Origin: Afipia sp.
GTDB lineage: Bacteria; Pseudomonadota; Alphaproteobacteria; Rhizobiales; Xanthobacteraceae
Direction of reading: 5' to 3'
Length of the DNA: 64,000 nt
Assembly (NCBI GenBank): GCA_017308595.1
Contig: JAFKER010000014.1
Span: 15,062-79,061, forward strand
Part shown: one piece after another, positions 1 through 64,000 of the stretch
Numbering within the stretch: position 1 is the first letter of the stretch
Layout of the letters: each line of letters begins with the position of its first letter
Position numbers and translations under genes: made by a program
The notes under the pieces: model-generated
What the model saw: only the letters and a program-made list of their open reading frames with translations
Database searches by the model: none
Told to the model about the DNA's origin: nothing

Positions 1-1835
1 GGCTTCACCCGCTTGCCGCCGTTCGCAAACATCGAATAGGCGGTGACCATGCGCATCACCGTCGTTTCGCCCGCGCCGAGCGCGTAGGACAGATAGTTCG
101 GCAGTTCGTCATAGATTCCGAAGCGCTTGGCGTATTCGCCGATCAGCGGCATCCCGACGTCTTGCGCAAGGCGCACGGTCACGGTGTTGAGCGAACGGAT
201 CAGCGCGTTGCGCAGCGTCGTCGGCCCGTAATACTTGCCTGTCGAATAGTTTTCCGGCCGCCATACGCCCGCGCCCTGCCCCTGATCGATTTCGATGGGA
301 GCGTCGACGACAACGGTTGATGGCGTATAGCCATTGTCCATCGCGGTCGAATAGACAATCGGTTTGAAGGACGAACCCGGCTGACGATAGGCCTGTGTCG
401 CACGGTTGAACTGGCTTTGATCGAACGAGAAGCCGCCGACCATGGCGACGACGCGCCCGGTCCACGGATCCATCGCGACCATCGCGCCGGAGACTTCCGG
501 CACCTGACGAAGACGATATTGCCCCTCGACCTTGTTGCCGTCCTTGTCCAGCAAAGGATCGACGTAGATTACATCACCCGGCGACAGCACCTGCGTCACC
601 GCGGTCGGTGTCTTGAAGCGTGTCGGACCGGCAGCCGCCTTCGCCCATCGCACGCCGTCGAGCGAGATCAGACCCGTATCGCGGGTCTTGGAAACCGCTC
701 CGCCCAATTCCCGGCCCGGCTGGAAGCCGACGCGCGCGGATTGATCGTTGGCCTCGAGAACCACCGCCATGCGCCATGGCGAAATGTCGGAGAGCGACTT
801 GACGTCCGCAAGCTTCACGCCCCAATCGCCGGTAATGTCGATCTTGTTTGGAGCCCCGCGCCAGCCTTGCGCTTCGTCAAACTTGACGAGGCCAGCCACC
901 ATCGACTTGCGCGCCATCATCTGAAGTTTGGGATCGAGCGAGGTGCGGACCGAGAGCCCGCCTTCATAGAGCTTCTTCTCGCCATAGCGCTCGAAGATGT
1001 CACGACGGACTTCTTCCGCGAAGTACTCGCCAGCAAAAATATGGCCCGCATTGGAACGCGACGTGACGTTCAGCGGTTCCTTGCGCGCGGCAACAGCGTC
1101 CGCCTGCTTGATCCATCCGTTTTCAAGCAACCGGTCGATCACGTAGTTTCGGCGCTCGATGGCACGATCGCGATTGCGCACCGGATGCAGGCTCGACGGC
1201 GCCTTCGGCAGAGCCGCGAGATAAGCCGCTTCGGCAACGGTCAATTCGTTGACCGATTTATCGAAATAAACCAGCGACGCTGCGGCAATGCCGTAAGCAC
1301 TCAGGCCGAGATAGATTTCATTGAGATACAGTTCGAGGATCTTGTCCTTGGTGTAGGTGCGCTCGATACGCATCGCCAGCAAGGCTTCCTTGATCTTGCG
1401 GTTGAACGACACTTCGTTGGTCAGAAGGAAGTTCTTCGCGACCTGCTGGGTGATCGTGGACGCGCCTTGGGGACGGCGGTTGGAGCCGAAGTTCTGCGCA
1501 TACAGAACCGCGGCACGGGCCATGCCTGTGAAATCGATGCCGCCGTGCTCGTAGAAGTTTTTGTCTTCCGCTGCGAGGAACGCGTTGATGACCGGCTTCG
1601 GGATCGCCTGGATCGGAAGATAAAGACGGCGCTCTTTCGAATACTCACCGAGCAGCGAGCCGTCCGCGGCATGGACACGTGTCATCACCGCCGGCTCATA
1701 ATCCTGCAACTGCGAGTAGTCCGGCAGATCCTTGGAGAAGTGCCAGATCAACCCAGCCACGGCTCCCACGCCGACGAGGAACACGATCGTTCCGGCCGCA
1801 AACAGGAAGCCCATGAACCGCAACAGCAAGCGCAT
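1..1835 (-). CDS. mrcA: Penicillin-binding protein 1A (class A PBP), truncated by the window edge
   Basis: Translated by hand; absent from the ORF track because there is no stop in the window. Start ATG at 1833-1835 (MRLLLRFMGFLFAAG, TM anchor). Transglycosylase motifs EDKNFYEHGG and GASTITQQVAKNFLL; transpeptidase motif RQPGSSFKP. Confidence 0.93.
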   Translation of the reverse strand, partial: MRLLLRFMGFLFAAGTIVFLVGVGAVAGLIWHFSKDLPDYSQLQDYEPAVMTRVHAADGSLLGEYSKERRLYLPIQAIPKPVINAFLAAEDKNFYEHGGIDFTGMARAAVLYAQNFGSNRRPQGASTITQQVAKNFLLTNEVSFNRKIKEALLAMRIERTYTKDKILELYLNEIYLGLSAYGIAAASLVYFDKSVNELTVAEAAYLAALPKAPSSLHPVRNRDRAIERRNYVIDRLLENGWIKQADAVAARKEPLNVTSRSNAGHIFAGEYFAEEVRRDIFERYGEKKLYEGGLSVRTSLDPKLQMMARKSMVAGLVKFDEAQGWRGAPNKIDITGDWGVKLADVKSLSDISPWRMAVVLEANDQSARVGFQPGRELGGAVSKTRDTGLISLDGVRWAKAAAGPTRFKTPTAVTQVLSPGDVIYVDPLLDKDGNKVEGQYRLRQVPEVSGAMVAMDPWTGRVVAMVGGFSFDQSQFNRATQAYRQPGSSFKPIVYSTAMDNGYTPSTVVVDAPIEIDQGQGAGVWRPENYSTGKYYGPTTLRNALIRSLNTVTVRLAQDVGMPLIGEYAKRFGIYDELPNYLSYALGAGETTVMRMVTAYSMFANGGKRVK

Positions 1836-2025
1836 CGTCTGTATCCGTCCTTAGCGTCTCTGTGCGATCATTGCGCACGTCGGGATTCCGAACCGGACTA
1901 TACCATCCACCCTTAGGGGCGTGGGCCGATTCTGATCCCTTGCGACCTGAATTCCTATAGAGCCGCCGCTGTGGCCAAACTAGGGCTTCGATGATGATTC
2001 CGCTGCGAATTCAAGCCGAAGGCGT

Positions 2026-3312
2026 TTATTTCGAAGTCCCGGCGGAAACCACGCGTTTTCCGAGGAAGGCATCCACCGCTTGCGCGACGGAACCGACCGT
2101 CCGCGAACGCCAGTTTTCCGAAACCAGATGCTGCAGGTCGTCCTTGTTCGAGACGTAGCCGAGTTCGACCAGCACGGACGGGACATCATGCGCCTTGAGG
2201 ACCTTGAAGCCGGCTGACTTCAGCGGGTGCTTATGCATCCGAGCGACGGTCTTCATCTCATTGGCCAGCATCTTGGCAAATCGATTTGAAAACGTCCGGG
2301 TCTCACGCTGGGTCAGATCGATCAGAATATCCGCCACCTCGGCGGGCTCTTCCGTCAGGTTGATACCGGCAATGGCATCGGCCTTGTTCTCCGCCTCGGC
2401 GAGCTTTTCGGCCTCCGCGTCAGACGCCTTGTCCGAGAGCGTATAGATCGTGGCGCCCTGCGCATCGCCTTCCCGTTTTGGCAACGCATCGGCATGGATC
2501 GAAACGAACAGCGCAGCCATGTTGCTGCGTGCGATCTTCACGCGTTCTCCAAGCGGGATGAAGGTGTCGTCGTCCCGGGTCATCACCACGCGGAACTTTC
2601 CGCCTTTCTCGATCCGGTCCCGAAGAGCCTTGGCGAAATCGAGAACGATTGTTTTTTCGGCCTCACCGCTGGCAGCCTGGGTCCCGTTGTCGACGCCCCC
2701 ATGGCCAGCATCGATCACAATCACAGGCCGGGCATCGTTCGCCCTGGCGGACCCGGTCGCGCCTGTGGTTTCACTGGAACTATCGGCAACAATCGTCGGG
2801 CGCAGTTGAATCTTTTCGCCCGCTGCCTGCGCAGCCTTGAAAGCTGCGCGGTCGACGGCGGCAAGTTCGACCACAAGCCGCGACGGCTGCCCGTTCGCGG
2901 CATCCATGACGTAGGCTTTTTCGACCTTTGCCGGGCCGGTCAGATCGAAAACCACGCGCGACCCACCGGGCATCACGAGGCCGTAGCGAAACGCACGAAT
3001 CAGCCCTCGCCCCGAAGCGCCGGTCCCGGCCGGGAGATCGAAGGTCACCTGAGGAATGTCGAGGACAACCCGATAAGGATCGCCGAGTACGAATGCTCGC
3101 ACGTCTATCTTGCGATCGAGGTCCAGGATGAAGCGGGTTTGCTTGGAGTCGCCCGCCACGCGCACGTCGGAGGCGACTGGAAAGGCTTCCGCAACCGCCG
3201 GCTGCGCCGGGCGCGACTCAACCGCATGGGCCGCCGGAATCATGGAACACAGGAATGCTGCAGCGCACACCCAAAAGGCAGCCCCAAATGTGCGTATTTT
3301 CCTGAGGTTCAT
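2026..3312 (-). CDS. amiC: N-acetylmuramoyl-L-alanine amidase (AMIN + Amidase_3)
   Basis: Motifs VIVIDAGHGGVD, EK, LFVSIHADA, VLVELGY. Signal peptide after MNLRKIRTF, so the start was moved from 3744 to 3312. Confidence 0.92.
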   Translation of the reverse strand: MNLRKIRTFGAAFWVCAAAFLCSMIPAAHAVESRPAQPAVAEAFPVASDVRVAGDSKQTRFILDLDRKIDVRAFVLGDPYRVVLDIPQVTFDLPAGTGASGRGLIRAFRYGLVMPGGSRVVFDLTGPAKVEKAYVMDAANGQPSRLVVELAAVDRAAFKAAQAAGEKIQLRPTIVADSSSETTGATGSARANDARPVIVIDAGHGGVDNGTQAASGEAEKTIVLDFAKALRDRIEKGGKFRVVMTRDDDTFIPLGERVKIARSNMAALFVSIHADALPKREGDAQGATIYTLSDKASDAEAEKLAEAENKADAIAGINLTEEPAEVADILIDLTQRETRTFSNRFAKMLANEMKTVARMHKHPLKSAGFKVLKAHDVPSVLVELGYVSNKDDLQHLVSENWRSRTVGSVAQAVDAFLGKRVVSAGTSK

Positions 3313-3362
3313 CGACAAATCCGCAGCCTCCGGACACCTCATACCGCAATAGAACCGCACAG

Positions 3363-3377
3363 TTAACGGCGGCTTAC
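3363..3377. promoter_or_regulatory. Possible CtrA box upstream of amiC
   Basis: TTAA-cggcggc-TTAC (reverse strand GTAA-N7-TTAAC), one mismatch to TTAA-N7-TTAA, about 50 bp upstream of the amidase start. Confidence 0.45.
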
Positions 3378-4036
3378 CAACGGCGGGACGATTGCCGCGC
3401 TGTGTTGCAGCGCTGTGACGCTTCGCTTGCCAGAACGCGGTGTTCGACGTATGTATGAAGGGCTGACGGTTTAAACTTGCGGTTGTGTCGCGTTCAGCTT
3501 CCCGGTGCAGCGCCTGTTCCTCGCATTCAGTTAGAGGTTCCAGCGTACCTTCCGACCCTCTCCAGCCAGCGCAGCGCGCGGTTGACACGGAGCGGCGGTT
3601 ACCAGCCCGAGCGGCTACTCCCATAACCGGCGACTGCTGCTGCAAGGCAGCGGACCATCGAGAGCCAGCGCGCGCACCATGCGCTGCGGTGGCACTGTCA
3701 GCAGCGAACCGGCTGCCCACGTCGGCGGCAGGATATGGCGGCACCTTGCCGCCCCAGTATACGGCGGCTTTGGCCGCCCAACGAATTAAACGGGCCGACG
3801 CTTGATGCGCCAGACTCTATTGCCGAACGGGATTGTTCAAAAGATCCCATCGATGCCAGCAACGATACGACGCGAAACTTTTCCGCGTCGCGCTTCGCTG
3901 ACATCGCGGTCGGCATGGTGCCTCGGGTGGCGTTTTGGCCTTCCCCTCACCCCCGAATCAGGTGGACCGTCACGAACCCCGGCTAAGCGCCACGCGCTGG
4001 CCGCCGAACGTGCCGTTCGCCGTCAAGAGCTCCAAA

Positions 4037-7000
4037 ATGCCCAACAAAATGTTGATCGATGCGACCCACCCGGAAGAGACCCGGGTGGTCGTGGTCCGCG
4101 GCAATCGCGTCGAGGAATTTGATTTCGAGTCTGCCCAGCGCAAGCAACTGCGCGGCAATATCTATCTCGCCAAGGTTACGCGCGTTGAGCCGTCACTGCA
4201 GGCTGCCTTCATTGAGTACGGCGGCAACCGTCACGGTTTCCTTGCCTTCAGCGAAATCCATCCCGATTACTATCAGATCCCGGTTGCCGATCGTCAGGCC
4301 CTGATCGAGGCCGACGAGCGTGCGCACCGCGAAGCCGAGGAAGAAAACGAAAATCGCGCCAGCCGCCGGCGTTCGCGTCATCGCAGTTCCCGGCGCCGCG
4401 ATCGCGGCGAGCGTGTCCAGAGCGAGATCGTTGAAGGCGCGAGCTCGGAAGGCGATACCCAACCGCACGCAGATGCCGCACAGGTCGGCGACCATGCGCC
4501 GGACTATCCGCATGGTGCCGATTCCGCGCATCACGACGATCAGGGTCACGACAGCCACGATCATTCTGCTCAGGCGCTTGACGCGCATGGTCAGGATGAC
4601 CACGGCCATGACGACCACGGTGATCACGCTCATGAGACTCCGCACGAGGCGTCCAACACCGCGGCTCGCTTAAGCGAAGATGCCCCTGCCATATCTCCGG
4701 TCAGCGACGACGCCCCGGTGGAATCCGCCAGTGCTGGCGGCACCGACGTATCCCATGATGATGATCATCACCACGATGACCATCATGAAAATGACCATGC
4801 GCACGACGAGCCGCATGATCATGAATCGGACGATGTGTCCCACGCCTCTGATGCCATCGCCCTTGGTGAGGATCACCAGGACGAGCACCACGCCGACGAT
4901 GCGGACGGCGAAGATGACGAAGACGGCGACGACGCCGAGGAAGAAGTTGTCGAGTCGGTTGGCGGTGACGACGTGCTGGAGGAAGTTCCGGAGCGAGCCT
5001 TCCGTCCGCGCCGCCAGTACAAGATTCAGGAAGTCATCAAGCGCCGCCAGGTGATGCTGGTTCAGGTCGTGAAGGAAGAGCGCGGCAACAAAGGCGCGGC
5101 GCTGACGACCTATCTCTCGCTCGCCGGACGTTACGCCGTTCTGATGCCGAACACCGCTCGCGGCGGCGGCATCAGCCGCAAGATCACCTCGGCGCAGGAT
5201 CGCAACCGCCTCAAGGACGTGGTGCAGGATCTCGATGTGCCGGAAGGCATGGGGATCATCCTGCGCACGGCAGGCGCATCCCGCACCAAGCCCGAAATCA
5301 AGCGTGACTTCGAGTATCTGATCCGGATGTGGGAAACCGTCCGCGACACCACGCTCAAATCGCAGGCACCGACCCTCGTTTACGAAGAAGGCTCGTTGAT
5401 CAAGCGTTCGCTGCGCGATCTGTACAACAAGGAAATCGACGAAGTTCTTGTGGCAGGTGAATCCGGCTTCACGGAAGCCCGCGACTTCATGAAGATGCTG
5501 ATGCCGAGCAACGTCCGCTCCGTAAAGCAGTATCGCGACGGCCAGCCGCTCTTCTCGCGCATGGGCGTCGAGAGCCAGTTGGACGCGATGTTCTCGCCGA
5601 CAGTGACGTTGCGATCGGGCGGCTACATTGTCATCAACCAGACCGAAGCGCTGGTTTCGATCGACGTGAACTCGGGCCGCTCGACCCGTGAACACCATAT
5701 CGAAGATACCGCGCTCAAGACCAATCTCGAAGCCGCTGAAGAAGTCGCTCGTCAGCTCCGGCTCCGCGACCTCGCGGGCCTGATCGTTATCGACTTCATC
5801 GACATGGACGAGAAGCGGAACAACCGTGCGGTCGAGCGCAAACTCAGCGACTGCCTGCGTCAGGACCGCGCCCGCATCCAGGTGGGACGTATCTCGCACT
5901 TCGGATTGCTCGAGATGTCGCGCCAGCGCATCCGCGCCAGCGTGCTGGAAAGCTCCACCGAGCCCTGCCCGCATTGCGGCGGCACCGGCCATGTCCGTTC
6001 GGTCTCGTCCGTCGCGTTGCAGTTGCTGCGCGGGCTCGAAGAAAACCTCATGAAGGGGCCGACCCACAATCTCACGGTACGCACGCGCACCGATGTCGCG
6101 CTCTATGTGCTGAATCACAAGCGCGGCCATCTGCGCGATCTCGAGAACAGCTTCAAGGTCACGCTGGCGGTGATCGCCGATGCGACGATCAGCGGTCAAC
6201 AGTCCTTCGTGATTGATCGTGGCGAGGCCGTGCATACGCTCGAAGCCGCCAAGGCGATTCTCGCCGCTCAGCTCGCAGCTTCCCCTGCCGTGGTCGAGGA
6301 CACCTACGATTACGGGGACGATGAAACCTTCGAGGCCGAAGCCGAGTTCGAAGGCGATGATGACGCCGAGGGCGAAAGCGACGGTGACGAAGCCCAGTCC
6401 GCGAGCAGCCCTTCAGAAGGCGAAGAAGGACCGCGCCGCAAGCGCCGCCGCCGCCGCCGCGGTCGTGGCGGGGAAACCCGCGAGGGTGCGCAGGCTGGCG
6501 AACGGGGCGAGTCAGCTGGGGTTGTCCCGCAGGATGACACCGTCGAAGCCGGTGATACCGACGAAGGCGACGACGAGCAGGATGAAACAAACGGCGAAGC
6601 TCGTGCCGAACAGGGGCCGAATGGCGAGCGCCGTCCGCGCCGCCGCGGTCGCCGTGGTGGCCGTCGCCGTCGGGGCAATGGCGAAGCTGGCCAAAGCGAT
6701 GGCACCCAGCCGGGTGAAGGGATCGTCTCGACGATAGCTGACGATCTTGATCCCCCGGCCGAGCCCGAATCCACTGAAGCGGCGGCCGATCTCTCCGCAC
6801 CGGCCGAGCCGGTTCGCGTGGAAGCTCCGGCACCCGCTCCGCAGCCTGAGCCAGAGCCTGTGTCGCATCACATCGCGGCCGCGGACAACGCTGACGTGAC
6901 GCCGCGCAAGCGATCGACCGTCCGCGAAAAGGTCAGCTTCTTCTTCGGAGAATCTCCGAAAGCGGAACCAGCGCCTGCAGAAACGCCGGTTGCGTCAAAC

Positions 7001-7078
7001 GAACCCGCGCCTTCAGAACAGTCAAACGAGACGGCCGCGCCTCGCCGTGCGGGCTGGTGGTCGCGCCGCGGGGAGTAA
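4037..7078 (+). CDS. rne: Ribonuclease E (Rne/Rng family)
   Basis: N-terminus MPNKMLIDATHPEETRVVV; GNIYLAKVTRVEPSLQAAF; SIDVNSGR; CPHCGG Zn-link; Arg-rich patches; C-terminal GWW motif. Start set at ATG 4037. Confidence 0.96.
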   Translation: MPNKMLIDATHPEETRVVVVRGNRVEEFDFESAQRKQLRGNIYLAKVTRVEPSLQAAFIEYGGNRHGFLAFSEIHPDYYQIPVADRQALIEADERAHREAEEENENRASRRRSRHRSSRRRDRGERVQSEIVEGASSEGDTQPHADAAQVGDHAPDYPHGADSAHHDDQGHDSHDHSAQALDAHGQDDHGHDDHGDHAHETPHEASNTAARLSEDAPAISPVSDDAPVESASAGGTDVSHDDDHHHDDHHENDHAHDEPHDHESDDVSHASDAIALGEDHQDEHHADDADGEDDEDGDDAEEEVVESVGGDDVLEEVPERAFRPRRQYKIQEVIKRRQVMLVQVVKEERGNKGAALTTYLSLAGRYAVLMPNTARGGGISRKITSAQDRNRLKDVVQDLDVPEGMGIILRTAGASRTKPEIKRDFEYLIRMWETVRDTTLKSQAPTLVYEEGSLIKRSLRDLYNKEIDEVLVAGESGFTEARDFMKMLMPSNVRSVKQYRDGQPLFSRMGVESQLDAMFSPTVTLRSGGYIVINQTEALVSIDVNSGRSTREHHIEDTALKTNLEAAEEVARQLRLRDLAGLIVIDFIDMDEKRNNRAVERKLSDCLRQDRARIQVGRISHFGLLEMSRQRIRASVLESSTEPCPHCGGTGHVRSVSSVALQLLRGLEENLMKGPTHNLTVRTRTDVALYVLNHKRGHLRDLENSFKVTLAVIADATISGQQSFVIDRGEAVHTLEAAKAILAAQLAASPAVVEDTYDYGDDETFEAEAEFEGDDDAEGESDGDEAQSASSPSEGEEGPRRKRRRRRRGRGGETREGAQAGERGESAGVVPQDDTVEAGDTDEGDDEQDETNGEARAEQGPNGERRPRRRGRRGGRRRRGNGEAGQSDGTQPGEGIVSTIADDLDPPAEPESTEAAADLSAPAEPVRVEAPAPAPQPEPEPVSHHIAAADNADVTPRKRSTVREKVSFFFGESPKAEPAPAETPVASNEPAPSEQSNETAAPRRAGWWSRRGE

Positions 7079-7098
7079 TCGCACCCGCTATTCAAAAC

Positions 7099-7134
7099 AA
7101 AACCGCCCGCTTCACAGCGGGCGGTTTTCTTTTT
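7099..7134. terminator. Bidirectional intrinsic terminator between rne and the aminotransferase
   Basis: aaaaccgcccgc-ttcaca-gcgggcggtttt, then a T-run; lies between convergent genes. Confidence 0.85.
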
Positions 7135-7153
7135 GGCTTCCGTGTCCCGCAGT

Positions 7154-8341
7154 TCACCCCTTCGATAGCCAGCGGGTGATCCGTGCCACCGCATCGGTAA
7201 TCTCCTGCGTCGAGCGCGAATACGAAAAGCGCACGAAGGACTTTCCGTGGAACGGATCGAAATCCACGCCCGGCGTCGCTGCGACATGCGCCTGCTGCAG
7301 CATCGCCTTGGCGAATTCAAAACTGTCGGAATTGAACTTTGAGATATCCGCGTAAAGATAAAATGCGCCGTCCACCGGCAGGAACTCGGTTAGGCCGACC
7401 TTCGGCAGACCTTCGATCAGGATGCGCCGGTTCTCTTCATAACCGTGCTTGATCACATCCATCTCGGCGCAACCGTCGAACGCCGCTTCGGCTGCAATCT
7501 GCGACAGCGTCGGCACTGAAATCGAAAGATTCTGCTGCAGGGTTTCAACAGATCGCACCAATTGCTCCGGCACGACGATCCAGCCGACGCGCCAGCCGGT
7601 CATGCAGAAGTACTTCGAGAATGAATTGATGATGATCGCTTCGGACGACAATTCCGCGGCCGTGACCGCAGGGAATGCGTAGTCGAGGCCATGATAGATC
7701 TCGTCCGAAATGAACCGGATGCCTGCGCTATCCGCCGCCGCAATCAGGTCGGACATGGCTTCGCGCGTCATCATGGTGCCGGTTGGATTGGCCGGGCTGG
7801 CAACCAGCACGCCTTTCAGCGGCGTCTTGCGATGCGTCTCGAGCAGCATCTCTCCCGTCAAGGCATGTCGAGTCGCGCTGGTGGTTTCGATCAAAACCGG
7901 CTCGCAGCCGAGCGCGCGCAGGATATGACGGTAAGGCGGATAGCCTGGCGAGGTAATCGCCACCCTGTCGCCCGGCTCGAATGCCGACAGGAACGCAAGT
8001 ACAAACGCCCCAGATGAGCCGGTGGTGATCACGATGCGAGCAGGATCCACCTCCTGCTCGTAGGTTTCTCGGTAGTGGCGCGAAATCCGCCGTCGCAGCG
8101 ATGGAATACCAATCGCCGCCGTATAGTCGATCTTCCCGACATCGAGCGCCGCCCGAGCCGCAGCAATCGCCGTTTGCGGCGCAGGCGCAGCAGGTTGTCC
8201 CACCTCCATGTGAATCACATTGCCGCCCTCCGCCTCGATTTTGGCGGCGGCAGCCATCACATCCATCACCATGAACGGTGGAACATTGCCCCGGCTTGAG
8301 GGCACCAAAAGGGCTTTTGCCTTGTCTCTCACATCAAGCAT
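7154..8341 (-). CDS. PLP-dependent aminotransferase class I/II
   Basis: IHMEVGQP, ASPANPTG, ISDEIYHG, NSFSKYFCMTGWRVG (PLP lysine). Start MLDVRDK chosen over the extended ORF. Confidence 0.92.
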   Translation of the reverse strand: MLDVRDKAKALLVPSSRGNVPPFMVMDVMAAAAKIEAEGGNVIHMEVGQPAAPAPQTAIAAARAALDVGKIDYTAAIGIPSLRRRISRHYRETYEQEVDPARIVITTGSSGAFVLAFLSAFEPGDRVAITSPGYPPYRHILRALGCEPVLIETTSATRHALTGEMLLETHRKTPLKGVLVASPANPTGTMMTREAMSDLIAAADSAGIRFISDEIYHGLDYAFPAVTAAELSSEAIIINSFSKYFCMTGWRVGWIVVPEQLVRSVETLQQNLSISVPTLSQIAAEAAFDGCAEMDVIKHGYEENRRILIEGLPKVGLTEFLPVDGAFYLYADISKFNSDSFEFAKAMLQQAHVAATPGVDFDPFHGKSFVRFSYSRSTQEITDAVARITRWLSKG

Positions 8342-8485
8342 GAAATCTGCTATTCCCCGGGGGCGGCGACATGCCAGAAAGCATGAACGACCGTGCCGTT
8401 GTACTGCCGCATTCGGCGTCTTGTTAGATCGTGGTTTTAGCACCCTCCAGGCCGCCGCTCCATTGCCAAGCTCGCTGACCAAGCC

Positions 8486-9910
8486 ATGACAGAAGCCCTC
8501 TTGACCATGCCGCCCGAAGGCACGCCTATCCTCGTTCGGGCAGGCAAACGCATCTCGTCGCTCGCCCGGCGCGCAACGGCCGTTGCCACCGCCGCAGCGC
8601 TTCTTGTCGGCTCCTGGCCGGTTCACGCCCAGCAGGGCGGCCCTCCGCTGCTGCGTGACGCGGAAACCGAACAACTCCTGCGCGACTATACGCGCCCGAT
8701 CCTGCGTGCGGCAGGGCTTGAGAAGCAGAACATCCAGGTCGTCATCATCAACGATTCGACCTTCAATGCGTTCGTCGCCGACGGGCGCAGGATATTCGTC
8801 AACTACGGCGCGCTGCGCGAATCCGAAACACCGAACCAGATCATCGGCGTGCTCGCCCACGAGACTGGCCATCTCGCAGGGGGACATCTGGCAAAGCTGC
8901 GCGAACAGGTCTCCCGCGCGCAAACCCAGTTGATCATCGCGATGCTGCTGGGGCTAGGCGCTGCCGTCGCCGGCGCGCGGGCTGGCGCGGGAAACGCGGG
9001 GGCCGCAGCGGTTGCCGCGCCGCAGGCCGCGATCATGCGCACCATGTTGTCCTACCAGCGGCAACAGGAAGAAAATGCGGACAAGGCCGGCGTGAAATTC
9101 CTCAATGCCACCGGTCAGTCGGCGCGCGGCATGTACGAGACTTTCAAACGCTTCTCCGAACAAAGCCTGTACGCCGCCGCCGGTGCCGATCCCTACAACA
9201 TGTCCCATCCGATGCCGGCCGAACGCGTCCGGGCATTGGCGGAACTGGCCAGATCGAGTCCGTATTGGGACAAGAAGGACGATCCGGCCCTGCAGCTTCG
9301 TCACGACATGATGCGCGCCAAAGTTTCCGGCTTCATGGAGCGCCCGGACACGGTACTTCGCCGCTATCCGCCCTCGAACGACAGCCTGCCTGCCCGCTAC
9401 GCCCGCGCCATCGCGGCCTATCGTCACGGCGATCTGCGCAACGCCATGACCCAGATCGACGCTTTGATCCGCGTTCAGCCCAACAACCCTTATTTCTACG
9501 AGTTGAAGGGGCAAGCTTACCTGGAAGGCGGCAAGCCCAACGAAGCCATCGCGCCGCTGCGCAAGGCGGTCCAGTTGTCGAACAACGCGCCGCTCATCGA
9601 GATGTTACTTGGCCAGGCCTTCGTGGCATCCGAGAATAAGGCTTACACCGAGGAAGCCATCAGGATGCTGCGCTCGGCATTGGTGCGCGAACCCGAGGCT
9701 GCGCTTGGATATACCCAACTCGCGATGGCCTATGGCCGCAAGGGCGACTACGCGGAAGCCGATCTCGCCTCGGCGCAGGCTGCTTTTCTGCGCGGGGACC
9801 AGAAAACCGCACGCGATCTTGCATCGCGTGCGAAAACCAGATTTGCGATCGGCACGCCCGGCTGGGTGAAGGCCGACGACATTGTTAATACGAAGCCGAT
9901 AAAGAATTGA
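8486..9910 (+). CDS. M48 family metalloprotease with TPR repeats (BepA/YfgC-like)
   Basis: FNAFV, AHETGH zinc motif, EENAD, SHP, C-terminal TPR-like helices. Confidence 0.9.
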   Translation: MTEALLTMPPEGTPILVRAGKRISSLARRATAVATAAALLVGSWPVHAQQGGPPLLRDAETEQLLRDYTRPILRAAGLEKQNIQVVIINDSTFNAFVADGRRIFVNYGALRESETPNQIIGVLAHETGHLAGGHLAKLREQVSRAQTQLIIAMLLGLGAAVAGARAGAGNAGAAAVAAPQAAIMRTMLSYQRQQEENADKAGVKFLNATGQSARGMYETFKRFSEQSLYAAAGADPYNMSHPMPAERVRALAELARSSPYWDKKDDPALQLRHDMMRAKVSGFMERPDTVLRRYPPSNDSLPARYARAIAAYRHGDLRNAMTQIDALIRVQPNNPYFYELKGQAYLEGGKPNEAIAPLRKAVQLSNNAPLIEMLLGQAFVASENKAYTEEAIRMLRSALVREPEAALGYTQLAMAYGRKGDYAEADLASAQAAFLRGDQKTARDLASRAKTRFAIGTPGWVKADDIVNTKPIKN

Positions 9911-9951
9911 AACCCGGCAACATTCCGGTCAGCAGCTCCGAAGGAACATCC

Positions 9952-10716
9952 ATGATCTCGCTCCGCTCTTTTGCTCCCCTCGCCTTCGCGCTGGTGCTGG
10001 GCCTGCCTGTCACGTCGCATGCGCAGTCGTTCAACGATGCGCAGAAAAGCGAGATTCAAAAGATCATCAAGGAATATCTCGTTGCCAATCCTGAACTGCT
10101 TGAGGAAATGTCTGCCGAGTTGCAGAAGCGACAGGCCGCAGCGGAAGCGGAGAAGCATCGCGCCGCCGTTCAGAAGAATGCGGAGGTGATCTTCAACTCC
10201 CCGCGCGGTGTCATTGTCGGCAACCGTGATGGCGATGTGAATTTCGTCGAGTTCTTCGATTACAACTGCGGCTACTGCAAACACGCAATGGCCGACATGC
10301 TGACGCTGATGAAATCGGATCCCAAGCTGCGTGTGGTGCTGAAAGAATTCCCGGTGCTCGGGCCAAGCTCGGTGGAAGCCGCTCAGGTCGCAGTCGCGGT
10401 TCGCATGCAGGATCCGAGCGGCAAGAAGTATCTCGACTTCCATCAGAAGCTGTTGAACGGACGCGGTCAGGCTGACAAGGCGCGCGCCATGGCCGCCGCC
10501 AAGGAGGCAGGTGTTGATATGGCAAGACTCGAAAAGGATCTGACCAGCCCGGAGATCAACGCCACCCTCAACGAGAACTTCAAGCTCGCAGAGGAAATGG
10601 GCCTGAACGGAACTCCTAGCTATGTCATCGGGAAAGACGTCGTGGTCGGCGCAGTCGGCGCGCCGGGTCTTGCCAAGAAAATCTCCGAGGCCCGCTGTGG
10701 AAAGGCAACCTGCTAG
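9952..10716 (+). CDS. DsbA/Com1-family thioredoxin-fold protein
   Basis: Signal peptide, EFFDYNCGYCK, GTPSYVIG. Confidence 0.9.
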   Translation: MISLRSFAPLAFALVLGLPVTSHAQSFNDAQKSEIQKIIKEYLVANPELLEEMSAELQKRQAAAEAEKHRAAVQKNAEVIFNSPRGVIVGNRDGDVNFVEFFDYNCGYCKHAMADMLTLMKSDPKLRVVLKEFPVLGPSSVEAAQVAVAVRMQDPSGKKYLDFHQKLLNGRGQADKARAMAAAKEAGVDMARLEKDLTSPEINATLNENFKLAEEMGLNGTPSYVIGKDVVVGAVGAPGLAKKISEARCGKATC

Positions 10717-10934
10717 TCCCCAGGCGGCCCGACAATGAGCGCCCGGAACATCCGTTAATATTGGTTAACTATTGATTTCAAGGCCTTTTACCGAGCTTTT
10801 CGTCTGATTTCTGAACGATTTGACGGGGGACGGTGAAGCCATCAGGCTTCCCTCCCGGCCTCAGGTTGCCTATAAACTCGCCGAAGCCGCGCGCGCCGCA
10901 TCATTTCGCCGACATCGTTGGATTTGGTTTTCGG

Positions 10935-11390
10935 ATGGCAAAGACGATCTACGTGCTCAACGGGCCGAACCTTAATCTGCTCGGCACCCGCGAGCCCGAG
11001 ACCTACGGCCATCACACGCTGGCCGATGTCGAAAAGCTCTGCCACGACACCGCCGCGCTTTACGGGCTGACGGCCGATTGCCGCCAGTCTAACCGTGAAG
11101 GCGAACTGATCGATTTCGTGCACGAGGCAGGCGCCAAGAAAGCCGCCGGCATCATTATCAATGCGGGCGGCTACTCCCACACCTCGATCGCGCTCCACGA
11201 TGCGCTGATGGCGGTCAAGCTTCCGACGGTAGAAGTTCACGTCTCGAATATCTTTGCCCGTGAGCCGTTCCGTCATCACTCCTTCGTCTCGTCCGCTGCC
11301 GTGGCAACTTTGTGCGGCTTCGGAATCGACGGCTATCGCCTTGCCATCAGTGGCCTCGCCGCGCGGATCGGCGCCAAGGCGAAAGCCTGA
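10935..11390 (+). CDS. aroQ: Type II 3-dehydroquinate dehydratase
   Basis: [45 protein letters not shown]. Confidence 0.96.
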
Positions 11391-11426
11391 TCGCTCTAAA
11401 TCAGTCAAGAAAGACCCGGATTTCAC

Positions 11427-11921
11427 ATGGCCTCCTCGCCGAAAGAACCATCTGCTCCCAAGGAAAAGCCAGCCGACGAGCGCGAGCTTATTCGCGAACT
11501 GGCGATGCTGCTCGATGAAACCAATCTGACGGAAATCGAGATCGAACGCGCCGGACTGCGTCTGCGGGTCGCGCGCAACATCAGCATCGCGGCCGCGGCA
11601 CCCGTTTCCTATCAGCCCGCGCCTGTCTCAGCGGCACCCGCGGCCACACCCGTCGCAGCCGCGACGTCTGCCGATATCTCGAAACATCCCGGCGTCGTTC
11701 CCTCGCCGATGGTCGGCACGGCCTATCTCGCATCCGAACCAGGCGCCAAGCCGTTCATTGACGTCGGCAGCAAGGTGAAGGTCGGCGATACGCTCATCAT
11801 CATCGAAGCGATGAAGACGATGAACCAGATTCCGGCAACCCGCGCCGGCACGGTCACGCAGATCCTTGTCGAGGACGGCCAGCCGGTCGAATTCGGCGAG
11901 CCGCTCGTTATCATTGAATAA
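11427..11921 (+). CDS. accB: Acetyl-CoA carboxylase biotin carboxyl carrier protein
   Basis: [15 protein letters not shown] biotin-attachment motif. Confidence 0.96.
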
Positions 11922-11945
11922 TCGTTCTTAACGTCAGGCGCTGCG

Positions 11946-13301
11946 ATGTTCGACAAGATCCTGATTGCCAATCGCGGCGAGATTGCCTTGCGCGTGCTGC
12001 GCGCCTGCAAGGAACTTGGCATTGCGACCGTGGCGGTGCATTCGACTGCTGACGCCAACGCCATGCATGTCCGCCTCGCTGACGAAAGCGTCTGCATCGG
12101 CCCGCCGCCCGCCAAGGACAGCTATCTGAACGTGCCCGCCCTGCTCGCCGCCTGCGAGATTACGGGCGCGGACGCAGTTCATCCGGGTTACGGTTTCCTG
12201 TCGGAAAACGCACGCTTCGCGGAAATCCTTGCGGACCATAACCTTCATTTCATCGGTCCGAAGGCTGAGCACATCCGACTGATGGGCGACAAGATCGAGG
12301 CCAAGAAGACAGCCAAGCGTCTGGGTATCCCCGTGGTTCCCGGATCGGACGGTGGCATTGGCCCTGGCGACGATGCCATGGCCATCGCCAAGAAGATCGG
12401 CTTTCCGGTTCTGGTCAAGGCAGCCGCAGGCGGCGGCGGACGCGGCATGAAGGTCGCTCCTACCGAAGCCGATCTGCTGCTCGCGTTGTCGACCGCCAGC
12501 AACGAAGCCAAGGCAGCGTTCGGTGATGGATCGGTCTATCTGGAGAAGTACCTCGGCAAGCCACGTCACATCGAAATCCAGATTCTCGGTGACGGCCGGG
12601 GCGGTGCGATCCATCTTGGCGAGCGCGATTGTTCGCTGCAGCGCCGTCACCAGAAGGTCTGGGAGGAAGGCCCCTCGCCTATTCTGAGCGCTGCTGCGCG
12701 CGCCAAGATCGGCGAGACTTGCGCCAAGGCGATGCGCGAGATGCAGTATCTCGGCGTCGGTACAATCGAGTTCCTTTATGAGGATGGCGAGTTCTATTTC
12801 ATCGAAATGAACACGCGCATTCAGGTCGAACATCCAGTGACCGAGATGATCACCGGAATCGACCTTGTGATCGAGCAGATCCGCGTCGCAGCCGGCGGCG
12901 ACTTGCCTTGCACGCAGGATGAGATTGTCATCAACGGTCATGCAATCGAATGCCGGGTCAACGCCGAAAATCCAGTGTCCTTCCGGCCTTCACCCGGCAA
13001 AATCCTGCAGTATCACCCCCCCGGCGGGCTTGGCGTGCGGATCGATTCCGCTGTCTATCAGGGTTATGTGATCCCGCCTTATTACGACTCGCTGGTCGGC
13101 AAGCTCATTGTCCACGGCAAGACCCGTGGTGAATGCCTGATGCGGTTACGCCGCGCCCTTGATGAAATGGTGGTGGACGGCGTCGAGACCACCCTGCCGC
13201 TGTTCCGGGGACTGGTCCGGGAGCCCAGCATTATCGATGGCGATTACCACATCCATTGGCTTGAGCATTATCTCGCGGCTGGCGACACAAAGTCCTCTTA
13301 A
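11946..13301 (+). CDS. accC: Acetyl-CoA carboxylase biotin carboxylase subunit
   Basis: KILIANRGEIA, GYGFLSEN, GGGGRGM, ERDCSLQRRHQK, EMNTRIQVEHPVTE. Confidence 0.97.
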   Translation: MFDKILIANRGEIALRVLRACKELGIATVAVHSTADANAMHVRLADESVCIGPPPAKDSYLNVPALLAACEITGADAVHPGYGFLSENARFAEILADHNLHFIGPKAEHIRLMGDKIEAKKTAKRLGIPVVPGSDGGIGPGDDAMAIAKKIGFPVLVKAAAGGGGRGMKVAPTEADLLLALSTASNEAKAAFGDGSVYLEKYLGKPRHIEIQILGDGRGGAIHLGERDCSLQRRHQKVWEEGPSPILSAAARAKIGETCAKAMREMQYLGVGTIEFLYEDGEFYFIEMNTRIQVEHPVTEMITGIDLVIEQIRVAAGGDLPCTQDEIVINGHAIECRVNAENPVSFRPSPGKILQYHPPGGLGVRIDSAVYQGYVIPPYYDSLVGKLIVHGKTRGECLMRLRRALDEMVVDGVETTLPLFRGLVREPSIIDGDYHIHWLEHYLAAGDTKSS

Positions 13302-13329
13302 AAGCCTTCTCTGATTTAGTTCCATTGAT

Positions 13330-13354
13330 GGAACTAAATACCTGTTTGCGCATT
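13330..13354 (+). promoter_or_regulatory. Sigma-EcfG-type promoter motif, overlapping a perfect 12-bp inverted repeat (13314-13339)
   Basis: GGAAC-N16-CATT; inverted repeat atttagttccat-tg-atggaactaaat. Confidence 0.55.
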
Positions 13355-13443
13355 ATCCTGAACATCCGTTATCTGTACGGATCTTGGGGTAGCAATTTGA
13401 ATTCTCGGCAATTTATCCGTTCCCGAAACAGCACGGGACTCAG

Positions 13444-14982
13444 GTGACGCGGGACGCGGCCCGACGGCGCACGCTTTGGCAGATTGCCCTGTTGTCAGCG
13501 GGGTTTCTGGTGCTGGCCGCCATCAGCGTCATTTCCATCGTCCTGGTCAACAGGGCGCGGGATGACAGCCGGTGGGTGGTTCATACCGTCGAAGTGGAAA
13601 ACCAGATTTCGACCGTCCTGCTTGATGTCAGGCGCGCCGAAAGCGCCGCCAGAGGTTACCTTCTGACCTCGCAGCCAAAGTTTCTGGCCGAGCATGAGGC
13701 TGCCGTCGAGCGCATCCCGCCCGCCATGGAACGACTTGCGAACCTCACCACAGACAGTTCGCTTCAGATCGACAACACCAAACAGTTGCGGGCGGCGATT
13801 ACAATGCGGTTGGCCGAATTTGCAAAGGCCATCGAGTTTGTAAGACGAAACGACATTCCCGGCGGCGTTGCGATGTTGCGTGATGGCAGTAACGCCGCTG
13901 TCGAGCGCGTCGGCGAGATTGCCGCGGCCATGCGCAAGGAAGAAGAACGACTTTTCAACGCACGCACAGTCGCAGCAGACACCAGCCAGTCCCTCGCAGC
14001 GGTGGTCACAAGCGCCGGTTCGGGCCTTGTGTTGCTTTTGGCGGGAGCTTCACTTTTTCTGGTCCGGCGATCAACGCGCGCGCGTGACCAAGCTGAACAG
14101 CAATTGCGCGACAACAACATTAATCTCGAAGCGACGGTAGAGACACGAACCGCTGACCTTCGGGAAGCTAACGAAGAGATCCAGCGCTTCGCCTACATTG
14201 TGAGCCACGATCTTCGCTCTCCGCTTGTGAATATCATGGGCTTCACGAGCGAACTCGAGGAATTGCGTAACGACATCTTCACGCGCATTGCAAAATACAG
14301 CCGCGCGGCGTCAACAACCTCGTCTGTCCCCGAGGTCATCAAGGATACCGATCCGGGCGCTGCGCCGGAGCTTCAACAGGAAGACAAGCAGCTATCGCAA
14401 GACTTTTCGGAGGCCCTCGGCTTCATCAAGTCGTCGATCGGCAAAATGGATCGCTTGATTTCCGCCATTCTCAACCTGACGCGCGAAGGCCGTCGCGATT
14501 TCCATCCCGTGCCGATCGATACGCGGGAGTTGATCGAGACCATTATCTCGTCCGTTGCTCACCAGGCGTCTGAGGCTGACGCGCAAATTCGCGTCGAGCC
14601 GCTTCCGAATATCGTCAGTGACCGCCTGGCGATGGAACAAATCTTCTCTAATCTGGTTGATAATGCTCTCAAATATCTCAAGCCGGGTGTGCCGGGCGAC
14701 ATCCTGATCAAGGGCCGCCCCAAGCTCGGTTTTGTTATCTTCGAAGTCACGGACAACGGACGCGGCATCGACCCGAAGGATCACCAGCGGATATTCGATC
14801 TCTTTCGCCGGGCTGGAATTCAGGATCAACAGGGACAAGGCATCGGCCTTGCCCACGTCCGCGCCCTGGTGCGCCGCATGGGCGGCACGATTAATGTCTC
14901 TTCAGAACTTCACAAAGGCAGCACGTTCACGGTAACCCTGCCCGCACAGTGGAATTTCGGAACTCAAGGAAAAGAAGTATGA
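13444..14982 (+). CDS. CHASE3-domain sensor histidine kinase
   Basis: Two TM segments flank WVVHTVEV...ESAARGYLLT (CHASE3); H-box YIVSHDLRSPL; NLVDNALKY, DNGRGI, GIGLA. Confidence 0.92.
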   Translation: MTRDAARRRTLWQIALLSAGFLVLAAISVISIVLVNRARDDSRWVVHTVEVENQISTVLLDVRRAESAARGYLLTSQPKFLAEHEAAVERIPPAMERLANLTTDSSLQIDNTKQLRAAITMRLAEFAKAIEFVRRNDIPGGVAMLRDGSNAAVERVGEIAAAMRKEEERLFNARTVAADTSQSLAAVVTSAGSGLVLLLAGASLFLVRRSTRARDQAEQQLRDNNINLEATVETRTADLREANEEIQRFAYIVSHDLRSPLVNIMGFTSELEELRNDIFTRIAKYSRAASTTSSVPEVIKDTDPGAAPELQQEDKQLSQDFSEALGFIKSSIGKMDRLISAILNLTREGRRDFHPVPIDTRELIETIISSVAHQASEADAQIRVEPLPNIVSDRLAMEQIFSNLVDNALKYLKPGVPGDILIKGRPKLGFVIFEVTDNGRGIDPKDHQRIFDLFRRAGIQDQQGQGIGLAHVRALVRRMGGTINVSSELHKGSTFTVTLPAQWNFGTQGKEV

Positions 14983-15419
14983 GCCTGCCAGTCAAAATCG
15001 TCATGATCGAGGACGACGAGGGTCATGCCCGTCTGATCGAGCGCAACATCCGGCGCTCAGGCGTCAACAACGAAATCTTGCCGTTTACGAACGGTAGCGA
15101 TGCGGTGAAGTATCTGTTCGGCAAGGATGGCTCAGGTGCCGAACACAAGGATCAGGCGCTACTGATTCTGCTGGACCTCAATCTTCCCGATATGACCGGA
15201 ATCGATATTCTCAAGCGGATCAAGGAGAACGCGCACGTCAAATGCGCGCCCGTCGTCGTGCTGACAACCACGGACGACGAACAGGAAATCAAGCGCTGCT
15301 ACGAACTGGGCTGCAACGTCTACATTACCAAGCCGGTCAATTACGAAAGCTTTGCCAACGCCATTCGTCAGCTGGGGCTTTTCTTTTCAGTCATCAAGGT
15401 TCCCCCTGTCACAACATGA
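14979..15419 (+). CDS. Single-domain response regulator (Rcp1-like)
   Basis: MIEDDEGH, LLDLNLP, VVVLTT, YITKP; ATGA overlap with the upstream kinase. Confidence 0.92.
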   Translation: MSLPVKIVMIEDDEGHARLIERNIRRSGVNNEILPFTNGSDAVKYLFGKDGSGAEHKDQALLILLDLNLPDMTGIDILKRIKENAHVKCAPVVVLTTTDDEQEIKRCYELGCNVYITKPVNYESFANAIRQLGLFFSVIKVPPVTT

Positions 15420-16504
15420 AACCCGCAACGCCCCTTCTTTTGTACATTGACGACGATGCCGGTCTCGCGCGGCTGGTCGAGCGTGGGTTAAGACGTCAGG
15501 GCTTTACGGTCGAGCATGCGCCGGATGGTGCAAGCGGTCTTTCACGTATCCAGCAGGGTGGCATTGATGTCGTGGCGCTGGACCAGCACATGCCCGGCCT
15601 CGATGGCCTCGAGACACTTGCCGAAATCCAGAAAATACCGAATGCGCCGCCTGTGATTTTTGTCACTGCATCACAGGACAGCAAAATCGCAATCACCGCC
15701 CTGAAGGCTGGGTCTGCGGACTATCTGGTCAAGGACACGCAGGGTGAATTTCTCGCCCTGCTCGACGTCGCGGCCAAAGGAGCGATCGAGCAGTCATTGG
15801 TGCGCAAGGCGCGCGACGATGCCGAGGCGGAAGTCCACGCATCGCGCGACCGCTACGCGGCGCTGGCTGCGGAGCGGGAAGTTTTGCTTCGCGAAGTCAA
15901 CCACCGCGTCGGCAACAGCTTGCAGATCATTGCGTCACTGCTTCATCTCCAGGCAAACTCCGCAACGGACGACGATGTGAAGGCCGCGCTCACCAACGCG
16001 ATGGGCCGCGTCGCTGCCGTGGCACAAGTCCATCGCCGCCTTTACACCTCGCAGGACTTGAAGACGGTGATGCTGAATCAGTATCTCGAAGCCCTGCTCG
16101 AGGATTTGCGGCGGTCGGCCGAAGGCAACCGAATGTCACGCCTTACGCTCAAGGCGGAGCCGGTTGAAATCGATCCGGATCGCGCGGTCGCAATCGGCAT
16201 CATTGTCAACGAACTGGTGATGAATGCCGTCAAGTATGCCTATCCAGACGGCGCGGGCCCGATCCATGTTGATCTGCTATCCTGCAAGGATGGGCTTGAA
16301 CTCTCGATCTCTGACGATGGCGTTGGATTGCAGGTCAAGCAGAACCCCCGATCCACCGGCATGGGCCAACGCATCGTCACCGCCATGGCCACCAAGCTGG
16401 GAACCAGGGCAGAACGCGATCCATCCCACTCCGGAACGCGCATTGTGCTGAAACTTGGGAGCGCTTTGCAACGGGAGACGGGACAAGTGGCCGGAGCGGC
16501 CTGA
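15416..16504 (+). CDS. Hybrid REC + HisKA_2/HWE-type histidine kinase
   Basis: N-terminal receiver (YIDDD...LDQHMPG); H-box [12 protein letters not shown]; [12 protein letters not shown]; DDGVG; GMG. Confidence 0.9.
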
Positions 16505-16541
16505 CGGTCGCGCGAAGTGGCGTAACCTGCTAAGATTGCGC

Positions 16542-17216
16542 ATGAGTTCGCGCGACACCGCCTCCTCCGAGATTACGCCCAGTGTCCTGCTGCGCGCCTA
16601 TGCCTGCGGCATTTTCCCAATGTCGGAAAGCGTCGACGATCCCACAATTTTCTGGGTCGAGCCGGAGAACCGCGGCATCATCCCGCTTGACGGCTTTCGC
16701 GTTGCGTCGCGCCTTGCGCGAACAGTCCGATCGGACAGCTTCCGTGTCACGGTCAATACGGCGTTCAAGCAGACAATCGCAGGCTGCGCCGCGCCGCAGC
16801 CCGGCCGCGATGACACCTGGATCAATGGACGCATCCGCGATCTCTACACGTCATTGCACGAGATCGGTCATTGCCACAGCGTCGAAGTCTGGCGCGGCGG
16901 CGATTTGGTCGGCGGCCTCTATGGCGTCAGCCTTGGCCGCGCATTCTTCGGTGAAAGCATGTTTCACACCGAGCGCGACGCCTCGAAGGTCGCGCTGGTT
17001 CATCTGGTGGCCCGCTTGATCGCAGGCCGTTTCGTGCTGCTCGACACGCAGTTCGTGACCGATCATCTGCGCAGCTTTGGTGCCGTTGAAGTTTCCCGGC
17101 GGCGCTATCGGGCAATGCTCGACGATGCAATCACCGGGCATGGCGACTTTTTCGCTCTCCCCGCAGATCGGTCTGTGACAGGCGCGGAAGCACTGGCATT
17201 TCTGGCGCAGGCCTAG
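16542..17216 (+). CDS. aat: Leucyl/phenylalanyl-tRNA--protein transferase
   Basis: [46 protein letters not shown]. Confidence 0.95.
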
Positions 17217-17229
17217 ACCGCCCCGCGCA

Positions 17230-18099
17230 TTATCGCTGGAACGGAGGAAACGGATTGGGCGGCGGCAAAGGCCGCGCAGGCTGCTTTGCCGGACGCTTCG
17301 GCTGCTGTTGAGGCGGCGGCGGAGGCGCGGCTGCCTTGGGTGCCTCCTGCTGCGCAACGGTTGATGACGGCCCTTTACAGTCGGTCAGCCAGATGTCGTA
17401 AATCGGATGTTCGACACCGTGCAGGCCGGGACTGGCCGCGAACATCCAGCCGGAGAAAATCCGCTTGACCTCACCCTGCAGCGTGATTTCATCGACTTCG
17501 ACGAACGCATCGGTGTTGGCGGCTTCCGTCGACGGCCGCGTGTAGCAGGCCTGAGGCTTGACCCGCAACGCGCCGAACTGAACGGTTTCGCCCATCTCCG
17601 CATCAAACTTGATGATGCGTCCGGTGATCTTGTCGAGGCCCGCAAACACCGCCTGCTTGTTGACGATCTTCTGCGCGGGCGGCTCGGTGACGACTTCGTC
17701 GCCCGGCTGCAGGGTCGCGGGTGACGGCGGTGCGCCGCGCGGTTGCTTTTGCCCGGGCGGTAAACCGGGAAGCGGATTAACGGTTGCAGCATTCGGTGCT
17801 GGTTGCGCTGAGCCGGGCGGCGGCGGGAGCGGCTGGCTCTGCACGTTGGCGGGCGGCGGAGCGCCCTGCCCCGGCGGCAACTGGCGGTTCGGCGTCGGAA
17901 GCAGACGGCCCTGCGGCGGCAGGTCCGGGACCTCCTCTTCCTCGGGCTCCTGAATCGGTTCGCCGCGCTGGATATTGGCCGGCGGGCGCGGCCGGTCAGA
18001 AAAGATGTTGCCGATCTGGGCATGGACAGGTGTCACAAGCGAGATCAGCGATGTCGCGATCAGGCTTGCGAAAGCTGTTGTCGTGGCGATCCGGAGCAT
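17230..18099 (-). CDS. DUF2155-domain secreted protein with Pro-rich linkers
   Basis: Signal peptide; GLDKITGR...QFGAL...C...FSGWMFAASPGLHGVEHPIYDIWLTDC. Confidence 0.85.
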   Translation of the reverse strand: MLRIATTTAFASLIATSLISLVTPVHAQIGNIFSDRPRPPANIQRGEPIQEPEEEEVPDLPPQGRLLPTPNRQLPPGQGAPPPANVQSQPLPPPPGSAQPAPNAATVNPLPGLPPGQKQPRGAPPSPATLQPGDEVVTEPPAQKIVNKQAVFAGLDKITGRIIKFDAEMGETVQFGALRVKPQACYTRPSTEAANTDAFVEVDEITLQGEVKRIFSGWMFAASPGLHGVEHPIYDIWLTDCKGPSSTVAQQEAPKAAAPPPPPQQQPKRPAKQPARPLPPPNPFPPFQR

Positions 18100-18335
18100 C
18101 GGGTGCAACTTCACGAAAGCACGATGCGATGACATGCGAAGCGGCTTCCGGAAAACATCGTGCTCCACACCTGTCGGAACGATCACGTTCATGATCTCAA
18201 AATGATCCGGCCCCAATCAGCGACTCAACCGAATCGGTTACGCGCCATTTTACAGACAATGGGCCTCGGCATCTGTGGGTTAACACGCCGAATACGGCGG
18301 GGAAAGGGCGCGGCCTAGCCCCTGCAGTGGCGGCG

Positions 18336-18746
18336 TTATTGTCCGGGGGTCCAGGCCTGATAGTCGCCCGTCGCTTTCGGACGTCGGCCACTGGCGAGCG
18401 TCGAACCGGAGGGGCGGTAAGCGGCCGGCGTGCCAGTCATGTTGGGACGGTGAGACTTCTCCCATTCGCGCGGCTTGTAGTCGACCTCGGTCGGAGGCGT
18501 ATCCACCGTATGATGGAGCCAACCGTGCCATGCCGGCGGCACCCGCGTCGCTTCAGCGTAACCATTGTAGATCACCCACCGGCGCTCAAAGCCCAGCGTC
18601 GGGTCGATCTTGCCGCCACGCGTCCGGTAATAGGTATTTCCGCTCTCGTCCTGCCCGACAACTTCACCAAACCGGCGGGTCCATAGCTGCGTGCCGAAGG
18701 TCGACCCGCTCCACCACGTGAAAAAACGCAGGAAAAACAGCTTCAT
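18336..18746 (-). CDS. NADH:ubiquinone oxidoreductase NDUFA12 (B17.2)-family protein
   Basis: VGQDESGNTYY, ERRWVIY, VPPAWHGWLHH, PNMTGTP, DYQAWTP. Confidence 0.92.
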   Translation of the reverse strand: MKLFFLRFFTWWSGSTFGTQLWTRRFGEVVGQDESGNTYYRTRGGKIDPTLGFERRWVIYNGYAEATRVPPAWHGWLHHTVDTPPTEVDYKPREWEKSHRPNMTGTPAAYRPSGSTLASGRRPKATGDYQAWTPGQ

Positions 18747-18840
18747 GGCGCGAATCCGAATTTGGGCATAAAGGCCGCAGGAGGGCTTTTTGATGCCACT
18801 GCGCGGGCCAATTGTCCAGCACCAACAGCAACTTGGTGCA

Positions 18841-20055
18841 ATGCATGAACCTCTTTCCGGCCTGCGCGTTGATGTGGTCCAGCACGCAGTTCCCCGGATT
18901 CCCCGAATGCTTGAGGCTATCAAATACAGCTATGCAGAAATCCTGCACACGCTTCTGCGGTTGCCTGACTGGCTGGCCGCGTCCGCGCTCGTCGCGGGAG
19001 GAATCGTTGTCGCGCTGATTGCCCACGCGCTGATCGTGCACACCATCCGGAATACGCTTGGTGTCCGTCATCCCAAAACCCGGTCGCTGCTGACGCGCAG
19101 TAAGGGGCCTCTCCAATTGGCTCTGATCGTTCTGGCGCTCAAACTTGTGGTCGGTGTCGCGCCGATCGGAGAGACCGCCGCTGTCTTGTTCGGCAACATC
19201 CTCAGTGTGTCATTTATTGCGCTGCTGGGATGGACAGCACTCATCGCCGTTCAGATCGGATCGCAAATTTATCTGCGGCGCTTCAGCCTCGACGCCGAAG
19301 ACAATCTGCTGGCGCGCAAGCACGTCACACAGATCGGCATCCTCAAGCGCGCCGCGGACACGCTGATCGTCATCATGACTGTCGCGGCCGCCATGATGAG
19401 CTTCGAAGAGGTGCGGCAGTACGGCGTTAGCCTGTTTGCATCCGCCGGTGTCGCCGGCCTCGCGATCGGTCTGGCGGCACGCCCCCTGCTCTCAAACCTG
19501 ATTGCCGGCGTGCAGATCGCCGTAGCCCAGCCAATCCGTCTCGACGATGTCGTTTTTCTTGAAGGCGAATACGGCACCATCGAGGAAATCACCACGACCT
19601 ATGTCGTGATCAAGCTCTGGGATTGGCGCCGCATGGTCGTGCCGCTGAGTTACTTTATCGAAAAACCTTTTCAGAACTGGACGCGGGAAACATCCGCGCT
19701 GATCGGCTCGGTGTTTCTCTATGTCGACTACACCGTGCCGGTCGAGAAAGTTCGCGAGAAGCTGATGGAGGTGGCGCGGGCCTCGCCGCTGTGGGATGGC
19801 CGTGTCGTGGTGCTTCAAGTCAGCGACGCCAAGGACCACACCATCGAATTGCGCGCATTGCTCAGTGCGCGAAGCGCACCCGCAGCGTGGGACTTGCGCT
19901 GCGACGTGCGGGAAAAGCTGATCGCCTATCTGCAGGCAGAATATCCCGAAGCGCTCCCGCGAACCCGGCAGGAGTTTGTCGCACGCGGACAGCGCCATCA
20001 CAGCGAACGATCGCCACCCTCGCTGGTGCCCGATCACCATTCCGTGTCACGCTGA
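18841..20055 (+). CDS. Small-conductance mechanosensitive channel (MscS family)
   Basis: Several TM helices; LFASAGVAGLAIGLAARP, QPIRLDD, GTIEEITTTY, WDWRRMVVP. Start is uncertain (18790, 18841 or 18907). Confidence 0.88.
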   Translation: MHEPLSGLRVDVVQHAVPRIPRMLEAIKYSYAEILHTLLRLPDWLAASALVAGGIVVALIAHALIVHTIRNTLGVRHPKTRSLLTRSKGPLQLALIVLALKLVVGVAPIGETAAVLFGNILSVSFIALLGWTALIAVQIGSQIYLRRFSLDAEDNLLARKHVTQIGILKRAADTLIVIMTVAAAMMSFEEVRQYGVSLFASAGVAGLAIGLAARPLLSNLIAGVQIAVAQPIRLDDVVFLEGEYGTIEEITTTYVVIKLWDWRRMVVPLSYFIEKPFQNWTRETSALIGSVFLYVDYTVPVEKVREKLMEVARASPLWDGRVVVLQVSDAKDHTIELRALLSARSAPAAWDLRCDVREKLIAYLQAEYPEALPRTRQEFVARGQRHHSERSPPSLVPDHHSVSR

Positions 20056-20131
20056 CACCGTTTAGGCGCATTCCGTTCATGCTGCATTGGGCTGGCGCGT
20101 GCAAGTCTCAGCGTGAAACTTTGGAAAGCGC

Positions 20132-20156
20132 GGAACATCCGAGTTTGGCTTCCGTT
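20132..20156 (+). promoter_or_regulatory. Sigma-EcfG (general stress response) promoter motif
   Basis: Exact GGAAC-N16-CGTT immediately upstream of the first BA14K gene. Confidence 0.75.
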
Positions 20157-20185
20157 CTTTAATGAAGTTCATCGGAGTTCGAACA

Positions 20186-20839
20186 ATGATCAATCTCAAG
20201 GTTATCGGCGCAGCAGCCCTGCTCGCAATTGCCCCAGCTCTCGCTTCATCGGTCGCTGACGCCCGTCCGGGCGGCGGCGGATTTTCCCGCGGTGGAGGTG
20301 GTGGAGGCGCTGCATTCCGCGGCGGAGGCGGCGGTGGATTTCGTGGTGGCGGATTTGCCGCGCGTCCTAGCTTTGGCGGCGGATTCCGCGGCGGAAACTT
20401 TGCGGCACGCCCGAGTTTCGGCGGCGGTCCGCGCGTCGGGAATTTCGGTGGCAACAACTTCGGACGTGCTGCCATAGCAGGAGCTGGTGTGGGAGCCCTG
20501 TCCACCAATCGTTCCTGGCGGCCGGTCGCTCAGCTTGGCGGCGGCAGGCAGTGGAATGGAAACCGGCATTGGCGCGGACGGCATTGGCGCGGTCCCGGCT
20601 ATGGCTTTGGTGCCGGACTGGCGCTCGGCGCTCTCGGCTCGTCGTATTATTATAGCGATCCATACTATTACGATGACTCATACGCCTACGCACCGGATGG
20701 CTATGTAGATGACGGACAGTATGCTGCCGTACCGGCATCCGACAGCGATGCGGCCTACTGTGCCCAGCGGTACAAATCCTACGATCCCGCCTCGGGTACC
20801 TATCTGAACTACGACGGCAACCGTTACCCTTGCCCGTAA
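20186..20839 (+). CDS. BA14K-family secreted protein with Gly/Arg-rich low-complexity region
   Basis: Signal peptide; C-terminal AYCAQRYKSYDPASGTYLNYDGNRYPCP. Confidence 0.88.
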   Translation: MINLKVIGAAALLAIAPALASSVADARPGGGGFSRGGGGGGAAFRGGGGGGFRGGGFAARPSFGGGFRGGNFAARPSFGGGPRVGNFGGNNFGRAAIAGAGVGALSTNRSWRPVAQLGGGRQWNGNRHWRGRHWRGPGYGFGAGLALGALGSSYYYSDPYYYDDSYAYAPDGYVDDGQYAAVPASDSDAAYCAQRYKSYDPASGTYLNYDGNRYPCP

Positions 20840-21002
20840 GCCCACGCGGTTAACCAGACGACTTCCGGGGCGTGTTCCGAGTGCGGAACCGCCCCAGAAG
20901 CGCCTGAATCCCCACGAACATTACGGTTCCCTGAATGGAAGCGGCGCATCCCGCGCGGCCTCCCAATTCAGAGTGATCGATGCGGGCTTCAATGAGGAAA
21001 TC

Positions 21003-21434
21003 ATGATCACCTTGAGATACGGATGCGCGGTCGCAGCAATCGCGTTGACGCTTCCGATGGCTGCAATCTCATCCAGCAACGCCGCTCCCCTGACAGGTCA
21101 GTCTGTGGTTGCGGCTCATGCCAACACAAGCAATTCGCTGGTCACAGAGGTTCAGTACCGGCGGCGCGGATATTATCGCGGCGGCGGCGCCGCAGCGGGT
21201 CTGGGCATCGGCCTGGCGGCAGGTGCGCTGATCGGCGGCGCGATCGCGGCAGGCTCCGGTCCCGCCTATTACGGTCCGGGCTATTACGCCCCTCCTCCGC
21301 CTGCCTACTATGTGCGGCCGGCTCCAGTTTATGGTGGCGATGATGTCGCTTACTGCATGCAGCGATATCGCTCCTACGATCCGGCATCAGGCACATATCT
21401 GAATTACGACGGCAACCGGTATCCCTGCCCGTAA
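21003..21434 (+). CDS. BA14K-family secreted protein
   Basis: Signal peptide; GAAAGLGIGLAAGALIGGAIA; C-terminal AYCMQRYRSYDPASGTYLNYDGNRYPCP. Confidence 0.9.
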   Translation: MITLRYGCAVAAIALTLPMAAISSSNAAPLTGQSVVAAHANTSNSLVTEVQYRRRGYYRGGGAAAGLGIGLAAGALIGGAIAAGSGPAYYGPGYYAPPPPAYYVRPAPVYGGDDVAYCMQRYRSYDPASGTYLNYDGNRYPCP

Positions 21435-21456
21435 CCCCGGACAGATCTCATTTCAG

Positions 21457-21490
21457 AAACGGCGGTACATGCAGATGTGCCGCCGTTTTT
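21457..21490. terminator. Bidirectional intrinsic terminator
   Basis: aaacggcggtacat-gcag-atgtgccgccgttttt between the convergent BA14K and autotransporter genes. Confidence 0.8.
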
Positions 21491-21500
21491 CTTTGGAGCT

Positions 21501-24089
21501 TTAGAACGCAACCTTCACGCCGCCGCGGCCTGTGATGGTCTGACTCTGATCCGACATTGCGGTGAATTCGGTTGCTCCGAAAATGGAGATGCCCGAAGCA
21601 TTCCGCCAATCGAAGCCGGCCCCGGCATAAAAGCCGACAATGTTTCCACTGCCCGGAGTCGCGAAAGCCAGGCTTTGACCCAGCAAGACGGTGTTGACGT
21701 TGCTATCGCCAACGCGCTGCAGGGCCACCAGACCGACAGTGCCACTCAACTGAAGCTGCTCCGAGGACGTCGCCTGCGTGGTGTGGGTCAATTTGAACTC
21801 GCTACGCTCCTCGAAATTATGTGACACGCGCGAGCCGGCCGAGAGGTTCGCCGACGAACCGGTTTCCTGATATCCTCCGAAACCAGCCGCGAGATAGCGC
21901 ACCCGCGCAGACGGCGTCAGCGTCAGATTATACCCGAGCGCCCGCTGAAAACCGTAAGCGACTTCGGGGCTGACAAACCAGCCGTTATATTTGCCGCTTG
22001 CGTACTCATACCCACCCGGCACGAGGTTGTTGGCGAGCGTGCGCTTCACATCGTTGCTGCTGTAGCCACCGAGCAGTGAGAAATCGAGAAATGCCTGCCC
22101 CATCGCATAACGGCCGTAGATGCCACCGAAACCGATGTCGCTCGACGTGTTACCGGAATTCAGATCGATGTTGGACTTGATCGCGCCGCCCCCGATGAAC
22201 CCGCCGAGCCGCAAACCGGGTTGCACCGTCTTGTCGATGCCGAGCACGCCGCCATAAAAATTATTCACCGAGCGCAGTGTCGGGGCATCCGCGCGCTGAA
22301 CGCGTTGACCGCCGAACCCCTGCGCCCAGATGCTCGTCCCGTCCGCCGCCGTGTAATTCGGATTACTCAGCAGAACGCGGTCATTGTTCGCATAGGCGAG
22401 CGTGGAAATCCCGGAGAAAGCATCGTTGGCCATATCCCGCGCAACGTTGCCGGACGGCGCAAAGCCCATCGCATTCGATCCGTTGCCACTGATCGGCGCG
22501 GGATTGGTAAGACGGCTCGTAACCAGAGACGAGATAGTGCGTGTCACATCGACCACATTGCGATCCGCAGCCGCGAAAGACGTCGGGTCAAGAATAGCAA
22601 CGGTATCGCCATTGATAACGTAAGGCGCACCGCCGGTGACATTGACGACGGACCCGGTGTCAAGGAGACCGTTGCCGCAAACACAACCTCCACCGAACGT
22701 GAGCACGGATGAGATGTCGTGGCCGCCAAGAATGTTAACCCGGGTGCCGACAGCAGACGGATCCGTGATATCGCCATTCAGTCCGATCTGACCAATGATG
22801 CGCGATCCCGGCAGGATATTGAGTGTGGTTGGAATGGACGGATCGCCACGCGACAAGTCGACAGCCACTCCGGTGGGAAACGGACCATACGTCCCGTCGA
22901 CCAACCCGGCATTGCTGAATGTGACCGAGCCGCCAACCGTGTTTCCCAACCTGATCCCGCCGAGAATGCGCCCTGCGTTATAAGCGGTGGTTTTTCCATC
23001 CCAGGCACCAACGGTGACCCCCACGAAATCGCCGTAGATCGTGCCGTAATTATTGAAAGTCGCATTTCCCGGTCCGCCGCTACTGGCACCTGCGATGACA
23101 GCGACATCGCCCGTGACTGTCCCGTAATTGTGAAGCGTTGAATTGCCGCCGCCGCTGGTCAATCCGGTTAGCGTATAGATTCCCCCATTCACCGTGCCGA
23201 CGTTGACTGTCGTCGCATCACCGCCATTTGCAGACACATTAAAAATGCCGTTCGGCGTAGGACCGCAGCACCCCGCAGCGAACAAGATACGGCCGCTGTT
23301 GATGACCGTCGCATTGCCGCCGTCGTTAGTGATGTTGGAGATTGAGTCAACCGTACCTGAATTGATCGAGGTTGCATTGCCACCACCCGAACCAGTTCCG
23401 CCATTGCTGGTGAACGTCCTCAGTTCTCCGACCACCGTTCCGGAGTTTCGGGTAATGGCATCTCCCCCGCCATTCGCCGATGTGAGGATCCCGTCGGCGA
23501 CAAAGCCGGAATTGATTGTCGTTGCCGAGCCTCGAAGTGGCCCCGAAGTTATGGCGTAGGTTGTAAGTGCATCGGCGACGCCCGAGTTGTTCGTCAGCGC
23601 GTTGCCCCCGTCCTGCGCCATCGTCGTAATATCCTGCGCTACGGTTCCCGAGTTGTTGGTCGTAGCATTGCCGCTCCCGGTCAGCGTGTAGATATACGAT
23701 CCGATCAAGCCCGAATTGTTTGATGTCGCATTGCCGAGACCGCTGGCTGATGTCTCGAGCATATCGGCATTGTTGCCGGAATTCGTCGCCGTGACATTGC
23801 CGTCAACGCTGGTCGTGGTGATGCCGTTGCTCGCAACCGAACTGGTGGTCGTCAGATTGAACGCGCCGAGTTGATCTTGAAGAAACGGAACGGCCGTCGT
23901 GCCGGTATTCGTGCAGGTGACATCACCCGCGCCGAGCGTCCCGACGCAGGCGAACTGCGCATGCGCTTCGCACGAAACCATTCCGCAGCCAAATACCGCA
24001 AGAGCAAGCAGCCATCGCCTCGTCGCTAAGGCCGGTCCGCAATCACCCAACGCAACTTTTGTCCGCATCGACGCTACCGTCAGCCCCAC
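21501..24089 (-). CDS. Autotransporter (type Va) with beta-helix-like passenger
   Basis: Signal peptide; repeated T(T/N)NSG(T/N)V units; C-terminal beta-barrel (SIWAQGFGG...GGVLGID) ending in GGVKVAF. Confidence 0.85.
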   Translation of the reverse strand: MGLTVASMRTKVALGDCGPALATRRWLLALAVFGCGMVSCEAHAQFACVGTLGAGDVTCTNTGTTAVPFLQDQLGAFNLTTTSSVASNGITTTSVDGNVTATNSGNNADMLETSASGLGNATSNNSGLIGSYIYTLTGSGNATTNNSGTVAQDITTMAQDGGNALTNNSGVADALTTYAITSGPLRGSATTINSGFVADGILTSANGGGDAITRNSGTVVGELRTFTSNGGTGSGGGNATSINSGTVDSISNITNDGGNATVINSGRILFAAGCCGPTPNGIFNVSANGGDATTVNVGTVNGGIYTLTGLTSGGGNSTLHNYGTVTGDVAVIAGASSGGPGNATFNNYGTIYGDFVGVTVGAWDGKTTAYNAGRILGGIRLGNTVGGSVTFSNAGLVDGTYGPFPTGVAVDLSRGDPSIPTTLNILPGSRIIGQIGLNGDITDPSAVGTRVNILGGHDISSVLTFGGGCVCGNGLLDTGSVVNVTGGAPYVINGDTVAILDPTSFAAADRNVVDVTRTISSLVTSRLTNPAPISGNGSNAMGFAPSGNVARDMANDAFSGISTLAYANNDRVLLSNPNYTAADGTSIWAQGFGGQRVQRADAPTLRSVNNFYGGVLGIDKTVQPGLRLGGFIGGGAIKSNIDLNSGNTSSDIGFGGIYGRYAMGQAFLDFSLLGGYSSNDVKRTLANNLVPGGYEYASGKYNGWFVSPEVAYGFQRALGYNLTLTPSARVRYLAAGFGGYQETGSSANLSAGSRVSHNFEERSEFKLTHTTQATSSEQLQLSGTVGLVALQRVGDSNVNTVLLGQSLAFATPGSGNIVGFYAGAGFDWRNASGISIFGATEFTAMSDQSQTITGRGGVKVAF

Positions 24090-24233
24090 TCACCCATGGG
24101 CGTTGATCGCCCTTTGGATTAAGCGGGAACCTATCAGGCGGCGGTTCCGGTTTCTGTTGCAATTGCAACACAACGCCCAACAATGGACCTCTTTACGGGC
24201 CTTTCCTGCGCGGATTGAGAACTGAGAAGACTG

Positions 24234-25169
24234 CTAGGAGCGCGATGCCAGCACGACGCCTGCAATCGTGAAAGCCAATGCAGCGACTTTCGCGATTCCC
24301 AGTGGCTCGCCCAACGCTGCGGCAGATGCCAGCACGCCGATCACCGGGACCAGCAGCGTTCCAATCGCAGCAACAGACGCAGGAAGGCGTTGAAGCGCTG
24401 CGAACCAGCATGCGTAAGCGACACAGAACTGCACCACGATGGAATAGCCAAACAGCGTCCAGCCGAGCGGTGACAGCGCTGTAAAGTGGGGCTGCTCAAT
24501 CACAAGACCGAGTATGGCGACCGGCAAACAGCCGATCAGGATCTGCCAGACCGCCGAAGTCAACGGCGGCAACGTCAATGGCCATCGCTTTCCGAACACC
24601 GTGCCAACCGCAAACAGGAAAGCTCCGCCTAACGCAAGCAGAATGCCCGGCAGCTTGGCGTAGCTCGCAGCGATGCCGCCCCCGCCCATCAGCACGACCA
24701 GACCAGCAATCGCCATCGCCATCGCGACCACGCGCATCAGTGAAATCCGCTCGCCGAGAATTGGCCAGGCCAGCACCGATGCCCAGACCGGCATCGAATA
24801 AGCCATCACCGCCGCTTCGCTCGCCGGCAGGTAAACCAGCGCGAGGCCCATCAAAGCCATCCAGGCGGTGACGTTGAGGCCGGACAGCAGCACCAGCCGC
24901 GGCCACTGCGCACGCGGCACTTTCAGCGATTGGCGAAATGCAACGGCGAGCACAGCGAGCAGAGCGGCACCAACAATGCCAGACACGCCGCGCACCGAGA
25001 GCGGCGGCAATTCCGACAGCAGATGCTTGGTGACCGGCCAGTTCAGTCCCCAGCCGACCGATGTCGCCACCAGCAACAGATAACCGATCGTCCGGGCGCG
25101 CCGCTGAGCGGCCGCGCTCTCGCCGGCGGACGTTTCGGTCAATGCATCGGCTGGTGTGCGGCTATCCAC
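24234..25169 (-). CDS. DMT/EamA-family transporter
   Basis: About 10 TM helices in two repeats; WGLNWP, LGERI, LGEP. Confidence 0.9.
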   Translation of the reverse strand: MDSRTPADALTETSAGESAAAQRRARTIGYLLLVATSVGWGLNWPVTKHLLSELPPLSVRGVSGIVGAALLAVLAVAFRQSLKVPRAQWPRLVLLSGLNVTAWMALMGLALVYLPASEAAVMAYSMPVWASVLAWPILGERISLMRVVAMAMAIAGLVVLMGGGGIAASYAKLPGILLALGGAFLFAVGTVFGKRWPLTLPPLTSAVWQILIGCLPVAILGLVIEQPHFTALSPLGWTLFGYSIVVQFCVAYACWFAALQRLPASVAAIGTLLVPVIGVLASAAALGEPLGIAKVAALAFTIAGVVLASRS

Positions 25170-25442
25170 AGGTTCGTCCTTCGACTCGCATGTCTACACG
25201 GTCGACTCGCAATTCACACCGTGTGGATGACGGGGAGAAAGACCACGCATGTGTCACGCAATCCACCCGAAAACCGCAGAATGAGCGCATAGCAAAGACG
25301 CGATTTTGGAGGCTCGCGACAAACTTTGGAGGAACTCACAAAGCGGTGAGATTTCGGCTTCCGAATCCACAAGGACTCACCGATACTTCCCGCACTGCGA
25401 GCCTAACCGGCGATGTCTCATTCCGCTGGAAATCCGCATTTT

Positions 25443-25489
25443 CCACCATATTTAGTGTTTGATTCAGATTTCGACACTAATCCTTGACG
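25443..25489 (+). promoter_or_regulatory. Tandem NrdR boxes upstream of nrdJ
   Basis: ccaccatatttagtgt (25443-25458) closely matches acaCwAtATaTwGtgt; the weaker acactaatccttgacg (25474-25489) lies 31 bp downstream, the typical NrdR spacing. Confidence 0.7.
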
Positions 25490-25924
25490 GGCTGGATGGA
25501 GTCGGCCTAGCTTTGGGATTGTTCGGCGCGGGGGTTTTCAGTCTCGCCGGGCACCTCCCGAAAAGGGTCAAACAGACATCTCCGTCAGGCCGGTCGAGGC
25601 CACGGGACGTGGATTTGTCTGCTCTTTTTCCAGGAGCGGACCGGACCGGCGGGTGACCATTTGCCGACCGGCAATACGGCCGCCGAAGACGGCAAACGTA
25701 ATGGCGAAACCGCGGCAAACCGCGGCGCATAAGGCGAGTTTGGGGCGTTCGGGCAAGACCGGTTTGGGGACCGGATCGTGCCCGCCAGAGTTAACAGGCC
25801 GCGGCTTCGAACCCGAACCGGGACGACGTGAACGGCAAACACAAGCGAACGAACCGGTTCGCAATTTGAAATCTCCGGCTTACCGTCAAGGGACGGGAGC
25901 GCCGGCAAAGGACGGGGCACTACC

Positions 25925-28900
25925 ATGCGCATCGAACGCCGCTACACCAAAGCCGATCAGTCACCCTACGCCGCGATCGATTTCAGACTGACGACAAGCG
26001 AGATCCGCAATCCCGACGGCTCGGTGGTGTTCCGCCTTGAGAACGTGGAAGTGCCGGAGTTCTGGTCGCAGGTCGCCTCCGACGTTCTGGCGCAGAAGTA
26101 TTTCCGCAAGGCGGGCGTCGCCTCGCGCCTGAAGAAGGTCGAGGAAGAAACCGTCCCCTCGTGGCTGTGGCGCTCGGTGCCGGATACCGAAGCTCTCGCC
26201 CTGCTCCCCGAATCCGAGCGGATCGGCGGCGAGCATTCCGCCAAGCAGGTGTTCGACCGCCTTGCCGGCTGCTGGACCTATTGGGGCTGGAAGGGCTCGT
26301 ACTTCTCCTCGGAAGAAGACGCCAAAGCGTTCTACGACGAACTGCGCTTCATGCTCGCCAAGCAGATGGTCGCGCCGAACTCGCCGCAGTGGTTCAACAC
26401 CGGACTGCACTGGGCTTACGGCGTCGATGGTCCCGGCCAGGGCCACTACTACGTGGACTGGAAGACCGGAAAGCTGACCAAATCCAAATCGTCCTACGAA
26501 CATCCGCAGCCGCACGCCTGCTTCATTCAGGGCGTGGACGACGACCTCGTCAACGAAGGCGGCATCATGGACCTGTGGGTGCGCGAAGCGCGCCTGTTCA
26601 AATACGGCTCGGGCACCGGCTCCAACTTCTCGCGCCTGCGCGGCGAAGGCGAAAAGCTTTCGGGCGGCGGCCGCTCAAGCGGCCTGATGAGCTTCCTCAA
26701 GATCGGCGACCGCGCTGCGGGCGCGATCAAGTCGGGCGGCACCACGCGCCGCGCGGCCAAGATGGTCGTGGTCGACGCCGATCATCCGGACATCGAGACC
26801 TATATCGACTGGAAGGTGAAGGAGGAGCAGAAGGTCGCCGCGCTCGTCACCGGCTCCAAGATCAACCAGAAGCACCTCAAGGCCATCATGAAGGCCTGCG
26901 TGAACTGCGAAGGTTCAGGCGACGACTGCTTCGATCCCGAGAAGAACCCGGCGCTGCGCCGCGAAATCAAGCTGGCCCGCCGCGCGCTGGTGCAGGACAA
27001 CCTGATCAAGCGCGTGATGCAGTTCGCCAAGCAGGGCTACAAGGACATCTCGTTCGACACCTATGACACCGATTGGGATTCGGAAGCCTACCTGACCGTT
27101 GCGGGCCAGAACTCGAACAACTCGGTCTCGCTGAAGGATGATTTCCTGCGCGCGGTGGAAACCGACGGCGACTGGAATCTGATCGGCCGCACCAACAAGA
27201 AGGTGACGAAGACCATCAAGGCCCGCGACCTGTGGGAGAAGATCGGTTACGCCGCGTGGGCGAGCGCCGATCCCGGCCTGCACTACAACACCACCATGAA
27301 CGACTGGCACACTTGTAAAGCCAGCGGCGACATCCGCGCGTCCAATCCGTGCTCGGAATACATGTTCCTCGACGACACGGCGTGCAACCTCGCCTCCGCC
27401 AACCTCTTGACCTTCTACGATACGCAGACCCGCCGCTTCGACGTCGAAGCCTACGAGCATCTCTGCCGCCTGTGGACGGTCGTGCTCGAAATCTCGGTGA
27501 TGATGGCGCAGTTCCCGTCGAAGGCGATCGCCGAACTCTCCTACGAATTCCGCACGCTGGGCCTCGGCTATGCCAACATCGGCGGCCTGCTGATGACCAT
27601 GGGTCTATCCTACGACTCGAAGGAAGGCCGCGCGCTCTGCGGCGCGCTGACCGCCGTCATGACCGGCACGAGCTACGCCACCTCGGCTGAAATGGCGAAG
27701 GAGCTTGGCCCCTTCCCCGGCTACAAGAAGAACGCCGCGCACATGCTGCGCGTGATCCGCAACCATCGCCGCGCCGCGCACGGCGAAGCGACGGGCTATG
27801 AAGCGCTCGCCGTCAATCCGGTGCCGCTCGATCACGCAAGCTGCCCGCAGGGCGACATCGTGACCCGCGCCAAGGCGATCTGGGATGCGGCGCTCGACCT
27901 CGGCCAGCAGCACGGCTACCGCAACGCGCAGACCACGGTGGTCGCGCCGACCGGCACCATCGGCCTCGTGATGGACTGCGACACCACGGGCATCGAGCCG
28001 GACTTCGCGCTGGTGAAATTCAAGAAGCTCGCTGGCGGCGGCTACTGGAAGATCATCAACCGCGCAGTCCCCGAAGCGCTGCGCGCCCTCGGCTATCCCG
28101 AAAGCGAGATCGCCGAGATCGAAGCCTACGCTGTCGGTCACGGCTCGCTCGGTCAGGCGCCGGGCATCAACCGCTCGACCCTGAAGGCCAAGGGCTTCAC
28201 CGATGAAGCCCTCGACAAGATCGAGAAGCAGCTGCCGACCGCCTTCGACATCAAGTTCGCCTTCAACAAGTGGACGCTGGGCGAAGACTTCCTGCGCGAT
28301 ACGCTCAAGATCGATCCGGAAGCGTCCAACGCGCCGGGCTTCGACCTGCTCGCCGCGCTCGGCTTCACCAAGCGCGAGATCGAAGCCGCCAACGTGCACA
28401 TCTGCGGCGCGATGACGGTGGAAGGCGCGCCGCACCTCAAGGCCGAACACTACAGCGTGTTCGACTGCGCCAATCCCTGCGGCAAGATCGGCAAGCGTTA
28501 CCTGTCGGTGGAAAGCCACATCCGCATGATGGCGGCCTCGCAGCCCTTCATCTCGGGTGCGATCTCCAAGACCATCAACATGCCGAACGACGCCACGGTG
28601 GAGGACTGCAAGTCCGCTTACCTGCTGTCGTGGAAACTCGCGCTCAAGGCCAACGCGCTCTATCGCGACGGCTCGAAGCTCAGCCAGCCGCTGAATGCAC
28701 AGCTCATCAGCGACGATGACGAAGACGAAGACGTGATCGAGGCGTTCCACGACAAGCCGATGGCGGCACGCACCGCCCAGGTGTCGGAGAAGATCGTCGA
28801 GAAGCTGGTCGAGCGTATCGTGGTGATGCGCGAGCGCGAGAAGATGCCGGATCGCCGCAAGGGCTACACCCAGAAGGCCGTGGTCGGCGGGCACAAGGTT

Positions 28901-29677
28901 TATCTCCGCACCGGCGAATACGATGACGGCCGCATCGGCGAAATCTTCATCGACATGCACAAGGAAGGCGCGGCGCTGCGCTCCTTCGTCAACAACTTCG
29001 CCATCTCCGTCTCGCTGGGTCTCCAGTACGGCGTGCCGCTGGAAGAATATGTCGACGCCTTCACCTTCACCCGCTTCGAGCCCGCAGGCCCCGTGCAGGG
29101 CAACGACTCGATCAAGTTCGCGACCTCGATCCTCGACTACGTGTTCCGCGAACTGGCCGTGAGCTACATGGGCCGCTTCGATCTCGGACATGTCGATCCG
29201 AGCGACATGGGCTTCGACGCGCTCGGCAAGGGCGTCGAAGAAGGCAAGGCGCCCGAAGCCCACGGCGCAACCAAGTATCTGTCGAAGGGCCTCACCCGCT
29301 CACGCACGGATAATCTGGTGGTGATGCGCGGCGGCGCTGCGGCCATCACGGCGAACGACGACAGCGCGCCTGCGGGCGGCGCGAAGGTGACGGCGCTCTC
29401 GGGCGCACATGTGGGCGACAGTGTGGACGGCGCGGTGGCCCTCAAAGTGGCCGAGCCCGAGCGCGATCTCTCGCCGACGGAAAAGCTGGAAGCGCAAGCG
29501 TGGAGCAAAGCGGGCTCAGCGGCACAGGCCGCGCCATCCAAGGCCGAGCGCCGCGCCGAAGCAAAAGCCCGCGGCTACGAGGGCGACATGTGCACGGAGT
29601 GCAGCAACTTCACGCTGGTGCGGAACGGCACGTGCATGAAGTGCGATACGTGTGGCAGCACGACGGGGTGTTCGTGA
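25925..29677 (+). CDS. nrdJ: Vitamin B12-dependent class II ribonucleotide reductase with TSCPD domain and C-terminal zinc ribbon
   Basis: [35 protein letters not shown]; ISKTINMP; YRDGSK; C-terminal CTECSN...CDTCG. Confidence 0.96.
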
Positions 29678-29695
29678 GGCATTAAAGAAACAGCT

Positions 29696-29725
29696 AAATG
29701 GCCGCCCTTTTGAGCGGCCATTTTT
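29696..29725 (+). terminator. nrdJ intrinsic terminator
   Basis: aaatggccgc...gcggccattttt, 18 bp after the nrdJ stop. Confidence 0.8.
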
Positions 29726-29774
29726 GCTTATTCAAAAAGATGGGGAAAAGCTGACACGGACCCGCTTGCAGAAC

Positions 29775-29789
29775 GAACAAAGCATGATC
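29775..29789 (+). promoter_or_regulatory. Possible alphaproteobacterial LexA (SOS) box
   Basis: GAAC-aaagcat-GATC, one mismatch to GAAC-N7-GAAC, in the AT-rich promoter region of the island. Confidence 0.4.
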
Positions 29790-29837
29790 GAGGTATATCC
29801 TAAAATGAGGCAGAACTGATTCGTTCGGCCTGAAATA

Positions 29838-29980
29838 CCAATGCCGAGGCGAACCTCGGCATTGGAACCCGCGAAGCACTGTTGAGGTACTTACGGGGGC
29901 ATCGAGAAAGCAGACGCTTCCTCTCAGTGGCATGAGCAGTTAAGCGATTCTGCAGTCCGGCGTCCAGCGGAGCCTCAACG
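29838..29980. ncRNA. Putative structured RNA or leader upstream of the CBASS operon
   Basis: Perfect 12-bp hairpin ccaatgccgagg-cgaa-cctcggcattgg (29838-29865). A long-range stem gttgagg(29881-29887)/cctcaac(29973-29979) encloses three short hairpins. Folded by eye; no known family recognised. Confidence 0.4.
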
Positions 29981-30018
29981 TTTTCCAACGCCTAATACGC
30001 GTAGATGGAGCACGTCTG

Positions 30019-30222
30019 ATGCCAAAGTATACCCGCAACTCCGGGAACGAATGGAACCCCTCTGAGGTCAAACAACTTCGACGAGAAGCCAGTCAAAATA
30101 CGCCAACGCGTGTTATTGGCCTGCATCTCGGGCGCACCGAGAATGCGGTTCGCAATCGAGCTTGCCAAGAGGGCATCTCTCTGAAGCCGACCAACCAATC
30201 TCCCTACAATCGCAAGAAGTAA
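30019..30222 (+). CDS. Small basic HTH-like protein (Myb/GcrA-N-like pattern), first gene of the CBASS operon
   Basis: RBS ggag at 30007-30010; W-x4-V-x2-L...IGLHLGRTENAVRNRA pattern; 13 nt to the next ATG, which has its own RBS. Confidence 0.75.
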   Translation: MPKYTRNSGNEWNPSEVKQLRREASQNTPTRVIGLHLGRTENAVRNRACQEGISLKPTNQSPYNRKK

Positions 30223-30235
30223 CCGGGAGACCGAC

Positions 30236-31123
30236 ATGGTATGGAATGGCGTAACAGCCCGCTTCAAGCAGTTCGACACAAATTTAAGGCTGACTAACGA
30301 CCAAATATCTGACGGAACAACAAAACACAAAGGCATAACAAAATGCCTCAACACCAATTACTACGAGATGTCGTCCGAAACCAGCAACTCGATGCTAGTC
30401 GGATCATGGGGCAAGCAAACGCGCATGCGCCCTCCTCGAGATATTGATCTGCTATATGAACTGCCTACCAGCGTTTACCATCGCTTTGAAAAATATATCG
30501 GCAACAAGCAGTCCGCACTACTTCAAGAAATAAAGGGCGTATTGGAAAAAACATACCCCAGCACGGCAATGCGTGCCGACGGACAGGTAATAATCGTCCG
30601 GTTTAATACAATTAACGTCGAAGTCGTCCCCGCATTTCCGCTGACGAATGGTCAGTACTGGATATGCGACACGAACAACGGCAGAAAATACAAAGAATTC
30701 GACGCCGTTGCCGAAATAGAAAATATGAAAAAAGCCAACAACGAGACAAATGGCAACGCAAGATTTCTTACGAAGTTTATGAAGGCCTGGCAGCGCGAGT
30801 GTAGCGTTCCGATAAAGTCCTTTTGGATTGAATTGCTAGCAATCGATTTCTTGTCGAGTTGGCCATACAAGCAAAGTAGCCCGTTTTATCATGACTGGAT
30901 GACGCGTGACTTTCTAAAATATCTGTGCGGCAAGAAAAACTCGCATATCGTCGTGCCTGGGACTTACGAATATATCGGACTAGGTGACGATTGGTTTAGC
31001 CGAGCCGAGACAGCGCACAATCGCGCTGTGAAGGCGGAGCAATACGAATACAGAGATGAAATCCAAGCTGCAGGTGAGGAATGGCAGAAGATATTCGGCT
31101 CACAGATTCCGATCCACGTGTGA
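30236..31123 (+). CDS. SMODS/cGAS-DncV-like nucleotidyltransferase (CD-NTase)
   Basis: Pol-beta NTase motif VGSWGKQTRMRPPRDIDLL (hGS...DxD); third acidic residue in VEVVPAF; KAWQRE and KSFWIELL C-lobe motifs; EEWQKIFG end; 295 aa; low GC. Confidence 0.9.
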   Translation: MVWNGVTARFKQFDTNLRLTNDQISDGTTKHKGITKCLNTNYYEMSSETSNSMLVGSWGKQTRMRPPRDIDLLYELPTSVYHRFEKYIGNKQSALLQEIKGVLEKTYPSTAMRADGQVIIVRFNTINVEVVPAFPLTNGQYWICDTNNGRKYKEFDAVAEIENMKKANNETNGNARFLTKFMKAWQRECSVPIKSFWIELLAIDFLSSWPYKQSSPFYHDWMTRDFLKYLCGKKNSHIVVPGTYEYIGLGDDWFSRAETAHNRAVKAEQYEYRDEIQAAGEEWQKIFGSQIPIHV

Positions 31124-31644
31124 TGGAATTACGTCGCGCGGAAATCATCAAGGAATGCCTGAGGCAATCTGAATCCTGTCTTTATACATCAACTATGCTC
31201 TTCGCTTGGTTGCGCCGTGTTCGAATTCAAAGGCAATTGTTCGTTGCGCTGCCCATATTACTCGGGGGCCTCGCGGGCGTCACCGTTCTGAAGAATGCTT
31301 GGCCAGATTGGGTAATTGCTGTGCTAGCCCTTGGAGCAAGCCTATTTCCGGCACTGGCTGATGCGCTAAAAATACAGACAAGCGTGGATGAACTAGCTAG
31401 GGCTGCGGCAGAGTATAAGGTCTTACAAGATCGCTTTCGTATCAACGCTAATCTTACTTCGCTGCAAGATGTGGACGAAGCTCAGCGAGTGTTGAGCGAT
31501 CTAATGGATCGGATGGATATAGTACGAAGCACGTCTTTGACACCTCCCGAGAAATACTTCAGCGAGGCGCAACGAAAGATAGATCAGGGACACTATGATT
31601 TCGATGTTGACGACGGTCCATCGAGAAAGAACGAACCAGAGTAG
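31123..31644 (+). CDS. SLATT-family 2TM effector (CBASS membrane effector)
   Basis: TGATG overlap with the CD-NTase stop; two hydrophobic helices (LFVALPILLGGLAGVTVL; WVIAVLALGASLFPALA), then a helical tail ending AQRKIDQGHYDFD, resembling SLATT_5/6. Confidence 0.8.
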   Translation: MELRRAEIIKECLRQSESCLYTSTMLFAWLRRVRIQRQLFVALPILLGGLAGVTVLKNAWPDWVIAVLALGASLFPALADALKIQTSVDELARAAAEYKVLQDRFRINANLTSLQDVDEAQRVLSDLMDRMDIVRSTSLTPPEKYFSEAQRKIDQGHYDFDVDDGPSRKNEPE

Positions 31645-31720
31645 CGCGGATATTGCGTAGCGAAATCTGGGAACGACTGTGTTGCGCACTCCCGCATTGC
31701 GCTTCGCTCCATTGGGCTAG
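31641..31720. repeat. Degenerate GTAG-family REP palindrome
   Basis: Left arm gtagcgcggatattgcgtagcgaaatctggga, right arm tcccgcattgcgcttcgctccattgggcta; the GTAG overlaps the SLATT stop codon. Confidence 0.65.
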
Positions 31721-31823
31721 AGCGTTTCGGTCACCCCAATCACTCAAGCTCTCGTGACCTTGCCTCCTACTCTCCCCATCCCCATCTAGAGCGGACCGGC
31801 CCACGCACGAGTCCCCCGCCTCC

Positions 31824-32846
31824 ATGAAGAAAATCGGCTTTCTGTCCTTCGGCCACTGGTCGCCGTCGTCCCATTCGCAGACACGCTCGGCCTCGGACAC
31901 ACTCCTGCAATCCATCGATCTTGCTGTCGCCGCCGAAGAGCTTGGCGCGGACGGCGCGTATTTCCGCGTGCATCATTTCGCGCGCCAGCTCGCCTCGCCC
32001 TTTCCGCTGCTCGCTGCTGTCGGCGCGAGGACCAGCAGGATCGAGATCGGCACCGCCGTGATCGACATGCGCTACGAGAACCCGCTCTACATGGCGGAGG
32101 ACGCGGGCGCGGCCGATCTCATCTCGGGCGGGCGTTTGCAACTCGGCATCAGCCGCGGTTCGCCCGAACAGGTGATCGAGGGCTGGCGCTATTTCGGCTA
32201 TCAGCCCGCTGAGGGCGAGACCGACGCCGACATGGGACGCCGCCACGGCGAGGTGTTCTACGACATCATTCGCGGCAAGGGTTTCGCGCAGCCGAACCCG
32301 CGCCCGATGTTTCCCAATCCGCCCGGACTTCTCCGGCTTGAGCCGCATTCCGAAGGCCTGCGCGACCGCATCTGGTGGGGCGCGGCCTCAAACGCGACCG
32401 CGCAGTGGGCGGGCAAGCTCGGCATGAACCTGCAAAGCTCAACATTGAAGAAGAACGAGACCAACGAGCCGTTTCACGTCCAGCAGGCGAAACAAATTCG
32501 CCTCTACCGCGACGCCTACAAGGACGCGGGCCACACGCGCCCGCCGCGCGTCTCGGTGAGCCGCAGCATCTTCGCGCTGATGGACGACCGCGACCGCGAC
32601 TTTTTCGGCAACGGCAACGAGGACAGCGATCAGGTCGGGTTCATCGACGCCGACATGCAGGCGATCTTCGGGCGCGGCTATACGGCGGAGCCGGACAAGC
32701 TGATCGACCTGTTGAAGGCGGACGAAGGCATCGCCGAGGCCGATACGCTGTTGCTGACGGTGCCCAATCAGTTGGGCGTCGATTACAATGCTCATGTCAT
32801 TGAATCGATCCTGAAGCATGTCGCTCCGGCGCTCGGCTGGCGCTGA
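31824..32846 (+). CDS. LLM-class (luciferase-like) flavin-dependent oxidoreductase
   Basis: MKKIGFLSFGHW, FRVHHFA, RIEIGTAVIDMRYENP, GRLQLGISRGS. Confidence 0.92.
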   Translation: MKKIGFLSFGHWSPSSHSQTRSASDTLLQSIDLAVAAEELGADGAYFRVHHFARQLASPFPLLAAVGARTSRIEIGTAVIDMRYENPLYMAEDAGAADLISGGRLQLGISRGSPEQVIEGWRYFGYQPAEGETDADMGRRHGEVFYDIIRGKGFAQPNPRPMFPNPPGLLRLEPHSEGLRDRIWWGAASNATAQWAGKLGMNLQSSTLKKNETNEPFHVQQAKQIRLYRDAYKDAGHTRPPRVSVSRSIFALMDDRDRDFFGNGNEDSDQVGFIDADMQAIFGRGYTAEPDKLIDLLKADEGIAEADTLLLTVPNQLGVDYNAHVIESILKHVAPALGWR

Positions 32847-33005
32847 ACAAACATCCTTTCGAAGCCGTGGATGGCGAAGCCGGACGGGCGTTGACGTCCG
32901 TCTTCTTCGCGTGCCCGTCACTTTGTGGTGGTAACGTCATGCCACTCAGTTAAGCTCGGCCCATTGAGAGCCAATAAGAGCCAATCAATTTTCAGGAGAC
33001 GCATT

Positions 33006-33257
33006 ATGACAAAAATCATTTCCGCTGCGGCCCTCGCCTTTGTCATGGCCCTCACGCTGGTTGCGCCTGCGGAGGCCGCGACCTGCAGCGGCTCGTTCAA
33101 CACCTGCGTCTCGCGTTGCAAGACCAAGTATGCCGCCGACAAAAGCTGCGTCTCCGATCACTGCTCGCCGAAGCTCGCGACCTGCAAGACCACCGGATGC
33201 TGGCAGCAGGGCGGCGATTTCGGCAACGTGCGGACCTGCAACCTCGACAAGCGCTGA
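33006..33257 (+). CDS. Small secreted protein with 8 cysteines
   Basis: RBS caggag; signal peptide ending AEA-A; C-x6-C-x3-C-x9-C-x4-C-x6-C-x4-C-x12-C. Confidence 0.8.
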   Translation: MTKIISAAALAFVMALTLVAPAEAATCSGSFNTCVSRCKTKYAADKSCVSDHCSPKLATCKTTGCWQQGGDFGNVRTCNLDKR

Positions 33258-33443
33258 GGTTTTCACGCGCGTCTCACGCGACACAAACCGCGCCATGCTG
33301 TGGCGCGGCGCGATGTCCCATGGACTTCCCGCACCGCACATCAACATCCGCGACATCAACATCTGCAAATACGTCAGCCCTGCTGCTGGAACGCTTTCGC
33401 CATGGGCGTATTGTTAATTCCGGAGGCGAGCGGAGTGACGCGC

Positions 33444-33605
33444 ATGCGGCTTCATCTCGATGACGAGAAACATGAAACGCAGATGTGTCTGGCGCTGGTG
33501 ATCGCGATCATGATCCTCACTGGGTCCGCGATCCTGTACATGGGTACACACTATCAGGTGACAGCGCAGACCGTGAAGCGAACTCCGCTCGCCTCGCCGC
33601 TCTGA
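33444..33605 (+). CDS. Small single-TM protein (53 aa)
   Basis: RBS ggag; hydrophobic CLALVIAIMILTGSAILYM; upstream GGAAC-N16-TATT at 33388-33412. Confidence 0.5.
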   Translation: MRLHLDDEKHETQMCLALVIAIMILTGSAILYMGTHYQVTAQTVKRTPLASPL

Positions 33606-33755
33606 TCCGCCCTGACGCGCGCATCATGCCGCGCATGGCTTCGGCTGTGTGCATCTTTCCATCCTGTTCCCGACTGTTGTAGGATTCGCGGATAACAAAA
33701 GCCGCGGCCGGCCGGAGGGCTGGAAACCGCGCACCGGGAAAGGAATACGCCGAAA

Positions 33756-34724
33756 ATGAAGTCTCTCGTCCGCGCGCTGGGTGCGCTTGCCGTCATTGCT
33801 GCCTCGACCTGCAGCGCATCCGCGCAGAATTGGCCGACCCGGCCGATCCGCATGGTCGTTCCCTACACCCCCGGCGGCTACACCGACATGATGGCGCGCC
33901 TTGTCTCGGAGAAGATCGCAGCCTCGCTCGGACAGAGCATCATCATCGAGAACAAGCCCGGCGCCAATGCCGTGATCGGCACCGATGTCGTCGCCAAGGC
34001 CGCGCCTGACGGATATACCTTCGGCACCGTGATCGCGGCGCATTCGGTCAATCCCTCGCTCAAGGCGAACCTGCCTTACGACACGGAAAAGAGCTTCACC
34101 TATGTCTCGCTGATGAGCGTCGCGCCGCTGATCCTGATCGCGACGCCGTCGCTCCCCGCCAAGAACATGCAGGAATTCATCGCGCTGGCGAAGTCGAAGC
34201 CCGGCCAGCTCAATTTCGCCTCCAGCGGCATCGGCGCGGCGGCGCACCTGACCATGGAAATGCTCAAGAACCGCGAGGGTATCAACCTGCAGCACGTGCC
34301 CTATAAAGGCACCGCGGGCGCGCTGCAGGATCTCGTCGGCGGCCAGATCAACGTCATGTTCGACATCATCGGCCCGCTGATGGAGCAGGTGCGCGCGGGC
34401 AATGCGCGGGCACTCGGCGTAGCGTCGAAGGAGCGCGTGCCGGCGGCGGGCGATACGCCGACCCTGATCGAACAGGGCGTGAAGGATTTCACCTCGGGCA
34501 CCTGGGCGGGCATCATCGCGCCTGCGGGCACGCCGAAGGAAATCGTCGACCGCATGGCCGCGGAAGCGAAGAAAGCCCTCGCCGATCCCGAGTTGAAAAA
34601 GAAGCTCGAACAGCAGGGCATCGTCGCCATGGGCACCTCGCCTGAAGAGTTCAAGGCCTTCGTGGGCGAGGAAGTCGCGCGCTGGAAGCAGGTCATCACC
34701 GCCGCCGACATCAAGATCGAGTAA
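33756..34724 (+). CDS. Tripartite tricarboxylate transporter substrate-binding protein (Bug/TctC family)
   Basis: WPTRPIRMVVPYTPGG, ENKPGA, APDGYT, VPYKG. Confidence 0.93.
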   Translation: MKSLVRALGALAVIAASTCSASAQNWPTRPIRMVVPYTPGGYTDMMARLVSEKIAASLGQSIIIENKPGANAVIGTDVVAKAAPDGYTFGTVIAAHSVNPSLKANLPYDTEKSFTYVSLMSVAPLILIATPSLPAKNMQEFIALAKSKPGQLNFASSGIGAAAHLTMEMLKNREGINLQHVPYKGTAGALQDLVGGQINVMFDIIGPLMEQVRAGNARALGVASKERVPAAGDTPTLIEQGVKDFTSGTWAGIIAPAGTPKEIVDRMAAEAKKALADPELKKKLEQQGIVAMGTSPEEFKAFVGEEVARWKQVITAADIKIE

Positions 34725-34748
34725 CGCACATCGCGGCGCGGTGGCCTG

Positions 34749-35663
34749 CTAGCGCCGCGCCGCACGCTTCATTGAAAGTCCGGCAGCCTTGCAATGTCGC
34801 CGGACGGCGGCAGCGATTTCGGCCGCTGCGCGGCTGCGCGCGCGTCCGCTGCGCCAGATGATCGCCGCGGTGCGGGTCACGCCCGGCTGGACGATCTCGA
34901 TCTGCCGCAACCCGCTGTCCTTATCGATGGTACGCTCGAACAGGATCCCCGCCGTCTGCCTCTGCAGGCGGATGGTTTCGAGCATGGCGTCGATCGAACT
35001 CATCTCCAGCCAGATGTTGTCCGCAATCCACGTCCCGAGTTGCGCATTAATGATCCGGCGCGACAGGAAGCGCTCGGTCTGCACCGTCAGCCGAAGTCCG
35101 GCGAGCATCCGCGCGGAAACGGATTTTCGCCGCGCCAGCGGATGATCGTCCCGCACCACCAGCATCAACCGCTCCGAGAACAGCGGCTCCACCTCGACAT
35201 CCGCGCGCCCCGGCGTCGCGAATGACAGGCCCAGATGCAGCGCGCCGCTGCCGACCTGCGCCGCGATGTCCGGCGCGGGCAGATCTTCAACCGAGATATG
35301 AATACCGGGATAGGTCTGCGCGAATTCCGCGATCACGGCGGGAAGCAGCGTGGTGTTGTAGGTGTGGATCGCGCCGATCCGGACGCGCCCGCGCACCAGG
35401 TCGCGCAGGCCGTCGAGTGCAAACTGCCCCTCGTCCACCTCCTCCAGCGCGCGCCGTGCATAGTCAGAGAAGGTCCGTCCGGCATCGGTCAGTTGGATCC
35501 CGCGCCCGATCCGGTCGAACAGCTGCGTCCCGAGCAGCGCCTCAAGCTGAGTGATCTGATGCGACAGCGTGGACTGCGTGACATGCAGCGCATCGGCCGC
35601 GCGCGAGACATGCTCATGGCGTGCGACCTCCAGAAAATACCGCAGATGTCTAAGTTCAATCAT
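34749..35663 (-). CDS. LysR-family transcriptional regulator
   Basis: LRHLRYFLEVA...SRAADALHVTQSTLSHQITQLE...LFDR...LTDAG. Confidence 0.93.
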   Translation of the reverse strand: MIELRHLRYFLEVARHEHVSRAADALHVTQSTLSHQITQLEALLGTQLFDRIGRGIQLTDAGRTFSDYARRALEEVDEGQFALDGLRDLVRGRVRIGAIHTYNTTLLPAVIAEFAQTYPGIHISVEDLPAPDIAAQVGSGALHLGLSFATPGRADVEVEPLFSERLMLVVRDDHPLARRKSVSARMLAGLRLTVQTERFLSRRIINAQLGTWIADNIWLEMSSIDAMLETIRLQRQTAGILFERTIDKDSGLRQIEIVQPGVTRTAAIIWRSGRARSRAAAEIAAAVRRHCKAAGLSMKRAARR

Positions 35664-35676
35664 TCGATGTCATCGA
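35664..35676. promoter_or_regulatory. LysR-type operator (T-N11-A with dyad symmetry)
   Basis: TCGAT-gtc-ATCGA abutting the LysR start, in the divergent promoter region. Confidence 0.6.
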
Positions 35677-35769
35677 TTAATCCGGGGCAGATATATCATT
35701 TGACTCATTGGACGGTCCACTTCCTAAGTGGCTGTAAAAGCAACACTCAGCCTTGCGGAGGAAACCGTT

Positions 35770-36726
35770 TTGCGAACGATCTTGATAACGATGTGCATGG
35801 CCCTGGGCCTCGGCCAGGCTATGGCTGCCGACTTTCCTACCCGTCCGATCCGGCTGATCGTCCACTTCCCCGCAGGCTCGTCCACCGACGTGATCGCGCG
35901 TACGCTGGGCGAAAACGTCTCGAAGCAGCTCGGCCAGCAGATCGTCATCGACAACAAGCCCGGCGCAGACGGCTCGATCGCCGCCGCCGAACTGAAGCGC
36001 AGCGCGCCGGATGGTTATACCATCATGCTCGCCACCAACAGTGCGATGTCCGGCGTCCCCGCGACGCGCAAGACGCCGCCTTACGATGTCACCACTGATT
36101 TCACGCCGATCACCGAAATCGGCCGCTACAATTTCTTCCTCTATGTGAACAAGGACGTTCCGGCTAAAAGCCTGACGGAACTGCTCGCTTACGCCAAGGC
36201 CAATCCCGGCAAGCTCGCCTACGGCTCCGGCAACATCACCGGCCGCCTGGCATTCGCCTCGATCGTGGCGGCGAACAATCTCGACGTCACGCCCGTTCCC
36301 TACAAGGGCGAGCCGCCCGCGATCACCGACTTGATTACCGGCCGCATTCAGGTCATGGTCGCGACCTCAGGCACCGGCCTTCCCCATGTGAAGGACGGCA
36401 AGGTTCGTGCGCTCGCCACCATTCTCGACAAGCGCAGCGCCGCCGCGCCGGACGTGCCGACCATCGCTGAAGCCGGCTTCACCGGGTTCACCATCGAGCC
36501 ATGGGCCGGCCTGTTCGGTCCGCCGAACATGCCCAAGGATATCGTGACTGCGCTGAACACCGCGTTCGGCAAGGCCATGTCCGATCCGGCCGTGAAGCAG
36601 CGGATGGCCGAGCAGGATTTCGCGCTCACGCCAACCACGCCGGAGGCCCTCGGTGCGCTGGTGAAACGGCAGCTCGACATCCATCGCAAGCTGGTCAGCG
36701 CCGCGGGGCTGGAAATCATCGAGTAA
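35770..36726 (+). CDS. Second Bug/TctC-family substrate-binding protein
   Basis: TTG start after ggagg; FPTRPIRLIVHFPAG, DNKPGA, APDGYT, VPYKG. Confidence 0.92.
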   Translation: MRTILITMCMALGLGQAMAADFPTRPIRLIVHFPAGSSTDVIARTLGENVSKQLGQQIVIDNKPGADGSIAAAELKRSAPDGYTIMLATNSAMSGVPATRKTPPYDVTTDFTPITEIGRYNFFLYVNKDVPAKSLTELLAYAKANPGKLAYGSGNITGRLAFASIVAANNLDVTPVPYKGEPPAITDLITGRIQVMVATSGTGLPHVKDGKVRALATILDKRSAAAPDVPTIAEAGFTGFTIEPWAGLFGPPNMPKDIVTALNTAFGKAMSDPAVKQRMAEQDFALTPTTPEALGALVKRQLDIHRKLVSAAGLEIIE

Positions 36727-36798
36727 GGCCCGGCGAGGTGGAGCAATGCGGGGAGCCGGCTGACAAAGCCAGCTCCCCATCTGCTTTGAACGCCGTTC

Positions 36799-37221
36799 TT
36801 AAACGCTGTGGCGCGGCTTGATGATCTCGCCGCGCACGGACGCCACGCCCATCTCGAAGCTGTCGGCGATGCGGCGGGCGCGAATGATGAAGGCCTCGGC
36901 CACATCACCCTCGAAAATCTCGCGCGCTGTCTTCTCAAACAGCAACAGCCAGCGGTCGAAATGTTCGCCCTTCAGCGGCAGCCTCAGATGCGGACGCATC
37001 GGACGGCCGTTGTAGCGCCCCGTGCGCAGCATCATGGATGACCAGAAATCACTGATCTGCGCGATATGATGGTCCCAGTCCTCGACCTGCGCATTGAAGA
37101 TCGGCCCGATCAGATCGTCCTCGCGCGCACGGCCATAAAAGGTCGCAACAAGGCGCGCGATATTCGCTTCCGTGAGATCGGGATGGAAGGTGTGAATGGC
37201 AGGATTGGCCGGCTCGGTCAT
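36799..37221 (-). CDS. Group III truncated haemoglobin
   Basis: LVATFYGRAREDDLIGPIF, WDHHIAQISDFWSS, YNGRPMRPH, HFDRWLLLF. Confidence 0.92.
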   Translation of the reverse strand: MTEPANPAIHTFHPDLTEANIARLVATFYGRAREDDLIGPIFNAQVEDWDHHIAQISDFWSSMMLRTGRYNGRPMRPHLRLPLKGEHFDRWLLLFEKTAREIFEGDVAEAFIIRARRIADSFEMGVASVRGEIIKPRHSV

Positions 37222-37306
37222 GGCCCTGATGTAGGCCGTCGGCCCCGCGCGGGCAACCTGCGCAGCGCATGGCCGCGCTGCGGTGCCGCCTTGATTCAGG
37301 TCTTTG

Positions 37307-37507
37307 CTATTTGCAGATCTTGTCGCGGCGCTTGTCCTGCAGCCGCCGCTCGCAAAAGGTGGTGCATGTTTTGCCGCTCACCTTGGTGCAATAGGCCACA
37401 CACTTGTCGTAATTGCAGCCCCACACATCGGCGGCGCGGACCGGCTCCGGCGCGGCCACGAACATCATCACAACCACAGACGCGATCAGTCCCCTGATGA
37501 GCAGCAT
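37307..37507 (-). CDS. Small secreted protein with 6 cysteines
   Basis: RBS ggagg; signal peptide ending VRA-A; C-x4-C-x3-C-x7-C-x3-C-x12-C. Confidence 0.75.
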   Translation of the reverse strand: MLLIRGLIASVVVMMFVAAPEPVRAADVWGCNYDKCVAYCTKVSGKTCTTFCERRLQDKRRDKICK

Positions 37508-37642
37508 GTCGGCCTCCGTACTCCGCAAGATGCGAGCCGGAGCGAGGCTACATCAGCCACCCGCCGCGCGAACTATCCAAACAGAGAGCCGTGGCGGATT
37601 TTCCGTCTTTCTGTTTCAAACGGCGCGGACACAGTTGTGCGT

Positions 37643-37656
37643 TTGATCCGGATCAA
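37643..37656. promoter_or_regulatory. FixK/Fnr box
   Basis: Perfect TTGAT-ccgg-ATCAA, centred about 60 bp upstream of the ATG at 37710. Confidence 0.75.
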
Positions 37657-37709
37657 GGGCCGCGTATGGTTTGCCATGCACAAGTCAGGATCACCTGAGG
37701 AGACCCAAG

Positions 37710-37925
37710 ATGTCCGCATCTGAGATTGCAAACCGTCACTTCGCAGCGGCCATTGCCGAAGCCGCGGCCTCCGGACAGGACACCGACAGCATCTGCCGCG
37801 CCCTGCTCGGCCTGGTGGTCAACAAATATCTCGAAACGCGCGGCGTGGCCGATGTCCAGTCGGAGTTGCGCTTTCTTGCCGACAACTGCGATCCGGACAC
37901 CGACTTCGCCTTCATGCGTCCGTAA
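37710..37925 (+). CDS. Small hypothetical protein (71 aa)
   Basis: RBS gaggag; helical sequence ending NCDPDTDFAFMRP. Confidence 0.75.
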   Translation: MSASEIANRHFAAAIAEAAASGQDTDSICRALLGLVVNKYLETRGVADVQSELRFLADNCDPDTDFAFMRP

Positions 37926-37955
37926 ACAGACGCGGCGGGCCTTGCCCGCCTGTCC

Positions 37956-38810
37956 TCAGGCCTTCGCGTAGCTATAGAAACCCTGGCCGGTCTTGCGGCC
38001 AAGATGACCGGCATCGACCATTTCCTTGAGCAGCGGCGCAGGCCGGTACTTCGGATCGTTGAAGCCGGTGTAGAACACCTCCATCACCGACAGCATGGTG
38101 TCGAGGCCGATCATGTCGGCGAGCGCCAGCGGGCCGATCGGATGGTTGCAGCCGAGCTTCATGCCGGCGTCAATTTCTTCCGCAGAAGCGATGCCTTCCG
38201 AGAGCGCGAAAATCGCTTCGTTGATCATCGGGCACAGGATGCGGTTGACGGCAAAGCCGGGGCTGTTCTTCGCGGTGACCGCAACCTTCCCGACGCGCTG
38301 GGCGAACGCCAGCGCCTTGGCATGGGTATCGTCGGAGGTCTGCAGGCCGCGGATCAATTCGAGAAGCTGCATCACCGGCACCGGATTGAAGAAGTGCATG
38401 CCGATGAAACGGTCCGGACGATCGGTGGCAGCAGCAAGGCGCGTCACCGAGATCGACGAGGTGTTGGTCGCGACCAGCGCATGCGGCTGCAGGTTGGCGC
38501 AGAGGTCCTTCAGAATCTTGATCTTGAGGTCTTCATTCTCGGTCGCGGCCTCGATCACGAGGTCGCAGGAGGACAGCTTGGACTTGTCGGTGGTGCCGTT
38601 GACGCGCTTGAGTACGGCGTCGCGGTCGGCTGCGCTCATCTTCTCCTTCTTGACGAGACGGTCGAGGCTGCCGCCGATAGTCGCCACGCCCCGCGAAACG
38701 GCAGCGTCGGAAATGTCCACCATCACGACCTGAAGGCCAGCCGCGGCGCAAATCTGCGCGATGCCGTTGCCCATGGTGCCAGCGCCGATAATGCCAACCG
38801 TTTCAATCAT
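37956..38810 (-). CDS. 3-hydroxybutyryl-CoA dehydrogenase
   Basis: GIIGAGTMGNGIA, EAATEN, TNTSSIS, GMHFFNP, PGFAVNR, NHPIGPL. Confidence 0.95.
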   Translation of the reverse strand: MIETVGIIGAGTMGNGIAQICAAAGLQVVMVDISDAAVSRGVATIGGSLDRLVKKEKMSAADRDAVLKRVNGTTDKSKLSSCDLVIEAATENEDLKIKILKDLCANLQPHALVATNTSSISVTRLAAATDRPDRFIGMHFFNPVPVMQLLELIRGLQTSDDTHAKALAFAQRVGKVAVTAKNSPGFAVNRILCPMINEAIFALSEGIASAEEIDAGMKLGCNHPIGPLALADMIGLDTMLSVMEVFYTGFNDPKYRPAPLLKEMVDAGHLGRKTGQGFYSYAKA

Positions 38811-38925
38811 ATTCCATGTCCTTTCAAGAGATCAGTTCAAGGGCGGACAGGTCTCTCGGGTTGCTCCCCGGGGCCGGTTCACGCCGTCATTGGATCGGGT
38901 ATCTACTCCGCCCGGACCGGCGGCG

Positions 38926-39516
38926 CTAGTACGGCGGTTTCTTCCTTGCGCGCTGCTCCCGTGCGGCTTCGACCCACCACATCAGATCGTCCGCAAAGCG
39001 GGGAAACGCCCTCACCAGCGCCTTACCGCCATCCCCGATCAGCTCGCCGGTCTCGGAGAGCGATTGCCCGATCGGCCCGACCGCGATGGTCGTCGAGGTC
39101 ACCACCATGCCCATCTCCGACAGCGTGCCGTGCCATGCCAGCGCGGCCCGCGCTCCGGAGAAACGTCCGGCGGAATAGCTGGCGATCGCCGCAGGCCGCC
39201 AGAACCACTCCTCCAGGAAATGATCGGTGAGATTCTTCAGGCCCGGCTGAATGCCCCAATTGTACTCGCCGGTGACGAACACGAATCCATCCGCGCCGAT
39301 GACCTTCTGCGCAAGATCTTCCAGCGCCGCAGGCGCCTGTCCCTTGGGATGCTCCTTGTACATCCGGTCCAGCATCGGCAGACCGACCGCCTTGGCGTCG
39401 ATCAGTTCGGCATCCGCGCCGCGCTCGCGCAAATTGCGAACGACGAAATCCGCGAGACGAATGCCCATCCTGTCCGAACGATAGGAACCGTAGAAAACGA
39501 GAATGCGGTCAGTCAT
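38926..39516 (-). CDS. NADPH-dependent FMN reductase
   Basis: FYGSYRSDRMG, VTGEYNWGIQPGLKNLTD, SYSAGRFSGARA. Confidence 0.9.
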   Translation of the reverse strand: MTDRILVFYGSYRSDRMGIRLADFVVRNLRERGADAELIDAKAVGLPMLDRMYKEHPKGQAPAALEDLAQKVIGADGFVFVTGEYNWGIQPGLKNLTDHFLEEWFWRPAAIASYSAGRFSGARAALAWHGTLSEMGMVVTSTTIAVGPIGQSLSETGELIGDGGKALVRAFPRFADDLMWWVEAAREQRARKKPPY

Positions 39517-39541
39517 GCGATGCCCTCCTCGCAGCCGATGT

Positions 39542-39856
39542 TCATGCCGCGGAGCATCCCGTCACCCCGCGCTTGCCGTGGCGAAGGAACGTGCCCTTCT
39601 TGGTCATGGTGAGCGTGACGCCCCGACCGGTGTAGCGCGCGCCCGAGAGCGTAAACCGCTTGCGCAGGGTCACGGCCTTGCCGTCGATCTGCAGATGCGC
39701 CTGTTTGGGATCCTGCGTCAGAAAAGCCGCCGTGAACCGCGAGCCATCGGCACATATGAAATTCTGGAACGTCGACTGCGCTGTGGCAGGCGACGCGCCA
39801 GCCAACGCCAACGCGGCGACGGCTGCAGCAGCGAACGAGGTGTGCCGTTTCATCAT
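39542..39856 (-). CDS. MliC/PliC-family lysozyme-inhibitor-like secreted protein
   Basis: Signal peptide; F-x-C-x-DG...LSGARYTGRGVTL...C. Confidence 0.75.
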   Translation of the reverse strand: MMKRHTSFAAAAVAALALAGASPATAQSTFQNFICADGSRFTAAFLTQDPKQAHLQIDGKAVTLRKRFTLSGARYTGRGVTLTMTKKGTFLRHGKRGVTGCSAA

Positions 39857-40128
39857 TCGGTTCCGGATTTCAATGTCGGTCCATGGTTTGCCTGACTCGC
39901 GTCGGAATAAAGGTTCCTCCGGCCGGCGGCGGCCCAGTCTAGCAGGGCCACCTTTCCTGTGCATATCGCCACGGGAGGCGCGAGCAGTCTGCCGCGCGGG
40001 GGTAAACTGCGCGGATCGTCAGCGCTTGCCATCTCGCAAGCGCCTCAAATATCAGAGATTTCCGGCATTTCCCGAGACGGCCACGCCGCCGTTCATGGAA
40101 ATTCCGCACAGCCCGGAGGGAGGTTCAG

Positions 40129-40446
40129 ATGCTTGAAAACGTGCCGCTCCGGGACGCCAGGCCAGCCGTGATCGTGTGCCCGGAATGCAGGCAACACCTC
40201 ATGGAGGTGATGGATGTGCGCTGGGCAATGACCAAGCTGGAATTCACTTACGCCTGTACCGGATGCGGCGCGCAAACCCTCCGCGCCATTGCGGGCGACA
40301 CGCCGGTCTTTGTCTCGCGTGCATCGACCCATCTGCGCAACCTCGAGATCTTCAACTTCGACCCCGACGCCGGAAAGACACCGCGTCATCGCACAGGCGA
40401 CACCGCCATCAGTTCGCAGACCATCCGCGAACGGCGCAGCGTCTGA
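40129..40446 (+). CDS. Small zinc-ribbon protein
   Basis: Strong RBS ggagggagg; CPEC...CTGC. Confidence 0.65.
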   Translation: MLENVPLRDARPAVIVCPECRQHLMEVMDVRWAMTKLEFTYACTGCGAQTLRAIAGDTPVFVSRASTHLRNLEIFNFDPDAGKTPRHRTGDTAISSQTIRERRSV

Positions 40447-40472
40447 GCGTCACCGTCCGGAAGCACAGATTT

Positions 40473-41315
40473 CTAGAAGCACAGATTGGTCATCACCTTG
40501 CCGGACTTGTCCTTCAGCACATAAGGACATTCCGCACGCTTGAGCGCCGCCTTGGCCTCGTCGTTGCCGAGCGCCGCAGCCTTCTCGTAATAGGCTTTCG
40601 CTGCGTTCGTATCCTGCGGACCGCCTCGCCCTGCCTTCGCGAATGCGCCCATACGCTCAAGCGCACCCGGATGATCCTGCGCCGCCGCTTTCTCGAACAG
40701 GTTGCGCGCGCCCGCATCGTCCTTCGGGCCGCCGACGCCATCCTGCAACATCAGGCCGAGCTGGAATTGTGCTTCCGCATTGGTTTCCGCGGCCTTGGCC
40801 AGCAACGCGCGCGAGCGGGCCGCATCCGCAGGCGCGGCGCCCTTCCCCGACAGCGCGGCGAGATTGCTGACGCCGCGCGGATTGCCGCCTTGCGCGGCAC
40901 GCTCGAACAATTTGGCGGCGGCAGCCTCGTCTTTGTTGACGCCCGCGCCAGTGGCATAAGCCACGCCGAGTTCGACCATTGCCGATGTGCTGCCTTTGTC
41001 GGCGGCCTTGCGCCATGCGCCGATGGCCTCATTGGTCTGGCGGTTCGCCGCATAGGCACGGCCAAGCTGATACATCGCGCGTCGAGAATTTGAGACCTGC
41101 TTGCAGAATTTGATCGCGGTCGCGACATCGCCTGCCGCGACCGTGGCAACGCCTTTGACATCCGCAGGCTTGTCAGGGTCAGCCGGATCGGCTGCCAGCC
41201 GATCGCACAGCACGAGATCCGCGGACTGCGCATAGGCGCCACAGCTTGCCGAAAGCGCCACCAGCGCGGCAGCACCGGCGATGACGTATTGCGTGAGACG
41301 CCGAGATCGTTTCAT
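40473..41315 (-). CDS. Sel1-repeat secreted protein
   Basis: Signal peptide; CDRLAADP; repeats such as AMVELGVAYATGAGV, AQFQLGLMLQDGVGG, AYYEKAAALG. Confidence 0.9.
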   Translation of the reverse strand: MKRSRRLTQYVIAGAAALVALSASCGAYAQSADLVLCDRLAADPADPDKPADVKGVATVAAGDVATAIKFCKQVSNSRRAMYQLGRAYAANRQTNEAIGAWRKAADKGSTSAMVELGVAYATGAGVNKDEAAAAKLFERAAQGGNPRGVSNLAALSGKGAAPADAARSRALLAKAAETNAEAQFQLGLMLQDGVGGPKDDAGARNLFEKAAAQDHPGALERMGAFAKAGRGGPQDTNAAKAYYEKAAALGNDEAKAALKRAECPYVLKDKSGKVMTNLCF

Positions 41316-41551
41316 CAACTGTCTTAAATTTGTGCTGTTATACGACAGCATAGTACGGTTACGGGGAGGCTTCAGCAAGCGTGGGCCATGCGATCCCATG
41401 CTCGGCAAATCGGCTATTCAGCAAAATGTGTGATGCAGGCTGCAACCCCGGCGGGGCAAGATGGTTATCGTCACGCCATCCCGCCAGAAGCATCACTCCC
41501 TCACCCTTTTCTCGCCGCTGAAATTCATCAATCCTTTCATCGGAGCGCAGC

Positions 41552-43243
41552 ATGTCGAAAACCGTCGCGGAAATTCTCGTCGAAGTCCTCGAAGAAATTG
41601 GTGTGCAGCAAATCTTCGGACTGATCGGAGACTCGCTGAATCCGCTCGGCGACGCGGTGCGCAAGAGCAGGATCGAATGGGTCGGCGTCCGGCATGAAGA
41701 AGGCGCGGCGCTGGCCGCCGCCGGACAAGCCAAGCTCACCGGCAGACTCGGCGTCTGCGCCGGCACCACAGGCCCCGGCAGCACGCACCTGGTCGCCGGT
41801 CTCTACGAAGCTGCGCGCGATCATGCGCCAGTTCTGGCGCTCTCTGGCGAAATGATGCGAGCCGTGCGCGGAACCGACTTTTTCCAGACCACCGAACCCG
41901 ACCTGCTGTTTCGCGACGTCTCGCTATATACCGAAACAATTTCCGTTCCTGCGCAGGCGCCCGCCGTGATCCATCAGGCCATTGCCGCAGCCTATGGCGG
42001 CCCGGGCGTTGCGCATCTGACGCTGCCGCAGGATCTGCTGTCCGCCAAAGCTACCGGCACGACTTCGAGTATTGCCACGCTGCGGCCGCGAACCGAGATC
42101 ACGCCCGCCGCCTCCGAGATCGCCGACATCGCCCAGCGGATCGACGCCGCGGAGAATGTCGTTTTCATGTGCGGTCACGGCTGCCTCGGCGCAGCCGATC
42201 TTTTGCGCGCTCTTTCTGACAAGCTGAAGGCGCCGCTGGTTCATACCTATCGCGGCAAGGAGATCATGGCGTTCGACGATCCGCGCTGGATGGGCGGTCT
42301 CGGCATGATCGGCACCAAACCGGTCTACAACGCGGTGCAGAATTCCGACCTGCTGGTCATGGTCGGCACCGACTATCCTTTCTCCAATTATCTGCCCTCC
42401 CATGGCCGCGTGATTCAGATCGACGAGCGCGCGCAGGTGCTGGGACGGCGTACGCCGACGCAACTCGGCGTGATCGGCTCCGTGCGGCCGACGCTGAAAT
42501 TGCTGTTCGACAGGGTTGCCGCCAAGGCCGACACGGCGTTTTTCGACAAGGTCACCGGCGAGCGGCACAAGTGGGACGACAAGATCAACAAGCAGGCGGA
42601 CATTGCGCGCAGCAAGGACCGTATCCATCCGCAGGCGGTGGCACGCATGGTCAGCGATCACGCGACGCGCGATGCCACTTTTGTCTTCGATACCGGACTG
42701 AACACGCTCTGGTCCGCCAACTGGGTTCGCCAGAGCGGAAACCAGCGCATTGTCGGCTCATACAACAACGCTGCCGTCGGCACGGCAGTCGCCATGGCCA
42801 ACGGCATCCAGGCGCTGGAACGTTCGAAGCAAGTCATCGTGCTCACCGGCGACGGCGGCTTCAATATGCTGATGGGCGAATTCATGACGGCGGTCCATCA
42901 CAAACTGCCGATCAAGGTGATCGTCTACAACAACTCCTCTCTCGGGCTTATCAAGCTCGAAGCCGAGAGCGTCGGCCTCGCGCCTTTCACCGAAGCGATC
43001 AATTTTCCCAACCCGGATTTTGCCGCGCTGGCGCGCGCCTGCGGCGGTCAGGGATTTACGGCGAAGCTGCCGGGTGACCTCGAAGGCGCGATCCGCAGCG
43101 CGCTGAATGCCGACGGCCCTGTGATCGTCGATGCGGTGGTTGCCGCCGACGAAGTGCCGAATGTGCCGCATCTCGAAGCCGAACTGCTCGGCAATTTCGC
43201 CATTGCCAAGATCAAGGAAGCGGTGTTGGCGGTGACGGGATAA
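41552..43243 (+). CDS. TPP-dependent pyruvate oxidase/dehydrogenase (PoxB-like)
   Basis: FGLIGDSLNP, VRHEEGAALAA, GTTGPGSTHL, TPP motif GDGGFNML...YNN. Confidence 0.9.
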   Translation: MSKTVAEILVEVLEEIGVQQIFGLIGDSLNPLGDAVRKSRIEWVGVRHEEGAALAAAGQAKLTGRLGVCAGTTGPGSTHLVAGLYEAARDHAPVLALSGEMMRAVRGTDFFQTTEPDLLFRDVSLYTETISVPAQAPAVIHQAIAAAYGGPGVAHLTLPQDLLSAKATGTTSSIATLRPRTEITPAASEIADIAQRIDAAENVVFMCGHGCLGAADLLRALSDKLKAPLVHTYRGKEIMAFDDPRWMGGLGMIGTKPVYNAVQNSDLLVMVGTDYPFSNYLPSHGRVIQIDERAQVLGRRTPTQLGVIGSVRPTLKLLFDRVAAKADTAFFDKVTGERHKWDDKINKQADIARSKDRIHPQAVARMVSDHATRDATFVFDTGLNTLWSANWVRQSGNQRIVGSYNNAAVGTAVAMANGIQALERSKQVIVLTGDGGFNMLMGEFMTAVHHKLPIKVIVYNNSSLGLIKLEAESVGLAPFTEAINFPNPDFAALARACGGQGFTAKLPGDLEGAIRSALNADGPVIVDAVVAADEVPNVPHLEAELLGNFAIAKIKEAVLAVTG

Positions 43244-43259
43244 CGGCGATTGAATGTAC

Positions 43260-43359
43260 CGTCATTGGGAGAAGCCATCAGCGCGTTGACGCGCGATGGG
43301 GACGAAGAAATGCCTTTTATGATTCAAGTATGGATTGCTTCGCTTTGCTCGCAATGACG
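43260..43359. repeat. REP/MITE-like palindromic element (cgtcattg...caatgacg family)
   Basis: Terminal inverted repeats cgtcattgggag / ctcgcaatgacg; inner cgaagaaatgc / ggattgcttcg; between convergent genes. Confidence 0.7.
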
Positions 43360-43366
43360 TCAATGT

Positions 43367-44431
43367 CTACCCCTTCAGCCATTGCAGGATCGGCGCATTG
43401 ATCTCGCGCGGATAGGTATGGCTGAGATCGTCGATCTCGCGGTAGGTCACGTCGGCCCCTGCGGCTGACAGCGCGCGCTGCGCCTGCCGCGCGACCTCGA
43501 CCGGAAACATCCAGTCCAGTGCACCGTGGGTGAGGAAGATCGGCAACCCCTGCAAGCGTTCGGAGTCTGCGGTTGAGATCAGCATGGGATGAAACGTTGC
43601 TGAGACGGGCGCGAGATGCGTGAACGGTGATCCGCGATCGAGCGCGCTGACATAACAGAAGGTGCCGCCGTCGCTCATGCCGGTGAGCAACAGTTTCGCC
43701 GGATCGATGTTCCAGCGCCCGCGCACGCCTTCAACGATGCGAGCCAGATTGGGCGTATCGTTGTCGTCGCCCATCAGCGCCCATGTCGAACCAAGCGAAT
43801 TGCCCGACGATGTCGGGGCGATCAGGATCGCGCCGAAGCTGCGCGCATCGCGCAACCAGCTCCAGAGAAAGCCGCGCCCGTGTCCGCTGCCGCCATGCAG
43901 GGCCACCACAAGCGGCCATGCGCGGTCCGGCGTATAGCTTTCCGGCACATAGAGCGAGAAGCCGCCGCGCGTGCGCGGCTCATTCTCGACATGAAACACG
44001 CCGGTCTCGTTTTCGCGCGGCGGCTGCATCGCACGCCTGAGCGCATCGGCATCGGATCGCAGTGACGGATCGAGAAAGAATGCATTCACCACCGGGATCA
44101 TGGAGGCCAGCGGATAGAGTGCTTCCTGCGCGCGGGGCAGATGCCGCAAGGCCTTGAACACGAGGCGGACATCGCCCTGCCCGGCGGCTTCGCGCAATTC
44201 GGCAAAACCTGCGAGCGCTTCGTCACTGGCGCGGGCAAGCAAACCGCCGACACTGTCAGGGCCGCCGTTGCCGTCGAACTGCGGACGCATCGCCTGCAAA
44301 GCGGTTTCCGGCGTGCCGATGGCCTCCATCACCTCGCCGAACGCGGACGGATCGAGATGCCGCGCCACGAGGCCGAGCGTCTCGATACAGGTCAGCAAAG
44401 GCAGGATGGTCTGGGCTGGATCGGATGTCAT
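43367..44431 (-). CDS. Phospholipase/carboxylesterase-family alpha/beta hydrolase
   Basis: PLVVALHGGSG, nucleophile elbow GMSDGG, THGALD, DDLSH. Confidence 0.85.
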   Translation of the reverse strand: MTSDPAQTILPLLTCIETLGLVARHLDPSAFGEVMEAIGTPETALQAMRPQFDGNGGPDSVGGLLARASDEALAGFAELREAAGQGDVRLVFKALRHLPRAQEALYPLASMIPVVNAFFLDPSLRSDADALRRAMQPPRENETGVFHVENEPRTRGGFSLYVPESYTPDRAWPLVVALHGGSGHGRGFLWSWLRDARSFGAILIAPTSSGNSLGSTWALMGDDNDTPNLARIVEGVRGRWNIDPAKLLLTGMSDGGTFCYVSALDRGSPFTHLAPVSATFHPMLISTADSERLQGLPIFLTHGALDWMFPVEVARQAQRALSAAGADVTYREIDDLSHTYPREINAPILQWLKG

Positions 44432-44504
44432 GCCGCGCACGCTACCGTCCGGAGCGGCGCGCAGGCAAGGCGCGGGCGGCGACTGGCAGTCATGAATTCC
44501 GCTG

Positions 44505-44810
44505 TTACTCCTCCGGCTCCGTGGTGAAGAACAGCGGATAGCCCTTCGCCTTGCCGAGTTCAGTCGCTTCCTTGGCCTTCGTCTCGGCGACATCCCGCGT
44601 ATAGACTGCAATAACGCAGGCGCCCTTCTGGTGCGCGGTCAGCATGACGCGGCTCGCCGTCTCCTCGCCCATCCGGAACACGGCCTTGAGCACCATGACC
44701 ACGAATTCGCGCGGCGTGTAGTCATCGTTGAGCAGGATCACCTTGTAGAGCGGCGGCCGTTGCAGTTTGGTCTTTGTCGTGGTCTTCGGTTTGACGGTGG
44801 TCGGGCTCAT
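44505..44810 (-). CDS. clpS: ATP-dependent Clp protease adaptor ClpS (short ClpS2-like form)
   Basis: PPLYKVILLNDDYTPREFVV, MLTAHQKG, YTRDVAETK, YPLFFTTEPEE. Confidence 0.93.
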   Translation of the reverse strand: MSPTTVKPKTTTKTKLQRPPLYKVILLNDDYTPREFVVMVLKAVFRMGEETASRVMLTAHQKGACVIAVYTRDVAETKAKEATELGKAKGYPLFFTTEPEE

Positions 44811-45311
44811 CTGCGATCTCTCGGCGCCGTGCGGTGTCTGGATTGGCGGCACCGGCGCTGTGCCCATGTGAAGGTGCGCAGCGCAACAAGAGCGGCACGC
44901 CGCAGGCCGCATCCAGCGTGATTGGCAGATCGACTATAACGCGGGCGCGTGCAGGCTTCACGTCACTTTCACGCGTATCGAGCCTGCGTCCATGCCGGCA
45001 GTTCCGGCGGGAACGACGCCCCACCGGACTTTCGCGAAGGGCAAATTCTCCAGCAGCCCGCCGCCGCCGTGACGCCGCTCTCGCGAGGCAGACCGGAAGC
45101 CTCCCATTCGCGCAACCGACTTAAAAGTACCGATTTGATACTTTAATAGGGAATTGCTGCGATCGGTCGCATGAAAGTCGATCAGATCAACACAAAATAG
45201 GGATTCTTTCTGCTTGCCCTGCGTTTTTCCGGAGGCTAATTCTAAGTTCTTAAATTGAACTAATATGCCAAATGAAACGGGCCAGCGGCTTACGGGAGAG
45301 AAAGAACCACT

Positions 45312-46505
45312 ATGTCGAGGAAATTATTCGCGGCTCTGGCCGCATCGCTCACACTGACAACAACGGCGATCGCAGCCGACGCCCCCGGCGTCACGGCAAC
45401 CGAGATCAAGATTGGAGCCACCTTCCCCTATAGCGGACCCGCTTCTGCGCTCGGCAATGTGGGAAAATCCGCGACGGCCTACATTAATTCCGTCAATGAA
45501 CGAGGCGGCATCAATGGCCGCAAGATCAACTTCATCACCTATGACGATGCCTACAGCCCGCCGAAAGCGGTCGAGCACACGCGCAAACTCATCGAAAGCG
45601 ACGAAGTGGCCTTCATGTTCGGCCAGCTCGGAACACCGGCCAACTCGGCGACCGTCAAATACCTCACCGGCAAGAAGATCCCGGCCACTTTCATCACGAC
45701 CGGCGCGACGAAATTTACGGATAGCAAGGAATATCCGTTCACCACGACCTCGCTGCCAAGCTACGACACCGAAGGAAAGATTTACGCCAAGTACGTTCGC
45801 GCCCAGCTTCCAAACGCGAAAGTCGGCATTCTTTATCAGAATGACGATCTGGGTAAGGACTTCGTGACTGCCTTCAAGGCGATCTACAAGGATGAGTTCG
45901 CGACGAAAGTCACCGCGCTAGCCTATGAAGTTGCCGATCCGACAGTCGACTCCCAAGTCGTCAATCTGAGAGCTGCAGCTCCCGAGGCGCTTCTCATCGC
46001 AGGCACGCCGAAATTTGCCGCGCAGGCGTTGCGCAAGATGCACGAAATGGGCTGGAAGCCGCTGACGGTGGTCAATTTCGTATCCGCGTCCATCGGCGCG
46101 ACCTTTACGCCGGTCGGCCTCGACAAGGTTGCTGGCGTTGTGTCTGCGAATATCCAGAAAGACCCCGTCGATCCGAAGTGGAAGGAAGACAAGGGCGTGA
46201 AGGATTTCCTTGCGTTCATGCAAAAGTATCTGCCGGGCGCTGATGTCACCGATTCAAACTACATGTACGGCTATCAACAGGGCATGCTTCTCGAACAACT
46301 CGTCAAGCAGGCCGGCAACGATCTGTCGCGCGAAAACATCCTCAAGCAATCGAAGAGCATCAAGGAGCTCGTGCTGCCGACCGTGCTGCCCGGCATCAAG
46401 ATCAATACCAGCGAAACTGTCAATCAGGCTTATACCCAGATGCAGATGCAGCGCTGGACCGGTACGAACTGGGATCAGTTCGGTGAGGTCATGAAGGCTG
46501 ACTGA
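45312..46505 (+). CDS. ABC transporter substrate-binding protein (branched-chain/Liv family), orphan
   Basis: PGVTATEIKIG, YSGPAS, GGINGRKI, YDDAYSPPKA; no permease genes nearby. Confidence 0.9.
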   Translation: MSRKLFAALAASLTLTTTAIAADAPGVTATEIKIGATFPYSGPASALGNVGKSATAYINSVNERGGINGRKINFITYDDAYSPPKAVEHTRKLIESDEVAFMFGQLGTPANSATVKYLTGKKIPATFITTGATKFTDSKEYPFTTTSLPSYDTEGKIYAKYVRAQLPNAKVGILYQNDDLGKDFVTAFKAIYKDEFATKVTALAYEVADPTVDSQVVNLRAAAPEALLIAGTPKFAAQALRKMHEMGWKPLTVVNFVSASIGATFTPVGLDKVAGVVSANIQKDPVDPKWKEDKGVKDFLAFMQKYLPGADVTDSNYMYGYQQGMLLEQLVKQAGNDLSRENILKQSKSIKELVLPTVLPGIKINTSETVNQAYTQMQMQRWTGTNWDQFGEVMKAD

Positions 46506-46591
46506 CGCAACCGTCAATCTTTCTGTCGATCAGGGCGTCGCGATCCGTTAGCGGCGCCCTTTGCTTTGCGCGGCAATGGCATCACCCATGC

Positions 46592-46616
46592 GGAACATAG
46601 AAGCGGCGATAGCGTT
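46592..46616 (+). promoter_or_regulatory. Sigma-EcfG promoter motif
   Basis: Exact GGAAC-N16-CGTT upstream of the cupin gene. Confidence 0.75.
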
Positions 46617-46694
46617 ATTATCGCGCAACGTCGCTTAGACAACGTCTGCGGCAAAATCACCTCCTCCACATGCAGGAACCATGGACCCGCTGCG

Positions 46695-47249
46695 ATGACT
46701 GCGACCTATTATTCAGATCCATCGACGCCATCATTTATGAGCCGCCCCGTCTCCTTCATCTTCCCCGATGACGGATCGATTCCGAACAGTCCGCTGCCGT
46801 TCCTGCTCTACAAGGGCGCAATCCATCTCGATGGCGATCCGGAAAAATCCATTGAAGACCTGTTCGCTGCGAACGGCTGGGGCCAGATGTGGCGCAATGG
46901 AATCTACGATTATCTCCACTATCACGCGACGGTTCATGAAGCGCTGGCGATCGCGCGAGGCCGTGCGCTGGTCCGCTTCGGCGGCAATCACGGCGAAGAG
47001 TTCGAGCTGAGAAAAGGCGACGTGGCTATCCTGCCCGCCGGTACCGGACATCAATGCCTGTCGGCCTCCAGTGATCTTGTGGTGATCGGTGCCTACCCGC
47101 CCGGCGCGCCGATGCAGATCACGCGGCCAACGCCGGAGAACTACCGGCTCGCGATCAGGGTCATCCCGCAGGTCGCCGTGCCGGAAACCGATCCGGTTTA
47201 CGGGCAGGATGGTCCGCTGGTCGGACTTTGGAAGAAGAACCGCCGGTAA
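46695..47249 (+). CDS. Cupin-domain protein
   Basis: DDGSIPNS, WRNGIYDYLHYHATVHE, LPAGTGH, VIGAYPPG. Start is 46695 or 46737. Confidence 0.88.
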   Translation: MTATYYSDPSTPSFMSRPVSFIFPDDGSIPNSPLPFLLYKGAIHLDGDPEKSIEDLFAANGWGQMWRNGIYDYLHYHATVHEALAIARGRALVRFGGNHGEEFELRKGDVAILPAGTGHQCLSASSDLVVIGAYPPGAPMQITRPTPENYRLAIRVIPQVAVPETDPVYGQDGPLVGLWKKNRR

Positions 47250-47257
47250 CCGCCGGT

Positions 47258-47518
47258 CTACGGAATCGCGACAACGCGCGATGCCTGCTCCGGCCCCATG
47301 GGCACGCAGGCTCTCTTGCGGCGAAGCGCGCCGCTTCCGCCCGTGACTTTCATCACCTTGCCGACACCGCAGGTCCCGTTGTCGACATAGACGACGGACC
47401 ACGGCGACAGGAAGTACGGCTCTTTCTTGAGGAAGTTGGGGCTCAGCTCCTGCGCCAGGCTTGGCGCGGACATGGCCGCAAGAAACACCACGGCGACGAC
47501 GGTACGCATGACGCTCAT
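47258..47518 (-). CDS. Small secreted protein (DUF6719-like)
   Basis: Signal peptide; LKKEP...VYVDNGTCGVGKVMKVTGG...RACV. Confidence 0.7.
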   Translation of the reverse strand: MSVMRTVVAVVFLAAMSAPSLAQELSPNFLKKEPYFLSPWSVVYVDNGTCGVGKVMKVTGGSGALRRKRACVPMGPEQASRVVAIP

Positions 47519-47554
47519 CCCAAAAGCCGGGGACCAACCCCCGGCATGCCTTAC

Positions 47555-47579
47555 AATGCGCGGTTTCTGTGAACGTTCC
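47555..47579 (-). promoter_or_regulatory. Sigma-EcfG promoter motif (minus strand)
   Basis: GGAAC-N16-CATT reading toward 47518. Confidence 0.6.
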
Positions 47580-47646
47580 AAGACGCGAACAACAGCACGC
47601 TGATCATTTTCGCAGCATGCCTATGCCACACATCATAGCGAATTCC

Positions 47647-47671
47647 GGAACGGCTGACACTGCGACGTGTT
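47647..47671 (+). promoter_or_regulatory. Sigma-EcfG promoter motif
   Basis: GGAAC-N16-TGTT, 27 bp before ATG 47699. Confidence 0.6.
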
Positions 47672-47698
47672 GTGCCTCCCATAACAGTGGAGGTTCTA

Positions 47699-48016
47699 AT
47701 GCGACGTAAACTGCTTCTGACCACCGTGATCGCCGCTTCGCTCGCCGTTTCCACTCTCGCCGCATCTGCGCAGGTCGCTCCGCCGTCGTCGCCGGGCGGC
47801 TCGGCAGCAGGCTCTCCCGGCGTTTCGCCCGCGACGCCACCACCACCCGCAGCGGCTCCGTCGGCACCAGCCACAACCGGCAGCAACACGGGCGTCAACC
47901 AGCCAGGCGTACCCAACACATCCACGCCGGGCAAAATCGGCACTGGTGTATCCCCGAGCGGCCTGCCCGGCGACAGCCCGTCTAATCCCGGCTATCCGGG
48001 CAAGGTCGGAAAGTAA
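47699..48016 (+). CDS. Small secreted Pro/Ser/Gly-rich protein
   Basis: RBS ggagg; signal peptide ending ASA-Q; low-complexity mature region. Confidence 0.75.
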   Translation: MRRKLLLTTVIAASLAVSTLAASAQVAPPSSPGGSAAGSPGVSPATPPPPAAAPSAPATTGSNTGVNQPGVPNTSTPGKIGTGVSPSGLPGDSPSNPGYPGKVGK

Positions 48017-48037
48017 CGGTCCGCAGGGCCGCAAGGG

Positions 48038-48493
48038 TTACCTCTCGCTTGCGGCCTTGCCTTCCTGCTTGAACGGTACAAGCAGCCATAGCGTCAGGAA
48101 CGTAAACAGGGAGATCACCACCGCGACGTCGTATGCTCCAAGGCCTACTGCAGCGCCGGTGGCTCCCGTGGCCCACAGGCTGGCGGCTGTCGCCGTACCC
48201 CGAACCGAATTTTCGGTCTTCAGGATCGCGCCGCCTCCGATGAAACCCATGCCGGTCATCAGGCCCTCGATGATCCGGGCGGTGCCTTCGGGATGCCCTT
48301 CGAGGATGTTCTCCGTCGCCTGCACGATACCGCAGGTCGCCAGCGCAACCAGCGGGAATGTCCGCAGCCCTGCGCTCCGCTCGGCTTTCTCGCGATTCCA
48401 TCCGATCGGCAGTGCAAGCACATAAGCGACGGCGAGCGCAAACAGGTGCGGGCCGAGCCGAAAGCTGCCCGCGGCTTCCAAGAGTGACTGCAT
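48038..48493 (-). CDS. MgtC/SapB-family membrane protein
   Basis: PIGWNRE, AGLRTFPLV, GMGFIGGGAIL, GTATAASLW. Confidence 0.9.
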   Translation of the reverse strand: MQSLLEAAGSFRLGPHLFALAVAYVLALPIGWNREKAERSAGLRTFPLVALATCGIVQATENILEGHPEGTARIIEGLMTGMGFIGGGAILKTENSVRGTATAASLWATGATGAAVGLGAYDVAVVISLFTFLTLWLLVPFKQEGKAASER

Positions 48494-48514
48494 TGTTCCT
48501 CCAGCGACAATCAC

Positions 48515-48540
48515 AACGTGACACGCCGGGAGGAAGTTCC
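48515..48540 (-). promoter_or_regulatory. Sigma-EcfG promoter motif (minus strand)
   Basis: GGAAC-N17-CGTT, 21 bp before the MgtC start. Confidence 0.6.
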
Positions 48541-48541
48541 G

Positions 48542-49741
48542 TTACTCTGTCTTGGTGTTGGCGTTGGAACTGGTCCGCGGCAATCCATCCTTGCCGGCGC
48601 CCGCGATACGCACCAGATCGCCATCGGCGAGGCCGTCGGGCGGCGACAGAACGATGCGGTCGTCCGGAGCCAGTCCCGTGGCAATTTCGATCTCGCGGCC
48701 GAGATCGCGGGCGATGGTCACTATCTTGAACAGGATCTTGTCACCGGAACTGACCGTGGCAACGCGCAGGCCGCTGCTGTTGAAGATCAGCGCGCTCGAC
48801 GGAATGCTGAGCGGCTGAACATCCCGTGTCAGGTTGATTTTCACATTGGCGAAAGCACCCGGACGCAGCTCCTTGTTCGGATTTTCGATCGACAGCTGCA
48901 TACGCGTCGTTCCCGAGGAGATATCAACCGACTGCGCGGATGCCTCGACCGTCGCCGGGAACGTGCGGTCGGCATATTCAGGCACGGTCACCGATGCCTG
49001 CGATCCCATCCGGATGCCGGGGAGATAGCTCTGCGGCACATTCACATAAAGACGCAGCTTCTTCACGTCGGACACCACGAACATCGCAGCCCCCGAGCCG
49101 GTGCCGCCATTGATGAGCGCACCGACATCCGTATTGCGTTCCGTCACCACGCCGTCGAACGGGGCCGTGACGTTCTTGTAGTTCGCGAGGGCCTCCAGCC
49201 GTTCGACATTCGCCTGCTGCGCACGTACCTGCGCTTCCTTGCTGGCGAGGTCGGCCGAACGCTCGTCGATTTCCTGCTGCGAGACGAAGTTCGAGGCCTG
49301 CAAGGTCTTGCGGCGCGCCAGCGTCGCGGCCGACAGCTTGGCCGCCGCCTGGCTGTTCATGAGATCGGCGCGGGCCTGCAGCAGTTGCTGGTCGAGATCG
49401 GGGGCCTCGATCTCGGCAAGCTTCTGTCCTGCGGTCACCTGCGCTCCGATGTCCGCATTCCAGCTTTTGAGATAGCCGCTGACACGGGCGTAGATCGGCG
49501 CGCGCGAATAGGCTTCAAGGCGTCCCGGCAGTTCGAGCGTCGCGTTGAGCGGCTTGTTGCCCGGCAGCGCCACGGTGACGGACGGAATGGCCTGCGCGTC
49601 AGTCCATTGCTTGAGGTCGGCGTCGCTCTTGGAACGGCTGATAATGCCGGTAACGACGACGACGCCGAGAACGCTGGCGGCAATCATGCCAACCAACTTG
49701 ATCTTTCCTGGCGACACCGAAGGTTTCTTCTCAGGTTGCAT
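48542..49741 (-). CDS. RND efflux periplasmic adaptor (MFP)
   Basis: N-terminal TM; LPGRLEAY, ARVSGYL, APFDGVV, LRPGAFA. Confidence 0.93.
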   Translation of the reverse strand: MQPEKKPSVSPGKIKLVGMIAASVLGVVVVTGIISRSKSDADLKQWTDAQAIPSVTVALPGNKPLNATLELPGRLEAYSRAPIYARVSGYLKSWNADIGAQVTAGQKLAEIEAPDLDQQLLQARADLMNSQAAAKLSAATLARRKTLQASNFVSQQEIDERSADLASKEAQVRAQQANVERLEALANYKNVTAPFDGVVTERNTDVGALINGGTGSGAAMFVVSDVKKLRLYVNVPQSYLPGIRMGSQASVTVPEYADRTFPATVEASAQSVDISSGTTRMQLSIENPNKELRPGAFANVKINLTRDVQPLSIPSSALIFNSSGLRVATVSSGDKILFKIVTIARDLGREIEIATGLAPDDRIVLSPPDGLADGDLVRIAGAGKDGLPRTSSNANTKTE

Positions 49742-52700
49742 GAACGAGCTCCGGAGCAGGCGCGGGTTTCGCCGACTGCTTCTTGTGAACCATACTGAAA
49801 ACCACAGGGACAAAGATCAGGGTCGCCACGGTCGCGAAAATCAGTCCGCCGATCACCGCACGGCCGAGCGGCGCGTTCTGTTCGCCGCCCTCGCCGAGGC
49901 CCAGCGCCATCGGCGTCATGCCGATGATCATCGCGAGCGCCGTCATGAGAACCGGGCGGATGCGGACGAAGCCGGCATCCAGCGCGGCGGCGACCGGATC
50001 GCCAAGTTCCTCATAACGCTCCCGCGCGAAGGCGATCACCAGCACCGAGTTGGCTGTCGCGACGCCCATGCACATGATCGCGCCGGTCAGCGCCGGCACC
50101 GACAGCGTGGTGTGCGTCGCGAACAGCATCCAGATGATCCCGGCCAGCGCCGCGGGCAGCGCCGACACGATGACGAACGGATCGGCCCATGACTGGAAGT
50201 TGACCACAATCAGAAGATAGATCAGCACGATTGCGCCGAGCAGGCCGAACAGCAGGCCCGCGAAGGCGCTGTTCATGGTCTCGACCTGTCCGAGCAACAC
50301 CACGCGGCTGCCGCGCGGCAGTTCCTTGGCGGTCTCGTCGATCGCCTTCTGGATATCCTTGGCGACCGCGCCAAGATCCCTTCCCTGCGGGGTCGCGAAA
50401 ATCTGCACCATGGTTTGAATGTCGTATTGCGACACCACGGCGCTGGACGCAGAACGGTTGATCTCTGCGATGCCGCCCAGCATCGGCGCCGTCGGCGCTC
50501 CGGTGCCGGAAATCGGCAGCGCCTCCAGCTTGCTCAGCGAGTCAATCTGGTATTGCGGCGTCTGCATCACGATCGAATAGGACACGCCGTTGTTCGGATC
50601 GAGGAAGAATGTCGGCGCGACCTGCGAGCTGCCCGCCAGATTCACCACCATGCTGTTGGTCACGTCGCGCGCGGTCAGACCGACATACTGCGCGCGGGTG
50701 CGGTCCACGTCCACATTGAAGGCGGGACTGCTGGGCGACTGCTGGATGCGCGCATCGGCAACGCCGGGAATGAGGCGGACGCGCCGCAGCAGATTGTTGG
50801 CGTATTTGAAGTTCTCCACCGTGTTGGCGCCGCGCACCTGAATGTCGATCGGCGCAGGCGATCCGAAATTCAGGATCTGGCTGACGATATCGGCGGGAAG
50901 AAACGCAAACGAAATGCCCGGGAATTCGCGCGGCAGCTTCTCGCGAAGCTCGCGGACATATTCCTCGGTCGGCTTACGGTTTTCCTTCAGCTTGATCTGG
51001 ATGTCGCCGTCCTGCGGGCCGATAACGCCGGTGTTGCTATAGGTCAGGTTGATGCCCGAGATCGGCATACCGATATTGTCGGCCATGGTGTCGATCTTGT
51101 CGGGCGGGATAATCTGCCGGATGAACTTCTGAACGTCCGCGAGCCGGTTGGCGGTTTCCTCGACGCGGGTCCCGATCTGCGAGCGGGTATGGATCAGAAT
51201 CTGGCCAGTATCGACCGCCGGGAAGAAGTTGCGGCCGAGAAACGGAACCAGCAGGAACGACAGTCCGACGAATCCGAGGAAGCAGACGACGAACACCTTG
51301 CGGTGAGTGAGCGCCATGCGAAGCAGATCGTGATAGACGTCGCGGAACCGCTCGAACCGCGCTTCGAACCCGCGCTGGAATGCAACCAGCGGATTGCGCG
51401 TCGGCGGCTTCTCCCCGTCCTCATGATGGACGTGCTTGTGCAGCATGTACTTCGCCATCGTCGGCACCAGCGTGCGTGACAGGATGAACGACCAGATCAT
51501 GGCGAAGATCACCGACAGCGCCATCGGCACGAACAGGAAGCGCGACACGCCGGTCAGGAAGAACATCGGCACGAACACGATGCAGATACACAGCATCGAG
51601 ACGAAAGCCGGCGTCACGATCTGACGCGCGCCGTCGAGGATCGATTCCTCGACCTCCTTGCCCTGCTCCAGATGCCAGTTGATGTTCTCGACGGTCACGG
51701 TCGCGTCATCGACCAGGATGCCCACCGCCAGCGCGAGGCCCCCGAGCGTCATGATGTTGAGCGTCTCACCCACGGCGGCAAGACAAATGATCGCGCCGAG
51801 CACCGACAGCGGGATCGAGATCGCGATGATGATGGTCGAGCGCCAGCTTCCGAGGAAAAGCAGGATCATGACGCTGGTCAGCGCCGCCGCCAGGATACCC
51901 TCGAAGGCGACACCGGCGATGGCACCGCGCACGAAGATCGACTGGTCGCCGAGCAGATTGACCCGCAACTGTTCCGGCAACTGATCCTTGGTATCGATGA
52001 TTTTCTGCTTGATGCCCGCGATGATATCGAGCGTCGATGTCGCGCCCGCCTTCAACACCATCATCAGCACCGAACGCGTGCCATCGACATGGACGATATT
52101 GGTCTGCGGAGGATTGCCGTCGCGGACCTGTGCCACATCGCGGATATAGACTGTCGCGCCGTTGACGACCTTGATCGGCAGGTTGCCCAGTTCCTCGATC
52201 TTGCGCGGCGCGTTATTGAGCTGGATGTTGTACTCGAAATTGCCGATCTTCTGGGTGCCGACCGGCGTAATCAGGTTCTGCGCGGCGAGTGCGTTGGCAA
52301 CATCCTGCCCGGACAGGCCGAGCGCCTGCATCGCGGCCGGATTGATATCGAGCTGGATCTGGCGCTGCTTGCCGCCGAACGGCCACGGGATCGCCGCGCC
52401 CGGTACGGTCACCAATGGCGTACGCAACTGGTTGGTGGCGATGTCGAACATATTCTGCTCGGTCAGCCCCTCGCCGCCGAGCGCGAGCTGAATGATCGGC
52501 ACGGTCGACGCGCTGTAATTCAGGATCAGCGGCGGCGTCGAACCGGGTGGCAATTGCCGCAACATGGTCTGCGCGATGGCAGTCACTTGCGCGTTCGCGG
52601 TGCGGATATCGACGTTCGGCTGGAAGAAGATCTTGATGACGCCGTAAGTGGTGTACGAGTTGGCGGTGATATGCTCGATGTCATTGACCGTGGTGGTCAG

Positions 52701-52913
52701 TGCGCGCTGGAACGGCGTCACGATACGGCCGGACATCTGATCCGGCGGCAGGCCGGTGTACTGCCACACCACGCCGATCACCGGGATGCGAATTTCCGGA
52801 AAGATATCCGTCGGCGTGCGCAGGGCTGCCAGCGGCCCCACAATCAGCAGGAGGAGCGCGAGCACGACAAACGTATAGGGTCGGCTCAGGGCAATCCGGA
52901 CAAGCGCATTCAT
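49731..52913 (-). CDS. RND efflux permease subunit
   Basis: 1060 aa; DIFPEI, GILVDDATV, RIRPVLMT, PLGRAVIGGL. Confidence 0.95.
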   Translation of the reverse strand: MNALVRIALSRPYTFVVLALLLLIVGPLAALRTPTDIFPEIRIPVIGVVWQYTGLPPDQMSGRIVTPFQRALTTTVNDIEHITANSYTTYGVIKIFFQPNVDIRTANAQVTAIAQTMLRQLPPGSTPPLILNYSASTVPIIQLALGGEGLTEQNMFDIATNQLRTPLVTVPGAAIPWPFGGKQRQIQLDINPAAMQALGLSGQDVANALAAQNLITPVGTQKIGNFEYNIQLNNAPRKIEELGNLPIKVVNGATVYIRDVAQVRDGNPPQTNIVHVDGTRSVLMMVLKAGATSTLDIIAGIKQKIIDTKDQLPEQLRVNLLGDQSIFVRGAIAGVAFEGILAAALTSVMILLFLGSWRSTIIIAISIPLSVLGAIICLAAVGETLNIMTLGGLALAVGILVDDATVTVENINWHLEQGKEVEESILDGARQIVTPAFVSMLCICIVFVPMFFLTGVSRFLFVPMALSVIFAMIWSFILSRTLVPTMAKYMLHKHVHHEDGEKPPTRNPLVAFQRGFEARFERFRDVYHDLLRMALTHRKVFVVCFLGFVGLSFLLVPFLGRNFFPAVDTGQILIHTRSQIGTRVEETANRLADVQKFIRQIIPPDKIDTMADNIGMPISGINLTYSNTGVIGPQDGDIQIKLKENRKPTEEYVRELREKLPREFPGISFAFLPADIVSQILNFGSPAPIDIQVRGANTVENFKYANNLLRRVRLIPGVADARIQQSPSSPAFNVDVDRTRAQYVGLTARDVTNSMVVNLAGSSQVAPTFFLDPNNGVSYSIVMQTPQYQIDSLSKLEALPISGTGAPTAPMLGGIAEINRSASSAVVSQYDIQTMVQIFATPQGRDLGAVAKDIQKAIDETAKELPRGSRVVLLGQVETMNSAFAGLLFGLLGAIVLIYLLIVVNFQSWADPFVIVSALPAALAGIIWMLFATHTTLSVPALTGAIMCMGVATANSVLVIAFARERYEELGDPVAAALDAGFVRIRPVLMTALAMIIGMTPMALGLGEGGEQNAPLGRAVIGGLIFATVATLIFVPVVFSMVHKKQSAKPAPAPELVHAT

Positions 52914-53268
52914 CGGTTAACGTTTCTCGGTCGGCAGACGCGGCATGGCCCCTGCGGGAAAGACCTGTTGTCTTAACGCTTTATATTCAGGAGTTGATCT
53001 ATCCGAATCTGGCGCCGTGGCGCAACGCCACCGACCTCACAGTCGCTTGTTCGGAGCGTTCCGGACGCCCTTTTTAAGGCTTTTTGGCTGATTGGCCGCC
53101 TCCCGAGACTAATTTATCACAAGATCATCTGGGTCTGGGTTACGACCGCGACCAGCCTGCCTGCTCCCTTTCCAGCCGAGTTTGCCAGACCTAGGTCCCC
53201 TGGATCCGCTGCCCCCGATGGACCGGGTGGCACAGCCCATCACGACATCAACGGAAACCAGACAGCAC

Positions 53269-53310
53269 AGCCAGCCAAGAAGTCTGCACAAGCAGACTGT
53301 GTGGCTGGCT
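53269..53310. terminator. Hairpin downstream of the porin gene
   Basis: agccagcc..agtctgc-acaa-gcagact..ggctggct; weak U-tract. Confidence 0.35.
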
Positions 53311-53337
53311 CAACTCTGATCGCAAAAAGTAACCGGC

Positions 53338-54177
53338 TTAGAATCGATAGTTCGCGCCAAAACGGACCACGTTGAAATGGAGGTCCGAAAAATGCGCATT
53401 AAACGAGGTGGGAGGATTTGCTCCCAAGGGACGCGCGAACACTGTCGTATCGCTGCTGCCGAGGTTTACGTACAGATATTCAACCTTGAACGTCACATTG
53501 CTCCACGCGGCGTATTCCAAGCCGCCACCGGCCGTGTAACCGACGAGGACCTTCGAAGAACCACCGGTGAAGCAGCCGACCGGAAACGTAATACAATCGT
53601 GGCTGGACCCACCGCCCGCACCCGCAGATGCCGCGGCCGTCGTCATGCTCACCGAGAGATTTTCTTTAACCGACCCGTAAGCCAAGCCGCCGGTGCCATA
53701 AATCAGCAGTTTATCGTTTGCAAGCCAGCCCGCGCGAGCGCGCAATGTTCCAAACCACTCAACCTTTTGCTCGCTCGAGATTGCTGCAGGATCGATCCAG
53801 GCGAAATTTGCCACGCTCGAATTCTTGATCCCGCTTCCCTGGAAATCCGCTTCAACGCCAATGAGCCAGTTCGGTGCGGCCTGATAATTGTAGCCGATCT
53901 GGCCACCGCCGAGCACGCCGGCAACATCATAAGCAAACTGTTGCGATGCCGGCATCCGGGCCGCGGCGTGCGCATCGTTCGGTGTGGATGTGACCGTCGG
54001 ATCGCTAAAACCGTAGCCGATGTTTACGCCCGCATAAAAACCGGTCCAGTTTGCGACAGCGACGGCTGGTGCCTTGGTGTAAACGGGCCGCGCCGCAATG
54101 TCAGCAGATTGCGCAGATGAACTGGCCGCCAACAAAACAGCCGAAATCAGAATTGTCTTTTTCAAATTCGCCCCCAT
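53338..54177 (-). CDS. Outer-membrane beta-barrel protein (Omp25/RopB-like)
   Basis: Signal peptide, ADIAARPVYTKAP, WTGFYAG, GGGQIGYN, GTLRARAG, C-terminal GANYRF. Confidence 0.9.
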   Translation of the reverse strand: MGANLKKTILISAVLLAASSSAQSADIAARPVYTKAPAVAVANWTGFYAGVNIGYGFSDPTVTSTPNDAHAAARMPASQQFAYDVAGVLGGGQIGYNYQAAPNWLIGVEADFQGSGIKNSSVANFAWIDPAAISSEQKVEWFGTLRARAGWLANDKLLIYGTGGLAYGSVKENLSVSMTTAAASAGAGGGSSHDCITFPVGCFTGGSSKVLVGYTAGGGLEYAAWSNVTFKVEYLYVNLGSSDTTVFARPLGANPPTSFNAHFSDLHFNVVRFGANYRF

Positions 54178-54302
54178 CAAAACGGGAATCAAAAAAATAT
54201 AAAATCTGGTTCTATTATACCTGAGAACCGCCGCCGCCGTATTGCACCGCTGCAACATCCAAAAGTTTATCGACGAAGACGGATGGCAAACGAAGGTTCC
54301 CT

Positions 54303-54701
54303 TCAGAGCACCAGTTGGGTCTGGGTCACGACCGCCACCAGCTTGCCCTCTTCCGTTTCCAGCCGGGTCTGCCAGACCTGCGTCCGCCGCCCAAGATGGA
54401 CCGGGGTCGCCGTGGCCGTAACGGTCGCGCCTGCCTTGGCACCGCCGACAAAGTTGGTCTTGCTTTCGATGGTGGTGGTTCCCTTGGCGTCCGGCGGCAG
54501 GTTGATCACGGTCGCCGCCGCGCCGACGGAATCGGCGAAGGCCATCACCGCGCCGCCATGGATCGTGTGGCCAAGGGTGCAGAGGTCTTCCCGGACTACC
54601 ATGGTCGCCACCACCTTGTCCGGCTCGGCCTGCGTGAAAGTCACTCCCATCAGAACAGCGAGCGGCATCGGCCGTGACTGGATCTTTTCAAGCAGGCTCA
54701 A
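54303..54701 (-). CDS. PaaI-family hotdog thioesterase
   Basis: HGGAVMAFADS, TTIESKTNF, HLGRRTQVW; TTG start after ggagg. Confidence 0.92.
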   Translation of the reverse strand: MSLLEKIQSRPMPLAVLMGVTFTQAEPDKVVATMVVREDLCTLGHTIHGGAVMAFADSVGAAATVINLPPDAKGTTTIESKTNFVGGAKAGATVTATATPVHLGRRTQVWQTRLETEEGKLVAVVTQTQLVL

Positions 54702-54783
54702 GCGGCCCCTCCATCTGTTAAAGCGATACACGAAGCTGCTGCCGGAGGCGCGAGCCAGTTAAAGTAACGGATGAAGTCCAATT

Positions 54784-56076
54784 TCATGCCGCGTCCACGC
54801 CGCACCAGTTCGCCACGAACAGCGCGATGGCGCGCGTCGTTTTGCGCAGGGATTCGATCTCCACGCGTTCATTGAAACCGTGCATCGCCTCGGCATTGGC
54901 CCCGAAGCAGAGGCTCGGGATACCGGCGTTGAGACCATAGAACCGGGTATCGGTCAGCGCGGTAAACGCCAGTTCCTTCATCGGCCCGCCATAGACAGTC
55001 TCATAGGCCGAGCGCAGCACGGCTTCGGAGTCCTCTGCCCCCGTCAGTTCATAGCCCTCGGACAGAAAGCCGGACCACTCAACGACCGGCGGGTTCTTCG
55101 CCAGAAACGGATGCTGTTTCGCTGCGGCTTCGACACAGGCGACGATCTCGGCCTGATGATCGGGAATCGACCAGCCCGGCAGCACCGCGATACGGCAATC
55201 GAGATCGCACCACGCTGGAACCGACGACGCCCAGTCGCCCCCCTTGATGATGCCGGGATTGAAATTGATGGGATGCTTCACGACCTTGAAGTGCCTGTCG
55301 CTCGCAGCCCGCCGGTTCCAGTCCTCCTCCAGCCCTTCAAGCGCCTGAACGAGGTGATAGGCCGCCTTGATCGCATTGGCCCCTGCTCCCGCCTCGAACA
55401 CATGCACCGGCTTGCCGCGCACCTTGAGGCGAAACCAGATCACGCCGACCTGCGAGCGCACCAGCTTGCCGTTGGTCGGCTCCGGGATGAAACAGCAGTC
55501 GGCGCGATAGCCGCGCTGCACCGTGGAGAGCGCGCCGACGCCGGTGCTCTCCTCTTCGATGACGGACTGAAAGTGAATCCGCGCTGTCGGCTTCAACCCC
55601 GCCGCACGTAACGCATCGAGCGCATAAAGCGCAGCGATGGTGCCGGACTTCATGTCGCCCGCGCCGCGACCATAGAGCCAGCCATCCCTCACCGTCGGCG
55701 AGAATGGCGGTGTATCCCACATGTCGAGCGGGCCGGCCGGCACCACATCGCAGTGCCCTTGCAGGATCAGCGAACGGCCCGCCTCACGCACCGGACGATA
55801 TGTGCCGACCACGCTGCGCGCGCGGGAGAAATCATGCTCGATCGGGCCGAAGCCGCGCAGGTCTTTCAGGTCATCGACATTGATGCGCCAGTCATCCACC
55901 TCAAAGCCGCGCTCGCGCAGCAGATCATGCATCATGTCCTGACACGGGCCTTCCGCGCCACGGGTCGAGGGAATGGCCGAGAACTGCTTCGTGGTCTCGA
56001 TCTGCCGGTCGAAGGCATCGTCCACCGCATCGAGAATGCGGCGCTGGACCTCGTTCGAGGTGGCTTTGGCGTCCAT
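54784..56076 (-). CDS. ArgE/DapE-family (M20) deacylase
   Basis: GHCDVVP, GRGAGDMKSG, VIEEES, HGFNE. Confidence 0.92.
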   Translation of the reverse strand: MDAKATSNEVQRRILDAVDDAFDRQIETTKQFSAIPSTRGAEGPCQDMMHDLLRERGFEVDDWRINVDDLKDLRGFGPIEHDFSRARSVVGTYRPVREAGRSLILQGHCDVVPAGPLDMWDTPPFSPTVRDGWLYGRGAGDMKSGTIAALYALDALRAAGLKPTARIHFQSVIEEESTGVGALSTVQRGYRADCCFIPEPTNGKLVRSQVGVIWFRLKVRGKPVHVFEAGAGANAIKAAYHLVQALEGLEEDWNRRAASDRHFKVVKHPINFNPGIIKGGDWASSVPAWCDLDCRIAVLPGWSIPDHQAEIVACVEAAAKQHPFLAKNPPVVEWSGFLSEGYELTGAEDSEAVLRSAYETVYGGPMKELAFTALTDTRFYGLNAGIPSLCFGANAEAMHGFNERVEIESLRKTTRAIALFVANWCGVDAA

Positions 56077-56325
56077 CGCGTTCCATCCCTTCATGCCCGC
56101 GTCTGCCGCGCGGATTGCGGGCGTGAGTGTAGCCAGTTTTACGGGACTGTTGGAAGTGAAGCGATGACCCCGGAGGTAAACGGCGAGGTCCGGGCCGCAC
56201 GAGAACCGGAGAAGATTCCGAGACTGCCAGTCTGGTTGAACCTTATGTCGCGAAGCAACCACTCATGGTAGCAGCCGATACAGGGGTCCAAGCGGATCGA
56301 TCCCGCTCCAGCCAAGTGTTACACA

Positions 56326-56973
56326 ATGCCCATGACGTCCGATCGATTTCAATACTCAGCCCTTGCGCTGATGCTGCTGGCGATAGTGCTCGCCTGGTAC
56401 AAGGGACGGCGCGCCGTTTCTGCGGACGGACGGTCGCTCGCCTGGACTTACGTTCCCCTGATTGCTTTTTTGACGGTCTCTCTCGGCCCGAGCGTGGTCG
56501 CTACGTTTCTCTATCTCGGCACCAAATCCGGTCTGCTGCAGGCCGCACCATCCGGCGTTCGATTTTCATCGTTCATTTTTCAGCTCCCGCTTGATTTCGC
56601 GGTCATGAACTGGGGATTTGTTGCCCTGTATGTGGTTTGCCGGCTGTATCCGAATTTTCGATCGGCGCGGTCTGCGATGTGGGTTTCCACAATCGTGATG
56701 TGTGTTTTGAACGTGCCGCTGTTCTTCCTGGCACCCGACATGATCTCCAACGTCTTCGATGCGGGCCAGGGCATCGGCATTATTCAGGCCATACTCAGCA
56801 TGCCGCTCTGGTTCGGTTCATACCCCGGTTTTCTTGATCCCAGTTCAGGCATTGGCCGTCTTGTCTTCGCGCCGCTCGCACCCATTCCGTTATCTGGCTT
56901 GATTGTCTGGATCGCTGCACAACTCATCGGAGGCTCCGCCGGTTCTCCGAGACGGAAAACCGCGCGGCCGTAA
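56326..56973 (+). CDS. Uncharacterised multi-pass membrane protein
   Basis: About 5-6 hydrophobic segments; no family recognised. Confidence 0.6.
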   Translation: MPMTSDRFQYSALALMLLAIVLAWYKGRRAVSADGRSLAWTYVPLIAFLTVSLGPSVVATFLYLGTKSGLLQAAPSGVRFSSFIFQLPLDFAVMNWGFVALYVVCRLYPNFRSARSAMWVSTIVMCVLNVPLFFLAPDMISNVFDAGQGIGIIQAILSMPLWFGSYPGFLDPSSGIGRLVFAPLAPIPLSGLIVWIAAQLIGGSAGSPRRKTARP

Positions 56974-57060
56974 GGCACCGGAGGCACCAGCCGTCTCCGG
57001 TAAGAAAGATATTTCCCAAGTCGTCAGATCCCATGCGACGACCGGAGCGTGGCGGACGGA

Positions 57061-57669
57061 TCAATACCCGACCGTGAACCGCTGCTTGGTGTGCGCGGGC
57101 TTCTCCACCTCATCCGCAAGTGCGATCGCATAATCCGCGAACGAGATGCTGCTGCCCTTCTCATTGCTCAGCAGTTGATCTTTGCCGAGGCGGAATGTGC
57201 CGGTGCGCGGCCCGTCGAAGAACAGTGCCGACGGTGAGAGGAACGTCCAGTCCAAAGCCTTTTCCTGACGCAGCAGCGCAAGGAAATCGCCGCCCTTGAA
57301 TGCTTCCGCCTTGTATTCGGCGGGAAAGCCAGGCGTCGTGACCAGCGCAACGCCGGGCGCGACCTCGAGACTGCCCGCGCCGCCAACCACCAGATAACGC
57401 GTCACGCCCGCCGCCTTCACGGCGTCGATGAGAATCTGCGGATCGCTTGCGGTGAAATGCACAGCGCTGACGACAGCGTCATGCCCCTTCAGCAATTCTG
57501 TCAGTCCGGCTTTATCGAACACGTCGCCTTTCTTCGCGGTGACGTTGGCGCCCGCAGGCACCTTCTCCGGATTGCGGACGATGGCAGTGACGTGATGGCC
57601 GCGGCGAACCAGTTCCTTCAGAATTTCCGAACCTGCGCGGCCGGTGGCTCCGATCAGTGCGATATTCAT
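57061..57669 (-). CDS. NAD(P)-binding oxidoreductase (NAD(P)H-binding/YwnB-like)
   Basis: IALIGATGRAG, VVGGAGSL, WTFLSP, ISFADYA. Confidence 0.92.
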   Translation of the reverse strand: MNIALIGATGRAGSEILKELVRRGHHVTAIVRNPEKVPAGANVTAKKGDVFDKAGLTELLKGHDAVVSAVHFTASDPQILIDAVKAAGVTRYLVVGGAGSLEVAPGVALVTTPGFPAEYKAEAFKGGDFLALLRQEKALDWTFLSPSALFFDGPRTGTFRLGKDQLLSNEKGSSISFADYAIALADEVEKPAHTKQRFTVGY

Positions 57670-57691
57670 GATTTGCGTCCTTTGCGCGATA

Positions 57692-57710
57692 TGGTATCAA
57701 ATGGATACCA
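57692..57710. promoter_or_regulatory. Candidate operator of the HxlR regulator
   Basis: Perfect dyad tggtatc-aaatg-gatacca between the divergent oxidoreductase and regulator. Confidence 0.55.
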
Positions 57711-57729
57711 ACTAACCAATGGACATCAG

Positions 57730-58200
57730 ATGCCCACAAGCAACGCCGTTGTGAAGAAGGCACTTTCCCGAGACATGGTTCCTTCGGAGAAACCCAAAGC
57801 CGCCCGGGCATCGAAGGCTGCGCGCGGGAACTGGCCCGCCAATCCCTATGCGGAAGATTGCCCGACACGGCTGGTGCTCGACCGCATCGCCGACAAATGG
57901 ACCGTGCTGCTGCTCATTCTTCTTTCGCGCCGTCCGTGGCGCTTCAACGAACTGCGCCGCGAGATCGGCGGGCTGACACAGAAGATGGCCTCACAGACTT
58001 TAAAGGGGCTCGAGCGCGACGGCCTTGTCACGCGCAAGGTGACGCCGACGGTTCCGGTCACTGTCGAGTATTCGATCACGCCGCTTGGCCGCACACTCAG
58101 TGAGACGGTCGATGCGCTGCGCATGTGGGCCGAGCGGCACATGGGTGATGTCGCCAAGGCCCAGTCGCAATATGACCGGACCAAGGCAACAACTGTGTAG
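57730..58200 (+). CDS. HxlR-family winged-helix regulator
   Basis: CPTRLVLDRIADKWT, RFNELRR, LKGLERDGLV, VEYSITPLG. Confidence 0.92.
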   Translation: MPTSNAVVKKALSRDMVPSEKPKAARASKAARGNWPANPYAEDCPTRLVLDRIADKWTVLLLILLSRRPWRFNELRREIGGLTQKMASQTLKGLERDGLVTRKVTPTVPVTVEYSITPLGRTLSETVDALRMWAERHMGDVAKAQSQYDRTKATTV

Positions 58201-58372
58201 ATTAGGTCACACACACGAGCTTTGTGCGGATGTTCTTCGTGCGTTCGCAACAGTTGATGAGGTGTTTTAGGCTTGCGCGCTAGGATGGCGCATCATCGGC
58301 GACGGTCTAGAGAGTTTACGATGACATCTCGCCGGCGATGAGAATGAGCTCCCAAACTCAAGGAGAGCAATC

Positions 58373-58564
58373 ATGCCAGCCTATGCGCAGCATCACCCGA
58401 GGCGTCAGATTTTCCACGCAGCGATGACCGTGTGTCCAAGCTGCCTGAGCCTGCCCATGCAGATCAGAGAGGTTCATCCCCATTGGGATCTGGCGCGGGT
58501 CGACTTCGTTTATGAATGCCCGGCCTGCTGCACCGAAGTCCGGGAAACCGTCGCGAAGCACTGA
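58373..58564 (+). CDS. Small zinc-ribbon protein
   Basis: RBS aggag; CPSC...CPAC; similar to 40129..40446. Confidence 0.7.
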   Translation: MPAYAQHHPRRQIFHAAMTVCPSCLSLPMQIREVHPHWDLARVDFVYECPACCTEVRETVAKH

Positions 58565-58616
58565 TTGCCAGTTCGCGCTGCCTATGAGAATCAGGGTCGT
58601 CCGACTACGATGAGGC

Positions 58617-58946
58617 ATGACCTACGCCTACCTCATCGCCGCGATCATCCTTGAGGTGATTGGAACTTCCGCGCTGCAGGCGTCGGAGCAATTCACCAAG
58701 CCGAAGCCGCTGATCCTCACAGTGCTCGGCTATGCCGCCTCGTTCTATTTTCTGTCGCTCGTGCTGCGGAGCATGCCGGTCGGGATCGCCTACGCGATCT
58801 GGTCGGGCCTTGGCATCGTGCTGATCACACTTGTCGGCCTTGTCTGGTTCGGCCAGAAACTCGATATGCCGGCCGTCATCGGGCTTGCGCTGATTATTGC
58901 GGGCGTCGGCACCATCAACCTGTTTTCATCAACCGTTTCACACTGA
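58617..58946 (+). CDS. SMR-family multidrug efflux protein (EmrE/QacE-like)
   Basis: 110 aa, 4 TM, conserved E14 (AIILEVIGT), PVGIAYAIWSGLG. Confidence 0.93.
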   Translation: MTYAYLIAAIILEVIGTSALQASEQFTKPKPLILTVLGYAASFYFLSLVLRSMPVGIAYAIWSGLGIVLITLVGLVWFGQKLDMPAVIGLALIIAGVGTINLFSSTVSH

Positions 58947-58965
58947 GCTATTGGAGACACCGCGC

Positions 58966-59115
58966 ATGAACAATCGCAACATCCTCTACGCAGTCGTCGG
59001 CGCGCTCGTGATCGCGGTCGCCGTCCTTGGCTACAAGGTCTATCAGGACAATCGCGAGCCGAAGGGTCTGCAGATCAATGTCGGCCCGGGCGGCGTCAAA
59101 ATCCAGAACAAGTGA
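58966..59115 (+). CDS. Small single-TM protein (49 aa)
   Basis: RBS ggag; NILYAVVGALVIAVAVLGY, then a charged tail. Confidence 0.7.
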   Translation: MNNRNILYAVVGALVIAVAVLGYKVYQDNREPKGLQINVGPGGVKIQNK

Positions 59116-59123
59116 GCTGTTGC

Positions 59124-59375
59124 ATGACCGCATTCTCGTCGTCACGAACGCTGCTGCTTGGCCTGGCCGCCTCATTTGCCCTTGCCGCTGCCGCGCGCGC
59201 CGACATTGTCGGGCGCGAATCCGACATCACCGATCTGCGGCTCGGCCAGAAAGTGTATGTCGACGACGGTGCCTGTCCTGCAGGACAGATCAAGGAAGTC
59301 AGCGGACTTCGCCTCGGTACATCCGGTACTGTCGAGAGCGTCAAGAAATGCGTGGATCGCAAGGGCAAGCGGTAG
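59124..59375 (+). CDS. Small secreted protein (DUF6719-like)
   Basis: Signal peptide; KVYVDDGACPAGQIKEV...KKCV; paralogous to 47258..47518. Confidence 0.7.
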   Translation: MTAFSSSRTLLLGLAASFALAAAARADIVGRESDITDLRLGQKVYVDDGACPAGQIKEVSGLRLGTSGTVESVKKCVDRKGKR

Positions 59376-59384
59376 AATTCCTGT

Positions 59385-59537
59385 CCGTCATTGCGAGCCA
59401 AAGGGTCCACACCAAAAGCGTAGTTACGCGTGTCCTGGACGCGCTATGGCGCGGCCCGATGATAAACTCCGCGAAGCAATCCATTCTTCTGTCCAAGACA
59501 TGGATTGCTTCGTGGCTACCGCTCCTCGCAATGACGG
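59385..59537. repeat. Nested REP/MITE-like palindromic element
   Basis: Perfect 13-bp terminal inverted repeats ccgtcattgcgag / ctcgcaatgacgg; inner perfect repeat cgaagcaatccat(59472-59484)/atggattgcttcg(59500-59512). Confidence 0.8.
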
Positions 59538-59561
59538 CATGTGATCTTCTATAAAATCCAA

Positions 59562-60308
59562 CTAGATCGTCCGCCCGCCATCCACCGGCAGGACCACGCC
59601 CGTGATAAAGCCGGCATCGTCCGACGCCAGATACACGCACGCCTTGGCGATGTCCTCCGGCTGTGACATGCGGCCGAGCGGAATGGTCGCAATGAATTTT
59701 GCACGGTTCTCCGGCGTGTCCGGCACACCCATGAAGGTTTCGAGCAACGCCGTCTCGCCCATCACCGGCGCGACGCAGTTGACGCGAATTTTGTCCGGCG
59801 CAAGCTCCGCCGCCATGGCGCCGGAGAGCAGGTTCACCGCGCCCTTTGAGCCGTTGTACCAGGTCAGTCCCGGACGCGGGCGGATGCCGCCGGTCGAGCC
59901 GATGTTGATGATGCAGCCGCCGCCCTGCTTGCGCATCACCGGCACCGCCGCATTGGTCATGTGAAAAATCGATTTGACGTTGACCGCGAACACGCGGTCG
60001 AACTCGTCTTCGGTCACCTCCATGATCGGCTTGTTGCGGAACGACCAGCCTGCATTGTTCACGACGATATCGAGCCGCCCGAACTTCTCGATCGCCAGCG
60101 CAACCGCCTTGTCGATGTCGGGGCGCTTCGACACGTCTCCGGCGATCGCCACCGCGCCGCCAGTGTTCGCGGCAACACGCGCAGCGCCCTCGCCGTTCAG
60201 ATCAACGATGACGACCTTTGCGCCTTCATCCACGAAGTGCCGCGCTATGGCCGCACCAAATCCCGACGCGCCACCGGTGACCAGCGCAACCTTATCCTTG
60301 AGACGCAT
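59562..60308 (-). CDS. Short-chain dehydrogenase/reductase (FabG-like)
   Basis: VTGGASGFG, VNNAG, YNGSK catalytic motif, LPVDGG. Confidence 0.95.
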   Translation of the reverse strand: MRLKDKVALVTGGASGFGAAIARHFVDEGAKVVIVDLNGEGAARVAANTGGAVAIAGDVSKRPDIDKAVALAIEKFGRLDIVVNNAGWSFRNKPIMEVTEDEFDRVFAVNVKSIFHMTNAAVPVMRKQGGGCIINIGSTGGIRPRPGLTWYNGSKGAVNLLSGAMAAELAPDKIRVNCVAPVMGETALLETFMGVPDTPENRAKFIATIPLGRMSQPEDIAKACVYLASDDAGFITGVVLPVDGGRTI

Positions 60309-60562
60309 ATCGCTGCCCTTTGATTGTCGTTGTCGCGAAAGCGTCGATCAAACGGCCTCCAAAGGCAAGCGCGTTACGTCCGATTCGAAATCGCACAAGA
60401 CAATTCGATGACTTATGGCCCAGCTTTTCGTCGTAGATATTCGCAGTTGCAGCGTGACCACAGGTTGCATCGTCCTAGACTTGCAAGGCGCGGCGATGAG
60501 TCCGGGACCGCCGTGATGAACCGACTCCGGACTTCGAAACGGAATCATTTGGAGGCGAAACC

Positions 60563-60853
60563 ATGTCGGGCATGCTTGTCAGTCTGCTGATCCAGATCGT
60601 CGGCGGCGCTATCGGCGGAAACGTCGCGGGTGGTGCGGCGAAGAATATCGATCTCGGAACACTCGGAAACACCATCGCCGGGGCGATCGGCGGCGGCGTG
60701 GGCGGACAAATCCTCGGAATGCTGATTCCGATGCTGGCGAATTCAGCGTCGACGCCGGACATCGGTGCGATCATCGGTCAAGCCGCAGGCGGCGGTGTTG
60801 CCGGAGCTGTGCTGACTGCCATTGTCGGCGCGCTGAAGAACCGGACGGCTTAG
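60563..60853 (+). CDS. Small Gly-rich membrane protein
   Basis: RBS ggagg; glycine-zipper-like helices GAIGGNVAG, GAIGGGVGGQIL. Confidence 0.8.
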   Translation: MSGMLVSLLIQIVGGAIGGNVAGGAAKNIDLGTLGNTIAGAIGGGVGGQILGMLIPMLANSASTPDIGAIIGQAAGGGVAGAVLTAIVGALKNRTA

Positions 60854-60896
60854 AAGCCGCCAAATCTTTTCGCGAAGATCGGAGATTTCTCTCCGA

Positions 60897-60962
60897 TCAT
60901 TCCCGCGCAAGTGGGAATTCGGGAGTTGCGACTGTCTGGGTCCCCGCCCTCGCGGGGACGAC
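60897..60962. repeat. REP-like palindrome (tcattcccgc...gggaat / gtccccgc...gcggggac family)
   Basis: Two short hairpins of the common alphaproteobacterial REP type between convergent genes. Confidence 0.65.
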
Positions 60963-60990
60963 CGGAGCAAAAATCATTCGACAGTCGTTT

Positions 60991-61524
60991 CTATCCCGAA
61001 ATGAAGTCGCCGCATTTCTGGATGGTGTCGCTCGCGCCCCACGGCATGATCGGAACAGACGACGTCGAGTTCTTCGGCGAGCCGTCGATCAGTTTGTCCG
61101 AGTAGACCATGTAGACCAGCACGTTGCGCTTGGTGTCGCAGCCGCGCACGATCTGCATCTTCTTGAAGAACAGCGAGCGGCGCTGGCGGAACATGTCCTC
61201 GCCCTGGCTTGCCTTGGCCTTGAAACGGATCGGCCCGATCTGGCGGCATGACAGGGAAATATCCGAGACCTGCTCGGCCAGCCCCAGCCAGCCGGTATAG
61301 CCGCCCTTCTCCGGGATCGTGAAATGACACGCCACGCCCTCGACGGCGGGATCGTCCACGCCATAGGTCGCGAGTTTATCGTCCGGGCTGAGGAGCTTGA
61401 ACACCGTGGAGCGGCGGAAGATCAGGTCCGGCTCGTCAGCCGCGGCCAGCGGTGTGGCAGCCAGTCCGGCAAAGACGGCGGCCAGCAGCGCGGCGGCAAT
61501 TACGTGGATCGAACGGAAAGACAT
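60991..61524 (-). CDS. creA: CreA-family protein
   Basis: DDPAVEGVACH, SDISLSCRQIGP, SLFFKKMQIVR, LVYMVYSDKLIDGSPKNSTS. Confidence 0.88.
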   Translation of the reverse strand: MSFRSIHVIAAALLAAVFAGLAATPLAAADEPDLIFRRSTVFKLLSPDDKLATYGVDDPAVEGVACHFTIPEKGGYTGWLGLAEQVSDISLSCRQIGPIRFKAKASQGEDMFRQRRSLFFKKMQIVRGCDTKRNVLVYMVYSDKLIDGSPKNSTSSVPIMPWGASDTIQKCGDFISG

Positions 61525-61716
61525 CTTCAGGCTCCACAGGCTCACAACAAGGCCCGGGAGACGCCCGGGCCGGAACCCCTCATGTGGGGTGTCTTCGCCG
61601 GGTTGAAAGGCACGGAATTGTGACCGTTAAGCGCTTTTGAAGGCTGAGCGGCTAGCATTTCAGCAACGTGAATCGCGCAGAATGCGGTAACGAGGCCGAA
61701 TGAACGATTTAGCCGG

Positions 61717-63435
61717 ATGGCGACACTCATACTGGAAGCAATTGAGGAATTTGGCGTGCGCGGCAATCAGTTACCTTTCTCGGGCGTTCTTTATACAGAC
61801 GAGATCCCTTCATCCAGATCCAGCAACGATTTCGGTTCCCGTCCGACCCGTTCCGGGCTGAGGCAGACCGCCTGGGTCGCTGCATTGCTGACCACAGGTT
61901 TTGCGCTTCCTGCGGAGGCCCAGATTTTCTGGCCGATGGATTCCGGCGGCAGCGTCTACGCCGAACCACCATCCTACTCCGAACCGCGCCGCCCCCGGAT
62001 CGCACGCCCGCGCCAAAAACTGCCCGATGCACCGAAGGACACCGCCAAGCCGGTCAGCCCGATCACGGTTGCGATTTCGATCGAGAACCAGACCCTGAAG
62101 CTCTACGACCAGAACGGCCTGTTCGCGGAATCCCCGGTCTCCACCGGCATGCGTGGGCACTCGACGCCGATGGGCGTGTTCAGCATCATCCAGAAAAACA
62201 AGTATCACCGCTCGAACATCTACAGCGGTGCGCCGATGCCCTACATGCAGCGCATCACATGGTCAGGCATCGCCCTCCATGCGGGTGCGCTGCCGGGCTA
62301 TCCCGCATCCCACGGCTGCATCCGCATGCCGATGAACTTCGCGATGCGGATGTGGGGCTGGACCCGCATGGGCGCACGCGTTGTAATCACGCCGGGTGAA
62401 ATCTCCCCGTCCGATATTTCCCATCCGCTGCTGATCTCGCGCAAGCCGGAGACCAAGCCGGTCGCCGCCGTCATCGCACCAGAGAAACATGCGGAGACGA
62501 CGCCGAAATCCGACCGTTCTTCGATTGTCGACGCTGCCGCTCACGAGAAGCCGCAGTTGCGCCTGACTTCCATCCAGGACAGCCAGCCGATCCGCACCGC
62601 CGATGCCAGCGGTGCCCTGCCGCAGAAGAGCGACGCTGGTGACATCGTTGTTGCACAGCGCTGGGACGCAGGCCGCGATGGCTCGCCCGCGCCTGAAGAA
62701 AAAAATGAGGCTTTAAAGGACGGCGTTGCCGCCGCACCGAAGGATGGCGCGGATAGCAGCGGCGCGGCCAAGGACGACGCGGCAAAGACCGATGGCGCAA
62801 ACACCGATGGCAGCAATTCCGGCGACAAGCCTGCGGATGCCAAGCCGGACGACAAGAAGACCGAGGCGCCCGCAGACACTCTGAAGGAAGCCTCGGCGGA
62901 AACTCGCAAGATTGACAAGGATCAGGCTCGCGCCACCGATCCGGTGATGGCAGCCATGGTGCCCCCACCGCTCGAGGGATCGGCAGAGTTCATCGGCCCG
63001 GTGAAGCCGCGCAGCGGTCACCTCGCCGTTTTCATCAGCCGGAAGGAAAACAAGATTTTCGTGCGGCAGAATTTCGAGCCGTGGTTTGAAGCGCCCGTCG
63101 CCATCGCGGCCTCGGACCGTCCGCTCGGCACCCATGTCTTCACGGTGCGCGCCGACAAGACCGATGCCGACGCGTTGCGCTGGTCGGTGGTGTCGCTTCC
63201 TGCACCGCCCCGCGCCGAAGAAACCCCGCGCCGCAAGCACGGCAACCCTGCGGTGGTTACAGCTCCCGCCCCTCCGTCGTCGCCGAAGGAAGCCCTCGAC
63301 CGGCTGACCATTCCCGAAGAGACCATGCAGCGGATCGCCTCGGCGCTCGCGCCCGGCGGCTCGATCACCGTGTCCGACCGTGGTCTTGGCGACGAGACCG
63401 GCCGGGGCACGGACTTCATCGTCCCGCTGCGGTAG
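61717..63435 (+). CDS. L,D-transpeptidase (YkuD) family protein
   Basis: SPVSTG, TPMGVF, PYMQR, IALHAG, ASHGCIRM; charged linker; second YkuD-like C-terminal region. Start uncertain. Confidence 0.9.
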   Translation: MATLILEAIEEFGVRGNQLPFSGVLYTDEIPSSRSSNDFGSRPTRSGLRQTAWVAALLTTGFALPAEAQIFWPMDSGGSVYAEPPSYSEPRRPRIARPRQKLPDAPKDTAKPVSPITVAISIENQTLKLYDQNGLFAESPVSTGMRGHSTPMGVFSIIQKNKYHRSNIYSGAPMPYMQRITWSGIALHAGALPGYPASHGCIRMPMNFAMRMWGWTRMGARVVITPGEISPSDISHPLLISRKPETKPVAAVIAPEKHAETTPKSDRSSIVDAAAHEKPQLRLTSIQDSQPIRTADASGALPQKSDAGDIVVAQRWDAGRDGSPAPEEKNEALKDGVAAAPKDGADSSGAAKDDAAKTDGANTDGSNSGDKPADAKPDDKKTEAPADTLKEASAETRKIDKDQARATDPVMAAMVPPPLEGSAEFIGPVKPRSGHLAVFISRKENKIFVRQNFEPWFEAPVAIAASDRPLGTHVFTVRADKTDADALRWSVVSLPAPPRAEETPRRKHGNPAVVTAPAPPSSPKEALDRLTIPEETMQRIASALAPGGSITVSDRGLGDETGRGTDFIVPLR

Positions 63436-63487
63436 TGGCGGCACATCGTTGGCTTTCGGCGGCGCGTTAAGCTAGAACGCGCCGGTC

Positions 63488-64000
63488 ATGACAGCTTCTC
63501 CCGATAGCCAATCCGCACCGCCCCTCAACGACCCGCGCCGCGATGCCCTCGCCCGGCTGACGCCGTTTGGCTGGCGCGGCGGAATGGCCGTCATCCTGAT
63601 CGGCCTTGCCCTGTCGTTCTTTCTCGCCGGTTATTTCGTCGTCTACTGGCGCAATGCCGACATGGATTTCATGATCGTCTACAACGCGCTTGTCCTGAAC
63701 GACGGCAAGCCGCAGGCATTCTTCGATCATCCGTCCTATTTCACCATCCTGTCCGTGAAAACCTGGTTTCAGTTGATGCACGCGCTGGGACTGCTCGATG
63801 CGTGGAAACTGTCTGCAATCCCGTCGGCGTTGAACGTTCCCGGCTTCGATGCCGCGATGACCAGCGCCGTGCGCGCGGGGCGCATCGTTGCGTGGCTGAC
63901 CGCGACGCTCTTTGTCGTTGTTTTTGCGGCTCTCGCGCGCCGCGTTTTCAGGGATTGGCGGATCGCGCTGCTCGCGACCTTCGCCTTCGCATTTTCCGGC
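63488..64000 (+). CDS. Integral membrane protein, truncated by the window edge (possibly GT-C glycosyltransferase-like)
   Basis: Translated by hand; open frame from ATG 63488 to the edge, with TM helices and YWRNADMD...FFDHP loop motifs. Confidence 0.6.
   Translation, partial: MTASPDSQSAPPLNDPRRDALARLTPFGWRGGMAVILIGLALSFFLAGYFVVYWRNADMDFMIVYNALVLNDGKPQAFFDHPSYFTILSVKTWFQLMHALGLLDAWKLSAIPSALNVPGFDAAMTSAVRAGRIVAWLTATLFVVVFAALARRVFRDWRIALLATFAFAFSG

Follow-up and report, generated by a model that had tools for sequence, protein, structure and literature searches.

Positions 29808-30015 of the DNA analyzed here, a stretch of 64 kb that we refer to as the window, probably constitute the structured 5' leader of the mRNA of a small gene encoding a 67-aa HTH protein; this reading, including the mechanism proposed below as a whole, is held with some, though not with full, confidence. 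Comparison of homologous loci characterizes the region as a genuine conserved structured element of about 210 nt which has no match in Rfam and appears to belong to the small GcrA-like HTH gene. From its architecture we infer translational control by a hairpin at the Shine-Dalgarno (SD) region, a trans factor acting on the central rod domain, an input by GcrA/CcrM and an antisense terminator in the hairpin P1. With about 21 members, a clear fold and no match in Rfam 15, a well-supported RNA family is added, which is amenable to direct tests in culturable strains of Nitrobacter, Rhodopseudomonas or Afipia. The coordinates of all features are compiled in Table 1.

Locus and distribution of the leader

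The small gene is separated from nrdJ by a spacer of 341 nt. Downstream, the CD-NTase gene starts 13 nt past the stop codon of the small gene and is overlapped at its end by the gene of the 2TM/SLATT effector; as judged by homology, the two represent a minimal type I CBASS. Since the gap of 13 nt contains no terminator, the CBASS transcript probably starts with the leader, and leader, small gene, CD-NTase and 2TM effector are very probably co-transcribed in this genome. To the right, the variable slot ends near position 31641, and homology to relatives picks up at about 31641-31757. The GC content changes in steps, with 62-70% in the host flanks, 52-55% in leader and small gene and 44-50% in the CBASS. 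nrdJ is common to 24 relatives of the same genus and leader and small gene are absent from their corresponding site. Within the genus, the slot following nrdJ carries species-specific defence-like genes (TIR_2, DUF4062, DUF2971, pentapeptide-repeat proteins). The genome to which the window belongs is a bioreactor MAG, and none of the RNA runs contains its organism.

Table 1. Features of the leader and of the adjoining genes (positions within the 64-kb window).
Feature	Position	Strand	Basis or remark
nrdJ, class II B12-dependent ribonucleotide reductase	25925-29677	+	Pfam Ribonuc_red_lgC, Ribonuc_red_2_N, TSCPD; conserved neighbor, RNR precedes the small gene in many loci
nrdJ intrinsic terminator, stem and T-run	29696-29723	+	terminator scan
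Candidate -10 region, TATATC (29794-29799) and TAAAAT (29801-29806)	29794-29806	+	inferred
P0, variable inverted repeat AGGCAGAAC / GTTCGGCCT	29808-29831	+	arms vary by locus, complementarity kept
A-rich tract GAAATA	29832-29837	.	on the minus strand U-rich tail after P1
P1, perfect 12-bp hairpin CCAATGCCGAGG-CGAA-CCTCGGCATTGG	29838-29865	.	loop CGAA on plus, UUCG on minus strand
Single-stranded linker ACCCGYGAAG, conserved	29866-29880	+	alignment
Rod domain	29881-29979	+	per-sequence MFE and covariation
Rod helix P2	29881-29888 / 29972-29979	+	
Rod helix CG/CG	29894-29895 / 29968-29969	+	
Rod helix GGGC/GUCC	29897-29900 / 29962-29965	+	
Rod helix GCAGA/UCUGC	29910-29914 / 29949-29953	+	
Rod helix CGCUU/AAGCG	29915-29919 / 29942-29946	+	
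Rod helix CUCA/UGAG	29923-29926 / 29933-29936	+	apical loop GUGGCA
3' module	29978-30015	+	ACGU 29978-29981 pairs with ACGU 30012-30015
3' module helix UUCCA/UGGAG	29983-29987 / 30006-30010	+	includes SD GGAG 30007-30010
3' module small hairpin ACGC/GCGU, enclosed	29988-29991 / 29999-30002	+	
67-aa Myb/GcrA-DBD-like HTH gene, owner of the leader	30019-30222	+	homology and Atlas structural matches
CD-NTase (CBASS cyclase), variable cargo	30236-31123	+	Pfam SMODS; PADLOC Cyclase 6e-134
2TM/SLATT effector, type I CBASS	31081-31644	+	PADLOC 2TM effector 1e-67

The initial annotation had proposed a structured leader at this site, and a conserved non-coding element was indeed found just 5' of the 67-aa gene. 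A BLASTN comparison of the spacer with small-gene loci yielded matches of 71-86% identity over about 150-235 nt, located directly 5' of the gene, in six genomes. These derive from Nitrobacter, Rhodopseudomonas infernalis, Pseudorhodoplanes and Xanthobacteraceae MAGs, and their flanking DNA is unalignable. With a covariance model built from seven sequences, 19 distinct full-length matches of 97-190 bits were detected, all on the coding strand, and the 19 aligned matches stop 9-37 nt short of the small gene's ATG. Within a family sample of 150 genomes four carried a match: three of the matches were strong, each of them preceding the small gene, and two genomes were newly added to the collection by this search, while the fourth match (27 bits, no small gene nearby) is probably false. 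Altogether about 21 loci harbor the leader, without exception on the coding strand and 5' of the 67-aa gene. The same model found no such RNA in about 140 small-gene loci from other phyla; as far as the model searches reach, the leader is restricted to one alphaproteobacterial sub-clade of the small-gene family.

The comparison with Rfam recommended in the initial annotation (cmscan) returned no family at the gathering threshold, with ROSE, the BjrC sRNAs and known riboswitches among the models covered. None of the Rfam 15 scans, one of which was a tight scan of 236 nt, brought a family near its threshold, and the best scores were obtained for SorY (17.4 bits, threshold 111), BjrC1505 (15.5, threshold 50) and istR (13.3, threshold 45). 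Viral contigs contributed no member: a 14-mer scan of them gave only chance matches, none of which passed the covariance model. A repeat or REP element was discarded as well: the P1 hairpin is single-copy in the 4.6-Mb genome, and the intergenic region is equally unique. An integron attC site needs its R'' and R' boxes in the order RYYYAAC...GTTRRRY, whereas the sequence here reads GTTGAGG...CCTCAAC on either strand with a variable GTT (GTC, GCT); neither an attC site nor att direct repeats were found in the window.

An alignment with the GcrA of this genome places the 67-aa protein on the DNA-binding domain (residues 2-60 of GcrA; 29% identity, E 5e-4), and the structural matches of the small protein in the Atlas are GcrA and Myb proteins. 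Its family comprises more than 5000 clusters (60-90% identity) in at least 578 species genomes and extends to nearly all phyla. Dozens of further homologues of at least 78% identity appeared in JGI and Logan contigs in the protein search. The genes upstream encode a class II RNR and/or an IrrE-like M78 peptidase in a cluster of 28 loci, LexA or a LexA-C5 methyltransferase fusion in 16 loci, and also Xre and WYL regulators. Downstream, the gene content differs widely from locus to locus, with many defence genes (ThsB/TIR, Cap15, 2TM, PLD, P63C, HsdS, SMODS). A CD-NTase adjoins the small gene in one of 80 species loci, and the 67-aa protein is no CBASS accessory. No description of it as a defence regulator was found in the literature searched. 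The GcrA-DBD-like family is extremely conserved, unannotated and recurrent at the head of diverse defence genes.

Fold of the leader and the question of the strand

The same rod architecture emerged from per-sequence MFE folds of the region between the arms of the outer helix in 18 of 19 homologues. In the model-fitted alignment 92.3% of the cells of P1 and rod are paired, a value which none of 500 shuffles reached, and two-sided changes occur at 19 of the 37 pairs compared to 9.2 ± 1.6 in shuffles (0/500); the significance of these shuffle statistics is overstated, because about 20 related sequences of a single family were compared. Controls in which the register of P1 and rod was slid gave 31-41% paired cells. 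P1 and the outer helix also compensate in a structure-blind MAFFT alignment of the 19 homologues, e.g., with CG:11/UA:8 and CG:10/UA:6/UG:3. The most conserved blocks provide no covariation since they are invariant. Within the rod, CGTCCAGCGG is invariant at 29961-29970, and a second GANTC site is present (CGATTCT, 29945-29951).

Several pairings had been described at the outset. The perfect 12-bp hairpin proved exact in coordinates and sequence, and likewise the outer helix formed by GTTGAGG (29881-29887) and CCTCAAC (29973-29979), which is conserved with compensatory changes. The three inner stems proposed between these arms consist of 16 Watson-Crick pairs in the window, but they are only 68.5% paired in the homologues, and shuffles equal this value (182/500). 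Covariation at homologous loci had been named beforehand as the test that could refute a structured RNA; it is present in P1, P2 and the rod.

The wobble pairs of the rod point to a plus-strand RNA: G-U and A-C cells on this strand amount to 21 and 0 in P2 and to 16 and 4 in the next helix. This assignment rests on the wobble counts and the model-fitted alignment, as the consensus energy of the rod in the unbiased alignment is equal on both strands (-11.7 vs. -11.3). The folding z-score of the 219-nt leader is -4.15 on the plus and -5.74 on the minus strand. In the MFE fold of the full-length leader from the window, P2 is displaced by a pairing to the start-codon region; this pairing of GGCAUCG with the start codon is not conserved and was rejected. 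The invariant unpaired and asymmetric-loop nucleotides of the rod (UACUU, AGAAAGC, CGUCCAGCGG) could serve as a platform for a trans factor. This factor might be a small ligand or a protein, the basic HTH protein encoded downstream being one candidate. Its binding would shift the equilibrium of the SD hairpin or alter the stability of the mRNA.

In P1, six of the 12 pairs show two-sided changes in the model-fitted alignment. Hairpins of this kind, with an exact 12-nt seed, a short gap and a non-palindromic sequence, account for four among the 25 longest of 31 inverted repeats in the 64-kb window; by our own estimate about 0.1 would be expected there by chance. The wobble cells of P1 on the plus strand comprise no G-U and 10 A-C. 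Read on the minus strand, the A-C cells are G-U pairs, and they arose at least 4-5 times independently, e.g., in L200 compared to L201 and in L196 compared to L192. For P1, RNAalifold computes a consensus energy of -15.0 kcal/mol on the plus and of -25.1 on the minus strand. Moreover, the A-rich tract is kept in all leaders and reads on the minus strand as U7 in L192, U6 in L191 and U5 in L196, so that a tail of U5-U7 exists in three of 19 leaders; the tail of the window, UAUUUC, was not called by the terminator scan. On account of the minus-strand wobbles, the lower energy and the U-rich tail, P1 looks like an embedded minus-strand terminator, and it would most likely be a separate minus-strand element, acting as an intrinsic terminator or insulator against antisense transcription over the leader. 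An antisense terminator in P1 had also been considered in the initial annotation, and wobbles, energy and U-rich tail support this part of it, whereas the scan revealed no antisense promoter.

One might go further and regard the element as an antisense system, in which a minus-strand RNA across the leader, possibly including the start of the small gene, terminates at P1 and, base-paired to the leader, keeps the small gene and its cargo repressed; the conserved blocks would then partly reflect the antisense RNA and its promoter. We consider this possible, although rather doubtful. The wobbles of P1, recurrent between close relatives, its lower consensus energy on the minus strand and the U-rich tail in all leaders fit such a system, and the UUCG-type loop is a minus-strand feature, too. 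In addition, the invariant CGTCCA and AGTTAA are spaced by exactly 17 nt, and a GANTC lies within this spacing; we read them on the minus strand as TGGACG-N17-TTAACT. However, the putative minus-strand -10 lacks the key A2 and is unconserved in divergent leaders, and no conserved sigma-70-like promoter on this strand passes the scan: a lenient search from P1 to 80 nt past the small gene was negative for the window and for 16 of the 19 other leaders, and the scan yielded four isolated 8/12 matches at unrelated positions. As this search was a consensus scan of 20 leaders, it does not prove absence. The tail UAUUUC of the window is a weak U-tract, and the wobbles in the rod and in the 3' hairpin lie on the plus strand, both of which argue against an antisense system.

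Type I toxin-antitoxin logic, which had likewise been suggested for the locus, is not in keeping with the 67-aa product. The ORF codes for a basic HTH protein of the Myb/GcrA-like type, highly conserved across phyla, and not for a small hydrophobic, toxin-like peptide. A leader peptide was rejected as well, for the ATG within P1 is replaced by ACG in many homologues and the leader consequently holds no conserved small ORF. A pairing of the 3' arm of P1 with the downstream CCAACGCC was dismissed for lack of covariation.

Proposed control of translation and transcription

The 3' module adjoins the 3' arm of P2, with an overlap of 2 nt. In 16 of 19 leaders, ACGU-UUYUCC is paired with GGAG-N-ACGU around a small covarying hairpin; the compensatory changes are those of ACGU/ACGU to GCGU/ACGC and of GCC/GGC. 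The anti-SD helix contains U-G pairs, i.e., plus-strand wobbles. The call of this module is based on per-sequence folds; with MAFFT and RNAalifold zero pairs were predicted for it, the alignment being non-structural. The occlusion of the SD sequence is modest, with a mean probability of being unpaired of 0.33 vs. 0.48 with shuffled upstream sequence, and in L030, L110 and L191 an insertion of about 25 nt places a working SD outside the 3' hairpin. By pairing the ACGU-UUYUCC tract with the SD region, the 3' hairpin would keep translation low.

This arrangement resembles ROSE-type RNA thermometers and other SD-occluding 5' UTRs of Alphaproteobacteria, which likewise consist of multiple hairpins, the last of which pairs a pyrimidine tract with the SD; the ROSE type shares the position of the SD-pairing hairpin just 5' of the ATG and the occurrence in Hyphomicrobiales. 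The leader differs from ROSE elements in being about twice as long and in having neither the U(U/C)GCU anti-SD nor the bulged G. In place of a small heat-shock protein its gene encodes an HTH protein, its consensus leaves the AUG unsequestered, and three leaders have the SD outside the hairpin, which they retain. Nor is there an Rfam match, and since no Rfam model matched at all, the ROSE models are covered by this result. With orphan cis-regulatory RNA motifs such as riboswitch candidates and ribosomal-protein leaders, the element has in common the covariation, the conserved loops and a fixed site before one gene family, and autoregulation is plausible because its product, as is the case for protein-binding leaders, is a small basic nucleic-acid-binding protein. 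Unlike such motifs, the leader is confined to a narrow clade and has a rod-like fold, and the gene family occurs in all phyla without this RNA.

A riboswitch-like sensor on the plus strand, in which the rod and possibly the linker bind a ligand and the 3' SD hairpin is the expression platform, appears distinctly unlikely. The ligand might be tied to nucleotide or DNA-damage metabolism, in view of nrdJ, LexA and M78-peptidase neighbors. The covarying fold with invariant nucleotides concentrated in internal loops, the SD-pairing hairpin that adjoins the 3' arm of P2 and shares nucleotides with it, the fixed position before the ATG and the recurrent RNR, LexA and IrrE-like peptidase neighbors are in line with a sensor. 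A rod without a multi-helix junction is, however, atypical for ligand aptamers, and we find no covarying alternative helix, as GAAAGCG/CGCUUUC and CCAACGCC fail to covary in our own reading. The distribution is narrow for a riboswitch, and the regulated gene encodes a DNA-binding protein rather than an enzyme or transporter.

The region is present in RNA libraries of a relative. In this related isolate, contigs derived from RNA-seq cover positions 29809-29994 of the leader with seven differences and at a depth similar to that of nrdJ; these are unstranded Logan contigs, which give neither direction nor ends and may include DNA. The contigs run from the 3' end of nrdJ through 123 nt of other sequence into the leader, and they also include the end of the small gene, which is followed there by a terminator directly 3' of it. 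In three runs they break inside the rod (at about 29887-29916) and do not extend over 29995-30173, the diverged main part of the small gene.

These breaks within the rod, together with the missing span of 29995-30173 and the conserved U-tract GUUUUCC directly after the closing helix of the rod, would suit a stand-alone, trans-acting sRNA of about 180 nt with its end at the rod and GUUUUCC; expression of the small gene would then depend on read-through only. We regard this as quite improbable. The U-tract is short, and a role as anti-SD strand within a covarying hairpin accounts for it better, a rod of 100 nt makes a poor intrinsic terminator, and the element was never seen apart from the small gene.

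Concerning transcription of the proposed mRNA leader, a consensus sigma-70 promoter scan of the window found no canonical promoter for it. TAnAAT-like hexamers are located 6-17 nt 5' of a TGATTCG heptamer in most leaders. This heptamer, a GANTC CcrM site, lies in the loop of P0 (29817-29823), is exact in 12 of 19 leaders and is strongly avoided in the window, where three copies compare to 17 ± 4 expected. TGATTCG is the top consensus for GcrA binding, with YGAKTCK as its broader form, and GcrA-activated promoters carry such sites near -20 or at +2 to +30 (PMC4647560). The heptamer of the leader matches YGAKTCK and is identical to the published top motif, and the candidate -10 hexamers would put it at about +1 to +17. 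A canonical GcrA is encoded in the genome (198 bits). The likeness to the GcrA/CcrM-dependent promoters of Caulobacter and other Alphaproteobacteria consists in this top-ranked motif at the start of the leader and in the GcrA of the genome; different from those promoters, the adjoining gene here codes for a GcrA-DBD-like domain on its own, and this protein might be a reader of the site. Transcription may start a few nucleotides 5' of P0, so that the initially transcribed region of the promoter would hold the methylatable TGATTCG, which could provide a cell-cycle or epigenetic, GcrA-like input at the DNA level.

Taken to its full extent, the architecture would be a module of three layers at the head of defence cargo, composed of a CcrM-methylated GcrA site, a translation-gating sensor RNA and a cis-antisense RNA ending at P1. 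GcrA or the encoded free-standing GcrA-DBD-like protein would read the methylated promoter site, and the plus-strand RNA would gate translation of the small protein and of the co-transcribed effectors, here of CBASS. That all of this holds jointly is speculative and, in our estimation, unlikely. If it did, the small protein family would be a universal defence-island regulator, situated directly upstream of TIR, ThsB, Cap15, 2TM, PLD and CD-NTase, and the leader RNA would be its alphaproteobacterial input device. If the epigenetic control exerted by CcrM/GcrA extended to defence-island expression, such a link would be new.

The leader and its defence cargo

The position in front of a defence operon, by which the element had been defined originally, did not turn out to be its defining context, because the RNA tracks the small gene. 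A CD-NTase gene is located downstream in only two of about 21 leaders, namely in the window and in L030, so that the leader belongs to the small gene and is not CBASS-specific. TIR genes follow in L109, L031 and L032, Cap15 in L197, P63C in L200 and L035, and DUF2442 in L193, while the cargo of L192 consists of an unnamed 116-aa gene and an HNH_5 gene (faint match).

A CBASS-specific RNA, be it a leader, a ligand or activator of the CD-NTase or part of an antisense immunity logic of the defence operon, is accordingly very improbable, and this distribution has already largely refuted it. The initial annotation had listed a role as RNA ligand of the CD-NTase among several options, which finds no support given that the leader tracks the small gene and not CBASS. 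The short distance of the CD-NTase from the small gene in the window, with no intervening terminator, speaks for it, but behind the approximately 19 other leaders the cargo is TIR, Cap15, P63C, DUF2442 or HNH-associated genes, or is absent, the terminator in the RNA-seq isolate directly follows the small gene, and the GC content of the CBASS is unlike that of leader and small gene. The leader heads CBASS here because the CBASS was inserted behind the small gene. Cyclase and effector can be understood as cargo that entered the hypervariable slot after nrdJ and came to lie behind a small gene already present and regulated there, and whatever controls the leader probably governs CBASS expression in this genome.

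A small HTH gene heading variable defence cargo is also characteristic of CapH/CapP and CapW, the regulators of CBASS and other defence systems. To our knowledge, no structured RNA has been described for CapH/CapP or CapW. The HTH domain found here is Myb/GcrA-like and neither of the Xre nor of the WYL type, and the window contains no peptidase. In several relatives, however, an IrrE/ImmA-type M78 peptidase is encoded directly upstream, resulting in the order peptidase, RNA, HTH, cargo, and this constitutes a further likeness to these regulators.

The 67-aa protein family and its gene neighbors

The small HTH protein encoded behind the conserved leader RNA belongs to an exceptionally conserved family (loci L029-L201) which is found with 60-90% identity in nearly all bacterial phyla, CPR included, and for which neither Pfam nor NCBIfam holds a model. 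Invariant within the family is NTPTRVIGL...SLKPTNQSPY. The genes immediately 3' of the family gene are highly variable and enriched in defence functions, comprising ThsB/TIR, Cap15, 2TM, PLD, SMODS, HsdS and PDC-S13. The family may represent a general regulator of defence islands or a methylation reader.

In other phyla LexA is a recurrent 5' neighbor (L164 and 15 other loci); the L164 version, of 525 aa, joins a LexA-S24 peptidase and a C5 cytosine methyltransferase in one protein. Between nrdJ, the class II ribonucleotide reductase gene, and the RNA, several relatives encode an M78 peptidase of the IrrE/ImmA type that carries a zinc ribbon at its C-terminus; their gene order of peptidase, RNA, HTH and cargo recalls CapP/CapH. 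The window carries no M78 peptidase.

The slot 3' of nrdJ

Within the genus of the window the region flanking nrdJ on its 3' side forms a hypervariable slot (loci L010-L028), occupied depending on the species by TIR_2, DUF4062, DUF2971, MauJ-like or pentapeptide genes; the relatives re-align with the window from about 31641-31757 onward. In several relatives the final 18-34 codons of nrdJ, encoding its Cys-rich zinc-ribbon tail, recur once or twice 3' of the gene, a repeat that is absent from the window. These copies look like att-type duplications left behind as islands inserted one after another into the 3' end of nrdJ; alternatively, they may correspond to the C-terminus of the M78 peptidase, an NrdJ-like zinc ribbon.

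Sequence features of the leader and GcrA/CcrM sites

Within the rod domain of the leader the highest invariance is seen in two blocks, AGTTAA and CGTCCA, which without exception are spaced by exactly 17 nt with a GANTC in between. Read on the minus strand they give TGGACG-N17-TTAACT, in which the methylation site falls near -17, and this sequence resembles a weak GcrA-class promoter; the likeness may also be a coincidence of RNA structure. TGATTCG, the top GcrA/CcrM site, occurs only three times in the 64-kb window, one copy lying in the leader, compared to 17±4 expected from shuffles, and this scarcity fits an avoidance of strong GcrA/CcrM sites.

A sub-group of three leaders contains about 25 additional nt between the 3' hairpin, which in most other leaders pairs the Shine-Dalgarno (SD) sequence, and the ATG. 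The insertion gives rise to a mini-ORF, GAGG-N3-AUG-CAU-UGA, that lies in the hairpin, and to a second SD, AAAGG, that is free.

Coordinates of the features in the window and in other loci
Feature	Locus	Position	Strand
67-aa family gene	window	30019-30222	+
Slot 3' of nrdJ	window	29678-31641	
AGTTAA and CGTCCA blocks	window	29945-29970	
TGATTCG outside leader	window	2996-3002; 3954-3960	-
nrdJ-tail repeats	L203 (=L031)	2562-2615; 1823-1873	
nrdJ-tail repeat	L204	1796-1891	
nrdJ-tail repeat	L020	714-815	
M78 peptidase	L029	2041-2784	
M78 peptidase	L035	2033-2689	
M78 peptidase	L192-L196		
LexA-methyltransferase fusion, upstream of small gene	L164	801-2378	
Leader with insertion	L030	2947-3003	
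Leader with insertion	L110	550-605	
Leader with insertion	L191	1078-1133

Follow-up and report, generated by a model that had tools for sequence, protein, structure and literature searches.

What is a 67-residue protein doing at the head of a CBASS operon? Its gene lies in a 64,000-nt stretch of Afipia sp. DNA (the window, here always meaning that whole stretch), directly ahead of a CD-NTase gene, and the original prediction was that it may be a new CBASS accessory component. The features on which the answer depends are the following.

25925–29677, + strand: nrdJ, class II ribonucleotide reductase with a C-terminal Zn ribbon, the conserved left flank (ORF; Pfam domains of the L010 orthologue)
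29696–29723, + strand: intrinsic terminator of nrdJ (10-bp stem, then TTTTTGCTT)
29764–30018, + strand: 5′ leader of the 67-aa gene, with a predicted structured core at 29832–29988 (conservation, RNAalifold, covariance model)
30008–30011, + strand: Shine–Dalgarno GGAG of the 67-aa gene (sequence; a comparable purine-rich motif in most homologous loci)
30019–30222, + strand: the 67-aa gene, predicted single-repeat Myb/SANT-like (GcrA-DBD-like), with the invariant tail GISLKPTNQSPYNR (ORF, homologues, fold, dN/dS)
30223–30235, + strand: 13-nt spacer opening with CCGGGA, the bases with which the L013 terminator stem starts, and holding the GGGAG ribosome site of the CD-NTase
30236–31123, + strand: CD-NTase (SMODS), cargo (PADLOC PDLC00814, E 6e-134)
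31081–31644, + strand: SLATT/2TM effector, cargo, overlapping the CD-NTase gene (PADLOC PDLC00706, E 1e-67)
31665–31697, + strand: probable degenerate remnant of the 67-aa gene's terminator hairpin, behind the CBASS (aligns to L013:6211–6239)
31824–32846, + strand: luciferase-like monooxygenase, the conserved gene to the right of the variable slot (Pfam; syntenic with L013:7359–8381)

The 67-aa ORF is a genuine gene, far beyond what a chance ORF would offer. It starts with ATG, preceded at 8 nt by GGAG, and its TAA stop is separated from the CD-NTase ATG by 13 nt; the ribosome site, short spacer and shared strand originally described all agree with the window sequence. A purine-rich Shine–Dalgarno-like stretch (mostly AGGAG or GGAG) lies ahead of the start in most of 80 homologous loci. 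Against close relatives (L013–L015) dN/dS is 0.06–0.07, and synonymous sites are saturated in 14 of the 15 other loci compared, which together argue for selection on the protein, not on a DNA site embedded in its gene. Neither PADLOC nor NCBIfam holds a model for the protein, and a full-text literature search found no paper describing a family of this Myb-plus-tail type.

The stretch LGRTENAVRNRA is a Myb signature, resembling the canonical Myb string PGRTDNAIKNHW. Pfam Myb_DNA-binding (PF00249) matches weakly, below its gathering threshold (E 0.037; 14.6 bits vs a 24.4-bit cut-off), and a PDB sequence search with the family profile gave only a marginal match to the DMP1 Myb domain (2llk, E 0.38). 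The AF2 model (pLDDT 78.6) places helices at residues 14–25, 30–37 and 41–51, followed by a disordered tail. Foldseek pairs this model with the GcrA DNA-binding domain, Cdc5 and MYB88 (probability 0.91–0.98), the best-quality match being the GcrA domain 5yiu (probability 0.98, rmsd 0.9 Å over 44 residues); neighbours in the ESM Atlas agree with a Myb/GcrA-DBD-like fold, and a fold search of Swiss-Prot returned no characterized small analogue. The model has the marks of the Myb/SANT (homeodomain-like) HTH superfamily: a three-helix bundle whose last helix serves for recognition, and a GRT...A..R signature between the second helix and the third. With a pI of 10.6 the protein is also basic, so that the Myb/SANT- or GcrA-like basic HTH first proposed is borne out by charge, modelled helices and the 5yiu match. 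The tail singled out at the same time, GISLKPTNQSPYNR, proves invariant in the family, within a block (residues 27–65, NTPTRVIGLxLGRTExAVRxxAxxxGxSLKPTNQSPYNR) that hardly varies at all. Modelling thus presents a one-repeat Myb/SANT-type protein, a three-helix HTH with an invariant basic tail, and its fold, charge and tail suggest that it binds DNA. The tail could lie in a groove, much as arms do in homeodomain and single Myb proteins. Domain fusions among distant homologues are mostly tandem HTH repeats, with one nucleoside-deoxyribosyltransferase-like and one Xre fusion, and offer no clear functional lead.

The family is large. Searching a set of 5.8 billion proteins gave 5,099 clusters of homologues at 90% identity, the best 120 of which are 67–100% identical and nearly all 65–74 aa long; a profile search of 50%-identity representatives gave 2,604 clusters with E below 1e-3 and 527 below 1e-10. 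A scan with one genome per GTDB species found the gene, at 63–90% identity, in at least 590 species. Carriers belong to nearly all bacterial phyla: Alpha-, Beta- and Gammaproteobacteria, Bdellovibrionota and Myxococcota; Acidobacteriota, Gemmatimonadota, Nitrospirota, Verrucomicrobiota, Planctomycetota, Bacteroidota, Ignavibacteria and Chlorobi; and Actinomycetota, Clostridiales, Omnitrophota and several CPR groups. Rhodopseudomonas sp. AAP120, a Nitrobacter sp., Dongia sedimenti and Metallococcus carri are cultivable carriers. Copies from Bdellovibrionota and Harrisonbacteria (CPR) are 75–79% identical to the window protein. Within the window's own genus one of three other genomes has a match, at 54%, and within its taxonomic family 27 of 151 do, mostly at 50–58% and representing a sister subfamily. 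The gene is therefore patchy in occurrence and has spread horizontally.

Homologues with 55–61% identity also occur in temperate Pseudomonas phages (YMC11/02/R656, vB_PaeS-D14H, AUS531phi, Cruim01 and Aurca01), and a PHROG of phage ‘transcriptional regulators’ includes the domain (E 4.5e-10). Both records inspected (YMC11/02/R656 and AUS531phi) show the gene as a lone moron, on the opposite strand within the tail-gene cluster; no convincing gamma-type SOS box was found upstream of it. The phage regions (L102:4661–5000 and L103:3886–4600) hold 340–700 nt of non-coding DNA ahead of the gene, unrelated to the leader of the alphaproteobacterial copies, which may contain hairpins of its own. Judged from its sequence and distribution, the 67-aa gene is an autonomous, horizontally mobile unit, not a CBASS subunit.

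How, then, did it come to stand before a CBASS? The CD-NTase and its SLATT effector constitute a type I CBASS, for which a CD-NTase and an effector are enough; the 67-aa gene is absent from PADLOC CBASS models. Relatives possess the small gene without this system. Leader and ORF run directly into a terminator-like hairpin, with no CBASS, in L091, L013, L015 and L019, and in L010 a different small ORF takes the place behind the gene, again with no CBASS. The latter (L010:5228–5539, from Nitrobacter) begins 23 nt behind the gene; this uncalled ORF encodes 103 aa including a (GYP)n repeat and has a good ribosome site. In L013 and the window alike nrdJ, leader and 67-aa gene come first and the luciferase-like monooxygenase last; what lies between is a terminator and an M78 peptidase in L013, and the CBASS in the window. 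Positions 31732–31835, upstream of the monooxygenase, align to L013:7265–7370. The L013 terminator hairpin aligns to window positions 31665–31697, behind the effector gene, with a score of 33 (shuffles, 19.8 ± 3.6; reached by 11 of 2,000), a short alignment of 33 nt with p about 0.006. GC content steps from 0.64 in nrdJ to 0.53 in the leader and ORF and 0.47–0.49 in the CBASS, and then returns to 0.64. L014 carries a cyclase 70% identical to that of the window, in the same place with a different junction. Taken together, these alignments make it probable that the CBASS cassette was inserted between the stop codon of the 67-aa gene and its terminator, that is, in its 3′ UTR. Acquisition would have been nested, a leader–ORF–terminator unit arriving first and a low-GC CBASS cassette of ~1.44 kb entering its 3′ UTR later. 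From that position the CBASS is now most likely transcribed from the promoter and leader of the small gene, the two probably forming one transcript in the window. The three-gene-plus-RNA architecture originally envisaged does not hold up, since the leader belongs to the 67-aa gene and the CBASS looks like a secondary insertion; the window would contain an ordinary two-gene system joined to the transcription unit of another gene.

The leader itself points the same way. Its core is 70–88% identical in 12 distinct alphaproteobacterial loci, and RNAalifold assigns it a hairpin and a multi-helix domain (39 pairs, 12 with double-sided changes). Covariance model R1, which also matches the leader in L014 and L085, found none outside the alphaproteobacterial nrdJ-linked lineage, and none in other phyla or phage loci. 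With matches confined to one lineage, the leader appears to be a lineage-specific attribute of the small gene, not a CBASS element, and its RNA does not accompany the protein in general. Rfam searches of 29400–30400 returned nothing credible, only matches over the nrdJ terminator far below gathering scores. Contigs from RNA libraries (a relative, and soil and bioreactor metatranscriptomes) join the leader to the start of the ORF, a weak sign of expression that falls short of proving transcription.

Two conserved GANTC sites occur in the leader (TGATTCG and CGATTCT, at 29818–29826 and 29943–29950). Both fit the extended YGAKTCK motif reported for GcrA, of which about 0.3 sites would be expected by chance in 290 nt. 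As autoregulatory sites they were rejected, being two only in a family found mostly in phyla without CcrM, and the pair may be a coincidence of a conserved leader.

If the gene is autonomous, its surroundings elsewhere should indicate what it serves. We surveyed the 80 best-scoring of at least 590 GTDB loci, clustering and annotating the neighbours, building HMMs from those that recur and rescanning the loci with them; ORF calls are crude, and because these are the top-scoring loci, related genomes among them, they cannot be counted as independent. Within 3 kb, 21 of the 80 have an ImmA/IrrE-type M78 peptidase, 13 have NrdJ (upstream, on the same strand) and 13 have LexA; at least one of the three is present within that distance in 41 loci, and upstream in 35. 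Of 63 upstream neighbours PADLOC recognizes five as capP, five as capH and eight as RmrA. Five genomes were checked for the LexA DNA-binding domain: in four the best match (in three of them the only one) is the gene adjoining the 67-aa gene, and the fifth gave no match, so the neighbour is probably the host's own lexA. The small gene follows lexA by 1–31 nt in L045, L063, L064 and L082, and elsewhere diverges from it. None of eight loci of the sister subfamily (about 55% identity, from the window's taxonomic family) has NrdJ, LexA or M78 within 1.5 kb.

Downstream, the first gene differs in almost every locus. Recognized among them are, for example, AbiTii, AIPR, HigB and multiubiquitin, ThsB-like and CAP12 TIR proteins, a SMODS cyclase, a type IIG RM enzyme, a C5 methylase, BglII and the PADLOC candidates PDC-M30B, PDC-M41B and PDC-S13; many downstream genes have no known domain. 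In another relative the 67-aa gene precedes a 51-aa ORF and then a 1,192-aa SIR2 protein. A same-strand ORF begins no more than 40 nt after the stop in 28 of the 80 loci, and a strong hairpin directly behind the stop makes the gene apparently monocistronic in 29. Downstream cargo is thus hypervariable and often anti-phage, and is tightly coupled in about a third of loci. With defence genes on both sides, the small gene may simply live in defence islands. The expectation that homologues would keep company with CBASS or other defence genes was right in its wider part, the family being enriched next to defence genes, and failed for CBASS itself, as just 5 of 81 loci (the window, L014, L045, L063 and L020, where the CBASS is upstream) have a SMODS cyclase within a distance of 6 kb. 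Two of these, from other phyla, are operons with the orders LexA–67aa–SLATT–SMODS (Flavobacteriales) and LexA–67aa–x–SMODS/AGS-C (a 0.9-Mb genome). A k-mer search of 160 nt upstream or downstream of the gene in 71 loci recovered AT-rich and ribosome-site words only and no shared operator; neither the autoregulator first suggested nor cis-regulation of the cargo is thereby supported by sequence.

With modest confidence, we read the locus as an autonomous gene for a small Myb-type DNA-binding regulator whose transcription unit the CBASS has joined, a unit that defence cassettes would exploit. Its setting is one of DNA damage or replication stress, the gene standing across bacteria beside host lexA, nrdJ and CapH/CapP-like or other ImmA/IrrE-type M78 modules. 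Its product, presumably a small transcription factor or DNA-binding switch, would be made when lexA, nrdJ or CapH/CapP-controlled units are induced. It would act on a target that stays the same whatever the cargo, as suggested by a protein sequence that does not co-vary with its neighbours and by the lack of a detectable shared operator.

A bolder proposal, which we consider rather unlikely, makes the protein a phylum-spanning ‘head’ regulator of defence operons, a switch induced by damage or infection that sits behind LexA or CapH/CapP-type sensors and licenses or times toxic cargo; in a variant it would be a minimal anti-phage factor competing with GcrA-like or Myb-like phage activators. A universal target in place of a locus-specific operator would let such a head regulator cross phyla almost unchanged.

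The recurring peptidase suggests another role, as a substrate or partner of M78. The 67-aa protein would then be a Myb-type analogue of CapH, ImmR or DdrO, cleaved on DNA damage (perhaps in the invariant tail), and the window would have lost its peptidase. Besides the frequency of M78 within 3 kb and the five capP assignments upstream, the Nitrobacter-type order favours this: there nrdJ is followed by a Zn-ribbon M78 peptidase, and this in turn by the leader and the small gene, with no Pfam-recognized HTH gene called within 5 kb. However, M78 is missing from the surroundings in most loci, the window among them; apart from the NrdJ tail, nothing in the window's genome is homologous to the M78–Zn-ribbon peptidase; and several M78 neighbours already own a fused Xre HTH or an adjoining CapH-like partner. 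Complex prediction for the Nitrobacter peptidase with the 67-aa protein scored 0.00, which counts neither for nor against. On balance we think the role unlikely.

In Nitrobacter-type loci the peptidases that separate nrdJ from the 67-aa gene carry at their C-terminal end a CxxC-N(17)-CxxC zinc ribbon, 53% identical over 43 residues to the C-terminal zinc-ribbon tail of NrdJ (window 29543–29671; peptidases compared, L010:4033–4689, L011:4903–5625, L013:6322–7098 and L112:1927–2643). In L112–L118 about 25 nt at the nrdJ stop are shared with the peptidase ORF. The ribbon is either a functional domain like the NrdJ tail or a scar of insertion into the 3′ end of nrdJ.

Equally improbable is a stand-alone effector acting on a universally conserved target, for example as a damage-induced checkpoint or nucleoid protein or as a dominant-negative competitor of phage GcrA-/Myb-like activators, with the cargo incidental. 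Near-invariance of residues 27–65 across many phyla while neighbours change would suit such an effector, as would the monocistronic copies, the prophage morons and the commonness of GcrA-domain proteins in phages. So would the position beside lexA, where SOS checkpoint genes (sulA, yneA and sosA) sit in other bacteria. The protein lacks membrane or FtsZ-type features, though, and tight coupling to cargo in 28 of the 80 loci suggests a functional tie downstream.

Very unlikely is a passive landmark, that is, a gene with a function unrelated to defence whose 3′ end and terminator are merely favoured by incoming cassettes, in the way that tRNA genes are by islands. The window would fit, its insertion point falling exactly between stop and terminator and its cargo differing from that of a close relative (L013) with both flanks in common. 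Against this, no recombinase or repeat system is consistently alongside; the gene, itself patchy and low in GC (0.53 vs 0.64), looks mobile, not core; and free variation at its synonymous sites leaves no room for a conserved DNA site within the ORF. About as unlikely, finally, is a dedicated CBASS accessory that autoregulates the operon or directly activates or inhibits the CD-NTase: probable co-transcription at 13 nt from the cyclase start and SMODS operons behind the gene in three distant lineages (the window with L014; Flavobacteriales L121; L123, the 0.9-Mb genome) speak for it, but 76 of 81 loci have no SMODS, the gene stands alone in relatives and phages, the CBASS looks inserted into its 3′ UTR, and the cyclases behind it belong to different families and gene orders while the protein stays about 65–90% identical, a constancy despite changing neighbours that makes a direct effect on the synthase, as once proposed, unlikely.

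Among known regulators, those that co-localize with many defence systems (WYL, CapH/CapP and RptR) would be the nearest functional analogy for an autonomous Myb-type regulator. Published reports describe the WYL-domain regulators CapW/BrxR as co-localizing with many defence systems (PMC9122601), CapH/CapP as regulators found with defence systems (bioRxiv 10.1101/2022.04.27.489752) and RptR as a defence-system regulator (PMC12255303). The 67-aa family resembles CapW/BrxR in that one family is tied to many unrelated defence systems and islands, but lacks the wHTH–WYL–WCX architecture and a ligand-sensing domain. CapW/BrxR regulators are roughly 300 aa long; too short at 67 aa to hold a WYL domain, which neither Pfam nor PADLOC nor NCBIfam detects in it, the protein is not one of them. 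Nor is it CapH, having no PADLOC capH match, no M78 in the window and no M78–Zn-ribbon homologue elsewhere in the genome; in setting both aside the original prediction was correct. With the pairs CapH/CapP, ImmR/ImmA and DdrO/IrrE it has in common that a small HTH protein heads defence operons, often beside M78 and linked to DNA-damage genes. Yet CapH, ImmR and DdrO combine an Xre-type HTH with a dimerization domain, whereas the 67-aa protein is Myb-type and monomer-sized, and its gene, instead of replacing a CapH/CapP-like or LexA module, is often found behind a complete one.

By predicted fold the closest relative is GcrA, whose N-terminal domain (5yiu), like Myb/SANT repeats, has a three-helix Myb-type HTH and a GRT-x-NA-V/I-R/K-N signature. 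Unlike GcrA, the 67-aa protein has neither linker nor sigma70-binding C-terminal domain, carrying the invariant tail instead, and its family reaches far outside Alphaproteobacteria. GcrA proper (PF07750; a DNA-binding domain and a C-terminal sigma70-interacting domain, about 170 aa) was rejected, as only the DNA-binding part is alike and PF07750 does not match. RM controller (C) proteins and RptR are comparable in being small HTH proteins whose gene comes first, often translationally coupled to a potentially toxic gene. C proteins are Xre-type and depend on conserved upstream C-box operators; the Myb-type fold, the lack of a shared upstream k-mer in 71 loci and cargo that extends beyond RM led us to reject this assignment. 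An obligately toxin-paired type II antitoxin was likewise rejected because solitary copies are frequent, both as hairpin-terminated, apparently monocistronic genes and in phages.

Regulation of anti-phage systems is known for few families only (CapW/BrxR, CapH/CapP, RptR and C proteins). If the 67-aa protein is a regulator, its family would be one more control element of defence islands, and a widely portable one; if it is not, a conservation so extreme still speaks for a universal target, cellular or phage. As many tightly coupled downstream genes have no known domain, the gene could serve as a cheap genomic marker for new defence genes.

Two recurrent neighbours deserve mention. A multiubiquitin set (a ubiquitin-like conjugation cluster in which ThiF/DUF6791 and DUF6527 lie behind multiubiquitin, for example L058:6232–8049) adjoins the 67-aa gene in four loci from different phyla (L055, L058, L072 and L076). 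Directly behind the gene in four others is a family of 214–283 aa without known domains, save for a weak TerB-like hint (L018:1234–2085, L020:6204–7052, L023:1319–1963 and L038:6251–6952), from three Bdellovibrionota genomes and one of Actinomycetota. Its members overlap the 67-aa gene in two loci and follow it by 4 and 43 nt in the others, and the family is a candidate cargo or defence gene.

Follow-up and report, generated by a model that had tools for sequence, protein, structure and literature searches.

A probable type I CBASS locus with a SLATT_4-like effector in a low-GC islet downstream of nrdJ in Afipia sp.

Introduction

Operons that pair a CD-NTase with a SLATT membrane protein are already known to defend Escherichia coli, where the type I CBASS operons CdnF04-SLATT6 and CdnF05-SLATT6 give phage protection (bioRxiv 10.1101/2023.05.21.541620). 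In vitro nucleotide synthesis has been demonstrated for none of the clade F CD-NTases. SLATT effectors are thought to oligomerise upon signal binding, with charged pockets predicted between protomers, and for ThsH, the SLATT protein of type VII Thoeris, the authors predicted oligomers with positively charged cytoplasmic interprotomer pockets (bioRxiv 10.64898/2025.12.03.692087). A further minimal arrangement is Panoptes, in which an mCpol (minimal Cas10-like) cyclase is combined with a 2TM-beta or CARF-TM effector (PMC13580996).

We examined a CD-NTase-SLATT pair within a window of Afipia sp. DNA, by which we mean the whole 64,000-nucleotide stretch that was analysed. We conclude, with a probability of roughly 0.9, that the locus encodes an abortive-infection system of the type I CBASS class, acquired by horizontal transfer and present as cargo at the nrdJ 3' end, which forms a variable defence hotspot. 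The evidence comes from family models, structure prediction, and comparison with related loci and genomes.

A low-GC islet at a variable defence site

The pair lies in a low-GC islet (29678-31644) that starts directly 3' of the nrdJ stop codon and contains three ORFs, those for a 67-aa protein, the synthase, and the effector, before a luciferase-like monooxygenase gene (Table 1). The initial annotation had described the pair as far more AT-rich than its flanks, which holds: GC is 0.465 in the synthase gene, 0.492 in the effector gene, and 0.490 across the islet, against 0.639 in nrdJ, 0.641 in the monooxygenase gene, and 0.609 in the window.

Table 1. Features of the islet and its flanks (positions in the window)
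Feature	Position	Strand	Basis
nrdJ, class II (B12-dependent) ribonucleotide reductase, core gene, left flank	25925..29677	+	1250-aa ORF
Bidirectional intrinsic-terminator hairpin, left islet edge, after nrdJ	29696..29723		Stem and T runs
Structured leader, about 200 nt, ahead of the 67-aa gene (probable 5' UTR of the operon)	29817..30018	+	Conserved, covarying hairpins
67-aa Myb/GcrA-like small gene, operon head	30019..30222	+	Homologues
CD-NTase (CBASS cyclase), 295 aa	30236..31123	+	Pfam SMODS, PADLOC, AlphaFold2 fold
SLATT_4-like 2TM effector, 187 or 173 aa	31081..31644	+	PADLOC, NCBIfam, TM segments, model
Right islet edge, about 90 nt common to relatives with other cargo here	31641..31732		DNA matches
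Luciferase-like (LLM) flavin monooxygenase, core gene, right flank	31824..32846	+	DNA identity, PDB matches

Both flanks are core genes. The nrdJ DNA is 79-91% identical to the genes of relatives, and its homologue at one related locus (L072) carries Ribonuc_red_2_N, Ribonuc_red_lgC, and TSCPD. The monooxygenase gene has 89% DNA identity in four same-genus genomes; its PDB matches are alkanal monooxygenases/luciferases (best 1.9e-16), and it has no match in PADLOC. At the left edge, the terminator hairpin has a G+C-rich stem of 10-12 bp, and each strand has a T run after it. The right-edge segment has 72-77% matches in G024, G001, G002, and L019, where it directly follows each one's own variable cargo. 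We considered that the 120 nt at this edge might be a genome-wide repeat, and this was ruled out by a genome search that found a single copy. No flanking direct repeats or tRNA that could mark integration were found within the window, and an Rfam search of 29400-31900 returned terminator-like noise only. No RNA-seq run containing the locus DNA was found among the runs listed.

In relatives, the nrdJ site holds AriAB-like, ThsB, PDC-S31, Schlafen, DUF4062, and AbiTii genes, a gene content that marks it as a variable hotspot for defence genes. Because the islet has a GC of 0.49 against 0.64 in its flanks, and because the nrdJ site holds these other defence genes in relatives, its composition and context mark it as horizontally acquired foreign DNA.

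The synthase is a CD-NTase with its nearest solved relatives in clade D

The first gene was annotated as a 295-aa nucleotidyltransferase with an intact GS...DID...E set, and family models agree. The protein matches Pfam SMODS at 3.8e-39, NCBIfam CBASS_cyclase_b at 2.2e-27, and the PADLOC cyclase PDLC00814 at 6.3e-134 over model positions 1-294 of 295; scores against the NCBIfam CBASS cyclase equivalogs are far under their cut-offs (96 versus 200 bits). The CD-NTase catalytic set GS ... [DE]x[DE] ... [DE] is present as G56-S57, D69-I70-D71, and E129, with G56-S57, D69, D71, and E129 invariant across 38 aligned homologues. The AlphaFold2 model has a CD-NTase fold (pLDDT 95.5), and its top Foldseek match is Pseudomonas aeruginosa CdnD (PaCdnD; TM 0.79-0.80, 23-24% identity). 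As read earlier, the ORF ends in ...SQIPIHV and not in Gly. The protein also has no AGS-C domain.

The clade G assignment suggested in the initial annotation was rejected on two rankings, one from the profile search of the PDB and one from Foldseek. The family profile matches PaCdnD (6p82) best, at 1.5e-23 over the full length, followed by BcCdnD, EcCdnC, SeCdnD, and EcCdnD, that is, clade D or C enzymes, whereas the CdnG structure 8hsb ranks 37th in Foldseek (TM 0.67, 16% identity). By both sequence and fold, the nearest solved relatives are therefore of clade D. Closer still, and nearest to the synthase among enterobacterial proteins, is a nucleotidyltransferase encoded on an E. coli IncX1 plasmid and paired with a SLATT protein (28% identity across the full length, E 4e-34). 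This plasmid pair probably belongs to clade F, as an AGS-C fusion with a SLATT partner is how clade F04/05 is described. To help choose between a D and an F label, the complete E. coli genomes were all searched at the DNA level, without a match. The synthase subfamily appears to lie between clade D and clade F, the latter silent in biochemical assays. If it is near clade F, nucleotide synthesis by this enzyme would be less assured, because no enzyme of that clade had shown in vitro synthesis.

The effector is a SLATT_4-like two-helix membrane protein

The second gene had been read as a 173-aa two-TM protein coupled to the synthase through TGATG. The junction and the two membrane segments stand: at 31121-31125 the synthase stop codon TGA shares one base with an ATG at 31123, from which the effector would be 173 aa long. 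The start is less settled, as there is a second possible one, an in-frame ATG at 31081, within the conserved EEW codons of the synthase, which gives a 187-aa product and a 43-nt overlap. The 187-aa form is the version on record for this very effector in the protein collection, and in the nearest homologues a start equivalent to ATG 31081 is the only one available. Translation may, on this comparison, begin at ATG 31081 instead of the TGATG junction.

Hydrophobic segments span residues 38-56 and 64-82, joined by a short outer loop, with basic residues before TM1. By the positive-inside rule both ends are cytoplasmic, and the N-terminal helix and a C-terminal helical part of about 90 residues are both predicted to face the cytoplasm. 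The AlphaFold2 model is all-alpha with two membrane helices (pLDDT 89.4). A small protein with two adjacent TM helices and cytoplasmic helices, adjoining a SMODS gene, is the SLATT layout.

At the family level, the earlier expectation of SMODS and SLATT_5/6 hits was right for the synthase and not for its partner, which is SLATT_4-like. The effector matches the PADLOC CBASS "Effector 2TM" model PDLC00706 at 1.1e-67 and RTasSLATT at 1.3e-09. NCBIfam SLATT_4 matches at 2.6e-13 with 50.1 bits, under its cut-off of 55, and SLATT_1 at 0.0069; no Pfam SLATT model matched at E<=1. The nearest ESM Atlas clusters carry SLATT_4, and RefSeq names the homologous neighbours "SLATT domain-containing protein." On these matches we class the effector as SLATT_4-like, not SLATT_5/6. 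Foldseek against the PDB returned only non-specific helical bundles (best E 0.18), and a PDB sequence search gave nothing meaningful. Because no solved structure resembles the effector, a ligand site is not readable from known folds.

Pairing of the two genes and type I assignment

Of 52 related loci, 50 have the synthase and effector genes side by side; the loci are spread across Pseudomonadota, Acidobacteriota, Nitrospira, Verrucomicrobiota, Planctomycetota, and Gemmatimonadota. Together with the Pfam SMODS match and the PADLOC matches of both proteins, this adjacency speaks against chance and supports reading the pair as a SMODS/CD-NTase and a SLATT-type 2TM effector. Among the three ORFs of the islet there is no Cap2/Cap3, HORMA/Trip13, or Cap6-8 gene, so the type I assignment made initially holds. 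The genome has a second CBASS, of CapV/E2 type, on another contig (C14), and the E2 gene belongs to that system. A whole-genome search for SAVED gave no match, in this genome or in the control genomes.

The operon head

The description of the locus as a minimal two-gene system was correct for the synthase-effector pair and incomplete for the operon, since a leader and a 67-aa HTH-like gene stand upstream on the same strand. The leader is conserved across 16 loci, and two of its hairpins show compensatory substitutions: at pair 73/94, 9 loci have CG and 7 have UA, and at pair 105/127, 7 have CG and 6 have UA. No Rfam family matched the leader at E<=1. The small gene ends 13 nt before the synthase ATG with no terminator between them, and the promoter that serves this leader and small gene probably drives the whole operon. 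Homologues of the 67-aa protein number over 5000 and come from different phyla at 70-90% identity; a PDB search with the protein found nothing. Elsewhere the gene precedes AbiTii, ThsB, ThsA, Cap15, SLATT, type III methylase, DUF2130, and DUF4238 genes.

This arrangement raises an alternative in which the Myb/GcrA-like protein and the structured leader regulate CBASS transcription, such that the locus would be a three-gene unit and not an autonomous two-gene module. Apart from the spacing, strand, and covarying hairpins, a like arrangement in L019 (small gene 84% identical, synthase 70%) speaks for it, as does a CapP-like M78 peptidase upstream of the small gene in two other genomes, which recalls CapH/CapP control. 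Against it, the small gene is missing from 51 of the 52 related CBASS loci and, because it stands ahead of many unrelated defence genes, it is not CBASS specific. An HTH repressor and M78 (IrrE-like) peptidase genes do accompany 12-13 of the 52 related loci and the second CBASS of this genome, but no M78 peptidase was found in the window. The sole tblastn match was the nrdJ 3' end itself, which ruled out a remnant peptidase gene in the stretch separating nrdJ from the small gene, and CapH/CapP-regulated CBASS (HTH repressor plus M78 peptidase) was likewise set aside. We regard the three-gene unit as unlikely, if still a serious contender.

Under the type I CBASS reading, we tentatively suggest a more specific arrangement: the pair would be interchangeable cargo expressed from a conserved head at the nrdJ hotspot, and the SLATT_4-type effector would bind a cyclic oligonucleotide directly, in interprotomer pockets. 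This combined proposal is possible, on balance doubtful. If true, the leader and 67-aa head would be a new, widespread regulator of defence cassettes, and a helical SLATT_4-type effector would sense a cyclic oligonucleotide without a dedicated sensor domain.

Proposed mechanism and remaining alternatives

Following the established CBASS model, the synthase would stay off until a phage cue appears. In the type I CBASS that have been tested, capsid or prohead assembly proteins, or phage RNA, are the indicated cues. Once activated, the enzyme would use NTPs to make a cyclic dinucleotide or trinucleotide, the latter being a reasonable guess because the nearest solved relative, PaCdnD, makes cyclic tri-AMP. 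The signal would then bind the effector on its cytoplasmic helices, probably in interprotomer pockets, for which R106, K152, Y158, Y21, and E11, all invariant in the family, are candidate contact residues. Ligand binding would lead to effector oligomerisation and a breach of the inner membrane, and the cell would be killed or arrested before phage progeny are released.

The same parts could in principle run on the inverted logic of Panoptes, with a constant low signal holding the effector off and phage sponges or nucleases that remove cyclic nucleotides releasing it. In its favour, Panoptes effectors are small transmembrane proteins that lack a classical sensor domain and are encoded with a minimal nucleotide cyclase; the effector here has no SAVED or CARF domain, no regulator of the synthase is visible in this type I operon, and the genome carries a second CBASS elsewhere. 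However, Panoptes cyclases are mCpol proteins with a Cas10 palm and their effectors are Cap15-like 2TM-beta or CARF-TM proteins, whereas the pair here is a SMODS CD-NTase with an all-alpha SLATT-like protein. Tested CD-NTase-SLATT operons act as ordinary type I CBASS, and the sequence gives no sign of constitutive synthase activity; we therefore consider inverted signalling highly improbable. The least probable reading, a decayed or non-defensive relic whose intact frames no longer work or serve as an addiction module stabilising the islet, would suit an islet that lacks a recombinase and appears fixed at its site, and a type I synthase with no known activator encoded nearby, but neither ORF is truncated relative to its family model, every residue that is invariant in the family is retained, and near-identical DNA occurs in metagenomes from several independent studies.

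An ordinary type I CBASS of this kind adds little to CBASS itself, as both proteins match catalogued PADLOC models nearly end to end. Its value lies in the parts and the setting. The synthase is a clean candidate for product identification because it is compact, without an AGS-C domain, and without a close solved or assayed relative. The SLATT_4-like effector, with no structural homologue in the PDB, bears on how helical 2TM proteins read nucleotide signals. The locus also illustrates clearly how a chromosomal defence hotspot, here the nrdJ 3' end, can be laid out, with swappable cargo behind a conserved leader and a small HTH gene.

Comparison with known systems

PaCdnD (PDB 6P82, 6P8J, 6P8U), a clade D enzyme of a type III CBASS, is a compact protein of about 300 aa like the synthase here. 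It works with HORMA/Trip13 partners and a NucC nuclease, whose genes are absent from this islet, and its third catalytic residue is Asp, whereas the synthase here has Glu. Cap15/2TM-beta systems and Panoptes resemble the locus in combining a minimal cyclase with a two-helix membrane-disrupting effector. Cap15-type effectors bind their signal in a beta-barrel, while the effector here is entirely helical, and Panoptes differs in its mCpol cyclase and inverted signalling logic. We therefore rejected membership in Panoptes, given a SMODS/CD-NTase enzyme and an effector without a beta domain.

EcCdnF04-SLATT6 and EcCdnF05-SLATT6 are likewise two-gene operons, in which the CD-NTase gene directly precedes one for a small SLATT membrane protein and ancillary Cap genes are absent; the E. 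coli plasmid nucleotidyltransferase, which may correspond to CdnF04/05, shares the Glu at the third catalytic position. The E. coli enzymes differ in carrying a C-terminal AGS-C Ig-like domain (442 aa, against 295 aa here without AGS-C), and the effectors, SLATT6 there and SLATT_4-like here, are unrelated by sequence (E 0.58). For the effector, a parallel is ThsH of type VII Thoeris, a small, nucleotide-responsive SLATT membrane protein that also lacks a classical sensor domain (bioRxiv 10.64898/2025.12.03.692087). Its signal is cADPR from a TIR protein, in place of the CD-NTase product expected here. Likened by description, ThsH may serve as the best current model for how the effector of this locus could sense its ligand.

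Islet organization

The low-GC islet behind nrdJ, a class II ribonucleotide reductase gene, holds three ORFs, all on one strand, and no terminator-like site was found on the + strand between them. A low-GC islet had been claimed from the sequence, and the figures bear this out: GC content is 0.49 in the islet, compared with 0.64 in both flanking genes and 0.61 in the entire window. The islet is of foreign origin. Metagenomes that several studies obtained from bioreactors, wastewater, and sediment contain near-identical DNA.

Features of the islet and its flanks, in window coordinates
Feature	Position	Remarks
nrdJ, 1250-aa ORF, left flank	25925-29677	+ strand; followed by a low-G+C stretch
Islet	29678-31644	
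Defence hotspot	29678-31732	
Bidirectional terminator hairpin	29696-29723	directly 3' of nrdJ
Leader, about 200 nt	29817-30018	upstream of the 67-aa ORF
67-aa ORF	30019-30222	same strand as synthase and effector
Synthase, 295-aa ORF	30236-31123	
Overlap of synthase end and alternative effector start	31081-31123	
Effector ORF	ends 31644	can start at ATG 31123 (173 aa, TGATG overlap) or ATG 31081 (187 aa)
Right edge, about 90 nt past the effector stop	31641-31732	
Luciferase-like monooxygenase gene, right flank	starts 31824	

Conserved pairing and CBASS type

The pairing of the CD-NTase (synthase) with the 2TM protein (effector) is conserved. Scanning a single genome of each species yielded 52 loci encoding synthase relatives with 40 to 70% identity, distributed among the Pseudomonadota, Acidobacteriota, Nitrospira, Verrucomicrobiota, Planctomycetota, and Gemmatimonadota, and an effector relative lies directly 3' of the synthase relative in 50 of them. 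In a Rhizobium terricola locus (L069, 4001-6399), the effector gene follows the synthase gene only after a gap of about 1 kb, which suggests an insertion between them, and in one further locus no effector relative was matched. Besides the effector, no neighbors recur except a fused HTH-M78 peptidase (CapH/CapP-like, RmrA-like) and a PIN-like gene, found in 12 to 13 of the 52 loci; the window has neither. The initial annotation had identified the CD-NTase and 2TM pair correctly, and its core reading as type I CBASS stands because, as it had claimed, the islet lacks Cap2/Cap3 and HORMA/Trip13 genes and the C-terminus of the synthase is IHV, not Gly. A second, unrelated CBASS is present in the same genome (contig C14, about 54100-58400; L225, 1659-5913), with a divergent CapP peptidase, a PDC-S16-like small protein, a CapV phospholipase effector, a 399-aa cyclase, and an E2 protein.

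The synthase enzyme is intact. In the HMM searches that had been proposed, it matches the Pfam SMODS model at 3.8e-39 and the PADLOC CBASS cyclase model end to end at 6.3e-134. Residues G56, S57, D69, D71, and E129 are invariant in an alignment of the synthase with 37 homologues from other genomes, so the GS...DID...E catalytic set first read from the sequence is genuine and conserved. The AlphaFold2 model (pLDDT 95.5, very confident) adopts the CD-NTase fold.

Effector family, topology, and start codon

A SLATT-type 2TM effector had been proposed, and matches to the PADLOC CBASS 2TM effector model (1.1e-67) and to NCBIfam SLATT_4 (2.6e-13; 50.1 bits, just under the 55-bit cut-off) agree with this, alongside a match to the PADLOC SLATT model from DRT systems (1.3e-09). 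The suggested HMM check came back negative in Pfam, where no SLATT model matches the effector at E<=1, and the effector homologues carry no precomputed Pfam domains. RefSeq names these homologues "SLATT domain-containing protein," and the ESM Atlas clusters nearest to the effector carry SLATT_4. The predicted membrane topology shows two hydrophobic helices (residues 38-56 and 64-82 in the 173-aa numbering) joined by a short loop; because a basic stretch precedes the first of these, both the N-terminal helix and the C-terminal helical part of about 90 residues should be cytoplasmic. Neither a sequence search of the PDB nor Foldseek against the PDB found a solved structure resembling the effector.

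The description of a 173-aa effector coupled through TGATG holds in part: the overlap is present, but the upstream ATG is an alternative start. This ATG falls within the synthase codons for an invariant Glu-Glu-Trp, so that every homologue has a start codon (ATG or GTG) at that spot. Seven loci, including that of the closest relative (L019), have no ATG, GTG, or TTG at the synthase-effector junction, which makes the upstream start obligatory there, while a stop codon between the two candidate starts makes the junction start obligatory in one other homologue. Gene callers choose the upstream start for the present effector itself, as does PGAP on a Mesorhizobium plasmid, where the overlap is 46 nt. 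Both starts are possibly usable here, and translation of the two genes would be coupled whichever is used. The invariant synthase C-terminal stretch, Ala-Gly-Glu-Glu-Trp-Gln-Lys-Ile-Phe, overlaps the alternative effector start and covers purine-rich bases upstream of the effector gene; its strong conservation may thus be due to dual coding.

A defence hotspot and its head

A variable defence hotspot is located at the 3' end of nrdJ. Among relatives, the flanks of the islet are conserved and the intervening DNA is not, and eight same-genus genomes carry different low-GC cargo at this site (L011-L018): an AriAB-like ATPase (G001), a ThsB-type TIR protein (G015), PDC-S31 (G019), a Schlafen/AlbA_2 protein (G005), a DUF4062 protein (G002), a MauJ-like protein (G017), a pentapeptide-repeat protein (G018), and two unknown proteins (G024). 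The sequence just past the effector stop also follows the cargo in several relatives, which defines where the islet ends on the right. Within the hotspot, L019 (3314-3367) and a Nitrobacter locus (L075, 4537-4686) have duplicates of the final 50 to 130 nt of nrdJ on the 5' side of the leader, suggesting site-specific insertions that regenerate the gene end.

Upstream of the synthase lies a head composed of the leader and the 67-aa Myb/GcrA-like ORF. The latter is a real gene, with more than 5000 homologues (70 to 90% identity) spread over Rhodopseudomonas, Nitrobacter, Afipia, Bdellovibrionota, Acidobacteriota, and candidate phyla. Within the host's taxonomic family, it is present in only 33 of the 201 genomes that were sampled. 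The leader is conserved, forms hairpins with compensatory changes, and has no Rfam match. Rhodopseudomonas and one further genome of the family show the order nrdJ, 67-aa gene, AbiTii gene. In Nitrobacter, the small gene is preceded by nrdJ and a CapP-like M78 peptidase, which is found upstream of it in two genomes, and a Bdellovibrionaceae genome has a type II CBASS, then the 67-aa gene, then an unknown gene. Genes immediately following it at metagenome loci include those for ThsB, ThsA, a Cap15-type effector, SLATT_1/3 and DUF4231 proteins, putAbiC, a type III methylase, DUF2130, and an AAA_16 ATPase. DUF4238 genes are also among the unrelated defence genes directly downstream elsewhere. Since the head occurs at only 1 of the 52 CBASS loci (L019, at the same nrdJ site) and unrelated defence genes follow it elsewhere, it is not a CBASS component; it may drive or regulate whichever cargo comes next. 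A leader and small gene ahead of interchangeable defence cargo form the more unusual element of the locus.

Proposed mechanism

Because the pair belongs to a well-studied class, the standard type I CBASS mechanism is most likely. By analogy, we infer that a phage cue would switch the synthase on, that the synthase would produce a cyclic oligonucleotide, that this signal would activate the membrane effector, and that the infected cell would die or stop growing. An inverted logic like that of Panoptes is highly improbable for the synthase and effector, whose families differ from those of the Panoptes components (PMC13580996). The only published idea on SLATT sensing is that ligand binding leads to oligomerization and that the cytoplasmic part has charged pockets where protomers meet (bioRxiv 10.64898/2025.12.03.692087). 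Residues E11, Y21, R106, P142, F146, K152, and Y158, invariant in the effector family and located in the predicted cytoplasmic helices, are candidate sensing residues that would be natural to test.

Comparison with known synthases

The locus is a further example of the already known type I CBASS class, with its clade and details amended. Clade G had been guessed for the synthase, and this fails: a PDB profile search and Foldseek both favor Pseudomonas aeruginosa CdnD (PaCdnD, clade D). PaCdnD produces cyclic tri-AMP. It is the best PDB match to the synthase-family profile (1.5e-23, full length), followed by Bacillus cereus CdnD, E. coli CdnC, Salmonella enterica CdnD, and Enterobacter cloacae CdnD (entries identified from PMC13424991 and Foldseek titles). 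PaCdnD also ranks first in Foldseek (TM 0.79-0.80, 23-24% identity), where the CdnG structure 8hsb ranks 37th (TM 0.67).

Closer to the synthase than any solved enzyme is the NTase of an E. coli conjugative IncX1 plasmid (28% identity over the whole length, E 4e-34). On this plasmid (NZ_AP027974.1; L226), the NTase and SLATT genes adjoin two HEPN-domain genes and DinQ-like type I toxins, and plasmids of Klebsiella, Salmonella, and Escherichia commonly carry similar NTases. In vitro activity had been shown for no clade F CD-NTase. Clade F04/05 enzymes are AGS-C-fused and paired with SLATT6 (bioRxiv 10.1101/2023.05.21.541620), a description that the plasmid NTase appears to fit. Both the plasmid NTase and the synthase have Glu at the third catalytic position and a SLATT gene next downstream, whereas the plasmid enzyme has 442 aa with a C-terminal extension and the effectors of the two pairs have no sequence relation. 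The synthase can safely be described as D-like or F-like, not clade G, and without an AGS-C domain.
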